From positions 7,237 through 71,236 of the forward strand of contig JAFTCT010000034.1 of NCBI GenBank assembly GCA_017454525.1: DNA of 64,000 nucleotides, in the 5' to 3' direction. The position numbers were made by a program, and so were the translations under genes. This DNA is from Clostridia bacterium. Its GTDB lineage: Bacteria > Bacillota > Clostridia > Oscillospirales > CAG-272. Below the pieces are notes generated by a model. That model had not been told where the DNA came from. It was given only the letters and a program-made list of their open reading frames with translations, and made no database searches. This document shows positions 1 to 64,000 of this stretch, piece after piece (the first letter of the stretch is position 1; every line of letters starts with the position of its first letter).

Positions 1-1647
1 CTCATCATCACCGTGGATAACGGCTGCAAGGCGGTTTCGGAGATCGCCGCCGCCTACGAACTGAATGCGTCGGTCGTGGTGACCGACCATCATGAATGCG
101 GAAAGACGCTTCCCGCGTGCGAAGCGGTCGTCGATCCGATACGCGCCGATTCCGCCTATCCTTTTGCGGGACTGTCAGGCGTCGGAGTCGCTTTCAAATT
201 CGTTTGTGCGCTTGACCGTGAGATAACGGGAACCGATCGCTCAAGGGAGCTGCTTTACGAATACGCCGATCTGATCGCGATCGGAACGATCGCGGACGTT
301 ATGCCTCTGACCGGCGAAAACCGGTTGATCGTTCATACCGGGATCGACGTGATCTCCGCGGGTAAACGCGCCGGTATTTCGGCGCTCTGCGCCGCGATCC
401 GTTCGCCGAAAGAAAAGGGAACGCTGAACGCCTCCGCTGTCGCCTACAGGATCGCGCCGCGCATCAACGCCGCCGGCAGGATGGCGAGCGCCATGATCGC
501 CTATGAACTCATGATCACCTCCGATCGCCGGAGGGCGGAAGAGCTTTGCGGCGAGCTTTGCGCTCTGAACGAACAGCGCCAGACGACCGAGAACAGGATC
601 ATGGAGGAAGCGGAAGAGCTGATGTCATTCCGTCATGACGACCGGTTCATTCTCCTTGCAAAAGAGGGTTGGCACAGAGGCGTTATCGGGATCGCAGCCG
701 CCCGTATCAACGAAAAATACAGGAAGCCGGTGATCATGCTCTCGATAGACGGCGATACGGCGAAGGGATCGGGCAGAAGCGTATCAGGACTTAATCTGGT
801 GGGTATGCTTGACGTCTGCAGCGATCTGATCGAACATTTCGGCGGTCACGAGCAGGCGGCGGGTTTGACCGTGAAAACTTCTTTGATCGACAGTCTGCGC
901 GTTCGTCTGAATGAGCTCACGCCGGATGAGATCGTTATGAATAATCCGGTGTTCGCCGATATAGAACTGATGCCCGAGGAATTGACGGTCGAGCTTGCGC
1001 ATGAATTCTCCCGCCTTTCCCCCTGCGGAAACGGGAATGAGGATCCGGTCGTATTTCTGAGGGAGTTCACAGTATCGGCGGCTTATCCGCTCTCGGAGGG
1101 CAAGCATACGAAACTGATCCTGGAAAAGAACGGAATGCGCTTTGAAGCGCTCTGCTTCGGACGGAGTTTCCGCCTTTTTCCCGCGTATGACGGCGAGTGC
1201 GTCGACGTTACCGGTAATCTTTCGATAAATGAATACAAGAATACCGAATACCTTAAAATCATTGTGAAGGATCTCTTTCTGTCCGAGGCGTCGCTCCGCG
1301 CGAGAGCGCAGAACGTCCGCTTTTTTCACGATCTTCTTGGACGGCGCGCGGCGCTTGCTTCAGCGGATCTTCCGTCGACGGCGGATCTGCGGCGCTTATA
1401 TGTGTTTCTGCGCTCCCTGCGCGACGAAAAGTCATCGAAAGTTCCCGTGGCGCTCGTGATCAGGGCGGTGCCGTTCTACTCCTTTACGAAATGGCTGATT
1501 TCCGCGGATGCGCTCGTCGAAACGGGGCTGCTCGTTTTCCGCGACTGCGCTCCGTGGGACGAAACGATTTCGTTTGATCTTCCGGAGTATTCCGGTAAAA
1601 AGAACATTTCCGAGGCGTCGATATTTCATAAAATCGTTGTTCGCTGA
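1..1647 (+). CDS. recJ: Single-stranded-DNA-specific exonuclease RecJ (5' end lies outside the window)
   Basis: The frame is open from base 1. It has the DHH-family motif 'VVTDHHE', the DHHA1 motif 'GGHEQAAG', and recJ-rel-dtd synteny typical of Firmicutes. Confidence 0.88.
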   Translation, partial: LIITVDNGCKAVSEIAAAYELNASVVVTDHHECGKTLPACEAVVDPIRADSAYPFAGLSGVGVAFKFVCALDREITGTDRSRELLYEYADLIAIGTIADVMPLTGENRLIVHTGIDVISAGKRAGISALCAAIRSPKEKGTLNASAVAYRIAPRINAAGRMASAMIAYELMITSDRRRAEELCGELCALNEQRQTTENRIMEEAEELMSFRHDDRFILLAKEGWHRGVIGIAAARINEKYRKPVIMLSIDGDTAKGSGRSVSGLNLVGMLDVCSDLIEHFGGHEQAAGLTVKTSLIDSLRVRLNELTPDEIVMNNPVFADIELMPEELTVELAHEFSRLSPCGNGNEDPVVFLREFTVSAAYPLSEGKHTKLILEKNGMRFEALCFGRSFRLFPAYDGECVDVTGNLSINEYKNTEYLKIIVKDLFLSEASLRARAQNVRFFHDLLGRRAALASADLPSTADLRRLYVFLRSLRDEKSSKVPVALVIRAVPFYSFTKWLISADALVETGLLVFRDCAPWDETISFDLPEYSGKKNISEASIFHKIVVR

Positions 1648-1677
1648 TCATTGTTACAGTACAAAAGGAAGGCATAT

Positions 1678-3876
1678 ATGCAGGAAAACGACATATTGTC
1701 CGGTCTGATGCTGATCCTGAAGGATTCGGGCAAAAAATACGATACGGAAAAGATACGAAGCGCATTCGATTATGCCGCCGAATTACACGAGGGTCAGTAC
1801 CGCGTCAGCGGAGAACCGTATATTTCGCACCCCGTCGCCGTCGCGGAGATCGTTGCGGGACTGGGGCTCGATACCGATTCCATTTGCGCCGCGCTGCTTC
1901 ATGACACGGTGGAGGACTGCGGAGAAAAAGTATCGTCGGAACTGATAAGACAGAAATTCGGACCGACGGTCGCAATGCTCGTCGACGGGCTGACGAAACT
2001 GACGCAGATCCCATTTGCGGACAAGGAAGAGCAGGAGATCGAGAATCTGCGCAAGATGTTCTTGGCAATGTCCAAGGACGTCCGCGTGATCTTCATCAAA
2101 CTCTGCGACCGCCTCCACAATATGCGGACGCTCTATGCGAAGCCCGAGAACAAACGCAGGATCACGGCGCTCGAGACCATGCAGGTCTACGCGCCGCTCG
2201 CGCACCGTCTCGGTATGCAGAAGATCAAGCAGGAACTTGAGAACCTTTCGCTGTCTTATCTTGATCCGATCGGCTATAACGAAGTCAAGAACGATATAGA
2301 GCGGCGCTACGGTCAGAATATCAATTTCCTGTCGAAGGCAACGGAACAGATCCGCGATAAACTGAACGACCTGAATTTCGATTTCTTCATGGAGGGGCGC
2401 GTCAAGTCGGTGTACAGCATCTATAAAAAGATGTACGAACACGGAAAAAGTTTTGACGAGATCTACGATTTCTACGCGCTGCGCATCATCACGGATACGG
2501 AACTCGACTGCTATACCATTCTGGGGATCATCCATGATATGTTCAAGTCGATCCCCGGCAGATTCAAGGATTATATTTCAACGCCGAAGCCCAATATGTA
2601 CCGGTCGCTGCATACGACGGTCATCGGCAGGGACGGCATTCCTTTTGAGGTCCAGATCCGTACGCGGGAAATGCATCAGATCGCCGAGTACGGTATCGCC
2701 GCGCACTGGAAATACAAGAGCGGCAGCAAGGAGTCCAAAGAGGATATCGACAAGAAACTCGAATGGATCTCCAAGATCGTCGAGGGCGACGAGTACGTGA
2801 AGGATCCCGACGAGTTCCTGCGTTCACTGAAGATCGATCTCTTTCAGGACGATATTTTCGTGTTTACGCCCAAGGGCGACGTCATCACGCTGCCGGTGGG
2901 CTCCGTGATCATCGACTTCGCGTACGCGATCCATTCCGCCGTCGGAAACAAGATGGTCGGCGCGAAGATCAACGGCGCCATAGCGCCGATCGACACCGAA
3001 CTGGAGAACGGCGAGATCGTCGAGATCATCACCTCCGGTTCGTCAAAGGGTCCGAGCCGCGACTGGCTGAAGATCGTCAAGACCGCCGAGGCGCGCAATA
3101 AGATCCGGCAATGGTATAAAAAAGAGAAAAGACCGGAGAATATCGCGGTAGGAAAGAGCGAGGTCGACAAGGAATTCAAGAGATACGGCAAGAGCTGTCC
3201 CGAGAGCGTCAAGGAGGAAATCGTATCGAACGTCAGCAGCCGTATCGGCTTTCAGACGGTCGACGATCTGTACGCCATGATCGGCTACGGCGGTCTGACC
3301 GTGTCGAAAATATCGATCAAACTCCACGACGAGTACGAGCGCCTCATGGCGCAGGGAACGGTCGTTCCCGTGACGGCGGAGGATATAGCTCTCAAGCCGC
3401 GCAAACACAAGACCGGCGGCGTGATCGTCGACGGAAACGACGGGTGCGTCGTGAAGTTTGCCCGCTGCTGCAATCCGCTGCCGGGCGACAAGATCATCGG
3501 CTTCATCACGAAAGGCTACGGGATCTCCATTCACAAGCGCGACTGTCCGAACGTACAGATCGGGATGTCCGACGCCGAGACGTCCGGCAGGTTTGTGACG
3601 GCGCACTGGGAAGACAATCCCGTGTCGGTGACCGGTACCTTTGAAGCGTACCTTCAGGTTTTTGCGGAAAACAGAATGACGCTGATCGCGGATCTGACGT
3701 CGGCGCTTGCCGAAATGCGCGTTTCGCTTCATCAGATTTCCACACAGAGCAAGGGGCAGGACGATATTCAGGTGAATATGATCGTCGGCTGCAAAGATAT
3801 CTCGCATTTTGAATCGATCCTTTCGCGGCTGCGTTCGGTAAACAGCGTCTACTCGGTGGTGCGCGGTTTTTCGTGA
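1678..3876 (+). CDS. rel: Bifunctional (p)ppGpp synthetase/hydrolase Rel (RelA/SpoT family)
   Basis: It has the HD hydrolase motif 'HDTVEDC', a RelA/SpoT synthetase core ('YRSLHTTV', 'EVQIRT..MH'), and TGS and C-terminal ACT-like regions. The ATG at 1678 lies 6 nt after AAGGAAGG; the track start at 1651 is a TTG. Confidence 0.93.
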   Translation: MQENDILSGLMLILKDSGKKYDTEKIRSAFDYAAELHEGQYRVSGEPYISHPVAVAEIVAGLGLDTDSICAALLHDTVEDCGEKVSSELIRQKFGPTVAMLVDGLTKLTQIPFADKEEQEIENLRKMFLAMSKDVRVIFIKLCDRLHNMRTLYAKPENKRRITALETMQVYAPLAHRLGMQKIKQELENLSLSYLDPIGYNEVKNDIERRYGQNINFLSKATEQIRDKLNDLNFDFFMEGRVKSVYSIYKKMYEHGKSFDEIYDFYALRIITDTELDCYTILGIIHDMFKSIPGRFKDYISTPKPNMYRSLHTTVIGRDGIPFEVQIRTREMHQIAEYGIAAHWKYKSGSKESKEDIDKKLEWISKIVEGDEYVKDPDEFLRSLKIDLFQDDIFVFTPKGDVITLPVGSVIIDFAYAIHSAVGNKMVGAKINGAIAPIDTELENGEIVEIITSGSSKGPSRDWLKIVKTAEARNKIRQWYKKEKRPENIAVGKSEVDKEFKRYGKSCPESVKEEIVSNVSSRIGFQTVDDLYAMIGYGGLTVSKISIKLHDEYERLMAQGTVVPVTAEDIALKPRKHKTGGVIVDGNDGCVVKFARCCNPLPGDKIIGFITKGYGISIHKRDCPNVQIGMSDAETSGRFVTAHWEDNPVSVTGTFEAYLQVFAENRMTLIADLTSALAEMRVSLHQISTQSKGQDDIQVNMIVGCKDISHFESILSRLRSVNSVYSVVRGFS

Positions 3877-3927
3877 GAAATGTCGAATATATTTGAAAAT
3901 CTTATTGAGTAACGGAGTACGGAAGGT

Positions 3928-4410
3928 ATGCAGGCGGTATTGCAAAGAGTAAAGCGCGCCGAGGTCTCGGTCGCGGGCGAAGTGAAAGGGAAGTGTGCGA
4001 AGGGCTTTTTCATCCTGCTCGGCGTTTTTCAGGGCGATGGCAGGACCGACGCCGAACTTTTGGCGCAGAAGATCTCAAAACTGCGCGTTTTTGAGGATGA
4101 AAACGGCAAGATGAACCGTTCGATCAACGACGTCGGCGGAAGCGCGCTCGTCATATCGCAGTTCACGCTCTGCGCGAATTACGAACACGGAAACCGACCT
4201 GATTTCTTTGCCGCCGCGCATCCGGACGAAGCGAAAGCGTTGTATGAATATTTTTCGGAATGCCTGCGTAGTCTGGTAGAGCACGGAGCGGAAAACGGCG
4301 TTTTCGGGGCGGATATGCAGATAGACGCCGTGTGCGACGGTCCGGTCACGATCGTGATGGACAGCGGGAAACTCAAAAAGAACAGGCAGAATCCGTCTGC
4401 CGACCAATGA
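3928..4410 (+). CDS. dtd: D-aminoacyl-tRNA deacylase
   Basis: It has 'MQAVLQRV..A.V.V', 'SQFTL' and 'GPVT' motifs, is about 150 aa long, and sits downstream of rel. Confidence 0.9.
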   Translation: MQAVLQRVKRAEVSVAGEVKGKCAKGFFILLGVFQGDGRTDAELLAQKISKLRVFEDENGKMNRSINDVGGSALVISQFTLCANYEHGNRPDFFAAAHPDEAKALYEYFSECLRSLVEHGAENGVFGADMQIDAVCDGPVTIVMDSGKLKKNRQNPSADQ

Positions 4411-4423
4411 AAAGGAATTACAA

Positions 4424-5893
4424 ATGAAACTGACCGTTAACGGAGAGATCAATATCAGTTATGTGCAAAACCTCTGTCTGACCTTTTTCCCCGGGGCGAA
4501 GTTCGCGCAGGACGAACAGGAGAGCGATGAAACGCCGCACGCCTGCGTGGATCTTGAGCGCACGGAGGGCGGGTATTCCGCCAGGGTCGCGCTCTGCGTC
4601 GAGGAGCGCCGGGTGGAGAGCCGGGCATTCGTCGCCGATAATCCGCTGTACAGCGATCACAGCATCGCGCAGATGGCGGTGGGAAAGGCGTTTTACGACG
4701 CCGGAAGCAGGCTGATCAAATACGATCCGCCCTGGGGGATCCTTGTCGGGATCAGACCGGCGAAGATCGCTTCGCGGCTTTATGATCGCCTCGGCACGAA
4801 ACTTGCCGTGCGGAAAGCGCTGACGTCCGACTATCTGCTCAGCCCCAAAAAGGCGCAGCTGATCACCAACGTTGCCCTGACCGAGCGCAAAATACTGCAG
4901 GCGTACCCGAAGGATACCTGCAGTCTCTACATCTCCATTCCGTTCTGTCCTACGCGCTGCGCCTACTGTTCCTTCATCTCCTATGCCACGCCGCGCCTCC
5001 TGTCGCTGATACCGCAGTATCTTGAGAGACTGAAGCGCGATATCGCGCGTACCGTCGATATCATCAGACAGCGCGGGCAGCATATCGTGACGATCTATAT
5101 CGGCGGCGGAACGCCCACGACGCTGGATCCTGAACAGTTGCGGGATCTTCTGTCCTTCATTTCCGAAACCGTGGATATGTCCCGCGTGACAGAATACACG
5201 CTCGAGGCGGGAAGACCGGATACCGTTACGCCGGAGAAACTGGCGTCTGCCTGTGAATACGGCGTGACGCGCGTTTCGATCAACCCGCAGACGCTCAACG
5301 ATGAAATCCTTGCCGGTATCGGCAGAAAGCATACTTCAGACGATTTTTTCAGAGCGTACTATCAGGCGCGTCAATCGGGCGTCAAGGCGATCAATACCGA
5401 TATTATCGCCGGGCTTCCGGGAGACAATTTCGTCAGTTTCTCAAAAACGGTGGATCAGATCAGCGAACTGATGCCTGAGAATATCACGGTCCATACCTTC
5501 TTTGTAAAGAAGGCGTCCGATATTCTCCACAGCGGCGTGAACGTGTATGCGCGCAACTATGCAGAGGCCGTGAAGTGCGTCGACTATGCGCAGCTCGTCG
5601 CCACCGGGAAGAAATATCATCCTTACTATTTATACAGGCAGAAGAATACCGTGGGTAATCTTGAGAACGTCGGCTTTTCCCTCGAGGGATACGACGGGAT
5701 CTATAACTGCCTCATTATGGCGGAAGAGCAGAATATCTATGCCTGCGGGGCGGGCGCGGTGACCAAACTCGTTTCCGAAAGCGGGGTCATCAAGCGCTTC
5801 TGCGCGCCGAAATACCCCTATGAGTACCTTGATATGGAAAAGAACGGGAATGAAGCGGAGATCCTTTTCGAGAAGATCCTGACATTCCGTTGA
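4424..5893 (+). CDS. HemZ-like radical SAM coproporphyrinogen dehydrogenase family protein
   Basis: It has the radical-SAM cluster motif 'CPTRCAYCSF' and a HemN/HemZ-like core ('IYIGGGTPT'), is 489 aa, and has a HemZ-type N-terminal extension. Confidence 0.72.
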   Translation: MKLTVNGEINISYVQNLCLTFFPGAKFAQDEQESDETPHACVDLERTEGGYSARVALCVEERRVESRAFVADNPLYSDHSIAQMAVGKAFYDAGSRLIKYDPPWGILVGIRPAKIASRLYDRLGTKLAVRKALTSDYLLSPKKAQLITNVALTERKILQAYPKDTCSLYISIPFCPTRCAYCSFISYATPRLLSLIPQYLERLKRDIARTVDIIRQRGQHIVTIYIGGGTPTTLDPEQLRDLLSFISETVDMSRVTEYTLEAGRPDTVTPEKLASACEYGVTRVSINPQTLNDEILAGIGRKHTSDDFFRAYYQARQSGVKAINTDIIAGLPGDNFVSFSKTVDQISELMPENITVHTFFVKKASDILHSGVNVYARNYAEAVKCVDYAQLVATGKKYHPYYLYRQKNTVGNLENVGFSLEGYDGIYNCLIMAEEQNIYACGAGAVTKLVSESGVIKRFCAPKYPYEYLDMEKNGNEAEILFEKILTFR

Positions 5894-5989
5894 GAAGCCG
5901 ATCGTTCCGGACGTTTATCGATCCTTTTTCGGATCGCATTCGGCGCGTCCGGAGACTGCGCCTGTTTCGGAAGCGAGGCGCTGCGTACG

Positions 5990-7606
5990 GTGAAAAACAG
6001 AGAATCCTTCATGAGCGGAGTGATGATGCTCTCATTTGCGGCGCTCACCGCAAAAGTCTGCGGCGTGATCTTCAAGATCCCGCTGTACGCCGTGATCAAG
6101 GATGAAGGGATGGGGTATTTCAACTCCGCTTACGTGATCTATACGTTCTTTTACGTATTCACGACTTCCGGACTTCCCGTCGGTCTTTCGCTTCTTGTGT
6201 CCGACGCTAGGACTTTTGAAGAAAAGAACGCGTGGAGAAACAGGGCGCTTTTCTGCTTCGGCATTCCCGGCCTGGCAGTCTGCCTCCTGATGATGCTGTT
6301 TCCCGGTTTTTTTGCAGGGGCGATCGGAAATCCGGGGGCGGAAAAATCGATCTTTGTCATGGGTCCCGCGCTCCTTTTCGTCTGTCTTGAGGGCGTTTTC
6401 CGCGGCTATTTCCAGGGGAAGAAGAATATGCTTCCCACCGCGGTATCGCAGATCATCGAATCGGTTTTCAAGGCAGGGCTCGGCATCCTTGCGGCAACTC
6501 TGGCGGTCCGGAGCGGCTGCGGTCCCGATGCCGCCGCGGCATGGGCATTGACGGGCATTACCGTCGGCGGTTTTTTCGGACTTGTATACCTGTTCATTCA
6601 CTGTCTTTCCGATGAAAAAAAAGAGCGGGACTTCCGGTGTGCGGCGTTGGACCGCAGCGTTTCCGCAAGACGTCTTCTATCCGTGGTGTTTCCGATCAGT
6701 CTGGCGTCCGTTGTACTGAGTATTTCGTCGGTGATCGATCTTTCCGTGATCATGCACCGTTTGTACGCCGCCGGTTATTCGCTGAAAAGCGCGAATGCGG
6801 CGTACGGGAATTACAGCGGTCTGGCGCTCCCGTTTTTCACGCTGCCCGCCGCATTTGCCGCTCCGATCGCGAGCGCGCTCGTTCCGCATCTCAAGAGTGT
6901 CAACAGAGACCGCGACCCTCTCGCCGCGCTTCGTATGAGCGAGGCCGCCGTCAGACTGACGGTGATCGTTTCACTGCCTTTTACGGTCGGCTACGGACTG
7001 CTTTCCGGGAAGATCCTTGCGCTCTTCTTCGACGCGGGCGCCGCGGCGCAGGCGGCGCCGCTGCTGACGCTGCTCGCGCCCTCCGTGGTATTCGTCTCGT
7101 TCACGACGGTCAGCGCGTCCTGTCTGCAGGCGTCCGGTCACGGCGTATCTCCCGTTGTTTCGCTGCTTTGCGGCGCTGCCGCCAAAGTCATTATCTGCTA
7201 TTTTCTGATCGCGCGGATCGCCATCAACGGCGCGCCGGTCGGAACGTTCGTCTGCAGTCTGGTCAGCGCCGGCATGAACGCGGCGTTCCTTTACCGGTAC
7301 GGGCTTTTGCGCATTTCCGTGAAAAAAACGCTTGTGTTTCCGCTTCTCTCCGCGCTGCTCTGCGCTCTTTCGGTGAAAGCCGTTACGGTATTGACCGCCG
7401 GATTGCCGTCGCCGCTCTGCGTTGCGATCGCGATCGTCTGCGCGGCTGTCGTCTATGCCGGAGGGATCGCCGTATCGGGATGCATAGACGACTGTACGGT
7501 CATGCTGATCCCGTCGCTTGCGAAGGTTTCGGCGTATATCAATAAAAGGAAGTTCTGCTATGACAGAAAAAGGAAAAAAACTGATCAAGGATCATTACGG
7601 TTTTGA
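5990..7606 (+). CDS. MOP-superfamily polysaccharide/lipid II flippase-like membrane protein (SpoVB/YabM-like)
   Basis: It is a polytopic membrane protein with roughly 14 TM segments and sits upstream of mazG-yabO-yabP-yabQ-divIC, as B. subtilis yabM does. The start is uncertain (GTG 5990 or ATG 6011). Confidence 0.68.
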   Translation: MKNRESFMSGVMMLSFAALTAKVCGVIFKIPLYAVIKDEGMGYFNSAYVIYTFFYVFTTSGLPVGLSLLVSDARTFEEKNAWRNRALFCFGIPGLAVCLLMMLFPGFFAGAIGNPGAEKSIFVMGPALLFVCLEGVFRGYFQGKKNMLPTAVSQIIESVFKAGLGILAATLAVRSGCGPDAAAAWALTGITVGGFFGLVYLFIHCLSDEKKERDFRCAALDRSVSARRLLSVVFPISLASVVLSISSVIDLSVIMHRLYAAGYSLKSANAAYGNYSGLALPFFTLPAAFAAPIASALVPHLKSVNRDRDPLAALRMSEAAVRLTVIVSLPFTVGYGLLSGKILALFFDAGAAAQAAPLLTLLAPSVVFVSFTTVSASCLQASGHGVSPVVSLLCGAAAKVIICYFLIARIAINGAPVGTFVCSLVSAGMNAAFLYRYGLLRISVKKTLVFPLLSALLCALSVKAVTVLTAGLPSPLCVAIAIVCAAVVYAGGIAVSGCIDDCTVMLIPSLAKVSAYINKRKFCYDRKRKKTDQGSLRF

Positions 7607-8207
7607 GGATCTGATCGCGATCATGACGTATCTCCGGTCGGATGAAGGATGTCCCTGGGACAGAGCGCAGACGCACTCTTCGATCAGGAAGAATCTCATT
7701 GAAGAATGCTATGAGGCGGCGGAGGGCATCGACGCAAACGACCCGCACCTGATGTGCGAGGAGTTCGGAGATATTCTTTTGCAAGTCGTTTTCCATGCGC
7801 AGATCGCGCGTGAGAACGGGGAATTCTCCATTGACGACGTGATCAACGCCGTCTCAAGAAAGCTGATCTGCCGGCATCCGCATATTTTTTCCGATCAGTA
7901 TGCGTCCGATCCCGCGACCGCGCTTGACCGCTGGGAAGAGATCAAGAAGAGGGAAAAGAAGGACGACACACTCTATAAAACCATGGATCGCGTTGCAAGA
8001 ACGCTTCCTTCGCTCATGCGCACGCAAAAACTGTTGAAAAAGGCGGAGAAGGGCGGCTTTCCCGCGGGCGGACAGGCAGTGTCCCCCGACGTTCTCAAGG
8101 ACCGCTATATGCGGCTTTGCGCAGACGCGAACGCCTCCGGCGTCGACCTGGAAGAACTCGGATACCGTGCAAATGAAGAATTCCTTGAAAAATTCAATGA
8201 TCACTGA
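7560..8207 (+). CDS. mazG: MazG nucleoside triphosphate pyrophosphohydrolase
   Basis: It has MazG motifs 'CPWDR.QTH.S', 'EE.YE' and 'EE.GD.LLQVVF'. AAGGAAG lies 8 nt upstream of the ATG at 7560, and the gene overlaps the flippase 3' end by 47 nt. Confidence 0.85.
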   Translation: MTEKGKKLIKDHYGFEDLIAIMTYLRSDEGCPWDRAQTHSSIRKNLIEECYEAAEGIDANDPHLMCEEFGDILLQVVFHAQIARENGEFSIDDVINAVSRKLICRHPHIFSDQYASDPATALDRWEEIKKREKKDDTLYKTMDRVARTLPSLMRTQKLLKKAEKGGFPAGGQAVSPDVLKDRYMRLCADANASGVDLEELGYRANEEFLEKFNDH

Positions 8208-8221
8208 TCGCGGAGAAAAAA

Positions 8222-8464
8222 ATGAGGATCGATAAGTTTTTGAAAGTGTCCAGGATCATCAAGCGCCGTACGGTCGCAAACGACGCGTGCGACGCGGCGC
8301 ACGTCAGCGTGAACGGAAAACCCGTCAAAGCGTCCTACGACGTGAAGATCGGGGACAGGATCACGGTAACGTTCGGTACGAAAACGCTGACGGTCGAGGT
8401 GCTCGCGGTCAGGGATCACGTGCTGAAGGACGCCGCGGGGGAACTGTACAGAGTGATCGACTGA
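8222..8464 (+). CDS. yabO: S4-domain RNA-binding protein (YabO/Hsp15-like)
   Basis: It has an S4 fold signature ('MRIDKFLK.SR..KRR..A') and is 80 aa. Its position matches B. subtilis yabO. Confidence 0.8.
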   Translation: MRIDKFLKVSRIIKRRTVANDACDAAHVSVNGKPVKASYDVKIGDRITVTFGTKTLTVEVLAVRDHVLKDAAGELYRVID

Positions 8465-8525
8465 CGTTCATATTTCGTTTGTTTCCGGCATATTTTAATA
8501 GAAAAAGATGACCGGAGGGAAATAA

Positions 8526-8798
8526 ATGGACACAAACGAACAGCGCCCGTCAAAGATCACGCTCGTTTCCAGAAAGGAACTGACGCTTGAGGGCGTTACG
8601 GATATTCTGTTTTTCGACGACGCGCAGCTTACCGTGGACACTTCACAGGGAATACTGACCGTAGAGGGCGCGGATCTTCACATCGGGGAACTGTCGCTCG
8701 ACAACGGAACGCTTCTTGTTTCCGGGACGGTCGACGCGCTCTGCTATACGTCCGACAAAGAGAAAAAGAAGCGCTCGCTCTTCGGGAGAAAGGCGTAG
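8526..8798 (+). CDS. yabP: Sporulation protein YabP
   Basis: It is 90 aa with a YabP-like core ('L.L.GV.....FDD..L.V.T..G.L.V.G..L.I..L') and keeps the synteny. Confidence 0.8.
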   Translation: MDTNEQRPSKITLVSRKELTLEGVTDILFFDDAQLTVDTSQGILTVEGADLHIGELSLDNGTLLVSGTVDALCYTSDKEKKKRSLFGRKA

Positions 8799-9307
8799 TG
8801 TTCGTTGTTGAAAGGGAAGAACTGCTCCGGTTCTTCTTTCGGAGTTTCCTTTTGGGCGCGCTTTACGCTTGCGCGTATCTTATTGCGGGCTTCGTCCGGA
8901 AGGTTTTCGGAAGGATGCGCTCGGTAAAACTGCGTGCGGTACTTCTGTTTGTTTTCGATTTTGCGCTTTGTCTTACCGCCGCGTTTTTCGACGCTCTACT
9001 CGTCTTTGCCGCGAACAGGGGACAGCTGCGCATATTCGCGCTGATCATGCAGATCGGCGGCTTTGCGCTTTTGTATCTTCCGCTGCGCCGGTACGTGTAC
9101 GCGGCGCAGGAGAAACTCATCTCCGGAATATATGACGTCATATTCGCGCCGATCGTCCGTCGGTGCGAAAGAATAAGAAACAAGCGGATGCGGAAAAAGG
9201 AAAAGAGAGCGGAGAAGCGTTTTGACAGAAACGCCGACCGCCTGCTGATAAAGAAAATGAAGAACGCCTCCGACGAGATCTTCGGCGACGTTTTCGGAAA
9301 ACGGTGA
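8798..9307 (+). CDS. yabQ: Spore cortex biosynthesis protein YabQ-like membrane protein
   Basis: It has several TM segments followed by a basic tail. Its GTG start overlaps the yabP stop, and it sits between yabP and divIC. Confidence 0.55.
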   Translation: MFVVEREELLRFFFRSFLLGALYACAYLIAGFVRKVFGRMRSVKLRAVLLFVFDFALCLTAAFFDALLVFAANRGQLRIFALIMQIGGFALLYLPLRRYVYAAQEKLISGIYDVIFAPIVRRCERIRNKRMRKKEKRAEKRFDRNADRLLIKKMKNASDEIFGDVFGKR

Positions 9308-9340
9308 TCTGAAGGATCAGAAAAAGGAAGGAACCGGATC

Positions 9341-9622
9341 ATGAAAAGCGACACCAATCTCCTTATAAGAGTCGCAGCCGCGCTGTTTATCGTGCTGTGT
9401 CTCGTGACGATCATCGAACTTCAGGTGCGCATGAACAATCTCAACGCCGAAAAGGAAAAACTGGAACGGCAGTTGACCGATCTGCGCGAGGACATTGCCG
9501 AACTTGAATACAGGATCGCGCTTCCTTACGACGACAATTACGCCGCAAAGGCGGCGAGAGATATCCTCGGATATCATTTTCCGGACGAACTGCTGTTCAT
9601 CAACGATATGTACGAGGAATGA
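9341..9622 (+). CDS. divIC: Septum formation initiator family protein (DivIC/FtsB-like)
   Basis: It has an N-terminal TM followed by a coiled coil ('LNAEKEKLERQLTDLREDIAELE'), is 93 aa, and keeps the synteny. Confidence 0.68.
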   Translation: MKSDTNLLIRVAAALFIVLCLVTIIELQVRMNNLNAEKEKLERQLTDLREDIAELEYRIALPYDDNYAAKAARDILGYHFPDELLFINDMYEE

Positions 9623-9647
9623 CTGAAAGCGGGAGCCGGGAGCAGAT

Positions 9648-10553
9648 ATGCGATTTGTGATCGGAGAGGAATGGGACGGAAAGCCGCTGAAGAAATACCT
9701 GTCCGGGGGTCTGAGACTCTCCCGCGCGCAGACGGTAGAACTCAAGAAAGAGGAAAACGGCATACTGCTCGACGGGGCGCCCGTTTACGTATCGGCGATC
9801 CTTCACGCCGGTCAGACGCTTGAACTGGCGCTTGAGGACAGGGAGTCGGCGCAGGGGATCGTTCCCACTGAAATGCCGCTGGAGATCCTATTTGAGGACG
9901 AGTATCTCGTCGCCGCGGCGAAGCCGCCGTTTATGCCGACACATCCGTCGCTGAATCACTACGCCGATACTCTTGCGAACGCCCTTGCGTATCATTATAA
10001 GAGCGAAAACAGACCCTTCGTTTTTCGCGCCGTCAACCGGCTTGACCGCGATACGAGCGGCATCGTGCTCGCGGCAAAGGACAAGCACACCTCATTTCTG
10101 ATGTCAAAGATGATCGCGCGCCGCCTTGTGGACAAGCGGTATGCGGCGCTGCTCGACGGGATCCTTGAGGACGATCACGGCTTTATTGAGAAAAACGTCG
10201 TGCGCGCTTCGGACAGTATCATGCTCAGAAGAACGGACGAGACGCTCGGCGCCTATGCCCTGACCGAATACAGCGTTCTCGGAAGGTCGTGCGGACACAC
10301 GCTCGTCAGCGCGATCCCGCACACCGGCAGGACGCATCAACTGCGCGTTCATTTTTCCTCGATCGGACATCCGGTCACCGGAGACACGATGTACGGAGAA
10401 GCGTCGGCGTTCATCGGCAGACAGGCGCTTCATGCATACCTGTTGATCTTCGATCATCCTGTCAGCGGCGAAAGGACCGTTATTCGCGCGCCCCTTCCGG
10501 ATGACTTCAAATCTCTGCTAAAGGAGTACGGTTTTGAAAAAGTGGTTTTGTAA
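9648..10553 (+). CDS. RluA-family 23S rRNA/tRNA pseudouridine synthase
   Basis: It has the catalytic motif 'RLDRDTSG', the 'HTGRTHQLRVH' motif and an N-terminal S4-like segment. Confidence 0.88.
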   Translation: MRFVIGEEWDGKPLKKYLSGGLRLSRAQTVELKKEENGILLDGAPVYVSAILHAGQTLELALEDRESAQGIVPTEMPLEILFEDEYLVAAAKPPFMPTHPSLNHYADTLANALAYHYKSENRPFVFRAVNRLDRDTSGIVLAAKDKHTSFLMSKMIARRLVDKRYAALLDGILEDDHGFIEKNVVRASDSIMLRRTDETLGAYALTEYSVLGRSCGHTLVSAIPHTGRTHQLRVHFSSIGHPVTGDTMYGEASAFIGRQALHAYLLIFDHPVSGERTVIRAPLPDDFKSLLKEYGFEKVVL

Positions 10554-11679
10554 ACTGAAAAACAAAATAAAGGAATACGTTCCGACGGCGGCGAGGGTAC
10601 TGTTCTGCATCGCGCTTTTCGCGCTGATCGTTCACGTCTTATGCATTTTTATCCCCCCGTTTGCGGATTTCTTTAATTTCAGGATCGCGGGGGTCGTCCG
10701 TCTGGTATTGGCGAAGATCACGGGCGTCGTTCCGTTCTCGATCTCGGAGCTCGTCGTCCTTCTCGTACTTCCGGCGATCGTGTTCATCCTCGTGTTTACC
10801 TTCAGGGAATCGAAAAAGGGGAACGACCGCAAACTGATCCGCTTCCTTTCCGGGGCGTTTGCCGTCCTGTCCCTCTTCTATACGCTGTTCGTGTTCACGC
10901 TCGGGACGGGGTATCACGGCACTTCTCTTTCCGATAAACTCGACCTTGAAAGAAAGGAACTGACGACAGACGAACTCATCGAGGTGACGGAATGGCTCGT
11001 TTCAAAGGTCAACGAATACGTGCCGAAGGTCGATTTTATCCACGATTCCTCCTCCGTCATGCCCTACAGCTTTAAGGAGATGAATGAAAAACTCTGCGAA
11101 GCGTACGCCTCCGCGACGAAGGATTATGATTTCATCATGGGCTATTCTTCCGTCATCAAGCCCGTGATGGCGAGCAAGTTCCTGTCAAAAGCGGGACTTC
11201 TCGGGATGTACAGTTACTATACGGGCGAATCCAACGTCAACGTCGACTATATGAACTACAACCTTGTTTTCACCTGCGCGCACGAGATGTCTCATCAGCG
11301 CGGGATATCGAAGGAGGACGAGGCGAACTTCATGGCGTTTCTGGTCTGTATGGAGAGCGATGATCCCTATATCAACTACTGCGGATACCTCAATATGTTC
11401 GAGTATATGCGCAATCCGCTCTATGAGGCGCTGATAAAGGAAAACCGCGCTTCCTACTATACGCGCGTGCGCGACAAACTTGACGAGCGCGCGCGGAACG
11501 ACGTGAATATCAGCGACAAGAAGACCGTTGACAATCAGGGGACGATCTCCACGATCTATAACGCCATCAACGATACCTTCATCAAAACGCAGTTGGACGA
11601 GCGCGGATCGGCGAGTTACGGATTCGTGATCGAACTGACCGCCGCTTACTATTACAAATACGTGAAACCCGCCGCCTGA
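10534..11679 (+). CDS. DUF3810-like membrane protein with an HExxH metallopeptidase-like motif
   Basis: It has N-terminal TM helices and the motif 'CAHEMSHQRG'. The TTG start lies 7 nt after AAGGAG and overlaps the rluA-family gene by 20 nt. Confidence 0.6.
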   Translation: MKKWFCKLKNKIKEYVPTAARVLFCIALFALIVHVLCIFIPPFADFFNFRIAGVVRLVLAKITGVVPFSISELVVLLVLPAIVFILVFTFRESKKGNDRKLIRFLSGAFAVLSLFYTLFVFTLGTGYHGTSLSDKLDLERKELTTDELIEVTEWLVSKVNEYVPKVDFIHDSSSVMPYSFKEMNEKLCEAYASATKDYDFIMGYSSVIKPVMASKFLSKAGLLGMYSYYTGESNVNVDYMNYNLVFTCAHEMSHQRGISKEDEANFMAFLVCMESDDPYINYCGYLNMFEYMRNPLYEALIKENRASYYTRVRDKLDERARNDVNISDKKTVDNQGTISTIYNAINDTFIKTQLDERGSASYGFVIELTAAYYYKYVKPAA

Positions 11680-11732
11680 ACGGAGGGAACGCGTAGATTA
11701 TCCGAAATGAACTACAGAAACGAGGAATGATT

Positions 11733-13655
11733 ATGCGAAAGACGTCTCTGAACAGCGATTACCCGCGCTATCTATTTCACAAAGGCGAGAATTTTACCGC
11801 GTACGAATTTATGGGCGCGCACCGGCTCTCGGGCGGGAAAACCGTCTTCCGGGTGTGGGCGCCGTCGGCGCATACGGTATATCTGGTCTGTGATGCCGCG
11901 GGATGGGATCAGGGAAAACAGATGAATAAACTCTCCGCCGAAGGGATCTGGGAAACCGTTCTGACCGAAGAGGAAAGCCCGGAGGGGATGTGCTATAAAT
12001 TCCGCATCGTTTCGGACGCCGGCGTTCGGTACAAGTGCGATCCCTATGCCCGCGCGTCCGAAAAGCCGCCGAGGTCCGCCTCTGTCCTGTACACGAAGAG
12101 CGCGGTGAGATTTACCGACAGAACGTGGATGGAGAAGAGAAGAGCGGCGGCGGAGGACGGATCGACGTTCCGGAGCCCGATGAACATCTATGAGGTGCAT
12201 CTCGCGTCCTTCATGACCAAAGACGGAAAAAGTCATTTTGAGAGCGATTCCTATCTGAACTACAGAGAACTCGCCGTAAAACTTGCAGACCACGTGCTGG
12301 ACCTCGGATACACGCACGTCGAACTGATGCCGATCACGGAATACCCTTATGACGGCTCGTGGGGATATCAGGTGACGGGATATTACGCGCCTACCGCGCG
12401 GTTCGGGACGCCCGACGATTTCAAGTATTTTGTCAATTATCTTCACAGCAAGGGGATCGGTGTGATCTTGGACTGGGTGCCCGCGCATTTCCCGAAGGAC
12501 GAGCACGGACTATTTGAGTTCGACGGAAAGCCGCTGTACGAATACGCGGACTGGCGTATGGAGCAGCCCTCCTGGGGAACGCGCTGCTTCGACGTCGCGC
12601 GCAACGAGGTCCGCTGTTTCCTTGTTTCCAGCGCGTTGTACTGGATCGAGGAATTCCATATTGACGGTCTGCGCATCGACGCGGTCGCCGCGATGCTCTA
12701 TCTCGATTACGACCGCGGACCCGGCGGCTGGGCGCCGAACAAATACGGCGGAAAAGAGAATCTTGAATCGATCGATTTCCTCAAATGCCTGAACGGCGTG
12801 ATCCATTACCGCCATCCGGACGTCTGTACGATCGCGGAGGAATCCACCGCCTTCCCGAAGGTGACCGGACGTCCCGAAGACGGCGGACTCGGCTTTACCT
12901 ACAAATGGAACATGGGATGGGCGAACGATATGTTCCGCTACGTTTCGTGCGATCCCATCGGCAGGGAACACAATCACAGCGCCCTGACGTTCCCTCTTGT
13001 GTATGCTTTTTCCGAGAAATTCGTTCTGCCCGTATCGCACGACGAGGTCGTTCACTGCAAGAAGTCGCTGATCGATAAAATGTTCGGGAACTATGAACAG
13101 AAATTTTCCGGAATGCGTCTGTTTCTGCTTTTGCAGATGACCTATCCGGGAAAGAAGCTGCTCTTCATGGGATCTGAATTCGGTCAGTTCCGCGAATGGG
13201 ATTTTATGAATCAGCTCGAATGGTTCCTTCTGGACTATCCCTCTCACCGCGCGCTGATGGATTATACGAGAGCTCTGAACCGGTTTTACCTTGCGCACCG
13301 CGAGCTTTACGAGGACGATTTTTCCTGGAACGGTTTCTCATGGATCGACGCGGACAGCGCGGACAAGAACCTTGTCGCGTTTATCCGCAGGGATATTACG
13401 GGCAACGAACTGTGCGTCGTTCTGAACTTCTCCGGAGGAGATCACGCCGACTACTGGATGCAGGTGCCTGAGGACTACAGACGCTGCGAGATACTCTTTA
13501 CCGCGGGCGGCGTGACCTGCAACGACCGTACCGAAAATGAGCGGACGGGAGAAACAAGGAGAGAATTCGGAAAGAATTATCTGAGACTCAACATCGGCCC
13601 GCTGTCGGGCGCGGTGATCAGATGCACTGACCATTATAAAGGAGGAAAGAATTAA
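11733..13655 (+). CDS. glgB: 1,4-alpha-glucan branching enzyme
   Basis: It has GH13 regions ('DWVPAHF', 'GLRIDAVA', 'AEEST', 'SHDE'). I prefer the second ATG at 11733, which lies 6 nt after GAGGA. Confidence 0.93.
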
Positions 13656-14869
13656 TGTTCAGAAAAAAGGAATGCGTCGCAATGCTGCTGGCGGGCGGAC
13701 AGGGAAGCAGGCTGTATGCTTTGACCGAAACGACCGCTAAACCCGCCGTTCCGTTCGGCGGAAAATACCGCATTATCGATTTTCCGCTTTCCAATTGCGT
13801 GAATTCCGGGATCGATACCGTCGGCGTTCTGACGCAGTACCAACCGCTGGTGTTGAATGAGTACATCGGTAACGGACAGCCCTGGGACCTTGACCGGACT
13901 GCCGGCGGCGTGACGGTCCTCCCTCCCTATCAGGCAAAGGACGGTGCGGACTGGTATAAGGGGACCGCAAACGCCATCTATCAGAATCTCAATTTCATCA
14001 ATCGCTATGAGCCCGATTACGTCCTCATTCTTTCCGGCGACCATATCTACAATATGGATTATTCGAAAATGCTCGACTATCATAAGGAGCACAACGCCGA
14101 CTGTACAATCGCGGTGATCAACGTCCCGCTTTCCGAGGCCTCCCGCTTCGGGATCATGTACACTGACGAAGAGGAGCGGATCACCGAGTTCGTTGAAAAG
14201 CCCAAGGAACCGAAATCAACGAAAGCGTCCATGGGCATCTACATCTTCGGAAGAAAGCTTCTTGAAAAATTTCTTATAATGGATGCGAAGGATCCCTCTT
14301 CCGAGAACGACTTCGGAAAGAACATCATTCCCGCGATGCTCGCTTCGGGCGCAAGGATGTTCGCATATAAATTCGAAGGGTACTGGAAGGACGTCGGAAC
14401 GATCGACAGTCTCTGGGAAGCGAACATGGATCTGCTGGGCGATAATCCCGCCTTCAATCTGCACGACCGGAGATTCAAGGTCTATTCGAGAAACGACGCG
14501 CGTCAGCCGCAGTTTATCGGCAAGCAGGCGACCGTTCTGAATTCTCTCATTACCGAAGGCTGTGAGATTTACGGCACCGTCGTGAATTCCGTACTGTTCT
14601 CGGGCGTGTACGTTGCGCCCGGCGCAGTCGTCAGGGACAGCGTCATCTTCTCGGACAGCATGATCATGGGCGGCTCGATCGTCGATTATTCGATGCTCGA
14701 TCATGACGTCGTCGTCGGTACGGGCGCCGTAGTCGGCACGAAGAAGGCGAAGGGCAGGAAGATCACGGTGATCGGCGCGCAGAATTCGATCGATCCGGGC
14801 ATGGAGATCAAAGAGGGTGCAATGATCTATCCCCCGAACAACATCACGAATGAAGAGGAGGATCAGTAA
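13655..14869 (+). CDS. glgC: Glucose-1-phosphate adenylyltransferase catalytic subunit
   Basis: It has '[11 protein letters not shown]...[18 protein letters not shown]' and a C-terminal left-handed beta-helix. Confidence 0.93.
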
Positions 14870-14871
14870 TC

Positions 14872-16002
14872 ATGGTAGAAGGCATTGTTTTTTCGGGTCT
14901 GCACGACGATGCGATCCCCGAGCTTACCAGAGAGAGAACGATGGCGTCGCTTCCTTTTGCGTGCCGGTACAGACTCATCGACTTTCCGCTTTCCACTCTC
15001 GTCAACGCAGGGATCACAAACGTATACGTGATCGCGCAGCGGAACTATCAGTCTCTGACAGACCACCTCGGCTCCGGAAAAGACTGGGATCTCGCCAGAA
15101 GATCGGGCGGACTCAGGATCATGACGCCCTACATCAGCGCTTTTGCGGGAAACGCCATGGCTAAATTCAACTCGCGGCTGGAGGCGCTCAAAACGATTTC
15201 CAACGCGGTATTCAGTATGACGGGCGATTACGTTGTGCTGGCTGACTGCGACGGGATCTGCAATATCAATCTGAACGATATGATTGATCAGCACGCCCGC
15301 AGCGGCGCCGATATCACGATCGCCGTCAAAAAGGTGAACGTCACCCCCGAGCGCGGGGAACGGTCTGTGATCATTGAATCCGACGAAACGGGAAGGATCA
15401 CGGGCGCTTTGGTTCGTCCGTCGAGGATCGCCGGGAGCCACGATATCAATCTCAATATCTGGGTCGTCTCGAGAAGATATCTGCAGAGTATGCTTCACGA
15501 CGCGCTCTCCAAGGGGCTGACGAGCATGAGCCGCGATTTTCTGTGCAGGAACGCCGCCTATGCAAAGTACATGATCTATCGCTACGAGGGCTACTATGCA
15601 AGTCTGACGTCGCTGCAGGACTACTACGCAAGCTCCATGGGGCTCCTCTCCTCCAATGAAGACCGCAATTCGATCTTCAACGTCAAAAACCGTCCCATCA
15701 TCACCAAAGTCCGTAATTCCACGCCGACAAAATACAGCGACGGCGCGGTCGTGAAGAACTCTCTGATCGCCGACGGATGCGTGATCGAGGGGACCGTCGA
15801 GAATTCGCTGCTTTTCCGCGGCGTTCACGTCGGCAAGAATACGGTGATCAGAAATTCGATCCTGTTTCAGGATACCTATACGGGCAATTCCGTTTCGCTC
15901 GATTGCGTGATCGCCGACAAGAACGTCGTCATCCGCGATTACAGAAAGCTGTCCGGGTATGAAACGCTTCCGTTCTGTATCGGAAAGGGAAAGATGGTAT
16001 AA
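14872..16002 (+). CDS. glgD: Glucose-1-phosphate adenylyltransferase regulatory subunit GlgD
   Basis: It is a GlgC paralogue lacking the GGxGxRL motif ('R.MASLPF..RYRLIDF.LS') and sits in the Firmicute-type glgCD pair. Confidence 0.85.
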   Translation: MVEGIVFSGLHDDAIPELTRERTMASLPFACRYRLIDFPLSTLVNAGITNVYVIAQRNYQSLTDHLGSGKDWDLARRSGGLRIMTPYISAFAGNAMAKFNSRLEALKTISNAVFSMTGDYVVLADCDGICNINLNDMIDQHARSGADITIAVKKVNVTPERGERSVIIESDETGRITGALVRPSRIAGSHDINLNIWVVSRRYLQSMLHDALSKGLTSMSRDFLCRNAAYAKYMIYRYEGYYASLTSLQDYYASSMGLLSSNEDRNSIFNVKNRPIITKVRNSTPTKYSDGAVVKNSLIADGCVIEGTVENSLLFRGVHVGKNTVIRNSILFQDTYTGNSVSLDCVIADKNVVIRDYRKLSGYETLPFCIGKGKMV

Positions 16003-16032
16003 CAGCGTCTTCATCAACGGCAAAAGAAAGGA

Positions 16033-17460
16033 ATGGTGAATTTGTCAAAAAAGATCTTATTCGCAGCATCGGAAGCCAACCCTTACGCGGGGACGGGCGG
16101 TCTGGGAGACGTGATCGGCTCGCTGCCGAAAGCGATCGCAGAACTGGATGATACCGCGGACGTGCGCGTCGTTCTTCCTTTGTACAGTACGATCAAAAGC
16201 GAGTACAGACAGAAGATGAAAAAACTCGGCGAGTATACGGTCGATCTGTCATGGAGAAAAAAATACTGCGGATTATTTTCTCTCAAAGAGGGAAAAGTGA
16301 CTTATTACTTTATAGATAACGAGGATTACTTCAAGCGCAACGCTTTGTACGGGAATTTTGACGACGGTGAACGGTATGCGTTTTTCTGCAAGGCGGTGAT
16401 GGAAACGGTGAAACGTCTTGACTTTATTCCGGATATCCTTCACTGCAACGACTGGCAGTCGGCGCTTTGCGTGATCTATCAGAAGCACGTATACCGTTTT
16501 TACGGTACGAAGACCGTTTATACGATCCATAATATCGAGTATCAGGGGATCTATGATCAGGCGATCCTCGGCGACGTGTTCGATCTTCCGGAGGAAGCGC
16601 GCAACGACGTTGTGTACGACGGGTGCATCAATCTGACCAAAGGCGCGATGATGTGCGCCAACCGCGTGACGACCGTTTCGCCGCGCTATGCGCAGGAGAT
16701 CCGGGGAATACAGTATTCCTCCGGCCTGTCCTATGCGGTCAACGACTGCGCGCATAAACTGTCGGGGATCGTCAACGGTATCGATTATTCGATCTATGAT
16801 CCGAAAAAGAACAAGGATATCGTCGCAAACTATTCAAAAACCAATCCGAAAAACAAGATGGTCTGCAAGCTGGACGTTCAGCGTCTCTTCGGGCTTCCGG
16901 AATCCCCGCACACGCCGATGATCGCGATGATCTCGCGCCTTGCGGCGCACAAAGGATTTGATATCCTCAGGCGCTGTTTTGAGAGACTGATCGACCGCGA
17001 TCTGCAGTTCGTTCTGCTCGGCACCGGCGAAGCGGAGCTTGAGAATTATTTTGAGAATATGCACAGGCGGTACCCTCATAAATGCGGCGTGATGATCGCG
17101 TACAATAAAGCGATCGCAAGCAAGATCTATGCGGGCGCGGATATTTTCCTGATGCCCTCGAAGAGCGAGCCGTGCGGGCTTGCGCAGATGATGGCGTGCC
17201 GGTACGGGACCGTACCGGTCGTTCACGCGGTCGGAGGACTTGCGGACACGATCGTTCCGTACAATCCGGTCACCGGAAAAGGAAACGGCGTGAATTTCTG
17301 CGATTATGATCCGGAAGAGCTTCTTCGTGCCGTCGACAAAGCGCTTTCGCTCTACGGAGACGCAAAACACTGGAAGAAACTGATGTTCAACGCGATGAGT
17401 TCGGACTTCTCCTGGCAGAATTCCGCGCGCGCATATCTCGATCTCTACAACGGGATCTGA
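16033..17460 (+). CDS. glgA: Glycogen synthase (ADP-glucose type, GT5)
   Basis: It has 'SE..P.A.TGGLGDV' near the N-terminus and 'PS..EPCGL.Q' in the C-terminal half. The exact start is uncertain within the first few codons. Confidence 0.92.
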   Translation: MVNLSKKILFAASEANPYAGTGGLGDVIGSLPKAIAELDDTADVRVVLPLYSTIKSEYRQKMKKLGEYTVDLSWRKKYCGLFSLKEGKVTYYFIDNEDYFKRNALYGNFDDGERYAFFCKAVMETVKRLDFIPDILHCNDWQSALCVIYQKHVYRFYGTKTVYTIHNIEYQGIYDQAILGDVFDLPEEARNDVVYDGCINLTKGAMMCANRVTTVSPRYAQEIRGIQYSSGLSYAVNDCAHKLSGIVNGIDYSIYDPKKNKDIVANYSKTNPKNKMVCKLDVQRLFGLPESPHTPMIAMISRLAAHKGFDILRRCFERLIDRDLQFVLLGTGEAELENYFENMHRRYPHKCGVMIAYNKAIASKIYAGADIFLMPSKSEPCGLAQMMACRYGTVPVVHAVGGLADTIVPYNPVTGKGNGVNFCDYDPEELLRAVDKALSLYGDAKHWKKLMFNAMSSDFSWQNSARAYLDLYNGI

Positions 17461-17495
17461 CCGATTTTCAGAATCAGAAAGGACAAGCAAAGCAT

Positions 17496-19946
17496 ATGAA
17501 TACCAAAGCACCGGAAAAGAACGAAGTGATCACAGGCGAGAAGGAGCTGACCGATGCGATCGCCGGCAAGCTTGCGCGTTACTACAACGTGTCGATGGAT
17601 GAGGCGGGCAAAGAGCAGTTCTTCGGCGCGCTTCAGCTTGTAGTCAGGGACGTTCTTTCCCAGAAACGCGCGATTTTCAAGCACAATATCAAAAAGGAAC
17701 AGGCAAAGAGGATCTACTATATCTGCATTGAATTCCTGATCGGAAGACAGTTGAAGAACAACATCATGAATCTCGGGATCGAGAACGACGTGCGGTCCAT
17801 TCTTGAGAAAAACGGTTTGGATTTTGAAGACGTTTGCGCAATGGAAGCGGATCCCGGACTCGGAAACGGCGGACTCGGCCGTCTTGCGGCGTGCTTCATG
17901 GACTCTCTGACGAGTATGAACTACCCTGCGACCGGATGTTCGATCCTTTACGATTACGGTATGTTCAAGCAGAAGATCATCGACGGAGAGCAGGTCGAGC
18001 TGCCCGATATCTGGCTGCCCAGCGAGAACGCTTCTCTGATCCCGCGCAACGATAAAGCGGTCACGGTCCGTTTCGGCGGAAAGATCTCGGAGAGCTGGCA
18101 GAACGGAAGATGCGAAGTGATCCACACCGATTTTGAGGAAGTGCAGGCGGTCCCTTACGATCTTCTTATTTCCGGATACGATTGCGACGCCGTCAACACG
18201 CTTCGCCTCTACCGGGCGAAGGATACGCGCGTTTTCAATATGGGGCTCTTCTCTCAGGGCGAGTATCTCAAGGCGATGCAGGAGTCGTCTAACGCCGAGG
18301 TCATCACCAAGGTGCTGTATCCCGCGGATAACCATTATGAAGGAAAGCTTCTGCGTCTCACGCAGCAGTATTTCCTTGTTTCGGCGTCCCTGCAGAACAT
18401 TATCGCCGATCACCTGCACCGTTACGGAACGCTTTCCAATTTCTGCGAGAAAGTATCGATCCACATCAACGATACGCACCCCGCGCTTGTCGTTCCGGAA
18501 CTGATGCGCATTCTGCTCGATACCTATTCCTATACCTGGGAGAACGCATGGGACGTCGTCACCAAATCTGTGACCTATACCAACCATACCGTTCTTCCCG
18601 AAGCGCTTGAATGCTGGAATGAAGACCTTTTCGCGCTGCGTCTTCCGAGGATCCACATGATCGTTTGCGAGATCAACAGAAGATTCTGCGCGGATCTCTG
18701 GAACGCTTATCCCGGCGACTGGGACAGGATCTCGAGAATGTCGATCATCTGCAATCACTCCGTCCGTATGGCGAATATGTCGGTACTCGCTTCCCATACC
18801 GTCAACGGCGTGTCCGCTCTGCACACCGAGATCCTCAAAAAGACGGTCTTCAGAGATTTCTACAACTATACGCCCGACAAGTTCGTCAACGTCACCAACG
18901 GTATTGCCCACAGGCGGTGGCTCTGTTTTGCCAATCCCGGACTTGCCGCGCTGCTGGACGAGACGATCGGAACGGATTATCGCAAACAGCCCGAAAAACT
19001 CAAGGATTTTGCCGCTTTTGCGGATGACGGTCAGGTTCTCGCAAGACTGGCGGAGATCAAGAGAGAGAACAAGGCGCGCTTCTCCGATTACTGCGCATCA
19101 AAGACGGGGATCATGCCCGATCCGGATTCTCTGTTTGACGTTCAGATCAAACGTATGCACGAGTACAAGCGCCAGCTGCTCAACTGTCTGCGCATCATTG
19201 CGATCTATGATATGCTCCGCGAGGATCCCTCGCTTGATATCCAGCCGCAGACCTTTATCTTCGGCGCCAAAGCCGCGCCGGGATACTATATGGCGAAGCA
19301 GATCATCAAGCTGATCTGGAACCTCAGCCGCGAGATCGAGAAATCGCCCGAGATCTCAAAGAAGCTCCGCGTGATCTTCATGGAGGACTACAACGTGTCT
19401 CTTGCGGAGATCCTTATTCCCGCGTCGGAGCTGAGCGAACAGATCTCTCTTGCGGGTAAGGAAGCAAGCGGTACCGGCAATATGAAACAGATGATCAACG
19501 GCGCCCTGACGATCGGAACTTATGACGGCGCGAACGTAGAGATGACGAAAGCCGTCGGTAACGGGAACATCTATATATTCGGCCTGAGGAACAATGAAGT
19601 CGACGAGCTTTGGCAGAAGGGGTACCGCGCCGCGGATTATTTCAACGCAAGCCCCGTGCTTCGCAGGGCGATCAACCGGTTGGGGATCGGATTCAACGGC
19701 GTTTCCTTCAAGGAAATGGTCACGTACCTTCTGATGACCACCGGCGTGGCGGATCCCTATATGTGCCTCGCAGATTTCGATTCCTACTGCTTTACCCACG
19801 AGAAAGCGCTGCGCGATTATAAGGACGTCACGGTATGGAATAAGAAATCCCTGTACAATATCGCCGCGGCCGGCTTCTTCGCCGCTGACAGAAGTATAAA
19901 GGAGTATGCGGACAGGATCTGGCATATCCTGCCGGTGAAGGAGTAA
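17496..19946 (+). CDS. glgP: Glycogen/maltodextrin phosphorylase (GT35)
   Basis: It has 'GNGGLGRLAACF', the PLP-site region 'EASGTGNMK', and is 816 aa. Confidence 0.93.
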   Translation: MNTKAPEKNEVITGEKELTDAIAGKLARYYNVSMDEAGKEQFFGALQLVVRDVLSQKRAIFKHNIKKEQAKRIYYICIEFLIGRQLKNNIMNLGIENDVRSILEKNGLDFEDVCAMEADPGLGNGGLGRLAACFMDSLTSMNYPATGCSILYDYGMFKQKIIDGEQVELPDIWLPSENASLIPRNDKAVTVRFGGKISESWQNGRCEVIHTDFEEVQAVPYDLLISGYDCDAVNTLRLYRAKDTRVFNMGLFSQGEYLKAMQESSNAEVITKVLYPADNHYEGKLLRLTQQYFLVSASLQNIIADHLHRYGTLSNFCEKVSIHINDTHPALVVPELMRILLDTYSYTWENAWDVVTKSVTYTNHTVLPEALECWNEDLFALRLPRIHMIVCEINRRFCADLWNAYPGDWDRISRMSIICNHSVRMANMSVLASHTVNGVSALHTEILKKTVFRDFYNYTPDKFVNVTNGIAHRRWLCFANPGLAALLDETIGTDYRKQPEKLKDFAAFADDGQVLARLAEIKRENKARFSDYCASKTGIMPDPDSLFDVQIKRMHEYKRQLLNCLRIIAIYDMLREDPSLDIQPQTFIFGAKAAPGYYMAKQIIKLIWNLSREIEKSPEISKKLRVIFMEDYNVSLAEILIPASELSEQISLAGKEASGTGNMKQMINGALTIGTYDGANVEMTKAVGNGNIYIFGLRNNEVDELWQKGYRAADYFNASPVLRRAINRLGIGFNGVSFKEMVTYLLMTTGVADPYMCLADFDSYCFTHEKALRDYKDVTVWNKKSLYNIAAAGFFAADRSIKEYADRIWHILPVKE

Positions 19947-19985
19947 TCTTATCAGTTCACATCCTGAAAGGAACGCACGGGCATC

Positions 19986-21875
19986 ATGGCAAGGTTCGTA
20001 AAAGAGGGACAGGAGTATTCCGTCGTCCTGCGATCCAAGGATCTGCGGCACGCGGAACTCTTCTCGTCATTTGAATACGGAACGGTTCTCGAATATACCG
20101 TTCGTTCGGTAACGGGAGATCTTCCGATTGACAGTTTTATGATCCTGACGCGGGACGCAGACGGTGAAAAGTATGTGATCCCCGGTTTCAGGACCGGATG
20201 CGGCAGTCTTTTCACCGTCCATACAGACGAGATCTGCAAAAAGAACGATCCCTGCGGTCTGTTCTTCTGCGTTTTCGACCTCGGCGGCGTCTGTATCTCT
20301 CCGTCGGAATACGGGGAGGGTTACTATATCGGCTCATACGGCGATCCCGCCGTATGCTTTCAGCTGACGGTATACCGCCCGCAGACCAACCGTGCGACAG
20401 GATATGAGGGAGGGATCATGTATCAGATCTTTCCCGACAGATTCTGCCGCGCCGGGGGACCGTTCCGGAAAGAAAACGCCGTGACGGAGGAGGACTGGTA
20501 CGCGCTTGTCAGCGAATACGCCGCATATCCTGGCGCCCCGCTGAAGAATAATCATTTCTTCGGCGGAACGCTTTACGGGATCGCGGAGAAGCTTTTCCGT
20601 CTCAAGGAACTCGGGGTGACGCTGCTCTATCTCAATCCGATCTTCAAGGCGGCTTCCAACCACCGGTATGATACGGGCGATTACGAGCACGTCGACGAAT
20701 TGCTGGGCGGCGATCCCGCGCTTGAATATCTGATCGGCGAATGCCGGAAGTGCGGGATCTCCGTGATCCTTGACGGCGTGTTCAATCACACCGGTTCCGA
20801 CAGCAGGTACTTCAATAAATACGGCCATTATCCGGAAACGGGCGCGTATCAGAGCAAGGACTCTCCGTATTTCGAATGGTACTGTTTTACCGATTATCCC
20901 GACAGATACGAGAGTTGGTGGGGGATCGATATCCTGCCGAAGGTCCGCTCGGGCGACAGTTCGTTTCGGGACTATATCGCCGGACCCGGCGGCATACTCG
21001 AGCGCTATCTGTCTCTCGGGATCGCGGGATGGCGTCTTGACGTGGCGGACGAACTGCCGGACAGGATGCTTGACGCGATCTCCGGACGGGTCAAAGCCTG
21101 CGACCGGAACGGCGTGATCATCGGCGAGGTCTGGGAAGACGCGTCCAACAAGATCGCATATTCCGTAAGAAAACGCTACTTCATGAACGGTCAGCTGACT
21201 TCGGTCATGAACTATCCGCTGAAGAACGCGATCATTTCATTTATGCTGACGCGCAATGCGGACGATCTCTACTATACCGAAAGGATGCTGTACAGGCATT
21301 ATCCGAAATGCGCCTCCGATATGCTGATGAATATCCTCTCTTCACACGATACGCCGCGCATTCTGAATATGCTGGCGGGTCCCGTGCACGAAGGGATGTC
21401 CATGGACGAAATGGCGACCGCGCGTTTAACGGAGAATGAGCGCGCGGCGGCGGTTTCCCGCCTCAGACACGCAGTTCTTCTTCAGATGCTTCTTCCGGGG
21501 ATCCCCTGCATTTATTACGGAGATGAGGCGGGTATGGAGGGCGACCGTGATCCGTTCAACAGACAGACCTATAAGTGGGGACGTGAGGACAGGGAAGTAA
21601 TGGATATGTATTCGCGCATGACCGCGCTCAGGACGTCCCTTCCGATGCTTGCAGACGCCTATTACCGCGGGCTCGAGCACAAAAACGGCGTTTATGCGTT
21701 TGAACGCTTTAACGACCGGCAGCGGCTGTACGTCGCCGTGAACCTTTCGGAAGATCGTTATGCAACGCCCGATTCCTGTAAAGGAAGGGTGCTGTATCCC
21801 GTCGAAGGGGAAGTGTCCGGCAGCTATTTACTGGAGCCGGACGGCGCGTGCGTGATCATTTACGAAGAGGAGTAA
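19986..21875 (+). CDS. GH13 alpha-amylase-family glycosidase (neopullulanase/debranching-like) attached to the glycogen operon
   Basis: It has GH13 conserved regions 'DGVFNH', 'GWRLDVADE', 'GEVWE' and 'SHDTPR'. Confidence 0.85.
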   Translation: MARFVKEGQEYSVVLRSKDLRHAELFSSFEYGTVLEYTVRSVTGDLPIDSFMILTRDADGEKYVIPGFRTGCGSLFTVHTDEICKKNDPCGLFFCVFDLGGVCISPSEYGEGYYIGSYGDPAVCFQLTVYRPQTNRATGYEGGIMYQIFPDRFCRAGGPFRKENAVTEEDWYALVSEYAAYPGAPLKNNHFFGGTLYGIAEKLFRLKELGVTLLYLNPIFKAASNHRYDTGDYEHVDELLGGDPALEYLIGECRKCGISVILDGVFNHTGSDSRYFNKYGHYPETGAYQSKDSPYFEWYCFTDYPDRYESWWGIDILPKVRSGDSSFRDYIAGPGGILERYLSLGIAGWRLDVADELPDRMLDAISGRVKACDRNGVIIGEVWEDASNKIAYSVRKRYFMNGQLTSVMNYPLKNAIISFMLTRNADDLYYTERMLYRHYPKCASDMLMNILSSHDTPRILNMLAGPVHEGMSMDEMATARLTENERAAAVSRLRHAVLLQMLLPGIPCIYYGDEAGMEGDRDPFNRQTYKWGREDREVMDMYSRMTALRTSLPMLADAYYRGLEHKNGVYAFERFNDRQRLYVAVNLSEDRYATPDSCKGRVLYPVEGEVSGSYLLEPDGACVIIYEEE

Positions 21876-21879
21876 GACT

Positions 21880-22497
21880 TTGGAGAAAAATGACAACAGC
21901 AGAGCGCTCACGCTGCTCTGTAAGATCATAAGGATCTTAACGGCGCCGGCGATCCTCGCCGTGATGCTCTCTCTGATCCTGATGTTTACATACGGTGAAA
22001 CGCCCCGATCACGGTTCATTCTGCTTGCGCTCTTTACAGGCGTGATCCCCGTTCTTTCCTACCCCGTCTGCTTCGTCGTTCCGGCACTCAGGCGCAAGGG
22101 AAGAGACTTTGAAAGAAAGGCGGCGTTCGTATCCTCAACGGTCGGTTATACGGGCGGCGTGATCTGGGCGGCGGTTTCCGGCGCGCCGAAGACCGTCAAA
22201 ATCGTTTGTCTGACCTATTTTTTGTCGGTCCTCTTTCTGATCCTGTTCAATAAAGTGCTGAAGATCAAAGCGAGCGGTCATGCCTGCGGCATATTCGGGC
22301 CGCTTCTGACGGCCGTAATGTACGCCGGATACGTGTGGATCCTTCCGTGCGCGGCGATCCTTCTTCTCGTTTGCTTTTCGTCGCTTTATCTGAAAAGGCA
22401 TACGCTCCCGCAGCTTCTGTTCGGAATGCTGTGTTCGGGGACGGCGCTTTTCCTGTCCGTGGGGATCGTGCAGCTTATACCGTCGTTTTCGGCATAA
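21880..22497 (+). CDS. Integral membrane protein of unknown function (possible degenerate PAP2-like)
   Basis: It has about 6 TM segments and 'SGH' and 'KRH' motifs faintly reminiscent of PAP2 C2/C3. The TTG start lies 7 nt after GAGGAG. Confidence 0.45.
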   Translation: MEKNDNSRALTLLCKIIRILTAPAILAVMLSLILMFTYGETPRSRFILLALFTGVIPVLSYPVCFVVPALRRKGRDFERKAAFVSSTVGYTGGVIWAAVSGAPKTVKIVCLTYFLSVLFLILFNKVLKIKASGHACGIFGPLLTAVMYAGYVWILPCAAILLLVCFSSLYLKRHTLPQLLFGMLCSGTALFLSVGIVQLIPSFSA

Positions 22498-22502
22498 AAA
22501 AA

Positions 22503-22539
22503 GAACTCCGCTTTCGCAGGTCGGGCGGAGTCCTTTTTT
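22503..22539. terminator. Bidirectional rho-independent terminator between convergent genes
   Basis: ACTCCGC (22505-22511) pairs with GCGGAGT (22525-22531). An A-run lies upstream and TTTTTT (22534-22539) downstream. Confidence 0.7.
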
Positions 22540-22547
22540 ACATTATT

Positions 22548-23168
22548 TTATCTTCTCATTTCCTTGATCACGGTATTCTGACTGCAATAGTATTTGAACG
22601 CTTTGAGCGTTTTGTTGCTGCCCTCAAGGAATACGACGCCTTTTCCGCCGCTTTCGGTCTTATAGACGACGGCGTACGCCTGATCCGTCGCAGGCGTGGA
22701 CCGCAGTTCGATCGTCGTTTCGTAGGTATCCGAATCGATCTGCGCTTTGTATTCGCCCTCATAGGGAACGACGCGCTCGACCGACGACATTCTGGTGCGC
22801 AGAAGCAGTTTGTCCGATTTGTTGCCGTAGATCTCCGTGCAGATCAGTTCAGAGTTTTCAATAGCGTAGGAGTATTCGATCTGTAAATAGCGGTACAGGA
22901 AGAAATAGAGCATCCAGCCGCCCATTCCCGCGAACGCGAATCCGACGATGATCGCTACGTACTGTATAAACTGGTAGAGCAGTACGATCAGACCGATGAA
23001 TACCGCCGCCATGATCACGAAAAAGAGGACGCGCATCAACTGATACTTTCCTTCCTTTTTCTTTTCAACGGTATACTCGGCGATATTGACCTGTTTGAAA
23101 GTATCATCGTTTCCCGTGACCGTGGAATTCGAGAACTTTCCGAGTGCGCTGACGATTCTTTTAGCCAT
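22548..23168 (-). CDS. Hypothetical two-TM membrane protein
   Basis: It has protein-like composition, a hydrophobic hairpin (aa ~45-95), an AAAGGA RBS and its own consensus promoter. I recognise no family. Confidence 0.55.
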   Translation of the reverse strand: MAKRIVSALGKFSNSTVTGNDDTFKQVNIAEYTVEKKKEGKYQLMRVLFFVIMAAVFIGLIVLLYQFIQYVAIIVGFAFAGMGGWMLYFFLYRYLQIEYSYAIENSELICTEIYGNKSDKLLLRTRMSSVERVVPYEGEYKAQIDSDTYETTIELRSTPATDQAYAVVYKTESGGKGVVFLEGSNKTLKAFKYYCSQNTVIKEMRR

Positions 23169-23199
23169 TGTTCTGTATCCTTTCCGAACGATTTTCTAT

Positions 23200-23228
23200 A
23201 TTATACTCCCGAAATCCGGAAAATTCAA
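23200..23228 (-). promoter_or_regulatory. Sigma-A-type promoter for the 22548..23168 gene
   Basis: On the minus strand it reads TTGAAT-17 bp-TATAAT (-35 at 23223-23228, -10 at 23200-23205). Confidence 0.6.
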
Positions 23229-23944
23229 GTCTTTCCCGCCGATTTTTTACTTCTTTCCTGCCGCTTTTTATTCCTTTTGACGATTTGTTTTGTGATGAGA
23301 ACCGCGGCGCTGCCGGCGGCAAGCGCTGCGATGATGCCGATAAAGGAGAAAGTGTCCGAAGCAAAGAAGGACGTGTCGATCCCGAGTCTGACCGCGTATG
23401 CGTGCGCATAACTGTCGTCCGGCGCGTACAGGATCAGTTTTTCGCAGTTTTTGAAGGCGTCTGTTCCGATATGCATCAGCGATCCGTTGTCCTTCAGACT
23501 GCGCAGCGCCGTGCAGTTCGCAAACGCGCGGGTCTCGACGGAATACACGGCAGAACAGTCAATTTTTCTCAGCGACGTGCAGTTTTCGAAGGCACTTTCG
23601 CCGATCCTGCAGGAGCCGCCGTCCGAAAACCGGACTTCGCTCAGATTGGAACAGTCAGCAAAAGCGTATGCGCCGACCGACCGGACGGTGTCGGGGATCT
23701 CGACGCATATCAGCCGCAGATCTTTGTAAAACGCGCTTTCCGCGATCGCCGTGACCTCTTTTCCGTTGTGTTCACGCGGGATCTTTACATATTTGGAAGG
23801 ATCCTTTACGGAAACGACCGCGTATCCGTTTTCCGTTTCGGCGAACGTCAGCGCGGCGCTCCCGTCGCCCGAACAGGAGGAAAGAACAGACGGCGCCGCA
23901 AGGAGGCACAGTATCAGCGATACCGTAATGATCAGTTGTTTCAT
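23225..23944 (-). CDS. BspA-type leucine-rich-repeat lipoprotein with an additional C-terminal TM anchor
   Basis: It has a signal peptide with lipobox 'LSSCSG' and LRR_5-type repeats ('I.ESAF..C..L..I', 'AF.NC..L'). A C-terminal hydrophobic helix is followed by a KR-rich tail. The ATG at 23944 follows a GGAG. Confidence 0.75.
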   Translation of the reverse strand: MKQLIITVSLILCLLAAPSVLSSCSGDGSAALTFAETENGYAVVSVKDPSKYVKIPREHNGKEVTAIAESAFYKDLRLICVEIPDTVRSVGAYAFADCSNLSEVRFSDGGSCRIGESAFENCTSLRKIDCSAVYSVETRAFANCTALRSLKDNGSLMHIGTDAFKNCEKLILYAPDDSYAHAYAVRLGIDTSFFASDTFSFIGIIAALAAGSAAVLITKQIVKRNKKRQERSKKSAGKT

Positions 23945-23980
23945 TTTACTCCGTACCACCGGTTTATCGTTGTTTTACTT

Positions 23981-24009
23981 ATTATAACACTTTTATCAGA
24001 CTTTGTAAA
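23981..24009 (-). promoter_or_regulatory. Sigma-A-type promoter (extended -10) for the LRR lipoprotein gene
   Basis: On the minus strand it reads TTTACA-17 bp-TGtTATAAT (-35 at 24004-24009, -10 at 23981-23986). Confidence 0.6.
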
Positions 24010-24059
24010 GACTAACGCGCGCTTTTCGGGGAATTCTGTTTCTCGAAAGGAAAAGTGCG

Positions 24060-25472
24060 ATGAATAACAGTTATGTTTGCGAAATCGATCAAAGGATGCA
24101 CGTCGATCGTAATTTCGATACCGTGAGAAAAGAACTGCGCTACGGAAGCAGACTGAGCGCGCTTGTTTACTATTACGCCGGTCTGACAAACGGGGAATTG
24201 CTCTCGAAGTTGATGAGATATATGATCTGCGACGCGCACGGCGCCGATCTACTTGCGGCGGGAGACGTGAAGGGCTTCCTTGAGGGTATTCCGCTCGCCG
24301 AGTGTACGCTTGAAACCTGCGTGAACGACGCGCTCGTCTCCGTTTGTTCCGGCTGTGCGCTCTTTCTGATCGACGGTGTGGACGGCTGCCTGCTTCTTGA
24401 CGTCAAGAAATATCCGGCGAGAAGCATTGAAGAACCGCAGAAAGACAAGGTCCTTCGCGGTTCGCGCGACGGTTTCGCTGAAACGCTGATGCCGAACGGC
24501 GCGCTGATCCGCAGACGCATCAGGGATCCGCGCCTCGTATTTCAGCGTATGAAGGTCGGTTCTTCCACGTCAACGGACCTCCTTGTCTGTTATATGGAGG
24601 GGATCGCGGACCGTCAGTACGTCGGAAAAATCACGGCGGAGATCGGAAAGATCAAAACGATGGGTCTCAATCTCGGGCTTGAAACGCTCACCGAACTGAT
24701 GATCGGACGGACTGTTTACAATCCCTTCCCGAAAGTGCGCTACACGGAGCGTCCCGACGCCGCGGCAGCGATGCTGCTCGAAGGAAAGATCATCGTGATC
24801 TGCGACAACTATCCCGCCGCGATGATCCTGCCGACGTCGCTGTTCGACTTTTTGCAGGACACGGACGATTTCTATTTTTCTCCTGTGATCGGCGGATATA
24901 TGAAGTTCGTGCGCAACGCCGTTTATATGGCGTCCCTGCTGCTGACGCCGCTCTGGTATACGCTTCAGCAGATTCCCTGGGTCCTTCCGGAATCCCTTGA
25001 TTTCCTGATTTACAAAGGGGGAGACAGTTTTCTGCCGCTCATATTGCAGCTTCTTCTCGTCGAGATCTCGATAGACGGTCTGAAACTCGCTTCGCTCAAC
25101 ACGCCGGATACACTCTCCAATTCGCTGAGTGTGATCAGCGGCCTGATCCTGGGGGATCTGGCGGTGAGCGTCGGCTGGCTCTCGGAACAGGTCATCCTCT
25201 ATATGGCTTTCGTCGCGATCGCAAATTTCACGCAGCCGAGTTTTGAATTGGGTTATGCTTTCAAGTTTATGCGGATCATCACGATCTCTCTGATTGCCGT
25301 GCTGTCCTTCTACGGTCTTGCCGTCGGTTTTTTCGTCGTCCTTCTGTTCATTCTGTCGAACCGCACGCTCTTCTCCGGGAAGGGCTATCTGTACCCGCTG
25401 ATCCCCTTTGACAGAAGAGCTCTTCGAAAGCTGTTTTTCCGCAGTAAAGCGTCGGGCGAACCGATCAGCTAA
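24060..25472 (+). CDS. GerA-family spore germination protein, A-subunit type (SpoVAF/GerAA-like), orphan
   Basis: It has a GerA-family soluble N-domain ('VCYMEGIAD...V..I...I') followed by a C-terminal block of 4-5 TM segments, and is 470 aa. No B or C subunit genes are adjacent. Confidence 0.82.
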   Translation: MNNSYVCEIDQRMHVDRNFDTVRKELRYGSRLSALVYYYAGLTNGELLSKLMRYMICDAHGADLLAAGDVKGFLEGIPLAECTLETCVNDALVSVCSGCALFLIDGVDGCLLLDVKKYPARSIEEPQKDKVLRGSRDGFAETLMPNGALIRRRIRDPRLVFQRMKVGSSTSTDLLVCYMEGIADRQYVGKITAEIGKIKTMGLNLGLETLTELMIGRTVYNPFPKVRYTERPDAAAAMLLEGKIIVICDNYPAAMILPTSLFDFLQDTDDFYFSPVIGGYMKFVRNAVYMASLLLTPLWYTLQQIPWVLPESLDFLIYKGGDSFLPLILQLLLVEISIDGLKLASLNTPDTLSNSLSVISGLILGDLAVSVGWLSEQVILYMAFVAIANFTQPSFELGYAFKFMRIITISLIAVLSFYGLAVGFFVVLLFILSNRTLFSGKGYLYPLIPFDRRALRKLFFRSKASGEPIS

Positions 25473-25480
25473 AAGAAGAA

Positions 25481-25509
25481 TTGACAAAAAGAATTTAACA
25501 TGCTATAAT
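25481..25509 (+). promoter_or_regulatory. Near-perfect sigma-A promoter with extended -10
   Basis: It reads TTGACA (25481-25486), a 17 bp spacer, then TGcTATAAT (-10 at 25504-25509). Confidence 0.75.
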
Positions 25510-25552
25510 GAACGTATAAAGATCTTACAGTGAATCCGAACAGGTGGTTTCA

Positions 25553-27184
25553 ATGAAAAAGCTGATCATATATATTCTGATACTGGCGACGGCGGCAGCG
25601 CTGCTCGCCTCCTGCTCGACGCCGAACAACGAAGCGGCGATGGAGCGGCTCAACGAAGCGCTCGGTACGCTGCTGCCCGCCGACAGATACACCTCCGCGT
25701 CGTATAAAGCGTATAAGGAAGCTTATGATGAAGCGCAGTCGCTTGCCTCCGCTAAGGGCGTTACGGCGCTGACGGTCGACCGTGCCGTCGATAAACTGAA
25801 TACCGCAAAAAAAGCGCTTGTGGTAAAGAACGATTTCACGGAATTGCGCCGTCAGGTCGAATTCTTTCAGACGATAAACGAATCCGAATACTCCAAAGAC
25901 AGTTACGAGAGTTATAAGAACGCATACACCGCTGCGCTCGAGGTCCTGAAAAACGACGCGGCGAAACAGAGCGAGATCAACTCCGCCGCAACGCGCATGA
26001 ACAACGCGAAACTTGCGCTGATGAAGATACCGGATACTTCGTATCTGCGCCTTCTCGTGAACGCCGACGTCGACCCTTCCGCCTACACGGGCGAGAGCTA
26101 CGCCGAATATCAGAAAGCCGTTGAAAAAGGGATCGCCGTGCTGAAGAAGGAATGCCCGACGCTCGAGGAACTGCGCATTGCGGAGAATATGCTCGTCGAG
26201 GCGTACGCATCGTTGATGCTGCGCGGCAATACGGACAGTCTGACCGGCTATATCAAGGAAGTGAAAACGAAGATCCTTGTGCCGGACAGCAAAGGCAGGA
26301 AGGCGGAGGATCATTTCGCCGCTTTCGGCTTCAACGCGGTCACGAACGCCGTCGCGGAAGCGGAAGCCTGCGTGAAAAAGGGCGACGCTTCAGAGAACGA
26401 ACTGAACGACGCCGAGAGGAAACTGCACGAAGCGGTCGCGTCGCTTGTGGATATCTCGCCGCTGCTCGACGCTTACGATCTGGCGGGAGACTATTCCTCG
26501 ACGATCGACCGAAAGGAATATACGGAGGACAGTTACAAGAAACTGTCTTCGGCTATGGCGATCTGTTACAGATTGATGAATGATCCGCAGGTCTCGCAAG
26601 AGGAAGTGAAGAAGGCGGCTGCGGATCTCAACGCCGTGATCGCGGCAATGGAACGGGTCAAAGTGGTTCCGGACGGCGCCAAGGATAAACCGATCGGCGA
26701 TATCCTTGTCACTGTCGGGCGTTCCTCGATACAGATCAGGGATTACATGAACGATTATACCCGATTTTTCAGCGCCGTTTTCAGTGAAAACCCCGACTTT
26801 ACCTACAATACGAGCGGCGGATCGGCGGTTTTCAGCCGCGGAAAAGTCAGGGTGATCCTTTCCGAAGAGCGCCTGATCCTGCAGTATAACGGTCCCGCCG
26901 CCGTCGCTTCAAACGACCTTGACGCTTTCAGCGCGGGGAAGGCGCGCATCGATGATACCGATACGTCCCTGACGTCAGCCGATCTCTTCGGCGTTCCCAC
27001 CGCATATTCCGAGGAAACGAAGAACGTCAACGGAAGATCCTGCAGCGTTGCCTCGATCGTTTACGAGAATGAAGACGAGCGATTCACGTTCACGGTGGAG
27101 TATAATATCACGGACAAGTACGTACTGTCGTATACGTTTACCTTCACGCCCGCCGATTTACCGAACCCGCCCGCAGAAGGGTGA
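25553..27184 (+). CDS. Lipoprotein with about 5 FIVAR-like helical repeats and an unassigned beta-rich C-terminal domain
   Basis: It has the lipobox 'LLASCS' and repeats of the FIVAR pattern Y-[ST]-x-x-S-Y-x-x-[YL]-x-x-A ('YTSASYKAYKEAYDEA', 'YSKDSYESYKNAYTAA', 'YTGESYAEYQKAVEKG', 'YTEDSYKKLSSAMAIC'). AGGTGG lies 5 nt before the ATG at 25553. Confidence 0.7.
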   Translation: MKKLIIYILILATAAALLASCSTPNNEAAMERLNEALGTLLPADRYTSASYKAYKEAYDEAQSLASAKGVTALTVDRAVDKLNTAKKALVVKNDFTELRRQVEFFQTINESEYSKDSYESYKNAYTAALEVLKNDAAKQSEINSAATRMNNAKLALMKIPDTSYLRLLVNADVDPSAYTGESYAEYQKAVEKGIAVLKKECPTLEELRIAENMLVEAYASLMLRGNTDSLTGYIKEVKTKILVPDSKGRKAEDHFAAFGFNAVTNAVAEAEACVKKGDASENELNDAERKLHEAVASLVDISPLLDAYDLAGDYSSTIDRKEYTEDSYKKLSSAMAICYRLMNDPQVSQEEVKKAAADLNAVIAAMERVKVVPDGAKDKPIGDILVTVGRSSIQIRDYMNDYTRFFSAVFSENPDFTYNTSGGSAVFSRGKVRVILSEERLILQYNGPAAVASNDLDAFSAGKARIDDTDTSLTSADLFGVPTAYSEETKNVNGRSCSVASIVYENEDERFTFTVEYNITDKYVLSYTFTFTPADLPNPPAEG

Positions 27185-27239
27185 CAGAACAGAGGGGGCG
27201 AAAAACTTCCGCGCAAAAGCGACGCTGCTCAAATAAAAA

Positions 27240-27283
27240 GGGGGTGTTTCATTTGGCGCAAATACGCCAAATGAAACACCCCC
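27240..27283. terminator. Perfect 19-bp hairpin terminator between convergent genes
   Basis: GGGGGTGTTTCATTTGGCG (27240-27258), loop CAAATA, then CGCCAAATGAAACACCCCC (27265-27283). The A-run on the + side becomes TTTTTATTT on the minus strand, so it serves the methyltransferase gene best. Confidence 0.8.
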
Positions 27284-27327
27284 TATATATGCCGTTAAGA
27301 ACATTCAGAACTGTAAATAATGAACAT

Positions 27328-28494
27328 TCATTGCGGCGTTTCGCCGCTTAAGAGCGCGTCAAGATAGGGATGAACGCCCAGAAAACCGATCGCTTCCTTA
27401 TAAGCGTTGAGCGCCGCCGCCTTTTTTTCTTCGGACATGGGGGTCCTGATCGCTTTGATAAGGATGTTTTTCGGCGTTTCCTCGGGATCGATGAGTTCAA
27501 GCGCCGTGACTTTATAGCCGTAGGATTCGATCCTTTTGCAGCGCAGCGCGTCGGTCAGCGCGTCGCACAGCTTCTGCCGGTACATGGAATGCTCCGACAC
27601 GAACGCGAGGGGCGCGCAGGACAACTGCTTCATCATCTCGTGATGACAGCAGGGGGTCAGCAGCGCGACGTCGACGTCGAGACGAAGCGCGTTATAAATG
27701 ACCACGTCCGTCGCGACGTCGCAGGCGTGCAGCGAGACCACGAGCGACGGCTTTGTCTGCGGATGAAAATCCGAAACGTTCATGCAGTAGAAGTGCATAC
27801 CGTCAAAGTGAAGTTCTTCTGCCGTTTTCTGACAAAACGCGATGACGTCGCTCTTGAGGTCAACGCCGTACATTTCCACCGAGCGGCCCTTCATGGCGGT
27901 CAGGTAGTAGTACACGGCGAAGGTCAGATAACTCTTACCGCAGCAGAGGTCGCATACGGTGATCGTTTTGCTGTCCGGAAGATATCTGTATACGTCGTCC
28001 AGGATCTCTACAAATCGGTTGATCTGTCTGTATTTCGAACGCTTTTTGTCATAGATCCTTCCGCTTTCATCACATACGCCGAGTTTATGCAAAAAAGGAG
28101 CCGCCTTTTCGGGATCGAGAATGAAACGGTGTTCTCTGTCGTTCTTCTCCAAAGGAACGGGAAGCGGTTTTCCTTTGATTCCGTTCTTGATATGACATGA
28201 TCCGCTCTTTGAGATGAGCGCTTCGCAGGTGCCGCTTCCCGTGATCAGATCGATCTGTCTGAACCGGCTTGCCTGGCGCATGATTTCCTCCGTGCAATCC
28301 TCTTCCGGGACGTTCTTTTGCAGCGCTTTACCGTCGCAAAGAAAGGTCTCGAACTGCATATACCGACTGTTCTTCAACTCGATGATCCTTGAAGTCATCC
28401 GTACGACGCTCTTGTCTCTCGGACGGCTGAACACCGCTTTGATCAGTCCTCCCGACCGGACGATCTCTCTTACCAGCATTTCGAGTTCTTTCAT
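27328..28494 (-). CDS. Class I SAM-dependent methyltransferase (Methyltransf_32/METTL25-like)
   Basis: It has a 'VCDLCCGKSYLTF' SAM-binding loop and 'SLHACD.ATD' and 'TPCCHHE' motifs. I prefer the ATG at 28494 (GGGTGGA RBS) over the track start at 28575. Confidence 0.72.
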   Translation of the reverse strand: MKELEMLVREIVRSGGLIKAVFSRPRDKSVVRMTSRIIELKNSRYMQFETFLCDGKALQKNVPEEDCTEEIMRQASRFRQIDLITGSGTCEALISKSGSCHIKNGIKGKPLPVPLEKNDREHRFILDPEKAAPFLHKLGVCDESGRIYDKKRSKYRQINRFVEILDDVYRYLPDSKTITVCDLCCGKSYLTFAVYYYLTAMKGRSVEMYGVDLKSDVIAFCQKTAEELHFDGMHFYCMNVSDFHPQTKPSLVVSLHACDVATDVVIYNALRLDVDVALLTPCCHHEMMKQLSCAPLAFVSEHSMYRQKLCDALTDALRCKRIESYGYKVTALELIDPEETPKNILIKAIRTPMSEEKKAAALNAYKEAIGFLGVHPYLDALLSGETPQ

Positions 28495-28638
28495 GGTTCC
28501 ACCCGCTTCATTTCTGTTTTGATCATTATAGCAGGATCGGGCGTTTTTTTCAACACTTTTTGAAGAAATCGTCATTATGACTTGATTTTGAAATGCGTTT
28601 CCGTTATAATAAAGTCAGAAAACTGTCGGGAGGAACCG

Positions 28639-29559
28639 GTGAGCAAAGAACTTGAAGCGAGAGTGACCGCGTGTGAGGGCGGGTTATACAGCGTATATCT
28701 TCAAAACGGACGTTTCGTCAGCTGCAAGCCCAGAGGGAGATTCAGGCACGAGCGTATGAAGATCCTCGTCGGCGACAGCGTGACGCTTTCCGAAGACGAG
28801 AAAGGGAACCGCTGTATTGACGCCGTGTCCGAACGGCACGGTACGCTGATGCGGCCGCCGATCGCGAACGTAGACCGTCTGTTCGTGACCGTGTCCGCCG
28901 CACGTCCGGAGCCGTTGACGCTGAATATCGACAAACTGACGTGTATCGCCGTACACAACGGGATAAAACCCGTGATCGTGATCACGAAGTGCGAACTGTC
29001 AAGAGAAAACGCGGAGTTCCTGAGACAAGTATATACGCGCGCGGGCTTCGACTGCTTTTTAACGTCAAGCGCGGAAAATGAGGGGATCGATGCGCTCAGA
29101 GCTTATCTGACAAACGCCCCTTCCTGCTGTCTCGACGTCTTCGCAGGCGCGTCGGGCGTCGGAAAATCGACGCTGCTCAACACCTTGTTTCCGTCGCTTT
29201 CCCTCAAGACGCAGGAGATCAGCGCGAAAATCGCCCGCGGCAGGCACACGACGCGGAGCGTCGTACTTTTTCCGGTGGAGATCCTGACCGGAAGCGGGCG
29301 CGGGTATATTGCGGATACGCCCGGGTTTTCGCTTCTGGACTTTGAGAGTTTCGACTTTTTTTCAAAAGAGGATCTGCCCTATACCTTTCCGGAGTTTGAG
29401 CCGTTTCTCGGCACCTGCCGTTATACGAAGTGTTCGCATACCAAGGAGGAAGGATGCCGGATCATCGCCGAAACGTCGGGAGGCGCGGTTCCGCCGTCAA
29501 GGCATGAGAGTTATAAAGCGCTTTACGGGCAGTTGAAGAACAAGCATTTTTACGATTGA
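28639..29559 (+). CDS. rsgA: Ribosome small-subunit-dependent GTPase A
   Basis: It is a circularly permuted GTPase ('ITKCEL', 'GASGVGKSTLLN', 'DTPGF') with the Zn motif 'C.YTKCSH..E.GC'. The GTG at 28639 follows GGAGG. Confidence 0.9.
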   Translation: MSKELEARVTACEGGLYSVYLQNGRFVSCKPRGRFRHERMKILVGDSVTLSEDEKGNRCIDAVSERHGTLMRPPIANVDRLFVTVSAARPEPLTLNIDKLTCIAVHNGIKPVIVITKCELSRENAEFLRQVYTRAGFDCFLTSSAENEGIDALRAYLTNAPSCCLDVFAGASGVGKSTLLNTLFPSLSLKTQEISAKIARGRHTTRSVVLFPVEILTGSGRGYIADTPGFSLLDFESFDFFSKEDLPYTFPEFEPFLGTCRYTKCSHTKEEGCRIIAETSGGAVPPSRHESYKALYGQLKNKHFYD

Positions 29560-29619
29560 GGCACATTTTTGACCGTCAGAGCATAGAATGATCGTAAGAC
29601 CGCTAAGTGAGGTGTACTT

Positions 29620-29724
29620 ATGAAAGTCATGCTTGTCAGAGTGCCAAAGATCATCAGACCGATCTTCAGACAGATATTGAAGATCAGAAAAGACGAAAAA
29701 GACAAGGATGGAGCCGGTCGCTGA
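29620..29724 (+). CDS. spoVM: SpoVM-like 34-aa amphipathic sporulation peptide (absent from the ORF track)
   Basis: The translation is MKVMLVRVPKIIRPIFRQILKIRKDEKDKDGAGR. It aligns without gaps to my recollection of B. subtilis SpoVM (MKFYTIKLPKFLGGIVRAMLGSFRKD), sharing M1, K2, P9, K10, I15, R17 and L20. GAGGTG lies 6 nt upstream, a terminator follows directly, and rsgA is nearby as in B. subtilis. Confidence 0.6.
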   Translation: MKVMLVRVPKIIRPIFRQILKIRKDEKDKDGAGR

Positions 29725-29741
29725 TCGCGCGGTCGGTCAAA

Positions 29742-29777
29742 ACGGTGTATGCGCTGTCTGCATGCACCGTTTTTTTA
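29742..29777 (+). terminator. Rho-independent terminator after the spoVM-like ORF
   Basis: ACGGTGTATGC (29742-29752) pairs with GCATGCACCGT (29760-29770) with one mismatch, followed by TTTTTTT (29771-29777). Confidence 0.75.
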
Positions 29778-29817
29778 TCCCGCCATAAACTGAAAAAAAG
29801 AGAAAGGAGGCGTGGAT

Positions 29818-30264
29818 ATGGATCGATATACGCAAAGTCAGAACAAAGTGCCGATCAATCCGCAGCAGCAGCCGGCAGGGCAGACTGCCGTACTGAAAGT
29901 CAGGGTCAGTTCGGGCTACGGGATCTTCCCGATCGAAGGCGCGCTTGTGACGGTGTTCGGGGAAGAGGAAAGCGCGCAGAACGTCGTCGCGCAAAGTTTT
30001 ACCGGGCGCGACGGAGCGACGCCCGATATGGTGATCACGCTGACGAACAGAAGCAGCGAAGGAGCGCTTACGCCCGTCAGAAACGCCTATACCGTCGAGA
30101 CCTCCAAGGAAGGGTATCAGACGTCGGTGGTGCAGAACGTCCTGCTGTACGCTTCTGTTGAAACGGTACTGGCGGTCAATCTTGCATCGCTGCCGGACAG
30201 ACCGGGCGCGGCGCTGTCAAAATACGATCGGGAGATCATTTCCGGAGGTGACGGGGAGAAATGA
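29818..30264 (+). CDS. Carboxypeptidase-regulatory-like (CarboxypepD_reg) beta-sandwich protein without a signal peptide
   Basis: The pattern 'L.V.V....G..P..GA.V.V.........T...G......L' is typical of that fold. AGGAGG lies 7 nt before the ATG at 29818, and its stop overlaps the next start (ATGA). Confidence 0.5.
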   Translation: MDRYTQSQNKVPINPQQQPAGQTAVLKVRVSSGYGIFPIEGALVTVFGEEESAQNVVAQSFTGRDGATPDMVITLTNRSSEGALTPVRNAYTVETSKEGYQTSVVQNVLLYASVETVLAVNLASLPDRPGAALSKYDREIISGGDGEK

Positions 30265-31682
30265 ACGCGCATACGCAGCTGCTTCTGCCGACAATCCCCG
30301 AAAAGATCGTCGTGCATCTCGGGGAACCGGGGGTGGACGCGCCAAACGTGGAGGTCGGCTTTATCGACTACATCGCCAACGTTGCGTCAAGGGAAGTTTA
30401 TCCCACGTGGCCGGAAAACGCGCTGATCGCGAACGTTATTGCCGAAACGACCTTTGCCCTGAACCGGCTTTATACCGAGTTCTACAGGAGCAAAGGATAC
30501 GATTTCGACATCACGTCCAGTACGCGCTTCGATCAGGCGTTCGATCCCGGAAAGGCGGTTTACGACAATATCGCGATGATCGCCGATATGTATTTTAACG
30601 GTTATATCCGCAGAAACGGGAACGTGGAGCCGTTGTTCGCCCTGTATTGCGACGGTATCGTAACGACCTGCGGCGGACTGTCACAGACGGGCTCGGTGGA
30701 ACTCGCGAACCGCGGATTGACGCCCATAGAGATCCTCAGATACTACTACGGCGAGGATATCGAGTTCGTGGAAAACGTGGACATATCGACGAAAACGGAT
30801 ACGTCTCCCAAGATCCCTCTTCGTCTCGGCTCGCTGGGAAATGAGGTAGAGATCCTGCAGACACGGCTCAACAGGATCTCTGCGAACTATCCTTCGATCC
30901 CGAAGATCCCGCTCGCCGACGGTATATTCGGCACCGAGACCGAAAGCGCGGTGCGCGCTTTTCAGGAGGTGTTCGGACTTGAAACGGACGGTATTGTGGG
31001 ACCGGCAACGTGGTATGAGATCAGACAGAAGTACAACGCCGTGAAAAAGCTCAATGAATTACTGTCCGAAGGGATCAATTACGACGAGGTCTCTCTGCAG
31101 CTGCCGGAAGACCTTCGTCCGGGCATGCGCGGACTTTACGTCAGCGGACTGCAGTACTTTCTTAATTTTGTAAGCGCGTTCACGACGGATTTTACGGATA
31201 TCCCCATTACCGGTGAATATGACGCGCCGACCGAACAACTCGTCGCGGATTTTCAGAACTATGCCGGTCTTGTGCCGACGGGCATCGCCGACCAGTTGAC
31301 ATGGAGCGCGCTGTTTGACGCATACAGAGGCATCATCACAGATTTTCCGCCGTCAGCGTTCGAGGGGATCGCGCGTCCGTTCCCGGGGATCGTGCTCCGT
31401 TTAGGCAGCCGGGGAGAGGACGTGCGGGAGCTTCAGTCGTATATCAACGTGCTGTCCGGGAAATACGCGGCGGTCCCGACGCTCGCGGTCGACGGGATCT
31501 ACGGTACGCAGACGAGAGACGCGATATATGCGATACAGTCGCTGCTCGGATTGACGGTGGACGGAACCGTCGACCCGTTGACATGGGCGGCGATCGCCGA
31601 CACGTACAACGATATCGTCGCGGGTACTTACAGAGGTCCCGGTCAGTTCCCCGGAACTCTTGAAAGGGAGGATGACAGATGA
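30261..31682 (+). CDS. Peptidoglycan-binding protein, SleC-like spore cortex-lytic enzyme candidate
   Basis: The N-domain 'I.VHLG.P...A.NV.V.F.DYI.NVAS.E.YPTWPENAL.AN..A...FALNR.YTE.YRS.GY.FDITS.T..DQ' resembles clostridial SleC as I remember it. Three PG_binding_1 repeats follow ('G..V..LQ..LN.I...Y..IP....DGIFG..T..AV..FQ...GL..DGIVG..TW'). It has no signal peptide. Confidence 0.6.
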   Translation: MNAHTQLLLPTIPEKIVVHLGEPGVDAPNVEVGFIDYIANVASREVYPTWPENALIANVIAETTFALNRLYTEFYRSKGYDFDITSSTRFDQAFDPGKAVYDNIAMIADMYFNGYIRRNGNVEPLFALYCDGIVTTCGGLSQTGSVELANRGLTPIEILRYYYGEDIEFVENVDISTKTDTSPKIPLRLGSLGNEVEILQTRLNRISANYPSIPKIPLADGIFGTETESAVRAFQEVFGLETDGIVGPATWYEIRQKYNAVKKLNELLSEGINYDEVSLQLPEDLRPGMRGLYVSGLQYFLNFVSAFTTDFTDIPITGEYDAPTEQLVADFQNYAGLVPTGIADQLTWSALFDAYRGIITDFPPSAFEGIARPFPGIVLRLGSRGEDVRELQSYINVLSGKYAAVPTLAVDGIYGTQTRDAIYAIQSLLGLTVDGTVDPLTWAAIADTYNDIVAGTYRGPGQFPGTLEREDDR

Positions 31683-32203
31683 GAAAGATGAATGATCGGC
31701 GGAAAGCGGTATATACGGTACAGGAATGGCTGTTGACGCTGAAAAACGCAGGAATGCCCCTTCCTTCGATCGTCCCCGACGGGATCTTCGACAAAACGAC
31801 GGAAGAAGCCGTGCGCGTGTTTCAGGGCTTGAGCGGGATCCCGCAAACCGGAGCGGTCGATGAGAGAACCTGGAACGAACTGCGTATTGCCGCGCTTGAA
31901 GCAAAGAAAGCCGTGGAAGGAAGCGTTCCGATCTATCCGTTTGATTGCATGAAAGCGGGGATGGAGATCACGCAGGGAGAACACTGTGATCTCATGTATA
32001 TCGTTCAGGCAATGCTGCGGACGCTTGAAGGGCATTATAAGGGGCTTGAAGAACAGGATATGAACGGTACCTGCGATGAAGTCACAAGCGGCAATATCCG
32101 ATGCCTGCAGAAGCTGTGGGGGCTTCGGGAATCCGGAAATATCGATGTGAATACATGGAATATGCTCGCCTGCGCTTACAATGAATTTATGAACAGAGAG
32201 TAG
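31679..32203 (+). CDS. Small peptidoglycan-binding-domain protein
   Basis: It has two PG_binding_1-like repeats ('DGIFD..T..AV..FQ...G.P.TG.VD..TW..L'). Its ATGA start overlaps the upstream gene. Confidence 0.55.
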   Translation: MRKMNDRRKAVYTVQEWLLTLKNAGMPLPSIVPDGIFDKTTEEAVRVFQGLSGIPQTGAVDERTWNELRIAALEAKKAVEGSVPIYPFDCMKAGMEITQGEHCDLMYIVQAMLRTLEGHYKGLEEQDMNGTCDEVTSGNIRCLQKLWGLRESGNIDVNTWNMLACAYNEFMNRE

Positions 32204-32217
32204 CGCGAAGACGAAAC

Positions 32218-32256
32218 GGCCGGCTTGCGGAAACGCTTGACCGGCCCGCTTTTTTG
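32218..32256 (+). terminator. Rho-independent terminator
   Basis: GGCCGG (32218-32223) pairs with CCGGCC (32241-32246), followed by a T-run (32250-32255). Confidence 0.6.
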
Positions 32257-32304
32257 CGTTGACCGCACGCTCGGAAAGGTCTTGGAGATATTATGAAAAA
32301 AAGG

Positions 32305-32333
32305 TTGATTTATCGCGAATAACATGATATAAT
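32305..32333 (+). promoter_or_regulatory. Sigma-A promoter with extended -10
   Basis: It reads TTGATT (32305-32310), a 17 bp spacer, then TGaTATAAT (-10 at 32328-32333). Confidence 0.65.
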
Positions 32334-32376
32334 ATAAAAGTAAAAGAATGCGTTCTGATAAAGGAAGGAGATAGTG

Positions 32377-33327
32377 ATGTATCCGAAAATACTGACGGTG
32401 GGAAGCGCATACTACTGTATGGACGTCGACATTCCCTCGGTTCCGTCAAACGGCGGCACGGCTTCGGTCAAGGAGCTTGTCAAGTATCCCGGCGGGACAG
32501 GCGTCAATACGGCGGTCGCTTTGCAAAAACTTGACGCGGACTGCGTTCCCGTTCTGTCGCTGGGCAGCGATTCGAACGGCACTCTCATCAAGGACTATTT
32601 ATCGTCCATGATCGGCAGTATGATGACGGTCCATATAGAAAAAGGCGCGTCGGTCGGCACGACGATCAAATTGACCGACGTGGACGGCGGCGTCCGTCTT
32701 CTTGAGTATGACGGCGCCAACTCGTTCCTGTCCGTCGGCATGGTCGAGGACGCGTTTTCCTCGTGTCCGGACGGCGTGATCGTTAACGGCGACATGCCGC
32801 AGGAGATCGTCAACACCGCGATTCTCGCCGCCAACACCCACAAGATCCCTTCGCTCGTCAATCTGCGCGGCAGGCAGGCGGGACGTCTTCCGATCGATCA
32901 GTTCAGAGACGGCACGATACTGGTCATGGATCAGGATAACGTACAGCGCTACTGCGGGATGCGCGTTCAGAGCGTGGACGACTGTCTGAAGGCGTGCATT
33001 TCCTTGCAGGGAAAAGTGCGATCAAAGTGCTTTGTGATCCGTCTGGCGGGCAAAGGCGCGTTTGCCTACAACGGAAAATTCTATTATTTCGTTCCGAATT
33101 ACGATTTCGTGCCCGAGAACCGCCGCGGGGCAGAGGAGTATTACAACGTGGCGCTCTTCTTAAGGTATCTGTTTGAAGACGATATCCGGATCGCCTGCGA
33201 ATTCGCCGCGGTCGCGGAAACCGTGGTGATGCTCCGCAAGGGCGGCGCGCTGCGCGTTCCGGATTACGAGGACATCCGCAGGTTCGTTATCGAGAATGAA
33301 CTGGACCCCAAACTGCTGATCGGCTGA
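32377..33327 (+). CDS. PfkB/ribokinase-family carbohydrate kinase-like protein with a divergent catalytic motif
   Basis: The N-terminal motif 'GG.G.N.A' is present ('YPGGTGVNTAVAL'). The C-terminal 'DT.GAGD' position reads 'ENRRGAEE'. AAGGAGA RBS. Confidence 0.65.
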   Translation: MYPKILTVGSAYYCMDVDIPSVPSNGGTASVKELVKYPGGTGVNTAVALQKLDADCVPVLSLGSDSNGTLIKDYLSSMIGSMMTVHIEKGASVGTTIKLTDVDGGVRLLEYDGANSFLSVGMVEDAFSSCPDGVIVNGDMPQEIVNTAILAANTHKIPSLVNLRGRQAGRLPIDQFRDGTILVMDQDNVQRYCGMRVQSVDDCLKACISLQGKVRSKCFVIRLAGKGAFAYNGKFYYFVPNYDFVPENRRGAEEYYNVALFLRYLFEDDIRIACEFAAVAETVVMLRKGGALRVPDYEDIRRFVIENELDPKLLIG

Positions 33328-33355
33328 AACAATTTTAGAAGAAAGGTGCAAACAA

Positions 33356-34297
33356 ATGAAATTCGAAGAAAAGACTTTTGTCTCGACCGACGGTTCCACA
33401 CAGATCACGTATCGCGAATACACGCCCGACGTTCCCCCGCGCGCGGTCCTTCAGATCTGTCACGGCATGGCGGAGCATATCGGGCGGTATGACGATTTCG
33501 CCCGTTTTGCAGCGTCGAACGGCATGATCGTCTGCGGATGCGACCACAAGGGACACGGTAAAAGCAAAGGGGATGCGTACGGATACTTCGGCAAGGGCAA
33601 AGCGCTTGACGTGCTTGTCGGCGATCAGGCGAAACTCGCCGGCATGATGCGTGACGCGTATCCCGGTCTGCCTTATATTCTTCTCGGACACAGTATGGGC
33701 TCCTTTGTTGCGCGCAGATTCATCGTCGAGCACAGGGACTTGATCGACGGTGCGATCATTTGCGGAACGGCGGGACCCGGAATGCCGGTCGGCGCTGGGA
33801 TCGCGCTCGCCAGATTCATCGGCGTCTTCACGCCGGATACCGCGCAGCGTCCCTTCTTGGGCAGGATCGCGTTTGCCGGATACAATAAGCGTACGGGATC
33901 GGATGACCCGAGCGCCTGGCTTTCAAGGGATGAAAGCACCGTGAAGAAGTATAATGACGACCCGCTGTGCGGTTTCGCGTTCACGCCCGGCGCTTATGCG
34001 CAGATGTTTGAATGCATCAAGACCGTCAACGCCGAAGAATGGTTCAAAAAGGTCGATAAGGACCTGCCGGTCCTCGTTACCGCCGGTAAGGAGGATCCCG
34101 TCGGGAACTACGGCGACGGACCGACGAAGGTCTATAACGCGCTCGCTGCAAACGGACTGATGGACGTGCGGTTGAAGCTCTATGACGAAGACCGTCACGA
34201 GATCCTGAACGAGCTTGACAAAGAAACCGTTTACAGGGATTTCGTCGATTTCATTCTGCACGCCGCGCGGAAAGCTTCAAAAAAAGAAAGCGGATAA
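33356..34297 (+). CDS. Alpha/beta hydrolase (lysophospholipase/monoacylglycerol lipase-like)
   Basis: It has the nucleophile elbow 'GHSMGS', the oxyanion region 'ICHGMAEH', and a C-terminal 'D..H' pair. Confidence 0.8.
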   Translation: MKFEEKTFVSTDGSTQITYREYTPDVPPRAVLQICHGMAEHIGRYDDFARFAASNGMIVCGCDHKGHGKSKGDAYGYFGKGKALDVLVGDQAKLAGMMRDAYPGLPYILLGHSMGSFVARRFIVEHRDLIDGAIICGTAGPGMPVGAGIALARFIGVFTPDTAQRPFLGRIAFAGYNKRTGSDDPSAWLSRDESTVKKYNDDPLCGFAFTPGAYAQMFECIKTVNAEEWFKKVDKDLPVLVTAGKEDPVGNYGDGPTKVYNALAANGLMDVRLKLYDEDRHEILNELDKETVYRDFVDFILHAARKASKKESG

Positions 34298-34301
34298 GAG
34301 A

Positions 34302-34718
34302 ATGTCAAGGATCATGGGCATCGATCTCGGAGACGTGCGCACAGGCGTCGCTCTCTCGGATCCTTCCGGCAGAATGGCTTTCGGCGTATGTACGCTGACA
34401 GAGCACGTGGAAGAAAAACTCTTGGCGCGGCTTGTATCTTTGGCGAAGGAAAAAGAAGCCGAAACCGTTGTTTTCGGACTTCCCGTGAATATGGACGGCA
34501 GTAAGGGCGAGCGTGCAAGGAAGGTGGAGGCTTTTGCCGGACGTTTCAACGAGCTTTCAGGATGTCCGGTCGCGTTTGCCGACGAACGCTTATCAACCGT
34601 GCTTGCGCACAAGATCCTCAACGAAACAAATACGCGCGGCAAAAAGAGAAAAAACGTCGTGGATACCCTCTCTGCCGAAATCATTCTGCAGGGCTATCTT
34701 GACAAAACCGCGAACTGA
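34302..34718 (+). CDS. ruvX: Putative pre-16S rRNA nuclease / Holliday junction resolvase-like YqgF
   Basis: It has 'IMGIDLGDVRTGVA.SD' at the N-terminus and 'DERLST..A' later on, and is about 138 aa from the ATG at 34302. Confidence 0.88.
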   Translation: MSRIMGIDLGDVRTGVALSDPSGRMAFGVCTLTEHVEEKLLARLVSLAKEKEAETVVFGLPVNMDGSKGERARKVEAFAGRFNELSGCPVAFADERLSTVLAHKILNETNTRGKKRKNVVDTLSAEIILQGYLDKTAN

Positions 34719-34760
34719 ACGCACCGGACGGCGGTCATCCATTCTTTTTTGCCGTAATTA

Positions 34761-34789
34761 TTGACAAAACAGTTATTCGGAGTTATAAT
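34761..34789 (+). promoter_or_regulatory. Consensus sigma-A promoter of rnpB
   Basis: It reads TTGACA (34761-34766), a 17 bp spacer, then TATAAT (34784-34789). Confidence 0.8.
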
Positions 34790-34795
34790 ACGTAA

Positions 34796-35184
34796 TGACC
34801 GAGTCGTGCATTCGCGTAGTGTCACGCCGAAAGGTATCACTATGAGGAAAGTCCGGGCTTCACAGGGCAGGATAACGGATAACGTCCGCCGAAGGCGACT
34901 TCAGGGAAAGTGCAACAGAAATAAACCGCCCGCGCGAAAGCACGGGTAAGGATGGAAAGGCGAGGTAAGAGCTCACCGGCATTACGGTAACGTAATTGCA
35001 AATGTAAACCCTATCCGAAGCAACACCGTATGCGGGTGCCGAAAGGCAGGCTTGCCCGGCCGATGCCCGCGGGTGGCACATGGTAACCAATCCATGGAGC
35101 GCCGCGGTAACGCGGCGTCACAGACAGATGAATGCATCTTGATGATCAAGAACAGAACCCGGCTTACAGACTCGGTCGCACTTT
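34796..35184 (+). ncRNA. rnpB: RNase P RNA, bacterial type A
   Basis: It has the universally conserved P4 strands 'GAGGAAAGTCCGGGC' and 'ACAGAACCCGGCTTA'. It also has 'AGGGCAGG', 'GTGCAACAGAAA', 'GGTAAGAGC.CACC' and 'AGATGAATG', in the same order as E. coli M1 RNA. P1 pairs GACCGAGTC (34797-34805) with GACTCGGTC (35169-35177). The ends are approximate. Confidence 0.9.
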
Positions 35185-35205
35185 ACGTATTCCGGCTTTG
35201 CCGAC

Positions 35206-36198
35206 ATGAACAATATGAACAGCAGACAAATCGACCTGAAAGACAAGATCGTTCTCGCGCCTATGGCGGGGATCACCGACCGGTGTTTCAGAACGCTGTG
35301 CATCGAACAGGGCGCTGATTATTCCGTGACCGAAATGGTCTCGGCGAAGGCGCTCTGTTATGCTGACAGAAAGACGGCGGTGCTTGCGGCGGTCACGAAG
35401 AAAGAGATGCCGCTTGCGATACAGATTTTCGGCAGCGAGCCCGGGATCATGGCAAGAGCAGCCAAAATGCTTTCAACCGGCGAATATGAAGGGTGTCTTT
35501 CCGAGTGCCCGCCCGCGGCGATCGACATCAATATGGGATGCCCCGTGAGAAAGATCGTATCGAACGGGGAGGGCAGCGCGCTTTTGCGCGACGAGCAAAG
35601 GATCTATGAGATCGTATCCGCCGTCAGGGAAGCGAGCGCCGTTCCCGTCACCGTCAAGATCCGGACCGGGTTCGACGAGGCGCACAAAAACGCCGTTTCC
35701 GTTGCTTTGACCGCAGAGCGCGCGGGAGCGGACGCGATCTGCGTTCACGGAAGGACCAGAGAGAGAATGTACAGTCCCGGCGTCGATCTCGACATGATCA
35801 AACGCGTAAAGGACGCCGTATCGATCCCCGTGATCGGCAACGGAGATATCTATTCGCCGGAGGACGCCCTGCGCATGAAGGAGTATACGGGATGCGACGC
35901 CGTGATGATCGCGCGCGGCGCGCTCGGCAACCCCTTCCTCTTCCGCGCGGTAAAATGCGCGCTGAACGGTGAGCCGTATATTGAGCCGTCGACAGAAGAA
36001 AGAATACGAACGGCGATAAGACATCTGAAGATGATGACCGACGCGTACGGCGAAGAGCGCGGCGTCCGGGAGGCGCGCAAACACATTTCCTGGTACGTCA
36101 AAGGCGTGCGCGGCGCGCCCGCGCTGCGCGACCGCATCAACCGCGCCGAATCGTCTGCCGAAATCTCCGCATTGCTGAATGATCTGATCAACGATTGA
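35206..36198 (+). CDS. dusB: tRNA-dihydrouridine synthase B
   Basis: It has 'LAPMAG.TD..FR', 'DIN.GCP' and 'V.VK.R.G' motifs, plus a TIM barrel and C-terminal helical domain. It is 330 aa. Confidence 0.9.
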   Translation: MNNMNSRQIDLKDKIVLAPMAGITDRCFRTLCIEQGADYSVTEMVSAKALCYADRKTAVLAAVTKKEMPLAIQIFGSEPGIMARAAKMLSTGEYEGCLSECPPAAIDINMGCPVRKIVSNGEGSALLRDEQRIYEIVSAVREASAVPVTVKIRTGFDEAHKNAVSVALTAERAGADAICVHGRTRERMYSPGVDLDMIKRVKDAVSIPVIGNGDIYSPEDALRMKEYTGCDAVMIARGALGNPFLFRAVKCALNGEPYIEPSTEERIRTAIRHLKMMTDAYGEERGVREARKHISWYVKGVRGAPALRDRINRAESSAEISALLNDLIND

Positions 36199-36232
36199 TC
36201 ATACGAAATATGAACAAGAAAGGATTCTGAAC

Positions 36233-38539
36233 ATGAAAAAGATTATTGCGCTGCTTCTGGCGGTCGTTCTGACCGTACCGTTTTTGGCGTCCTGCACCGA
36301 TACGCAGCCCGTTCCGACTGCTGAGACGGCTTCAGAGAGCGCCAAAGCGACCGAAACCACTCCCGAAGCGCAGCCTTCGCCGTCAACCGACACGCCTTTG
36401 ACGCCGACGCCTTCGGAAACGGAAGACGTGCCGTCCGAGACGACCGTTGACGACGGTTACAAGTTCATTGACGACGATGACCGCTCGGACATTCCGGTCG
36501 TGAAAGAGCATCAGATGCGCGACTATCTCCCGTCCTCCTATACGCTCGTCGGAACGAAGCATCTTCCTCCGATCGACAATCAGGGCGGTATCGGTTCCTG
36601 CGCTTCCGAAGGGATCACGTATATGCAGTTCACAAACGCCGTCTCGCGCTATATCGACAGTATCGGCATCGATCCGAAATGGAATCCCGCAAGCGGCAAC
36701 GAGGCTTATATTTTCGCACCGAAATTCACTTATAATTTTGCGGGCGCCGGTACGGCGTGGGTCTACGACATCCTCAGAGATCACGGCGCGATGCTGCTCA
36801 AGGACTGGCATTTCTATACGACGCCCTCCGGATACAAACTCGGCACCGACAAGAACAACCGCAATCCCAAGAGCCTTGACTGGCCGGTCAAGGACGGACA
36901 GCTGGAGGGCGCGCTCAACTACAGGATCTCCGATTATGAGCAGATCTGGTCCCGTACGTACGGCGATCAGCTGACCGACTCCGAAGCCGGTCAGGCGCTG
37001 ATCAAAAAGATCAAGGACGCCGTCGTTCAGGGGAACGTCGTCGTGACCGGCGGCTTTTCCTCTAACTGGCAGTACGCGTACGTGACCGCCGAGGACGCCG
37101 AAGCTGGTACCGGCAAGATCGGCGAAGCCGCCTGCGTCTGGTGCAACGGTACGAAGGGCGGACATCAGGTGTCGATCGTCGGCTACGACGACGACTTTGT
37201 CTGCACTCTGAACGGCGTTCAGCTGAAGGGCGCTTTCCAGGTCGCCAACTCCTGGGGCGAGACCTGGATGAACGACGGTTTCTTCTGGGTGATGTACGAT
37301 TCGATCAACAAGGTTTCTGAGCATCCCGAACTCAACGACAAGGAAAAGTATGAGGGACGGGTCAATTCGATGGACCAGTTCTGCTTCATTTACTGGGACA
37401 AGGATATCGAGATCGGGCTCCCCGAAGCATACGTGTCCGTTGAAATGACGATCACCGACAGAGAGGGCTTCTACGTTGAACTGACCAAGACCGACGCTTC
37501 CGACGTGAGTTCCGTTTTCATGCCTTCGGTATTCCTTTACGGTATGAATTTCAATAATACCCGCGGAAGCAGGGACACGCTTGACGAAGACGACAAATAC
37601 GTCACCTTCTCCGGAAAGATCGACAGACCCGCCGAAACCGGAATACTGACGTTCGGCTTCCAGGGACTGACCGGGCAGTATGATTCTTTCGAAGATTTCC
37701 TCTGGGGGATCAATATTATTTCGACTTCCGTGCCGCTGACGATCAAAAAAGTCAGTTTGTATGATAAGACCGGCACGCAGCGCGCGTCCGTGACCTTCCC
37801 GGAGGACGTCGGAACGCTCCAGACCGGTGAATCGCGCTCGATCGTATTCGACGAGGGAAAACAGCCGAAGCAGAATCATTACATCGGTTCGTACTTCTTG
37901 AAGAACGTTAACAGCGGGAAGTTCGTCACCTTGAAAGGTCTTCTTCTGATCCCCGCGACGAAGAACGACGATCCGCAGCAGTTTGACGTGACCTTTGACT
38001 ATTTCGAACGCTATCACGTCATTATGAAAGAGAATTACGTTCTCGATATCAGAGGAACGTACGCCGAAGACGGAAAGCCCGTGCAGTTCAACGCCGTTTC
38101 CAAGAAACGCGACACGCAGTCATGGAGAGTCGTCGATAACAAAGACGGAACGTTCACGGTCAGACTGGGCGTCAACACCGATTACGCAGTCGGTATGAAG
38201 GACGACAAGGTCGTTCTGGTCTCCGGCAAAGACATCTTCGATTACGGCCGCTGGTACTTTGAAAACGCTTCAAACGGCGCAATATCCCTGACCGTCCGTT
38301 ATAACGATCAGGACGAACTGACGGTCCAGGGAAAATTGCCGTCCCGCATCAAGGCCGATTCCGTCGCGGTTTCGGTATACGGCGAAGACGGAACGTTTGT
38401 GCAAACCGTGGACGCGGAAGTGAAGGAAGGCGTCGTTTCGCAGGCGGTCACGGGACTTGCGAAAGGCAATTACCTCTTCGTGTTCAGAAATGCGAAGGGA
38501 CAGTATATTTCATCGTGCTATTACGCAAGCGCAAAATGA
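36233..38539 (+). CDS. Secreted lipoprotein: papain-like (C1 family) cysteine peptidase fused to a ricin-type beta-trefoil lectin and a C-terminal beta domain
   Basis: It has the lipobox 'FLASCT' and a T/P/S/E-rich linker. The catalytic elements are 'Q..GGIGSCAS' (Gln and Cys), 'GGHQVSIVGYDD' (His) and 'VANSWGETW..GFFWV' (Asn-Ser-Trp). A ricin-B-like segment follows ('FLKN..SGKF.......Q.W......DGTF......Y.....W.F'). Confidence 0.8.
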   Translation: MKKIIALLLAVVLTVPFLASCTDTQPVPTAETASESAKATETTPEAQPSPSTDTPLTPTPSETEDVPSETTVDDGYKFIDDDDRSDIPVVKEHQMRDYLPSSYTLVGTKHLPPIDNQGGIGSCASEGITYMQFTNAVSRYIDSIGIDPKWNPASGNEAYIFAPKFTYNFAGAGTAWVYDILRDHGAMLLKDWHFYTTPSGYKLGTDKNNRNPKSLDWPVKDGQLEGALNYRISDYEQIWSRTYGDQLTDSEAGQALIKKIKDAVVQGNVVVTGGFSSNWQYAYVTAEDAEAGTGKIGEAACVWCNGTKGGHQVSIVGYDDDFVCTLNGVQLKGAFQVANSWGETWMNDGFFWVMYDSINKVSEHPELNDKEKYEGRVNSMDQFCFIYWDKDIEIGLPEAYVSVEMTITDREGFYVELTKTDASDVSSVFMPSVFLYGMNFNNTRGSRDTLDEDDKYVTFSGKIDRPAETGILTFGFQGLTGQYDSFEDFLWGINIISTSVPLTIKKVSLYDKTGTQRASVTFPEDVGTLQTGESRSIVFDEGKQPKQNHYIGSYFLKNVNSGKFVTLKGLLLIPATKNDDPQQFDVTFDYFERYHVIMKENYVLDIRGTYAEDGKPVQFNAVSKKRDTQSWRVVDNKDGTFTVRLGVNTDYAVGMKDDKVVLVSGKDIFDYGRWYFENASNGAISLTVRYNDQDELTVQGKLPSRIKADSVAVSVYGEDGTFVQTVDAEVKEGVVSQAVTGLAKGNYLFVFRNAKGQYISSCYYASAK

Positions 38540-38560
38540 ACTGACGGTACGACGCGTGTT

Positions 38561-38603
38561 AACGGCGGCTCTTCCGGTATATCCGGAGGAACCGCCGTTT
38601 TTC
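38561..38603 (+). terminator. Rho-independent terminator
   Basis: A ~17-bp hairpin (38561-38599, one mismatch, loop TATAT) runs into a T-run. Confidence 0.75.
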
Positions 38604-38648
38604 TTGCGCGCGTTTTTTTTGATTTCTCAAAAGAACGTGATATAACGC

Positions 38649-38677
38649 TTGCATTTATTCCGAAATTGTGTTAAAAT
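38649..38677 (+). promoter_or_regulatory. Sigma-A promoter (extended -10) upstream of ligA
   Basis: It reads TTGCAT (38649-38654), a 17 bp spacer, then TGtTAAAAT (-10 at 38672-38677). Confidence 0.6.
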
Positions 38678-38684
38678 ATAATAA

Positions 38685-40688
<2,004 letters not shown>

Positions 40689-40706
40689 GAGAAAGGCAGA
40701 AGATTT

Positions 40707-41984
40707 ATGCTGATCGATCAGGTCAAGATCTACGTGCGCAGCGGAGACGGCGGCAACGGCAGCGTTTCCTTTCACAGGGAAAAATACGTTGCGCAGGGCG
40801 GTCCGGACGGCGGCGACGGCGGAAACGGCGGCAGCGTCGTTTTCTACGTCGATCCCGGCGACAATACGCTGCTGAAGTACAAGTATAAAAGAAAATTCGT
40901 CGCTGAAAACGGCGGAAACGGAAAGGGCGACAAATTTCACGGCGCACGCGGCAAGGATCTCCGTCTGCCCGTACCGCCGGGAACCGTGATCAAGGACGCG
41001 GAAAGCGGAAAAGTGATCAAGGATCTGTCCGAAATCGGCGAAGAGTTCGTTCTGCTGAAAGGCGGAAAGGGCGGATGGGGCAACAGGCATTTCGCAACTT
41101 CTACGAGGCAGGTCCCGCGCTTTGCCAAGAACGGGACGCGCGGGAAGGAAGCGGAAGTGATCCTGGAACTCAAAATGATCGCCGACGTGGGGCTGATCGG
41201 GTTGCCGAACGTCGGAAAATCGTCGATCCTCGCGGCGATCAGCGACGCGAGGCCGAGGATCGCCAATTATCATTTCACAACGCTTTCCCCGAATCTCGGC
41301 GTGGTGAGGATCGGCGACGGCTGCGGCTTTGTCGCCGCGGATATTCCGGGGCTGATCGAAGGCGCTTCGGAAGGCGCGGGGCTCGGACATGATTTCCTGC
41401 GCCACGTAGACAGATGCAGACTGCTCATCCACGTCGTCGACGTATCGATGTGCGAAGGCAGGGACCCCGTGGAAGATATCAAAACGATCAATGAGGAATT
41501 GCGCGCATACAGCAAAGAACTGTCGTCCAGACCGCAGATCATCGCCGCGAACAAGTGCGACTGCATCGATGAAACGCTCTTTGACAGAGCCGCTTTTGAA
41601 GAATTCGCGTCAAAGAATTCCGTGAAACTCGTTTACGTTTCCGCGATGACCGGCGAAAACCTCGACGGACTCGTTCACGCCGCGGCGGAGCTTCTGAAGG
41701 ATCTGCCGGAGATCACGCGCTATGAAAGCGAAATGGATCTGAACGGCGATACGCTGCCGGACGACAGAAGCGTTGAGATCAGAAACGTAAACGGCGTATA
41801 TTACGTTGAGGCGGAATGGCTGTATAATCTGATGGGCGGGATCAATTTCGACGACAGGGAATCGCTCATGTATTTTCAGCGCGTACTGCGCTCTTCCGGC
41901 GTGATCGCCGCGCTCGTTGAAAAAGGGTGCAAAGACGGCGATACCGTGAATATGTACGATTTTGAATTTGATTTCATGGATTGA
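40707..41984 (+). CDS. obg: GTPase Obg/CgtA
   Basis: It has a Gly-rich Obg fold ('GGDGGNGG', 'GG.GG.GN'), G1 'GLPNVGKSS', G3 'DIPGLIEGA', and a C-terminal OCT/TGS-like domain. Confidence 0.95.
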   Translation: MLIDQVKIYVRSGDGGNGSVSFHREKYVAQGGPDGGDGGNGGSVVFYVDPGDNTLLKYKYKRKFVAENGGNGKGDKFHGARGKDLRLPVPPGTVIKDAESGKVIKDLSEIGEEFVLLKGGKGGWGNRHFATSTRQVPRFAKNGTRGKEAEVILELKMIADVGLIGLPNVGKSSILAAISDARPRIANYHFTTLSPNLGVVRIGDGCGFVAADIPGLIEGASEGAGLGHDFLRHVDRCRLLIHVVDVSMCEGRDPVEDIKTINEELRAYSKELSSRPQIIAANKCDCIDETLFDRAAFEEFASKNSVKLVYVSAMTGENLDGLVHAAAELLKDLPEITRYESEMDLNGDTLPDDRSVEIRNVNGVYYVEAEWLYNLMGGINFDDRESLMYFQRVLRSSGVIAALVEKGCKDGDTVNMYDFEFDFMD

Positions 41985-42047
41985 CAAACCGCCCGCGGAT
42001 ATGGTAATATACGGTAAATGACGGTACGGTATCAAACGGAGAATCCT

Positions 42048-42938
42048 ATGGATAAAAAAGCGCTCTTAATCATAAACCCGCGCGCCGGGAAGATGAGCTT
42101 CAGAAACAGTTTTTACAGTGTTGTAAAAACTCTTTCCGACGCGGATTATGCGATCGAGGTCTATATCACCAAGGGAAAAGGCGACGCCGAGCGGCTTGCT
42201 TTCGAGCGCGGCGGAGGCGACGAACTGATCATTGCCTGCGGCGGCGACGGAACGCTCAACGAGACGCTGTCCGGGCTGTCAAGGGCGAAGCCCGGCGCAA
42301 AGGTCGGCTATATACCCTGCGGATCGACCAATGATTTCGCCTCCTCCATCGGCATTCCCGGAAAACCCGTGTTTGCAGTAAAACAGATCGTTGAAGACTC
42401 GTTCGTTTCACTTGATCTCGGAAAATTCAATGACCGCTATTTTACCTATACCGCGTCCTTCGGCGCTTTTACGGCGGCGTCCTACGATACGCCGCAGAAT
42501 CTGAAAAACACGCTCGGACACTTTGCGTATATCCTGAGCGCGGCAAAACAGTTGTCCGGCACGCGCCCCGTCAAAGTGAAGGTGACCGCAGACGATTATA
42601 CGGAAGAGGGCGAATTCATCTACGGCGGCGTTTCCAATACGATCTCGATCGGGGGCGTCTATACGCTCGCCGAGGAGGACGTCGTCATGAACGACGGGAC
42701 TTTTGAATTGATCATGATGCGCCGCCCGTCGTCTCCCGCGGGTTACGTCAATACGCTTCTGAACATCGCCGCGCGCAAATATGACGATCCGAATCTTTTG
42801 TTCAGACACGTAAAGCACGCCGTATTCGAATGCGAAGAAGAGATCCCCTACACACTGGACGGCGAATTCGGCGGTAATCACCGGCGTGCGGAGATCCGCT
42901 GCATGAACAACGCTTACCGGATCAACGGAAAACCGTAA
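42048..42938 (+). CDS. YegS/BmrU-family lipid (diacylglycerol) kinase
   Basis: It has 'NP.AG' near the N-terminus, the 'GGDGT.NE' motif and 'P.GS.NDFA'. GGAGA lies 6 nt before the ATG at 42048. A promoter-like TTGACA-18 bp-TGgTAATAT lies at 41981-42010. Confidence 0.85.
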   Translation: MDKKALLIINPRAGKMSFRNSFYSVVKTLSDADYAIEVYITKGKGDAERLAFERGGGDELIIACGGDGTLNETLSGLSRAKPGAKVGYIPCGSTNDFASSIGIPGKPVFAVKQIVEDSFVSLDLGKFNDRYFTYTASFGAFTAASYDTPQNLKNTLGHFAYILSAAKQLSGTRPVKVKVTADDYTEEGEFIYGGVSNTISIGGVYTLAEEDVVMNDGTFELIMMRRPSSPAGYVNTLLNIAARKYDDPNLLFRHVKHAVFECEEEIPYTLDGEFGGNHRRAEIRCMNNAYRINGKP

Positions 42939-42976
42939 ACCGGTATGCTGATAATCAGATCAAAAAGGAGGACGGC

Positions 42977-43480
42977 ATGGAATATCTTGACGTATATGAT
43001 GAAAATGCGCAGAAGACCGGAAAAGTCATAGTGCGCGGAACGCCGCTTGCGCAGGGTGAGTATTCCATGGCAGTCCATTTGTACATCTATGATGAGAACG
43101 GCTGTTTCCTGATACAGAAGCGCTCGAAGAACAAGAAGTCTCTTCCCGGGATCTGGAGCGTGACCTGCGGAGCGGTTTCTTCCGGTGAGGACAGTTTACA
43201 TGCGGGCATCCGGGAAGCGCGGGAAGAGATCGGTTTGCCGCTGAAAGAGCGTCAGCTGGTATTCGTCTCGAGGATCAAAAGGCGCAGAAGTTTCATTGAC
43301 GTCTATTTCGTCCGGGATGACTTCCATATCGAGGACTGCGTTCTTCAGAAGGAAGAGGTAGACGAAGTGCGCCTGACCTCCGCCTCCGCGCTTCTTGACA
43401 TGATCAAAGCGTCGGAAAAGGCGAACAGCACCTATACTTTTACAGTGGAAAAGGCGATGAGGGATCGGAAACTGATCTGA
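42977..43480 (+). CDS. NUDIX hydrolase
   Basis: It has the Nudix box 'G.....GE....A..RE..EE.G' ('GAVSSGEDSLHAGIREAREEIGL'). Confidence 0.85.
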   Translation: MEYLDVYDENAQKTGKVIVRGTPLAQGEYSMAVHLYIYDENGCFLIQKRSKNKKSLPGIWSVTCGAVSSGEDSLHAGIREAREEIGLPLKERQLVFVSRIKRRRSFIDVYFVRDDFHIEDCVLQKEEVDEVRLTSASALLDMIKASEKANSTYTFTVEKAMRDRKLI

Positions 43481-43487
43481 CCCGCAC

Positions 43488-43516
43488 CCGGCGGGACCGG
43501 GCGCACGCCGGTTTTT
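43488..43516 (+). terminator. Rho-independent terminator
   Basis: CCGGCG (43488-43493) pairs with CGCCGG (43506-43511), followed by TTTTT. Confidence 0.6.
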
Positions 43517-43560
43517 GACCGTCACCTGCCGGAAAAACAGTCTGTCGAAAGGTTATTGAT

Positions 43561-45459
43561 ATGATCGTTCTATCGGTCAACTCCGTTTCATTTTCTGTCG
43601 GCGCCGACGATATTCTGACCGACGTTTCCTTCTCGGTAAAGGAAGGGGACCGGCTCGGGATCGTCGGCGTTAACGGTGCGGGGAAGTCCACGCTCTTAAA
43701 GATCATAACGGGAAGAACAGAGCCGACCTCCGGCTCCGTGTTTTTGAAAAAAGACGCCTCCGTCGCAATGCTCGACCAAAACGAAGGCGTTTCGGGCGAG
43801 AAAACGCCCTATGAGGAACTGCAAACGGCGTTCGGAGATCTGACGAATATCGAGAACCGTCTGGACGTTCTGTCGGAAGAAATGCGCGGCGGAAGCGTTA
43901 CTGCGGAAAAGGAATATCACGACCTTGAGGAAAGGTTTTCCGCGCGCGGCGGATACGCGTATAAAAGCAGGATCAGAGGAGTCCTGCGGTCGCTCGGATT
44001 CGACGCCGACAGCGCCGCGCCCTGCAGCCGTCTGTCAGGCGGTCAGAAGACGCGCCTTGCTTTAGCAAAGGTTTTGCTGCGCGATCCGGACGTCATGATC
44101 CTCGACGAACCTACGAACCACCTCGATACCGCGACGCTCAAATGGCTTGAGGACTATCTTGCGCAGTTCAGAAAGACCCTTATCGTCGTTTCGCACGACC
44201 GTTATTTTCTGGACAGACTGACGACGCATACGCTCGATATCGAGCGCGGGAAAGCAAAGCTCTACAGCGGAGGCTATACCGAATTCGTCAAAAAGAAAAA
44301 GACCGACCGTGAGATCGCGGAGCGTCATTATATCAATCAGCAGCGCGAGATCAAACGTATCGAGGAGTATATCGCGCTGCAGAGAAAATGGAACAGGGAA
44401 CGCAACATCATCGCGGCGGAGAGCAGGCAGAAAATGCTTGACCGAATGGTCAGGCTGGACAAGCCGCAGGGCGAACTGAAGACTATTGCAATGAGATTTG
44501 AATCGGGCATCCCGAGCGGTGAAGACGTACTGACCGTGAAGGATCTCTCGAAGTCCTACGGATCACACGTTCTGTTCTCCGGGCTGTCTTTTGAAGTGAA
44601 GCGCGGCGACCGACTGTTTATCATCGGTCATAACGGTTGCGGTAAATCCACGCTCATGAAGATCCTGATGCAGCGGATCCCTTCCGACGCGGGCGTATGT
44701 GCGTACGGATATAATCTGACGATCGGTTATTTTGATCAGGAGAATCAGAATCTTGATCCGCAGAACACGGTTCTTGACGAACTGTGGAACACCGATGTGC
44801 AGATGACGCAGACGAAGGTGCGCAGCGCGCTCGCTCTGTTCCGCTTTACGGGCGATGACGTCGGCAAGCGGGTATCCGTGCTCTCGGGCGGCGAGCGGGC
44901 GAGACTGACGTTTTCCAAACTGATTTTGAAAGAGCATAATTTGCTCCTACTCGACGAGCCGTCCAATCACCTCGATCTCTCGTCCAAAGAGGTTTTGGAG
45001 GAAGCGCTCTCGGATTACGACGGAACGCTCGTCTGCGTGTCGCACGACCGCTATTTCATCGATAAACTCTCGACGAAGATCCTTGATTTTGACGGTCCGG
45101 ACGGCGCGCCGTTCCTTTTTGACGGAACGTACGCCCAGTATCTTCGCTTCAGAGAGAACGCGCGGTCAAACGTGAAAGCGCAAGCCGAAGCAGCCCCTCC
45201 GGCGGAAGGGAAACAGGCGTATCTCGACGCGAAGCGCAGTCAGGCGGAAAAAAGAAAGAATAAGGCGCGCTATGAGAAGGCGCTTTCCCGCGCCCGGGAG
45301 ATCGAAGAGCGGCTGTCCTCGATCGAAGAGGACGAGAAGGCGCACGAGAGCAATTACGTCCGGTTGTCCGAACTTCACGGGGAGAAAGAGGCGCTTGAAG
45401 AGACGCTTCTCGCTCTTTACGAAGAAATCGAAGAATATGAAAAGAACGGTCCCGCGTGA
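43561..45459 (+). CDS. ABC-F family ATPase (two NBDs, no TMD, C-terminal coiled coil)
   Basis: It has two Walker A motifs ('GVNGAGKST', 'GHNGCGKST'), two signature motifs ('LSGGQK', 'LSGGER') and a charged K/E-rich tail. Confidence 0.9.
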   Translation: MIVLSVNSVSFSVGADDILTDVSFSVKEGDRLGIVGVNGAGKSTLLKIITGRTEPTSGSVFLKKDASVAMLDQNEGVSGEKTPYEELQTAFGDLTNIENRLDVLSEEMRGGSVTAEKEYHDLEERFSARGGYAYKSRIRGVLRSLGFDADSAAPCSRLSGGQKTRLALAKVLLRDPDVMILDEPTNHLDTATLKWLEDYLAQFRKTLIVVSHDRYFLDRLTTHTLDIERGKAKLYSGGYTEFVKKKKTDREIAERHYINQQREIKRIEEYIALQRKWNRERNIIAAESRQKMLDRMVRLDKPQGELKTIAMRFESGIPSGEDVLTVKDLSKSYGSHVLFSGLSFEVKRGDRLFIIGHNGCGKSTLMKILMQRIPSDAGVCAYGYNLTIGYFDQENQNLDPQNTVLDELWNTDVQMTQTKVRSALALFRFTGDDVGKRVSVLSGGERARLTFSKLILKEHNLLLLDEPSNHLDLSSKEVLEEALSDYDGTLVCVSHDRYFIDKLSTKILDFDGPDGAPFLFDGTYAQYLRFRENARSNVKAQAEAAPPAEGKQAYLDAKRSQAEKRKNKARYEKALSRAREIEERLSSIEEDEKAHESNYVRLSELHGEKEALEETLLALYEEIEEYEKNGPA

Positions 45460-45480
45460 ATGGCGAGACCGTTCTTTTTG
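45443..45480. terminator. Terminator hairpin shared by convergent genes
   Basis: AGAACGGTC (45443-45451) pairs with GACCGTTCT (45467-45475), followed by TTTTT. It overlaps the ABC-F stop codon. Confidence 0.7.
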
Positions 45481-45486
45481 GCGCAT

Positions 45487-47517
45487 TTATTGCTGATTGT
45501 TCTTTATCATTTTGCGCTTCCGCTTGTTGCGGTACATCGCGTCGTCCGCCAGTTTTTCAAGCAGCCGGTAATCGTTGTAGCCGCGTGAATACGCGTATCC
45601 GAACGAGAAGCCGAGCGGGATCTCCTCGCCGTTCTTCAGACGGACCGTCACGTTGTCCTGATACTGCGCAAGCTTGCCGATGATCTCCTCGAGTTCCTCC
45701 TTGCTTCGTCTGTTGAAGAGGAAGAGGATGAATTCATCTCCGCCGATCCTTCCGCAGATCCCGTCTTCATTCTCGTATTCGCGCAGAACCGACGCGAGTC
45801 CGCAGAGATAGGCGTCGCCGTTTTCGTGCCCGTACTTGTCGTTGACTTTCTTTAATCCGTCGGCGTCGAGCAGGATCATCAGACCGTGATCGAGTTCCTT
45901 GTAGGAATCAAAGAGACGGTCGAGTTTCCGTTCGACGGCGCGCCGGTTATAAAGTCCCGTCAGGATATCGATATCGCGCTCTGCTTCGATCTTCCTTCTC
46001 TTGTTGATCTCCTCGGTGACGTCCGCGACGATGCCGAGCACACCGTTGTTGTGTTCGGTCTCCTTGATCCTGATGTAAACGTCTTCCTTGCCGCTGAGAT
46101 GAAAGATCCCGTTCTCATTCTCGACGACGTTCTTGAAAAGTCCGCTCATGAACGCCTTGAAAAGCGCGACGTCGCTGGAAATCTGCCTCATCTGCGCTTC
46201 GTCGATCTGAAGGATCGAGGGAAGGTTCTCGGTAAAGCGCACGCGCTTCATATATTCGTTATATTCATACACGCCCACGTGCATTTCCGACTGGTTCAGA
46301 ACAAAGGAGATCTTGTCGGTACTGGTCAGAAGACTGCTGACCATGGCGTTGATATGGTCGCTCAACTCCGAGAATTCCAGGCTGTCTCTGATATTGATGC
46401 TTTCTTCGAGATTGCCGAGCGTGATCCGTCTCAGACTGGTATTGACGTTCTCGATGTTCCTGATCACGAACTTGTTGATGTGAATCAGGATCGACACGAA
46501 CAGGAAGACCACGATCAGCAGGATGCTGCCCATGAGCGTCAGTTCGTTCGAAATGATCGTTCGGTTGACTTCACGCGTATCGACGATACGGAGGAGGTAA
46601 TAGCCGTCGTGCATCCGTGATACGCAGAAATACTCGACGTCTCCGTCCTTGACGTTGAAGCCCGTTCCGTCGTCATTCTGCATCATTTCCAAAGTGACGC
46701 CGAAGTCCGCGCACGTGACCGCTTCGTTATCGACGTTCGTCGACGCGAGGATTACGCCGTTTGCGGCGTCGACCGCGTACAAAAGGTCGTTGCCTTTTTT
46801 GAACATGAAGAAGACGTAGGACAACTCGTACTGCTTCATCGAGTGTTCGATCGTAGACAGCTTCGTGCCGATCTCTATAAGGAATTCCTTCTTATTCGAA
46901 CTCCAGACCATCGAGTACTGCATCGGATCGGATTTCGCCGTATTCGGCATAACTTCCTGATAGAGACGCGATACGCCGTTCTCGTTTACCATTTGCTTGA
47001 AGAACGCCATTTGTGCGCCGTCGTTCAGATCATAACCGTAATAATCGGTGACCGTTCCGAAGATGATCGTTGCGTTGCCGCCGGGGGCGTCGAAATCCGG
47101 GGTCAGGATATTGATCTCGTCGACCTCGGCGAGTGTCGCGATCTTATTCAGTTCCTTATACGCCGTATACTCCTCGCTCGTCAACTGGTAATTGTTCTTT
47201 TCCTTGATCAATTGAAATTCTTTCTTCGACATATGCTCAAGCGTCTTCAAAAGGGAGGGCGACTGGCTGATCATGTAGGAGACGCAGTCCGCTTTGTTAA
47301 AGCTTTTCGCCTTATACTCCGACTGCATATCAGACAACGCGCTGTCATTTGCTTCCAGCACGTCGGTGATATCCTCGAAGATATCCGAGGATTCGTCGAT
47401 CAGTCTCTTTTTTGACGCCGCGAACTGAATGATGAACGAGGCGATGAGTATCACCGCGGTCATGACGATCGCGATCAAAAAGACGTATCGGACGATCTTT
47501 TCTCTCAATCTCAGCAT
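45487..47517 (-). CDS. Membrane sensor diguanylate cyclase (extracytoplasmic Cache-like domain, HAMP, GGDEF)
   Basis: It has two TM segments flanking a ~300-aa extracytoplasmic domain and a HAMP-like segment. The 'RIGGDEF' active site is intact and no RxxD I-site is evident upstream of it. The ATG at 47517 follows GGGAGCAGGA. Confidence 0.85.
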   Translation of the reverse strand: MLRLREKIVRYVFLIAIVMTAVILIASFIIQFAASKKRLIDESSDIFEDITDVLEANDSALSDMQSEYKAKSFNKADCVSYMISQSPSLLKTLEHMSKKEFQLIKEKNNYQLTSEEYTAYKELNKIATLAEVDEINILTPDFDAPGGNATIIFGTVTDYYGYDLNDGAQMAFFKQMVNENGVSRLYQEVMPNTAKSDPMQYSMVWSSNKKEFLIEIGTKLSTIEHSMKQYELSYVFFMFKKGNDLLYAVDAANGVILASTNVDNEAVTCADFGVTLEMMQNDDGTGFNVKDGDVEYFCVSRMHDGYYLLRIVDTREVNRTIISNELTLMGSILLIVVFLFVSILIHINKFVIRNIENVNTSLRRITLGNLEESINIRDSLEFSELSDHINAMVSSLLTSTDKISFVLNQSEMHVGVYEYNEYMKRVRFTENLPSILQIDEAQMRQISSDVALFKAFMSGLFKNVVENENGIFHLSGKEDVYIRIKETEHNNGVLGIVADVTEEINKRRKIEAERDIDILTGLYNRRAVERKLDRLFDSYKELDHGLMILLDADGLKKVNDKYGHENGDAYLCGLASVLREYENEDGICGRIGGDEFILFLFNRRSKEELEEIIGKLAQYQDNVTVRLKNGEEIPLGFSFGYAYSRGYNDYRLLEKLADDAMYRNKRKRKMIKNNQQ

Positions 47518-47663
47518 TATGTCCTGCTCCCAATAAAAAAACTGCTCACAGCTATAGCCATGGCAGAACAAAAAAAGAGTGCAACTGGCTGCCATTTGAG
47601 GCCCTATAGCTTTGCGTCGCCGGATTTCTCCGGTTTTGCCGATATTCAGTTCAAAACTAATTT

Positions 47664-47692
47664 ATATTAGCATAGAATGTCGCGTTTGTCAA
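47664..47692 (-). promoter_or_regulatory. Sigma-A-type promoter for the diguanylate cyclase gene
   Basis: On the minus strand it reads TTGACA (47687-47692), a 17 bp spacer, then TAATAT (47664-47669). This implies a leader of about 140 nt. Confidence 0.6.
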
Positions 47693-47747
47693 CAGTAATT
47701 TGAAAAATTTTCAACATATAATTATATCTTTTTATAATTATTCACTA

Positions 47748-47776
47748 TTGACGGTAAAACTGAATTATGATATATT
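47748..47776 (+). promoter_or_regulatory. Candidate sigma-A promoter (extended -10) for the giant gene
   Basis: It reads TTGACG (47748-47753), a 17 bp spacer, then TGaTATATT (-10 at 47771-47776), within an AT-rich divergent intergenic region. Confidence 0.5.
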
Positions 47777-47836
47777 TATTATTGAAAGACGGTCGATCGG
47801 ACCGGTATGCGCCGAAAGGCAGATCGGAGAGAACCC

Positions 47837-50800
47837 ATGAAGAGAGCACTTTCGTTCATTTTAAGCGTTTTGATGATCGTTTCCCTGGCTGTTCCGTACT
47901 CCCTGCTCGTTCATTCGACGCCGGTTCAGAGCGGAGAAGCGTCTTCGGACGAACTATTTGAAAAAGCGGTCGTCTCGGTAGGAAAGCCGGTGACGATCGG
48001 CGCCAAAAAAACGTCTGTACCGAAGGTGACGGACGGGATCACGAATACCAACAACAACTATACCGACTCCACGAATTACGGTACCGTTGCGCCCCGTTCA
48101 CAAGCGGCGGTGAGCACATGTTACGTGGAAATCGATCTCGGAAAAGAGTATCCCGTTTCGGCGATCAACACCGTGACGTACGTAAAAGGCAGCCGTGTGT
48201 ATAAATGGGACGCGTATCTCTCGACGGATAACAGCCGTCCGATCGACGAGTGGACGCTTGCCGGAGGAAAAACCACGGACGAGGTCTCGACCTACGACGG
48301 GTATACGCTGACCTTCAATCCCGTGAACGCACGCTACGTCCGCGTTTACGGTACGGCGAACAGCGATAACACCTCTTTTCACTGGCTTGAAGTCCTGGTC
48401 TACGCGGAGCTGTGCAGCGTTTCCGCGGGCAAGACGGCTGCGGCGGGCAGCGGCGCCGACGCGGCGGTCGTGACTGACAAAGAGAAAACAAACGACGGAT
48501 GTATCGATATCCCCTGGGGCTCTTCGTCGGGAAACGCGTCCTCCGCGTACGGCGTCTCGGGAAACTGTTATGTGGAGATCGATCTGGAGGAAGTCCGGCT
48601 TCTGTCCGAGATCAACGTCGTGAACTACCTCAATACCGGCAGGTATTATCAGTGGGAGGCGTACGGTTCCTGCGACCGCAACGCGCCGGTGTCCTCCTGG
48701 AGGAAACTGTGTGAGAACAAGTCGAAATGCGTGTCTACGGCGCACGGCGTTACGGTTTCCTTTGAACCCGCGCCCGTCAGATACCTGAGGATCTACGGTA
48801 CCTACAACTCCGCCAATACCGGTTATCATTTCGTAGAGGTGACCGCGTATTCGGGAAACAAAGTGAAGGCAAACGCCGCCGGCGGGAAAACCGCGTTTTT
48901 GTCTGACGGCAGTATGAGCGGATCTCTTACGGACAGCGCGCTCGACGTGCCGGTGTCGTTCGGCGCATGGGGAAGCGATCCGGGAGACGAAGCAAGCTCC
49001 TTCGGCATTTCCGGCGGCTGTTACGCGGAGATCGATCTCGGAAGTGCAACGGATATCTTCGCAATATTCGTTCAGAATCCGGATAAGAATTATAAATGGG
49101 CGGCTTATTCTGCGCCTGACCGCACGCTGCCGATCGCGCAGTGGAATAAACTGGGCGGAAAGGAAGAGCTCGCGGCAAATGCCGCGCACGAGATCGGTTT
49201 TGACGTTCACAGCGCGCGCTACGTCCGGATCTACGGACTGTACAACGCCAGAGGCGGGCAGTTCCATGCAAACGAAATTGCCGTGTACGCCGCAAGTAAA
49301 CAGAAAACATCCGTCTTCGGTATTGAACCGGTAGGCGACGGATTTGTGAATCTGAAATCCAAAGACGCAACAAACGGTTTTGCGCTGCAGACCGTGGTAA
49401 AGATCCTTGACGGAGACGTTTCGGCAGAAGAACTGAAAGAAAAACTGACAAACGGCTCTTATTCTGCGCATCTTGTGTTCACGGATCCCTACGGTTCACC
49501 CTATGAGATCTCAGCGGATCCGCACCGTTACGACGGCGACGACGTGTGGTATTTCGAGCCCGTTTTGAAGGGATTTGTGCCGGTGAAAGGGCAGTACTAC
49601 ACCCTGCGCATCGATATCTATAACAGACAGGGCGACCTTTGCTATACTGCGAGCGGCGAGCCCTTCGTCTGCCTGTTCAATCCCGTTTACGTCTACGACG
49701 AAGGTCTGCCCGGCGCCTATACAGCGCCTGTTTCCATTCTTTCATATCCAAGCGGCACGCCCGCGGTACTGTCAAACGGTGCGCCCGTCCTTAGAGTTTC
49801 GGGACTTCACGATCGCTATTTCGCCGAAAGCGATCCGGAAGCGGACGGCTTTGATCTCTCAAGAAGCGTCAGATTTTTCGTCGACGGCGTGGAATACCTT
49901 GATCCGCACTTCGTACCCGTCGGAGGGAAATCATATTCCGACCGTACGGCGGAAGCGGATATGAGAACGCTCGGCTTCGCGCCGTCCGCAGGGATCTCCC
50001 ATCATATCGAGATCAGCGTGTACTCGCCTTCCTATCCCTCTGGCGCGACCGTAACGGAGGAACGCGGCTTCCTTCCCGCCGCCTCCTTTTCAAGCGAGGT
50101 GACCGGCGAGATCGGATACTCCTATGAGATCTACGAGTCGGAAGGGGACGTCACCGTCAGTTTCATTAACGGCAGTTATCTTCTGACGGCGACAGGCGCG
50201 CACAAGCCCGGATACACCTTCAAGGGATGGTATTCGGACGGTCTGCTCATTTCGACCGAACAGACCTATACGTTCCCTGCGGCGTCCGGGGAAAACCGGC
50301 TGATCGTCGGTATGTACGTACCTTCGTCCGGTGAACAGACGGGTGTACAGGACCCGCCCGACGATCACGGCGCCGAGATCTCGAACGGCGCGCTTCCGGG
50401 GCTGACGTACAGTTTCAATAACGACCTGAAGGGATCCGCGGCAGGCACGGTCACATTCGAAGCGACAGCTTCCGGAACCTATTCCTTCTTCTGGCTTGAC
50501 GCCATGGATCGCAAACTTTCCGCGTCCATGAACGGCAAGATCATTCCGTATTCTTCGATCAGGACCGCGCAGGTTTCCGCCGGAGGGTCCCTCTCCTTTG
50601 ACCTTCAGCCCTATACGGCGATCCCGTACGGCGCAAAGAAGATCGCTGTGTATAAGGGCTCGGCGATGACCGTTTCGCTTGCGCTTCCGGAGGAGAAACT
50701 GTTAGCGGAAGAATACCGGTACGCCTACGGTCTGATGTCCGACCTGCACTACAATACCTTCCCGAAATACGTGGAGGGCGGCGGCGAAACGGACTATGCG

Positions 50801-53800
50801 ATCGATTCCGTGAACAACGCCTACCGCTTCTTCAGAGAAGCCGGCGTTACGACCGTTTTCCAGACCGGAGACTACAGCTGCTATCAGGACGAGGTCGCCT
50901 ATCAGCGTTACGCCGAGGGCGTCGCCGCTTCGGGACTGACCGTTCTGGCGGCAGGCGGCAATCACGAGGTCAACGGCACCTTTGAAAAGATGTTCGGCGA
51001 AAACGGGCTTTGGTTCAGATACGTCAATCTCGGCGTGTATAACGGACAGAATGAAAACGTTATCGAGATCGCACCGGACGGTTTTAACTTTGTTTACCGG
51101 TATCCCGCGGCAGACGACGTCTTCGTGTTCGTTTCACAGGAGAAATGGGACGGAAGGAAGGAGACTCAGGGGTATCTGATCTCGCCCGGGGCGGTGTCGT
51201 GGCTCGAGGGCGTTCTCGAGCGGTACCGGGACAAGACCGTGCATCTGATGCTGCACACCTTCTTTGCCGACGACGACGGTGAAAACGTCGACGGCGAGGG
51301 CGATTTCACGAACAGCGTCGGCTACGGTTACCACTACAATTACAACGTACATACCGAGGATTACAGAGCGCTTCGGGCGCTGCTTGCAAAATACAGAAAC
51401 GTGATCTGGTTCAACGGGCATTCGCACTGGACGTACGCCATGCAGCAGCTGAACGTGAATCTCAACGTTTTCGACTACAACGGTACCTTTGCGACCTGCG
51501 TGCACGTTCCTTCCGTCACCGCGCCGAGAACGGTCGGCGATACCGGGACCGCGTACTCGTCGAACGCGGGCTCAAAATCCGAAGGAACGCTGGCTTTCCG
51601 CGGCGACGGATATGAGATCATCGCCGGCGTCGACTTCATGTCGGGAGAACTGCTCTCCTACGGGTGCTATATCGTTTACGATCAAAGCGACGGCAGCGCA
51701 AGGGTCGAAGGAGAACTCGGCAACGGGACAAATTACGTCTTCGACCGGCAGACCTCGGTGCTCTCGATCACCGGAAACGGCGATATGCCCGACTTTACCG
51801 CTCCCGAAAACGCGCCGTACGCGGCATTTGCCGACGAGGTGAAAAAGGTCTATATTTCAAACGGCGTCACGTCTGTCGGAAGAAACGCGTTTGGCGGCTT
51901 TTCTTCACTTGAAACGGCGGAACTCAAAGGCAGCGTGCTCACCGTCGGCGAAAACGCTTTTGGGGGCGATCACGCGCTTGCAAGTCTGTCCTTTACGGAC
52001 AGCGTGAAGCGCGTCGGATCAAACGCTTTTTCGGGCGTCGGTCCCTCTCTTGCAGTACGCTATGACGGCGCGCTTGAACGCTTTGAAGAAATTGAGATAT
52101 CCGGCGGAAACGACGCGCTTCAAACTGCGACTAAAACGTTTACGAAATACGTGATCACGTTCGTTTTCGGCGATATACGCGATACCCGCGACGTCAGAGC
52201 GGGCGAGATCCCCGTATACGACGGAACGGTCTTCAAGGCGCACGACGATCCCGGAAAATCCTATCTGTTTGCAGGGTGGACGGACGGACTGATCTGCTAT
52301 TCCGACGATCTTCCCGAAGTTTCATCCAACGCGGTTTACTATGCGCTGTTCAACGAAATGGAAGGCGGCACGGCGGAAGGAGACGACCGGTATATCCACT
52401 GGTTCCTTGACAAGGCCTCAGGTCTTCTGACGATCACCGGATACGGTCCGATGACAGACTATGCGGAAGGCGCCGCTCCGTGGTATCCGTACCGCGATTA
52501 CATCAGGAATATCGTTGTGAAAAAGGGCGTGCTGTCTCTTTCCGAAAATGCCTTCAGGGATCTGACGGCGGTTGTTACGGTAACGCTTGAAACGAAACTG
52601 ATCTCGATCGGCGGCTGCGCGATGATGGGGATGACTTCGCTTAAGAGTCTCTATCTGCCCTCCACGTTCGCGTTCGGCGCGAAGCGCATGACCTATCAGT
52701 CGTCTTCCCTTGAGCATATCTACTTTGACGGAAGCGCGGAAGAATACGCGGAAACCGGCTCCGTCGTGCGCCTCTGGGGCAACAACGAGGATTTCGCTCC
52801 CGACGGCGGCAAAATGATCTATCATACCGGCGTTACGCACGAAGAGACCTTCACGGCGATCTTCAGAAACGATGACGGCACGGTGCTCGCCGTTTACGAT
52901 AACGTTGCGTGGGGCACGGGCGTCACGCCTCCCGAAATGCACGACAGGGAGAACGAATACTTCTTGGGGTGGAACGGGAATTACAGATACGTGACGGACG
53001 ATCTTGTGTTGACCGCGGTGTTCTCGACCGAGAAGGATCCCGATCTTGACGTTGAGATCGAGCCGAAGTCCCTTGCCGTGAAACCCTATTACGGCAAGAT
53101 CGAAAACTACGGCGGCGCGACGTATTTCATCACCGGTATCACCGCCGACAGCAACGAAACCCTCTTTTCCCGTCTGAAGAGCGGCGCTATGAAGCTGCGC
53201 GCGACCTTAAAGGACGAGAATACCAAAAGAAGTTATATCGTTGAGGAGTATCATTTTGATACGCCCTCCTACGAGTTTTACGGCACAAGTTTCCTGCGTC
53301 TGAATTTCTGCTCTTACGGCGTCGTGCCCGATCCCGCTCACGCGTATACGGTCGCGCTCGACGTATATTCCGGGAAGAATACGATCTACAGCGGCATATC
53401 GGAGGAAGGCGCGTTTTTGACGACGAACGAGGCGTTTGCGGAAAACGGTGCGATCGTTCCTTCCGCGCCGCCGTACACCTGCACGGTGATCTGTACGACG
53501 CACGAGCGCGCGTCCGGCGACTGCACGACCGAGGGCGAATGCAGATACTGCGGGCAAACGCTTCCCGCGGGCGAACACACGGTCGTGACAGATCCGCGCG
53601 TTGCACCGACGGCGACGAAGACCGGTTTGACGGAAGGCGCGCACTGCGCGGTCTGCGGAAAGATCATCATCCCGCAGGAGATCATTCCCGCAACGGGCGT
53701 TGAAGGCGTGAACGTCGCGCTCTATAAGAAGGTGCTGGGCGTCGGAGCGGGGAAGACCTCGATCACCGACGGTGACACTTCTATTTCCAACTTCTGGGAC

Positions 53801-56800
53801 GGCGGCGTCTATCCCTCCGGCGCGATCATCGACCTTGACGGGTACTATGATCTGTCGGATATCAACGTAGTGACCTATCACGGAGACGGAAGGTATTACT
53901 GTTTCACCGTGGAAACGAGCACAGACGGCAGGAACTGGACGCAGGTCGGCGCTAAGACAGACAATGAAGCCGCTGATGAGAACGGGACGGACATACCCGT
54001 TCAGATCACGGCGCGGTACGTAAAGATCACGATCACAAAAAATTCCGCGAACACCTCCGCGCATCTGGTCGAGGTGTCGGTATACGGCGTTGTCTGTCCT
54101 GACTTTACGCCCGCCGAAGCCGTGACCGTCGACGCTGCGGATCCCGGCAACGTCGCATTCGCCAAACCGACGAGAAGCAACAGCTACGGCAGTATTTCCG
54201 ATTACGTCAACGACGGCAGCGACGCCACCGTATGGGGCGCATACTACTTCCCGTCGTACGTGGATATCGATCTTCTCTCCGAATATGATCTGACTTCGGT
54301 GAAGATCTCCATGCCGGGCGACGGATATACCTATGCCTATACCGTATACGCAAGCACGGACGGGATCAACTTTACCCGTATTGCGAAAACCGACGGACTG
54401 GTCGCGTCGCCCGCGGGCGGCAGATCCTTCATTTTTGAAGATCCCGTCGTATGCCGGATCCTCCGCGTCAACGTTACCGCCTGCGGCGGCGGGACCTACA
54501 AGACCGCAAAGATCGCAGAGATCAGAGCGTACGGTACGCTTCGCACAGAGCTGCCGGAAGCTGTCAGAAGTAAAATGACGTTCAAAACCTACGACGAATG
54601 GATCGAAGAGTATGCCGGCGTCGATCTCTCTGCGATCAGACGCCCCGACGGCGGTTATGATCTCAAGGATACATTTACGGAAGAAGACACTGTAAATGAG
54701 ATCAGGGGGATCGTTGCGCGTCTGCTGGGCGCGGAATATGATTCCTGGTTCACGTTCGACGTTTGCGACAATCCGAACGGGAACGGCAAGGACTTCTTTA
54801 TGATCGAAGACAGCGACGGGAAAGTGAAGATCTCTGGCAGCGACGGAACGTGTATTGCGGCGGGACTGAACTGGTATCTGAAGTATTTCTGCTCTGTCCA
54901 TATCTCGCAGGAAACCGCACAGGTCAGAATGCCGTCCGTTTGTCCTACGGTCGGAGAGCCCGTGATGAAGGAAACCGCCCAGAAGATCCGTTACGCTTAC
55001 AACTACTGTACGCTTTCCTATACCATGGCGTTCTACGGCTACGAAGACTGGAGAAGAGAACTTGACTGGCTGTATCTGAACGGCGTCAATCTGATCCTCG
55101 ATCTTTCGGGCGTCGAGGCGCTCTGGGTCTCCTATCTGCAGAAACTCGGATACTCCGCGGACGAAGCCAAGAACTACGCCTGCGGACCCGGCTACAAAGC
55201 GTGGTGGCTGATGGGCAACCTCGAGAACTTCAACGGTACCGTTTCGGATACCTACGTCGCCGATATGCTTGAAATGGCCCGCCGCAATCAGCGGTCCATG
55301 ACGGTGATGGGCGCGTCGCCCGCACTGCAGGCGTTTGTGGGAACGATGCCCGACAGCTTTGGCTTTGAAGCGAATGAGGCGCTCACTGCTCTCGGTTACG
55401 ATCCCGTTGCGCCCGCTCTTACCGCGCAGGGTCTGTGGCAGGGCTTTGACCGTCCGAACGTACTGCGCACCGATTATAACGGATACTCCTATCTTGCGCA
55501 GTTGTTCTACGAAACGGAAGAGGAACTCTTCGGCGCGGTCACCGATTACTTCTGCGGAGACGTCTGCCACGAGGGCGGAAAGATCCCCGCGGGGCTGACG
55601 AAAGCCGATATGAGCGCCGTGATCCTCGGCGAACTGATGAAATACCGTGAAACCGGCGTGTGGATGCTGCAGAGGTGGCAGTCAAATCCGACGCGGGCGG
55701 AGCTGGACGGCATGAGCGCATACAGGACCACAAACGTGATCGTCATTGATCTGGCGTCCGCGCGCGATACTTCAAAATGGAAAAACACCTCGACTTACGG
55801 CGGAAAAGAGTTCGGTTCGACGAACTGGATCTTCTCCTCGCTTGACAATTTCGGCGGCAGACCGCTGATGCACGGCGCGCTGCAGGCGGTCGTGAACAAC
55901 ATCGCGGACGCAAAGAAGAACGCGTCGTATATGGTCGGTATGGGGATGACGCCCGAGGGCACGGAGAACAATCCCGTCTATTACGATCTGTACTGGGAAA
56001 TGGTCTGGCGTGATGAAGCGCCGGACGTCAGGGAATGGATCGAAGCGTATGCCGCGCGCAGATACGGCGCTGTCAGCGAGAGTATTCTTGCCGGATGGGA
56101 AAAGCTCCTGCTGTCCGTATACGCCTATCCGAATACCAACGGGACTTCGGGCAACTTCATGGTCATCGGAAACAAGCCGCGCTTTGACAGTTACGTGGGC
56201 GGGTATTATGAAGTCCAGTATTCCAACCGTACGCTTCTCGAAGCGCTGGGCGAACTGTTGACCGATTTCGATACGCTTGCAGATAACGAATGCTATATCT
56301 ACGATCTTGTTGAGATCATGCAGACCTATCTTGCCAATAAGGCGCAAAACTATATCTCGACCATGATCGCCATGTCCGGCAATCCGAACTGTTATTCCTA
56401 CGACGAATTTGAGATGCTCTGCGAGCGGTTCCTTGACGTGATCGCGCTTGAAAACGAGATCTCTTCGTATTCGGAAAATCAACTGCTTGGGAAGTGGCTT
56501 GCGCGTTCTGCTGACTTCATGAGCGATGAACGAACGGGCGATTACGACGATTATATGGCGGACACCTTCACGACCAACGGCAAGATGCTGATCTCCTCCT
56601 GGACCTCCTCCGGCGTTCTGATCGACTATGCGAACCGTCTGTACAACGGACTGACGGAGGATTATTATCTGAAATCCTGGTCGGCGTTCCTTGAGAATAT
56701 GAAGACGAGATTCCTTGCGGGACAGTCCTCTTCGACGCAGGTCTATCCGTCTGCGAACTATCTGCTGGACGCGCTGAATTTTGTGCTGAGCGAAAAGGAG

Positions 56801-58069
56801 TATACCTCCACGGTATCCGATCCGCGCGGCGTCGGCGGCGGACGGGGGATCGTGGCGATCTACGGCGACGTCGTGACCGGACACGCGCCGGAATCCTTTG
56901 AGCCGACGGTGAACGAGAACGATGAGTACGCGGCGTTCGGCGGCATTTCTAAGATGTTCACGGCTGTCGAATTCTATTCCGCGACCAATGCGTTCGAGAC
57001 CTGGCCGTTCGCCGACAACGGGACCTGGTGCGCGCGCGCGTCCTTCCACGTGCTCATCCGCGTCAGCGACAGCGGACTCAACTATCTCGCGACGGGTCTC
57101 GGCACGGAGAATTACCCCTATACGTGGAAATTCTACTATCAGGAAGCAAACGCCGCAAACGGAACGGAATGGACCGGTCCGTACACCGGTTTCGTTGAAA
57201 CGAAGTCGAACGCGAGTTTCCTGCGTCATCAGGTCGCGGACTGCCCGGAGGGCGACCTCTGCGCCGATTTCGTCGTAGGTAAGAACTATAATCTGCTGTT
57301 CGACGTATACAAGGGCAGCGAGCACGTCGGCTTCGGCGTTCTCCCCTTTACCTGGACTGCAAAATACGATGCAAGCCATAATCTGTATACCGATTTCTGG
57401 CTCCACCACGACAGGGAAGAGGGATACAGAAGCGGCGACCAGACGGTAACGCAGCGCGACAGTTCTGCGGCTTCGGGGCTTGGCTTCAATGCAAGCGGCA
57501 GCTACGCGGGTACCGCGCATACGCATTCCTTCGGAGAATGGACGGAAACGGGCGCCGGCGGCGATACCGGTATAACGGTTTTTCAGAGAGTCTGCTCTTC
57601 CTGCGGGTATACCGAACAAAAAACGGAACGTCAGGAGCACGTACACACGCCTGTGATCGACGAGTCTTATCCCGCGACGTGTACGGAAGAGGGAAGGACG
57701 GAAGGCGCGCACTGTTCAGAATGCGGCGAGATCATCAAAGCGCAGGAAACGATCCCGCCTCTCGGTCATCTGTGGGACGGCGGCGTCATAACGGTGTCGC
57801 CCACCTTGCAGAGCGAGGGGGTCATGACCTACACCTGTCAGCGATGCGGATCCGTTCACTGCGAGCCGATCCCGGCGATCGAAAGGACGCACGGCGACGT
57901 CGACGGTGACGGCGAACTGTCGATCAATGACGTCACGGCGCTGCTGGATCTTCTCGCGTCGTCGAGGCCTGACGCGCCGGTCGTGCCTTATACCGATATT
58001 GACGGCGACGGCGAACTGTCGATCAACGACGTTACAGCCCTTTTGGATATTCTGTCGGGCGCCGCATAA
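47837..58069 (+). CDS. Giant (~3,410 aa) secreted multimodular protein: 3 discoidin/CBM32-like modules, unknown modules, metallophosphoesterase, BspA-type LRRs and Listeria-Bacteroides repeats, 2 discoidin modules, GH89 alpha-N-acetylglucosaminidase, Cys/His-rich motifs, dockerin
   Basis: It is a single uninterrupted frame. The ATG at 47837 lies 5 nt after GGAGAG and is followed by a signal peptide ('MKRALSFILSVLMIVSLAVPYSLLVHS'). Domain motifs are listed in the sub-features and findings. Confidence 0.85.
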   Translation: MKRALSFILSVLMIVSLAVPYSLLVHSTPVQSGEASSDELFEKAVVSVGKPVTIGAKKTSVPKVTDGITNTNNNYTDSTNYGTVAPRSQAAVSTCYVEIDLGKEYPVSAINTVTYVKGSRVYKWDAYLSTDNSRPIDEWTLAGGKTTDEVSTYDGYTLTFNPVNARYVRVYGTANSDNTSFHWLEVLVYAELCSVSAGKTAAAGSGADAAVVTDKEKTNDGCIDIPWGSSSGNASSAYGVSGNCYVEIDLEEVRLLSEINVVNYLNTGRYYQWEAYGSCDRNAPVSSWRKLCENKSKCVSTAHGVTVSFEPAPVRYLRIYGTYNSANTGYHFVEVTAYSGNKVKANAAGGKTAFLSDGSMSGSLTDSALDVPVSFGAWGSDPGDEASSFGISGGCYAEIDLGSATDIFAIFVQNPDKNYKWAAYSAPDRTLPIAQWNKLGGKEELAANAAHEIGFDVHSARYVRIYGLYNARGGQFHANEIAVYAASKQKTSVFGIEPVGDGFVNLKSKDATNGFALQTVVKILDGDVSAEELKEKLTNGSYSAHLVFTDPYGSPYEISADPHRYDGDDVWYFEPVLKGFVPVKGQYYTLRIDIYNRQGDLCYTASGEPFVCLFNPVYVYDEGLPGAYTAPVSILSYPSGTPAVLSNGAPVLRVSGLHDRYFAESDPEADGFDLSRSVRFFVDGVEYLDPHFVPVGGKSYSDRTAEADMRTLGFAPSAGISHHIEISVYSPSYPSGATVTEERGFLPAASFSSEVTGEIGYSYEIYESEGDVTVSFINGSYLLTATGAHKPGYTFKGWYSDGLLISTEQTYTFPAASGENRLIVGMYVPSSGEQTGVQDPPDDHGAEISNGALPGLTYSFNNDLKGSAAGTVTFEATASGTYSFFWLDAMDRKLSASMNGKIIPYSSIRTAQVSAGGSLSFDLQPYTAIPYGAKKIAVYKGSAMTVSLALPEEKLLAEEYRYAYGLMSDLHYNTFPKYVEGGGETDYAIDSVNNAYRFFREAGVTTVFQTGDYSCYQDEVAYQRYAEGVAASGLTVLAAGGNHEVNGTFEKMFGENGLWFRYVNLGVYNGQNENVIEIAPDGFNFVYRYPAADDVFVFVSQEKWDGRKETQGYLISPGAVSWLEGVLERYRDKTVHLMLHTFFADDDGENVDGEGDFTNSVGYGYHYNYNVHTEDYRALRALLAKYRNVIWFNGHSHWTYAMQQLNVNLNVFDYNGTFATCVHVPSVTAPRTVGDTGTAYSSNAGSKSEGTLAFRGDGYEIIAGVDFMSGELLSYGCYIVYDQSDGSARVEGELGNGTNYVFDRQTSVLSITGNGDMPDFTAPENAPYAAFADEVKKVYISNGVTSVGRNAFGGFSSLETAELKGSVLTVGENAFGGDHALASLSFTDSVKRVGSNAFSGVGPSLAVRYDGALERFEEIEISGGNDALQTATKTFTKYVITFVFGDIRDTRDVRAGEIPVYDGTVFKAHDDPGKSYLFAGWTDGLICYSDDLPEVSSNAVYYALFNEMEGGTAEGDDRYIHWFLDKASGLLTITGYGPMTDYAEGAAPWYPYRDYIRNIVVKKGVLSLSENAFRDLTAVVTVTLETKLISIGGCAMMGMTSLKSLYLPSTFAFGAKRMTYQSSSLEHIYFDGSAEEYAETGSVVRLWGNNEDFAPDGGKMIYHTGVTHEETFTAIFRNDDGTVLAVYDNVAWGTGVTPPEMHDRENEYFLGWNGNYRYVTDDLVLTAVFSTEKDPDLDVEIEPKSLAVKPYYGKIENYGGATYFITGITADSNETLFSRLKSGAMKLRATLKDENTKRSYIVEEYHFDTPSYEFYGTSFLRLNFCSYGVVPDPAHAYTVALDVYSGKNTIYSGISEEGAFLTTNEAFAENGAIVPSAPPYTCTVICTTHERASGDCTTEGECRYCGQTLPAGEHTVVTDPRVAPTATKTGLTEGAHCAVCGKIIIPQEIIPATGVEGVNVALYKKVLGVGAGKTSITDGDTSISNFWDGGVYPSGAIIDLDGYYDLSDINVVTYHGDGRYYCFTVETSTDGRNWTQVGAKTDNEAADENGTDIPVQITARYVKITITKNSANTSAHLVEVSVYGVVCPDFTPAEAVTVDAADPGNVAFAKPTRSNSYGSISDYVNDGSDATVWGAYYFPSYVDIDLLSEYDLTSVKISMPGDGYTYAYTVYASTDGINFTRIAKTDGLVASPAGGRSFIFEDPVVCRILRVNVTACGGGTYKTAKIAEIRAYGTLRTELPEAVRSKMTFKTYDEWIEEYAGVDLSAIRRPDGGYDLKDTFTEEDTVNEIRGIVARLLGAEYDSWFTFDVCDNPNGNGKDFFMIEDSDGKVKISGSDGTCIAAGLNWYLKYFCSVHISQETAQVRMPSVCPTVGEPVMKETAQKIRYAYNYCTLSYTMAFYGYEDWRRELDWLYLNGVNLILDLSGVEALWVSYLQKLGYSADEAKNYACGPGYKAWWLMGNLENFNGTVSDTYVADMLEMARRNQRSMTVMGASPALQAFVGTMPDSFGFEANEALTALGYDPVAPALTAQGLWQGFDRPNVLRTDYNGYSYLAQLFYETEEELFGAVTDYFCGDVCHEGGKIPAGLTKADMSAVILGELMKYRETGVWMLQRWQSNPTRAELDGMSAYRTTNVIVIDLASARDTSKWKNTSTYGGKEFGSTNWIFSSLDNFGGRPLMHGALQAVVNNIADAKKNASYMVGMGMTPEGTENNPVYYDLYWEMVWRDEAPDVREWIEAYAARRYGAVSESILAGWEKLLLSVYAYPNTNGTSGNFMVIGNKPRFDSYVGGYYEVQYSNRTLLEALGELLTDFDTLADNECYIYDLVEIMQTYLANKAQNYISTMIAMSGNPNCYSYDEFEMLCERFLDVIALENEISSYSENQLLGKWLARSADFMSDERTGDYDDYMADTFTTNGKMLISSWTSSGVLIDYANRLYNGLTEDYYLKSWSAFLENMKTRFLAGQSSSTQVYPSANYLLDALNFVLSEKEYTSTVSDPRGVGGGRGIVAIYGDVVTGHAPESFEPTVNENDEYAAFGGISKMFTAVEFYSATNAFETWPFADNGTWCARASFHVLIRVSDSGLNYLATGLGTENYPYTWKFYYQEANAANGTEWTGPYTGFVETKSNASFLRHQVADCPEGDLCADFVVGKNYNLLFDVYKGSEHVGFGVLPFTWTAKYDASHNLYTDFWLHHDREEGYRSGDQTVTQRDSSAASGLGFNASGSYAGTAHTHSFGEWTETGAGGDTGITVFQRVCSSCGYTEQKTERQEHVHTPVIDESYPATCTEEGRTEGAHCSECGEIIKAQETIPPLGHLWDGGVITVSPTLQSEGVMTYTCQRCGSVHCEPIPAIERTHGDVDGDGELSINDVTALLDLLASSRPDAPVVPYTDIDGDGELSINDVTALLDILSGAA
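50700..51540 (+). other. Calcineurin-like metallophosphoesterase domain inside the giant protein
   Basis: The ordered MPE motifs are 'SDLHY' (D-x-H, ~50738), 'TGDYS' (GD), 'GGNHE' (GNHE, 50954-50968), 'LMLHTFF' (H) and 'NGHSHW' (GH-x-H, 51416-51430). Confidence 0.75.
54570..56800 (+). other. GH89 (NAGLU-like) alpha-N-acetylglucosaminidase catalytic region inside the giant protein
   Basis: It has the NAGLU TIM-barrel signature 'YAYNYCT.SYTM.F..YEDW..ELDW..LNG.NL.L' and 'GP.Y.AWW.MGNL'. The two candidate catalytic Glu motifs are 'HEGG' (Glu codon 55571-55573) and 'TPEG..NNPV.Y.L' (Glu codon 55955-55957). A helical C-domain follows. Confidence 0.8.
57893..58066 (+). repeat. Type I-like dockerin (two duplicated Ca-binding segments) at the C-terminus of the giant protein
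   Basis: The protein reads 'GDVDGDGELSINDVTALLDLL' and 'DIDGDGELSINDVTALLDIL', 33 aa apart. The DNA segments 57902-57949 and 58001-58048 are near-identical. Confidence 0.85.
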
Positions 58070-58088
58070 TCGGTCCCGAAACAGAAAA

Positions 58089-58128
58089 AATCGGTGCTGC
58101 CGGATTTTCCGGCGGCACCGATTTGTTT
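58089..58128. terminator. Bidirectional rho-independent terminator
   Basis: A 15-bp hairpin pairs AATCGGTGCTGCCGG (58089-58103) with CCGGCGGCACCGATT (58109-58123). An A-run lies upstream and a T-run downstream. Confidence 0.8.
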
Positions 58129-58145
58129 TTGAAGTCGATTGAAGA

Positions 58146-59546
58146 TCAGACGGTATGGATCTTATTGACGGGATCGCTTGTACCCTGATCGATACCGAGC
58201 TTCGCCGCTTTCCTCTGTTCGAAGAATTTAGTTGCGACCTGCTCGAAGAGCGCGTAGGACAATACGTCTTCCTCCTGCTCCATATAGGGCGCGACCTTCT
58301 TTCTCAATTCCTCAAGTTCGGGTTTGAGCAGGTCTGCGGGACGGCAGGTGATCGGCTGTTCGTCGCCGAGGATCCTCTTCTGGAAGTCGGGATCGATCGG
58401 AACGGCGGGTCTGCCGTATTCGCCGCGGATGAGCGCTTTGAATTCCTTGGTGACGCTCTTGTAGCGCTCGCCGTAGATCACGTTCATGACCGCCTGCGTG
58501 CCGACGATCTGAGAGGACGGAGTGACAAGCGGAGGATAACCGGCGTCGGCGCGGACGCGCGGCACTTCCTCAAGACACTCGTCAAGTTTCTCGGATTTGC
58601 CCATCTGCTTGAGCTGAGAGATCAGATTGGAGAGCATTCCGCCCGGCACCTGGTAGAGCAGGGCGTTGACGTTGACCTTCAGGACCTTGGGATCGAGCAG
58701 ACCGCTTGCAAGATACTTCTCACGGAGTTTCGTGAAGTATTTCGAAACGACGTCGAGCTTCTTGAGATCGAGGCCTGTGTCGTAAGGCGTGCCCTGGAGC
58801 GCCGCGACCAGCGGCTCCGTGGGCGGCTGGGAGGTGCCCATCGCCATCGGAGAGATCGCCGTATCGACGATATCGCATCCGGCTTCGATCGCCTTCAGCG
58901 CGGTCATCGAGGCAAGCCCCGCGGTATAGTGCGTATGCAGTTCGACCGGCAGATCGGGGAACGCCGCTTTGAGCGCCTTGACGAGTTCCTCCGCCGCGTA
59001 GGGCTTGAGAAGTCCCGCCATATCCTTGATGCAGATCGAATTGACGCCCATATCGACCAGCTGCCTCGTGTAATTCACGTAATATTCGGTCGTATAGACC
59101 GGACCGGTCGTATAGGACATCGCGACCTGCACGTGGCCGCCTTCCTTGTTGGTGGCTTTGATCGCCGTTTCAAGGTTTCTCGCGTCGTTCAAGGCGTCGA
59201 AGATCCTGATGATGTCGATGCCGTTTGCAAGGGATTTCTGAACGAAATACTGAACCACGTCGTCGGAATAATGACGGTAGCCCAAAATATTCTGTCCTCT
59301 GAAGAGCATCTGAAGTTTCGTGTTCTTAACTTCTTTTCTGATCTTGCGCAGACGTTCCCACGGATCCTCGTTGAGGAATCGGAGGCAGGAATCAAACGTC
59401 GCGCCGCCCCATGCTTCAAGGGAATAGTAGCCGACTTCGTCCATCGCCTTCAGGATCGGGAGCATCTCCTCGGTCGTCATTCTCGTTGCGATCAGAGACT
59501 GGTGAGAGTCACGAAGGACTGTTTCGCAAATTTTTACCTTTGCCAT
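58146..59546 (-). CDS. Oxaloacetate decarboxylase alpha / transcarboxylase 5S-type carboxyltransferase without a fused biotinyl domain
   Basis: It has a HMGL-like TIM barrel with 'ETVLRDSHQS', 'CIKDMAG' (the lysine position corresponding to the carbamylated Lys in characterised homologues) and 'HTH'. It is 466 aa and ends before any 'AMKM' motif. Confidence 0.88.
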   Translation of the reverse strand: MAKVKICETVLRDSHQSLIATRMTTEEMLPILKAMDEVGYYSLEAWGGATFDSCLRFLNEDPWERLRKIRKEVKNTKLQMLFRGQNILGYRHYSDDVVQYFVQKSLANGIDIIRIFDALNDARNLETAIKATNKEGGHVQVAMSYTTGPVYTTEYYVNYTRQLVDMGVNSICIKDMAGLLKPYAAEELVKALKAAFPDLPVELHTHYTAGLASMTALKAIEAGCDIVDTAISPMAMGTSQPPTEPLVAALQGTPYDTGLDLKKLDVVSKYFTKLREKYLASGLLDPKVLKVNVNALLYQVPGGMLSNLISQLKQMGKSEKLDECLEEVPRVRADAGYPPLVTPSSQIVGTQAVMNVIYGERYKSVTKEFKALIRGEYGRPAVPIDPDFQKRILGDEQPITCRPADLLKPELEELRKKVAPYMEQEEDVLSYALFEQVATKFFEQRKAAKLGIDQGTSDPVNKIHTV

Positions 59547-59564
59547 ATCTTTATCCTTTCTAAA

Positions 59565-61094
59565 TCACTTGAATTGTGCGAGCAGGAATCCCGCCGCGAC
59601 CGCCGAACCGATGACGCCGGCGACGTTCGGCCCCATGGCGTGCATCAGCAGATAGTTCGCGGGGTTTTCCTTCTGACCCTGGATCTGCGAAACGCGCGCT
59701 GCCATAGGAACGGCGGAAACGCCGGCAGAACCGATAAGAGGATTGACTTTACCCTTGGTGAGCCAGCACATGACGTTGCCGCCGATCAGTCCGCCGCAGG
59801 TCGAGACCGAGAAGGCGACAAGACCGAGAATGATGATGAACAGCGTCTTGGGGCTGAGGAAGTTGGATGCCGTCGCCGTCGCGCCGACGGTGATGCCCAA
59901 AAAGATCGTGACAATGTTGAGCAGTTCGTTCTGCGCCGTCTTGGAAATCCTGTCCGTCACGCCGCAAGTGGTCAGCAGGTTACCGAACATCAGGCAGCCG
60001 ACAAGCGGTCCGGCGTCGGGAATGATCAGGATCACTGTGCAGGTCACGACGATCGGGAAGAGGATCTTTTCGAGTTTTGAAACGGGACGCGGCGCCGTCA
60101 TGACGATCTGACGGTTCTTTTTGCTGGTCAGAAGTTTCATGAAGGGCGGCTGGATCATCGGGATCAGCGCCATGTAGGAGTACGCCGCGATCGCGATCGC
60201 GCCGAGCAGGTGAGGCGCCAGCGTCTTGGTGACGATGATCGCCGTCGGTCCGTCGGCTCCGCCGATGATGCCGATCGACGCCGCTTCCTGAGGCGTAAAT
60301 CCGAAGAAGATCGCGCCCGCGAACGCGACGAAGACGCCGAGCTGCGCGGCTGCGCCCAGAAGCAGGCTCTTGGGATTGGCGATCAGCGGTCCAAAGTCGG
60401 TCATCGCGCCGATGCCGATGAAGATCAGGCAGGGGTATATGCCGAGTTTTACGCCGAGGTACAACAGGTCGAGCAGTCCGCCGTAATGCGATACGTTCTG
60501 CATATCGGGTCCTTCTTCATTGACCGTAAGCGATTCAATGGAGATGTACAGCGACTTCGAAACCGACTTTCCGTTGTCTTTCATCGCGTCTGCAAACCCT
60601 AAAAGCGTTTCTTTCAGTTCAGCTGACGAAAGGTCTTTTTTGTATGTCAGATCGTCATAGGTTTTCGCCTTGTCGATGTAAACGGAAGCGCCTTTTGCAC
60701 TCAATGCGCTGACCATCTGCGAGAGCAGCGGGTGGATATTCGTTACGTTCTTCTGTTCATCCACCTGAATTTCGATCAGATCCTCTTTATTCAGATATCC
60801 GTTTTCGACCATCGCGTCGCGCACGTCCTCGATAACGACGGCTTCATCGTTGCTGATGAACAGATCCATGTGAAACATTTCGGTTCCGGGCAGGTTGCCG
60901 AGCAGCATACCGATCGCGATCGGCAGCAGGAGCAGCGGCTCGAATTTCTTTGCGATCGCGAGATAGACGAGGACGCCGACGATCGCAAACATCGCAATGA
61001 GTTTCAGGATCTCTATGACGTCCCCGATATCGGCAATCTTCGCTATACCGGTGGAACCGAGAAACGTTTTCAGCGTTTCAAGTATATTTCCCAT
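59565..61094 (-). CDS. Na+-translocating decarboxylase beta subunit (OadB/MmdB/GcdB family), with an enlarged soluble insertion
   Basis: It has 'AIAKKFEPLLLLPI', 'GAMTDFGPL', 'GGADGPTAI', 'AAYSYMALIP.IQPP' and 'SAGVSAVPMAARV'. It is 509 aa. Confidence 0.9.
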   Translation of the reverse strand: MGNILETLKTFLGSTGIAKIADIGDVIEILKLIAMFAIVGVLVYLAIAKKFEPLLLLPIAIGMLLGNLPGTEMFHMDLFISNDEAVVIEDVRDAMVENGYLNKEDLIEIQVDEQKNVTNIHPLLSQMVSALSAKGASVYIDKAKTYDDLTYKKDLSSAELKETLLGFADAMKDNGKSVSKSLYISIESLTVNEEGPDMQNVSHYGGLLDLLYLGVKLGIYPCLIFIGIGAMTDFGPLIANPKSLLLGAAAQLGVFVAFAGAIFFGFTPQEAASIGIIGGADGPTAIIVTKTLAPHLLGAIAIAAYSYMALIPMIQPPFMKLLTSKKNRQIVMTAPRPVSKLEKILFPIVVTCTVILIIPDAGPLVGCLMFGNLLTTCGVTDRISKTAQNELLNIVTIFLGITVGATATASNFLSPKTLFIIILGLVAFSVSTCGGLIGGNVMCWLTKGKVNPLIGSAGVSAVPMAARVSQIQGQKENPANYLLMHAMGPNVAGVIGSAVAAGFLLAQFK

Positions 61095-61144
61095 TTTGTA
61101 ATTCCTTTCAGAAGAGTATTCGGCTTACAAAAACCGGTACGGGA

Positions 61145-61513
61145 TCATTTGAGAGAGCAAAGCAGATCGTCGGTCTGGACCGCGGCGCCCTTGTTGACGT
61201 TCACGGAAGCGACCACGCCGTCTGCGGGCGCTTTGATCTCGTTCTCCATTTTCATTGCCTCGACGACCATCAGGACGTCTTCCTTCTTGACCGCCTGACC
61301 GACGGCAACGTTCACTTTCAGAACGGTGCCGGGGAAGGGGGATTTCACGGGGGTGGAGCCGGCTGCCGCCGCTGCTTTGGGGGCTTCCTTGACAGGCGCT
61401 TTGACAGCGGGCGCCGCAGGAGCGCTGCTCAACGCGACCGCCGCGTCTGCGGCTACTTCTTCTACGACCACTTCGTATGTAGTTCCGTTAACGGTAACAC
61501 TGAATTTTCTCAT
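61145..61513 (-). CDS. Biotin carboxyl carrier subunit (MmdC/1.3S-like)
   Basis: It has an 'MRKFSVTVNGT.YEV.VEE' N-terminus, an Ala/Pro linker and the biotinylation motif 'EAMKMEN'. Confidence 0.9.
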   Translation of the reverse strand: MRKFSVTVNGTTYEVVVEEVAADAAVALSSAPAAPAVKAPVKEAPKAAAAAGSTPVKSPFPGTVLKVNVAVGQAVKKEDVLMVVEAMKMENEIKAPADGVVASVNVNKGAAVQTDDLLCSLK

Positions 61514-61537
61514 GATAGTTCTCCTCTGTTATTCCTC

Positions 61538-61912
61538 TTATTTTTTGTTCCACGCGGGTTTCGCGGTCGTTTTCCTGAAGGATACGACTCTGAAGGATCC
61601 CGGATCTGCTTCAAGACATACCGCAACGGCGGCTGTGATCGCGGCGACGAGCTCGGCGTCATCCGCCTGTTCGGTTTCTGCTTCCGCTGCAGCGGGCGCC
61701 GGTACGTCCTGTTTTTCCGGAGGCGACGCCTTTTTCTTTTTCTCCGTGCTCTGGAAGACCTTGCCGACGATCATGATCACGAACATGATCAGCAAGAGCA
61801 CCGCGAAAACGACGAGCATTCCCAGAAGCAGCGTCGTCAGCGACAGGGAGAACTTATCTCCTACGCTGAGTGAGCCGCCGTCAGCGGAGGCAAACAATAA
61901 TTTTGTCATCAT
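61538..61912 (-). CDS. OadG-family small membrane anchor subunit
   Basis: It has a single TM, an Ala/Pro/Glu linker and a C-terminal 'AAITAAVA......FRVVSFR' segment typical of OadG/MmdD-like proteins. It sits inside the operon. Confidence 0.7.
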   Translation of the reverse strand: MMTKLLFASADGGSLSVGDKFSLSLTTLLLGMLVVFAVLLLIMFVIMIVGKVFQSTEKKKKASPPEKQDVPAPAAAEAETEQADDAELVAAITAAVAVCLEADPGSFRVVSFRKTTAKPAWNKK

Positions 61913-61932
61913 CGTTCATCCTTTCCTTGCAT

Positions 61933-63363
61933 TTACAGCGGAAGGTTGCCGTGTTTCTTGTAGGGTGCGGAGGTCGCTTTGCCGGACAGCATTTCAAGGG
62001 TCGCGGCAATTCTCATACGGAGTTCCTCAGGCGCGACGATATCGTCGATATCGCCGTTGCGCGCCGCGTTGATCGGAGCGCAGATCTCTTTCCACGCCGC
62101 TTCCTTGGCGGCTTTTTCAGCCATGGGATCGGCGGCGGATCTGATCTCATCCGCATATATGAATTCCACCGCTGCGTCGACGGGCATGACCGAGATCGAA
62201 GAGGAGGGAAGTGCGTATACGACGTCGGCGCCCAGAGTCTTGGATCCGAGTACGGTAAACACGGCGCCGTATGCCTTTCCGGTGATCACGGTGACCTTCG
62301 CGTTAACGGAACTTCCGTAGACGGCGGCAAGGCGCGCGAGCTTCGACGAGAAGGGCGCTTTCTCCGCTTCGCAGTCGAGCGAAGTTCCTTCACAGTCTAC
62401 GAGCGTAATGACGGGAATGTTGAAGGAATCGCAGAAAGACACGAATTTCGACGCTTTCTCCGCTCCTGCGGCGGAAAGACGTCCGCCGGCGGCAACAAGT
62501 CCGACGGTGATGCCAGCGACGGAACCGATAAAGGTTTTCGTCTGCGGCGCGTATTCCGCACAAAGTTCAATGGATGACGCGGCGTCAAGGATCTCCTTTG
62601 CGATCTCCTCGGGCGTGCCGGCGCCGGTTACCGCTCTGTTGGCGGTATCGCCGTTTTCGGTATAAGCCGTACCCTCCGCATTGTTGGAAGGGAAGAGCAA
62701 GACCGCTTTTTTCGCCTGTGCAAGCGCTTCATCTACGGTATTGACGACCAGCGAAACGGCGCCGCTGCGCGCGGCTTCTCTGACGCTGCCGCCGTCCTTA
62801 TCGCCCTGCGCCTTCAATGACACGGGCGGCGTTACGTACAATTTGCTGTCTGCGCTTGCGATCACGACGTCAGCCATTTCCGCGATCGCGGCAAGAGAAC
62901 CGGAGCACGTGCCGGCGATCACGGCGATCTGCGGTATCACGCCGGAAGCGGACGCGCACGCCTTCATGACCGAACCGTAGCCGGACAGCACGGAAACGCC
63001 CTCGAGGACCTTGGCGCCGGCGGAATCGTACACGCCGATCACGGGGGCGCCCGCCTTGATCGCGGCGTCATAGAGCGACACGATCTTTTTCGCGTGCGCT
63101 TCACTCATTGCGCCCTTCATTCTTGAAAGATCCTGAACAAAAGAAAAGACCAACTTTCCGTCGACAGCGCCGTATCCCGTCACAACACCTTCAAATTCGT
63201 TGCCCGGCGCTTCGTCATAACCGGTCGTCGTCTTCTTGACAAAACGGCCGAGTTCCACGAAAGTTCCGGCATCGAACAGGGAAGATATGCGATCGTACGC
63301 CGCACCGCCGCCGTTCAGCAGGTCCTCGTAGTGTTCAAGAGTACTCTGTTTGATCTGATCCAT
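61933..63363 (-). CDS. Acyl-CoA carboxyltransferase subunit (MmdA/12S/PccB family), divergent
   Basis: It has a two-lobed crotonase-like CT: 'GVVTGYG..DG..V....QD', 'DSAGAKVLEG', 'IPQIAVIAG.CSG', 'P.ITLVDC.G' and 'ITGKAYGA'. I prefer the ATG at 63363 (GGAGA 8 nt upstream) over 63378. Confidence 0.82.
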   Translation of the reverse strand: MDQIKQSTLEHYEDLLNGGGAAYDRISSLFDAGTFVELGRFVKKTTTGYDEAPGNEFEGVVTGYGAVDGKLVFSFVQDLSRMKGAMSEAHAKKIVSLYDAAIKAGAPVIGVYDSAGAKVLEGVSVLSGYGSVMKACASASGVIPQIAVIAGTCSGSLAAIAEMADVVIASADSKLYVTPPVSLKAQGDKDGGSVREAARSGAVSLVVNTVDEALAQAKKAVLLFPSNNAEGTAYTENGDTANRAVTGAGTPEEIAKEILDAASSIELCAEYAPQTKTFIGSVAGITVGLVAAGGRLSAAGAEKASKFVSFCDSFNIPVITLVDCEGTSLDCEAEKAPFSSKLARLAAVYGSSVNAKVTVITGKAYGAVFTVLGSKTLGADVVYALPSSSISVMPVDAAVEFIYADEIRSAADPMAEKAAKEAAWKEICAPINAARNGDIDDIVAPEELRMRIAATLEMLSGKATSAPYKKHGNLPL

Positions 63364-63507
63364 AACAGCATTCTCCATTCCCGACAGCCGATAGTATTGT
63401 AATGACGAGACGGTCCGCGGCTGTCGTTGCGGACTGCTCGGAAAATCTGTTCAAAGCGCCGGAGCGCTCTTATGAACACGGGATCCATATAACCCCATCT
63501 TGAGCGT

Positions 63508-63536
63508 ATTATACTACATTTCAAAGAGAAATTCAA
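63508..63536 (-). promoter_or_regulatory. Sigma-A-type promoter of the decarboxylase operon
   Basis: On the minus strand it reads TTGAAT (63531-63536), a 17 bp spacer, then TATAAT (63508-63513). The leader is about 140 nt and contains a 9-bp stem, CGACAGCCG...CGGCTGTCG (63382-63390 with 63418-63426). Confidence 0.65.
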
Positions 63537-63611
63537 TAGTTTAAAGAAATAAAATCTAAAATGAAGCAAATAAAATCATAACAGCCGCGCAAACCGGCAG
63601 AATACGCACCG

Positions 63612-64000
63612 TCATGAATATCTGAAACGCTGTTTCTCCAAAGTACAGCGGTAAGCACCCTCATAATCGTCCGTTGCCTTACAGTAGCGTTCGAGATCGT
63701 CGTAAGCCTTATAGACGAACGGAAAAGGGATGCCGGAAGGATCGTCAACGACCTCCTTGATGAGGGTTTTGGCGCGGTCATAGTTATTCATGGAGGCGGC
63801 AATGCGGGCGTTGAAATGACTTCTGAAGAAGGGGTTTTTGATACTCATCAGCGCGTAGAGCCGGACGGCGTCGTCGATCTGGCCGTGATCGATCAGAGCG
63901 TTGAGAAAAACGTACTGCTGCTCATCCGAATACAGCGGATCATCCGGTATTCCGGCAAACAACGAGGGAATGTTGAGGAGCTTCGGCGCGCGGATCTGCT
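63612..64000 (-). CDS. Hypothetical helical (TPR-like?) protein, 3' portion only
   Basis: The frame stays open to the window edge, so the TTG at 63962 in the track is not necessarily the start. I recognise no family. Confidence 0.45.
   Translation of the reverse strand, partial: QIRAPKLLNIPSLFAGIPDDPLYSDEQQYVFLNALIDHGQIDDAVRLYALMSIKNPFFRSHFNARIAASMNNYDRAKTLIKEVVDDPSGIPFPFVYKAYDDLERYCKATDDYEGAYRCTLEKQRFRYS

What the first reader, a model, noticed from the sequence alone, without database searches (positions are those of the whole stretch)
58146..63536. Five-gene biotin-dependent Na+-decarboxylase operon carries two different carboxyltransferases
Transcribed on the minus strand from a TTGAAT-17-TATAAT promoter, the genes are tightly spaced. 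Their order is: acyl-CoA carboxyltransferase (MmdA/12S type), OadG-like anchor, free BCCP ('EAMKMEN'), Na+-pumping beta subunit, then an OadA/5S-type oxaloacetate-pyruvate carboxyltransferase that lacks its own biotinyl domain. Characterised systems, as I know them, carry one carboxyltransferase per membrane pump: MmdABCDE or GcdABCD with a CoA-ester carboxyltransferase, OadABG with the TIM-barrel carboxyltransferase. The soluble Propionibacterium transcarboxylase combines 12S, 5S and 1.3S without a pump. This operon encodes parts for all three. Two carboxyltransferases might share one BCCP and one Na+ pump, or the complex might switch between transcarboxylation and Na+-coupled decarboxylation.
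Basis: partly seen in the sequence, partly recalled or inferred. Interest (0 to 1): 0.55.

Follow-up and report, generated by a model that had tools for sequence, protein, structure and literature searches.

The report
Sodium-pump oxaloacetate decarboxylase with extra carboxyltransferase
A ruminant-gut Clostridia bacterium has one tightly packed five-gene operon that encodes a complete sodium-pumping oxaloacetate decarboxylase plus a second, strongly remodelled acyl-CoA-type carboxyltransferase; this layout is common in uncultured relatives, I found no biochemical study of it, and the extra subunit's job is unknown.

Summary
Window 58146-63363 (minus strand) holds five genes in one transcription unit: a PF01039 carboxyltransferase (CT1), an OadG/MmdD-like anchor, a free biotin carrier (EAMKM), OadB, and a biotin-less OadA. 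There is one promoter and one terminator.

The OadA/OadB/OadG/BCCP set is a complete split-type Na+ oxaloacetate decarboxylase. All residues I checked are intact.

CT1 is not a normal MmdA:
- It scores 318 bits against a cut-off of 999.
- All the glycine-rich loops are rewritten.
- It forms its own clade, yet it is under strong purifying selection (dN/dS 0.05-0.12).

The five-gene order is present in 64 of the 80 best loci out of 359 species-level hits. It is therefore a standard genomic layout, but I found no paper that characterises it.

Genome context argues against the obvious CoA substrates:
- Methylmalonyl-CoA mutase was found in 0 of 61 relatives.
- Fatty-acid synthesis genes are missing from this genome and from most CT1 carriers.
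- No biotin carboxylase was found in this genome.

My best reading is an oxaloacetate-driven Na+ pump, fed by GTP-PEPCK, that carries a retained but re-purposed second carboxyltransferase. Whether CT1 is catalytic or structural is open.

This scan has already reported the same layout many times on other DNA. I rate it a new variant of a known kind, of moderate interest.

The parts
63508..63536 (-). Promoter-like site TTGAAT-17 nt-TATAAT
   Evidence: the only sigma-70-like site in 57800-63800, 10 of 12 matches; the -35/-10 pair is conserved in the four closest loci (L008-L011).
63364..63502 (-). About 139-nt 5' leader with predicted structure. Its 3' part (GACGAC...GTTGTCGGGAATGGAGAA) is conserved and abuts the ribosome-binding site.
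   Evidence: MFE -49.9 kcal/mol, z -2.7 against shuffles; no Rfam match; the 3' segment is conserved in L008-L011.
61933..63363 (-). CT1: a divergent two-domain acyl-CoA-type carboxyltransferase (476 aa). The canonical motifs are replaced by QDxSRMKGA, DSAGA, GxCxGS, VDxEG and GKAYGA.
   Evidence: PF01039; mmdA TIGR01117 318 bits against a cut-off of 998.8; best PDB hits are 1x0u, PCC beta and 12S at E 1e-75 to 1e-81, with GcdA at only 2e-11; motifs; dN/dS 0.05-0.12; own clade.
61538..61912 (-). OadG/MmdD-like single-pass membrane anchor (124 aa) with a C-terminal AAITAAVA...FRVVSFRK motif
   Evidence: PF04277 at E 4.8e-21, TIGR01195 above its cut-off, MmdD NF047902 below its cut-off; the same C-terminal motif occurs in operons with and without CT1.
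61145..61513 (-). Free biotin carboxyl carrier protein (122 aa): an N-terminal MRKFSVTVNGTTYEV strand, an Ala/Pro linker, and biotinyl-Lys88 in EAMKM
   Evidence: It is the only clear biotin protein in the genome; the only other PF00364 match is weak (26 bits).
59565..61094 (-). OadB Na+-translocating carboxybiotin decarboxylase (509 aa), with a genus-specific insertion of about 127 aa (residues ~74-200, nt ~60495-60875)
   Evidence: PF03977, TIGR01109 475 bits above a cut-off of 191; aligned to Salmonella OadB 6iva. E40, D203, Y229, R304, N311, N373, G377, S382 and N412, named essential in PMC7274780, are all kept; the long form occurs only in genus mates and L008-L011.
58146..59546 (-). OadA: oxaloacetate/pyruvate carboxyltransferase (466 aa; TIM barrel plus PYC_OADA domain) without a biotinyl domain
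   Evidence: NF008985 775 bits, above a cut-off of 718. PycB 5ks8 at 524 bits, V. cholerae OadA 2nx9 at 517 bits, 5S 1rqb at 467 bits. LRDxHQS, KDM and HxH are invariant; near-identical RNA contigs in a bovine gut metatranscriptome.
58088..58124 (.). Bidirectional intrinsic terminator (17-bp stem) shared with the convergent 10-kb gene

Best explanation
The operon encodes a membrane-bound, biotin-dependent Na+ pump whose working reaction is oxaloacetate decarboxylation. OadA transfers the carboxyl group of oxaloacetate to the free BCCP. The oxaloacetate is made from PEP by the genome's GTP-dependent PEP carboxykinase. OadB, held together with the OadG-like anchor, decarboxylates carboxybiotin and expels Na+.

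CT1 is a fifth, co-translated subunit that descends from an MmdA/12S-like carboxyltransferase. Its active-site loops have been rewritten but it is kept under purifying selection. It most likely still docks the BCCP. It then serves either as a side outlet or inlet for the carboxyl group with an unidentified acceptor, or as a non-catalytic core or regulator.

Shown: gene content, the single transcription unit, intact OadA, OadB and BCCP residues, conservation of the layout, the selection regime, and the genomic context.
Inferred: complex formation, the direction of flux, and any activity of CT1.
For: - Complete, intact OAD parts.
- One promoter, one terminator and gaps of 18-50 nt.
- The order CT1-G-BCCP-B-OadA is seen in 64 of the 80 best loci. 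Of the other 16, ten stop early in the operon (several at a contig end), four show no G hit and two lack OadB. These come from 359 hits among 185,579 species genomes.
- GTP-PEPCK is present in this genome. This genome has no biotin carboxylase, one OadB, one OadA and one clear BCCP.
- CT1 has dN/dS of 0.05-0.12, similar to OadB at 0.02-0.12. Four of its five remodelled loops are more conserved than the protein mean, so CT1 is a working protein rather than a decaying gene.
- CT1 evolves faster than its partners: mean pairwise identity is 0.55, against 0.81 for OadA and 0.75 for OadB.
- OadAs linked to a CT are 66-91% identical to this one. Those of CT-less operons are 57-59% identical. This fits co-adaptation of OadA with a CT partner.
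- OadA and BCCP sequences appear in RNA contigs from a bovine gut metatranscriptome.
Against: - Operons in the same family run G-BCCP-B-OadA with no CT in the genome, so CT1 is not needed for a pump. A purely structural role is therefore not compelling.
- No candidate substrate or product pathway for CT1 was found in the genome.
- Pyruvate kinase was not found in this 93%-complete genome, but it is present in four of six genus mates. The pump may therefore not be the main PEP-to-pyruvate route.
- No biochemical data exist for any member of the CT1 clade.
Confidence: 0.6

Rival explanations
1. Membrane-anchored transcarboxylase/decarboxylase switch. CT1 is an active acetyl-CoA (or propionyl-CoA) carboxyltransferase. 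Carboxybiotin loaded from oxaloacetate is either passed to the CoA ester, giving ATP-free malonyl-CoA as proposed for the pump-less clusters of C. thermocellum and Caldicellulosiruptor, or decarboxylated by OadB to pump Na+.
For: - A CT / hypothetical protein / BCCP / OadA cluster in C. bescii has a FapR site and is derepressed together with the fab genes in a fapR deletion (PMC7071700).
- C. thermocellum lacks a standard ACC, and a metabolic model recruits Clo1313_1523-1526 as a transcarboxylase (PMC5414155).
- The C. thermocellum carboxyl transferase Cthe_0699 is found in the membrane fraction (PMC3039559).
- This genome has no biotin carboxylase.
- The specificity position (PccB D422 / Methylorubrum D407) is an invariant Thr in CT1, not Asp.
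- Relatives with AccD/AccA but no AccC or AccB imply that the BCCP of this operon feeds other carboxyltransferases.
Against: - This genome lacks FabH, FabD, FabF, FabZ, FabK and AccA/D.
- FabF is absent from most CT1 carriers: 30 of 41, and most of the own genus. Malonyl-CoA would have no consumer in those genomes.
- Genomes that need malonyl-CoA but lack AccC keep AccD/AccA alongside CT1, which argues that CT1 is not the acetyl-CoA carboxyltransferase.
- The motifs GGS, DSGGAR, AGG, PGFxPG and YGG are all altered. That these motifs are universal in the family is from my memory.
- I could not show that the C. thermocellum or C. bescii CTs belong to the CT1 clade.
Confidence: 0.2
2. Dual-substrate Na+ pump: a methylmalonyl-CoA (or glutaconyl-/malonyl-CoA) decarboxylase and an oxaloacetate decarboxylase that share one beta subunit and one BCCP. 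Both feed carboxybiotin to the pump.
For: - The first four genes have the content of the mmdA-D-(E)-C-B operon of Veillonella. The Veillonella order is from my memory.
- G and BCCP give their best named hits to MmdD and MmdC, though below the cut-offs.
- The closest solved relatives of CT1 are MmdA-like, PCC beta and 12S proteins.
Against: - Methylmalonyl-CoA mutase was found in 0 of 61 genomes of the order, this one included.
- CT1 scores 318 bits against the mmdA cut-off of 998.8.
- GcdA is only a remote hit, at E 2e-11.
- No conserved neighbour supplies a carboxylated CoA ester.
Confidence: 0.08
3. CT1 is a pure pseudoenzyme: a non-catalytic hexameric core or regulatory subunit inherited from a transcarboxylase-like ancestor. 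It organises OadA dimers and BCCPs on the membrane or senses a CoA ester.
For: - All the glycine-rich catalytic loops are changed, and the PGFxPG equivalent shows only average conservation.
- CT1 evolves faster than the catalytic partners.
- No metabolic context exists for any CoA substrate.
- Purifying selection shows that the protein is needed.
Against: - The remodelled loops QDxSRMKGA, DSAGA, GxCxG and GKAYG are themselves among the better-conserved segments and gained invariant Arg and Lys residues. That looks like a binding or active site.
- CT-less operons work without such a core.
Confidence: 0.3

Closest known systems
Split-type Na+-translocating oxaloacetate decarboxylase of Enterococcus faecalis (OadA, OadB, OadD biotin carrier, OadH). 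Repizo et al. 2013, cited in PMC8100219; the paper itself is not held, so details are from memory.
   Same: A biotin-less OadA, a separate small BCCP, an OadG-like small subunit and OadB. The CT-less sister operons G-BCCP-B-OadA in this family match it part for part.
   Different: Here a fifth gene, CT1, heads the operon. There is no citrate lyase in the genome, so citrate fermentation is not the source of oxaloacetate.
OadABG of Salmonella, Klebsiella and Vibrio (EC 7.2.4.2; PDB 6iva/6iww, 2nx9; PMC7274780)
   Same: OadB aligns at 376 bits with every residue reported essential kept. OadA aligns at 517 bits to V. cholerae OadA.
   Different: The alpha subunit there carries its own association and biotinyl domains, and there is a single carboxyltransferase. 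The beta subunit here has a longer cytoplasmic insertion.
Methylmalonyl-CoA decarboxylase MmdABCDE of Veillonella parvula and Propionigenium modestum (EC 7.2.4.3)
   Same: The gene content and order CT-delta-BCCP-beta. The CT belongs to the same broad PccB/MmdA/12S group.
   Different: CT1 fails the mmdA model and has rewritten catalytic loops. There is no mutase pathway. An oadA gene is appended.
Methylmalonyl-CoA:pyruvate transcarboxylase of Propionibacterium (12S, 5S, 1.3S; PDB 1on3, 1rqb)
   Same: A 12S-like protein, a 5S-like protein and a 1.3S-like carrier are encoded together. From memory, the BCCP N-terminus (MRKFSVTVNGTTYEV) resembles that of 1.3S.
   Different: A membrane anchor and a Na+ pump are present. 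OadA scores below the 5S equivalog cut-off (580 against 827). There is no methylmalonyl-CoA metabolism.
Putative oxaloacetate:acetyl-CoA transcarboxylase clusters of C. thermocellum (Cthe_0699-0701 / Clo1313_1523-1526) and Caldicellulosiruptor bescii (B5X54_RS07175-07190)
   Same: CT, a small hypothetical protein, BCCP and OadA in one cluster, in Clostridia that lack a standard ACC.
   Different: Those clusters have no OadB, sit in organisms with FASII, and in C. bescii are FapR-regulated. Here a pump is present and FASII is absent. Their CT sequences could not be fetched, so membership of the CT1 clade is untested.

Membership tests
Na+-translocating oxaloacetate decarboxylase (EC 7.2.4.2), split Firmicute type | OadA-type carboxyltransferase (TIM barrel plus PYC_OADA) with its metal and catalytic residues | tested here: met
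   NF008985 equivalog at 775 bits, above its cut-off of 718. D13/H15/Q16, K174-D-M and H204/H206 are invariant in 35 sequences. That these residues are the metal and catalytic ones is from memory.
Na+-translocating oxaloacetate decarboxylase (EC 7.2.4.2), split Firmicute type | OadB with the residues essential for Na+ binding and decarboxylation | tested here: met
   The alignment to 6iva keeps E40, D203, R304, N311, S382 and N412, plus Y229, N373 and G377. The residue list comes from PMC7274780.
Na+-translocating oxaloacetate decarboxylase (EC 7.2.4.2), split Firmicute type | Biotin carrier with an (E)AMKM biotinylation site, and an OadG-type anchor | tested here: met
   PF00364 with EAMKMEN; PF04277 and TIGR01195 above their cut-offs.
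Na+-translocating oxaloacetate decarboxylase (EC 7.2.4.2), split Firmicute type | Na+-dependent oxaloacetate decarboxylation and Na+ transport | not testable with these tools
   Needs membranes or a reconstituted complex.
Methylmalonyl-CoA decarboxylase (MmdABCDE) | Alpha subunit that meets the mmdA model | tested here: not met
   TIGR01117 at 318 bits against a cut-off of 998.8.
Methylmalonyl-CoA decarboxylase (MmdABCDE) | A supply of methylmalonyl-CoA (methylmalonyl-CoA mutase) | tested here: not met
   PF01642 was found in 0 of 61 genomes, this one included. The control found it in 8 of 14 named genomes.
Methylmalonyl-CoA decarboxylase (MmdABCDE) | Canonical glycine-rich loops of acyl-CoA carboxyltransferases (GGS, DSGGAR, AGG, PGFxPG, YGG) | tested here: not met
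   They are replaced by KGA, DSAGAK, SGS, EGTSLD and YGA. A canonical CT from the same order (L097) keeps them all. That the motifs are universal and form the oxyanion holes is from memory.
Transcarboxylase (12S/5S/1.3S) | Soluble complex with no pump subunit; 5S equivalog | tested here: not met
   OadB and OadG lie in the operon. NF008984 (5S) scores 580 bits against a cut-off of 827.
ATP-free malonyl-CoA-forming transcarboxylase (C. thermocellum / C. bescii type, proposed) | Occurs with FASII in a genome that lacks biotin carboxylase | tested here: not met
   Biotin carboxylase is absent, but FASII is absent too. FabF was found in only 11 of 41 other CT1 carriers.
CT1 clade (uncharacterised, Clostridia) | Signature QDx[SD]RMKGA plus [FLY]EGV[VI][TC]GYG, and a position at the head of a G-BCCP-(B)-OadA operon | tested here: met
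   The clade has SH-aLRT support of 98 on a stem of 0.71.

The most novel reading that the evidence does not exclude
In Clostridia that have lost biotin carboxylase, the single BCCP of this operon is a carboxyl hub. OadA loads it from oxaloacetate without ATP. OadB discharges it to pump Na+. Other carboxyltransferases tap it. CT1 would then be a carboxyltransferase with a new, non-(methyl)malonyl substrate, marked by its invariant Arg/Lys loop. In some relatives the orphan AccD/AccA pair would be a further client. That would be a membrane-bound machine that splits one carboxyl pool between energy conservation and biosynthesis.
Probability: 0.2. Interest if true: 0.75.

Novelty: new variant of a known kind. 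Interest (0 to 1): 0.45.

Why it matters
Biotin-dependent Na+ pumps are textbook examples of one substrate, one carboxyltransferase and one pump. Here hundreds of gut and rumen Clostridia species carry a conserved version with a second, selected but rewritten carboxyltransferase. They do so in genomes that lack biotin carboxylase, fatty-acid synthesis and the methylmalonyl-CoA pathway.

Working out what CT1 does would show one of two things. These abundant fermenters may couple oxaloacetate decarboxylation to something besides Na+ export, such as ATP-free carboxylation or regulation. Alternatively, they may keep a pseudoenzyme as an architectural subunit.

It also bears on metabolic models of rumen and gut Clostridia. 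I expect automatic annotation to label this gene methylmalonyl-CoA decarboxylase or propionyl-CoA carboxylase, and the context data here argue against both labels.

Tried and rejected
- Complex prediction with CT1 + OadA + BCCP residues 1-45, scoring the BCCP piece as partner: score 0.00, verdict 'no answer'. It says nothing either way.
- Rfam scan of the leader: no match.
- Conserved neighbours: clustering the flanking ORFs of 80 loci found nothing beyond the five genes, apart from a lineage-specific amidohydrolase-like gene in 23 loci.
- Citrate lyase and ATP-type PEPCK as oxaloacetate sources: not found in this genome.
- 'OAD replaces pyruvate kinase': PK was not found here, but it is present in four of six genus mates and in most CT1 carriers. 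I dropped this as a general explanation.
- 'CT1 supplies malonyl-CoA for lipids': rejected for this lineage.
- 'CT1 is Mmd alpha for propionate formation': rejected.
- A type-I-specific tail on OadG that could dock CT1: none. The C-terminal motif is shared with CT-less operons.
- Phylogeny against named MmdA, GcdA, PccB and 12S sequences: I could not fetch named reference sequences into the tree. I used HMM cut-offs, PDB phmmer scores and unnamed canonical CTs of the same order instead.
- RNA cover of CT1: no near-identical RNA contig lay on CT1 in the one metatranscriptome I laid. A hole in contig data proves nothing.
- The AMP-binding ligase cluster on contig C139 sits beside a class-IV aminotransferase and a 2-oxoacid:ferredoxin oxidoreductase. 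It looks like branched-chain acid metabolism with no link to CT1.
- Repizo et al. 2013 (PMC3623145) is not held.


Full report
**What is there**

On the minus strand of window 58146-63536 lie five open reading frames separated by 20, 24, 50 and 18 nt. Pfam and NCBIfam identify them as follows:
- a two-domain carboxyl transferase, which I call CT1 (PF01039, E 8.5e-74);
- an OadG-family single-pass protein (PF04277; TIGR01195 above its cut-off; weak MmdD match);
- a 122-aa biotin carrier with EAMKMEN;
- OadB (PF03977, E 4.7e-153);
- a 466-aa OadA with HMGL-like and PYC_OADA domains and no biotinyl domain (equivalog NF008985, 775 bits against a cut-off of 718).

No minus-strand terminator-like site lies inside the operon. 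A 17-bp hairpin with T-runs on both sides (58088-58124) follows oadA and also serves the convergent 10-kb gene. The promoter is conserved in the four closest loci. With an 18-nt gap before oadA, separate transcription of the last gene is very unlikely.

Contigs from sheep and bovine gut DNA runs of other studies span CT1-G-BCCP and B-OadA with about 1% differences. RNA contigs from a bovine gut metatranscriptome match oadA and the BCCP gene almost exactly.

**The oxaloacetate decarboxylase half is complete and looks competent**

OadA aligns over its full length to three solved proteins:
- the two-subunit pyruvate carboxylase beta chain 5ks8, at 524 bits;
- V. cholerae OadA 2nx9, at 517 bits;
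- the 5S subunit 1rqb, at 467 bits.

The LRDxHQS, KDM and HxH positions are invariant in 35 relatives.

OadB aligns to Salmonella OadB (6iva, 376 bits). It keeps Glu40, Asp203, Arg304, Asn311, Ser382 and Asn412, which the eLife study found essential. It also keeps Tyr229, Asn373 and Gly377.

This 2.35-Mb, 93%-complete genome has one OadA, one OadB, one clear BCCP and no biotin carboxylase. This operon is therefore its only biotin enzyme system.

A GTP-type PEP carboxykinase is present. ATP-PEPCK and citrate lyase were not found. PEP carboxylation is thus the visible source of oxaloacetate.

**CT1 is the odd part**

Its best solved relatives are an MmdA-like protein of Sulfolobus (1x0u), PCC beta chains and the 12S subunit, at E 1e-75 to 1e-81. 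GcdA and MCC beta are remote. However, it scores only 318 bits on the mmdA model, whose cut-off is 998.8.

I aligned CT1 with a canonical CT from the same order (L097). The motif changes are:

| Canonical motif | CT1 |
|---|---|
| FxxGGS | SRMKGA |
| DSGGA(R/N)IQEG | DSAGAKVLEG |
| GPCAGGxxYSP | GTCSGSLAAIA |
| VPGFFPG | CEGTSLD |
| RKAYGGAY | GKAYGAVF |

From memory, two of these motifs form the oxyanion holes of PccB (Gly182/183 and Gly419/Ala420).

The PDB alignment also shows that 6ybp and the variant 8pn7 differ at L100, Y143 and D407. From memory, those positions were engineered to change acyl specificity. In CT1 the equivalents are Met, an invariant Tyr and an invariant Thr. Family-invariant Arg81 and Lys83 sit two and four residues before the L100 equivalent.

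The new motifs are shared by all 17 diverse family members aligned. A tree puts 73 CT1 sequences in one clade (SH-aLRT 98) on a stem of 0.71 substitutions per site, away from canonical-like CTs.

**CT1 is not a decaying gene**

| Gene | dN/dS in close pairs |
|---|---|
| CT1 | 0.05-0.12 |
| OadB | 0.02-0.12 |
| OadA | 0.01-0.03 |
| OadG | 0.1-0.33 |

Four of the five remodelled loops are more conserved than the protein average (0.76-0.86 against 0.68). The PGFxPG equivalent is only average.

CT1 does evolve faster overall. Mean pairwise identity is 0.55, against 0.81 for OadA, 0.75 for OadB and 0.67 for BCCP.

**How common is the layout**

A pattern scan of one genome per species (185,579 species) gave 359 confirmed CT1 relatives. 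All of the best 80 are uncultured Bacillota/Clostridia from animal and human guts. Of these 80:
- 64 show CT1-G-BCCP-B-OadA in that order;
- 10 stop early in the operon, several at a contig end;
- 4 show no G hit by tblastn;
- 2 (L052, L072) lack B inside the operon. Their genomes carry an OadB elsewhere, and they nest inside the CT1 tree.

Among 61 genomes of the same order, 50 have both OadB and OadA and about 30 have CT1 next to them.

Several members of the same family (G008, G023, G025) and one of the same order (G049) have the same operon without its first gene, G-BCCP-B-OadA, and no PF01039 protein anywhere. Their OadA is only 57-59% identical to this one. CT-linked OadAs are 66-91% identical.

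The arrangement is therefore a standard genomic type, not a rarity. This scan has already reported it repeatedly on other DNA. Six literature searches found no paper that describes or assays a pump with two carboxyltransferases.

**What could CT1 do**

The literature offers one lead. Pump-less clusters of CT, a small hypothetical protein, BCCP and OadA are annotated as oxaloacetate decarboxylase in C. thermocellum, C. cellulolyticum and Caldicellulosiruptor (PMC3561251).
- A C. thermocellum model uses its cluster as a transcarboxylase that makes malonyl-CoA, because the organism lacks a standard ACC. ODC activity was not detected in that organism (PMC5414155).
- In C. bescii the cluster has a FapR site and is derepressed together with the fab genes (PMC7071700).
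- The C. thermocellum CT is found in the membrane fraction (PMC3039559).

I tested whether that role fits here, and it does not.
- This genome has no FabF. By tblastn with a relative's fab cluster it has no FabH, FabD, FabZ, FabK, AccD or AccA either.
- Five of six genus mates also lack FabF.
- Of 41 further CT1-bearing genomes, only 11 have FabF.

The methylmalonyl-CoA route fails too. Methylmalonyl-CoA mutase was found in none of the 61 genomes, while the control search found it in 8 of 14 named genomes. No conserved neighbour suggests another CoA ester.

**A side observation bears on the shared-BCCP idea**

Four relatives (G015, G032, G034, G035) keep FASII genes with AccD and AccA beside them. 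They have no biotin carboxylase, and their only BCCP is the one in the five-gene operon. Genomes that do have AccC have an AccB next to FabF.

The simplest reading is that in these species AccD/AccA takes carboxybiotin that OadA loaded from oxaloacetate. That supports the view that this BCCP can serve more than one carboxyltransferase. It also argues that CT1 is not the acetyl-CoA carboxyltransferase, because AccD/AccA is kept alongside it.

**Conclusion on mechanism**

The operon most likely builds an oxaloacetate-driven Na+ pump of the split (Enterococcus-like) type.

CT1 is a retained, selected and re-purposed descendant of an MmdA/12S-like subunit. A more canonical CT (G047, which keeps GAR, AGG and GGA) in the same five-gene layout suggests that the ancestral complex had two working carboxyltransferases.

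Whether CT1 today transfers a carboxyl group to an unknown acceptor or acts as a non-catalytic core or regulator cannot be settled by sequence.

I give about 0.6 to the umbrella reading: an OAD pump with a re-purposed fifth subunit. The pure-pseudoenzyme reading (0.3 in the rival list) is one of the two sub-cases inside that umbrella, so the figures are not meant to add to 1. Outside the umbrella, I give 0.2 to a transcarboxylation/pump switch with ordinary CoA substrates and under 0.1 to a dual-substrate decarboxylase.

**Verdict**

This is a new variant of a known kind: widespread, uncharacterised and already seen many times in this scan. Interest is moderate.

Noticed in passing
window 60495-60875 (OadB residues ~74-200): OadB carries a hydrophilic insertion of about 127 aa between the first membrane block and the core. 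The long form (507-521 aa) occurs only in the own genus (G000-G006) and the closest loci L008-L011. Other relatives have 372-470 aa, and Salmonella OadB has about 54 aa in this region.
   Followed up: partly
window 63364-63502 (minus strand): The 139-nt leader folds better than shuffles (z -2.7) and matches no Rfam family. Its 3' hairpin next to the ribosome-binding site (GACGAC...GTTGTCGGGAATGGAGAA) is conserved in L008-L011. It may be a regulatory element.
   Followed up: partly
relatives G015, G032 (L102), G034 (L101), G035: The fatty-acid synthesis clusters hold ACP, AccD, AccA and FabH/K/D/G/F/Z but no AccB or AccC. No biotin carboxylase was found in these genomes, and the only BCCP is the one in the five-gene operon. 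This implies ATP-free, oxaloacetate-dependent malonyl-CoA synthesis across two gene clusters.
   Followed up: partly
relative G050 (L097, L105): A fully canonical CT (578 bits on PF01039, Ile at the PccB-D422 position) stands alone on one contig. OadA-x-BCCP-OadB lie on another contig. The genome has FabF but neither AccC nor AccD/AccA.
   Followed up: no
G000 contig C136 (L001:1-1649): A second CT1-family gene (453 aa) is followed by a truncated OadG-like gene on a 5-kb contig, beside a transposase-like ORF. Its GC3 is 80%, against 69% for the window's CT1. In the tree it sits in another subclade on a long branch. It is probably foreign or mis-binned DNA.
   Followed up: partly
own genome G000 and 60 relatives: FabF was found in 22 of 61 genomes of the order and AccC in 16 of 61. 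Most of these small-genome gut Clostridia appear unable to make fatty acids. Pyruvate kinase was not found in this genome, while GTP-PEPCK is present.
   Followed up: partly
relatives, e.g. G049 (L104:10081-11211): Many genomes carry a second, orphan OadB (about 375 aa, about 51% identical) with no carboxyltransferase, BCCP or OadG beside it. In G049 it lies next to pyruvate kinase.
   Followed up: no
G000 contig C139 (L109:2131-13934): Three tandem AMP-binding (acyl-CoA ligase-like) genes lie beside a class-IV aminotransferase and a 2-oxoacid:ferredoxin oxidoreductase. Two of the three ORFs as called carry cupin or HTH N-terminal parts, or possibly fuse two genes. This may be a branched-chain volatile fatty acid assimilation cluster.
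   Followed up: no
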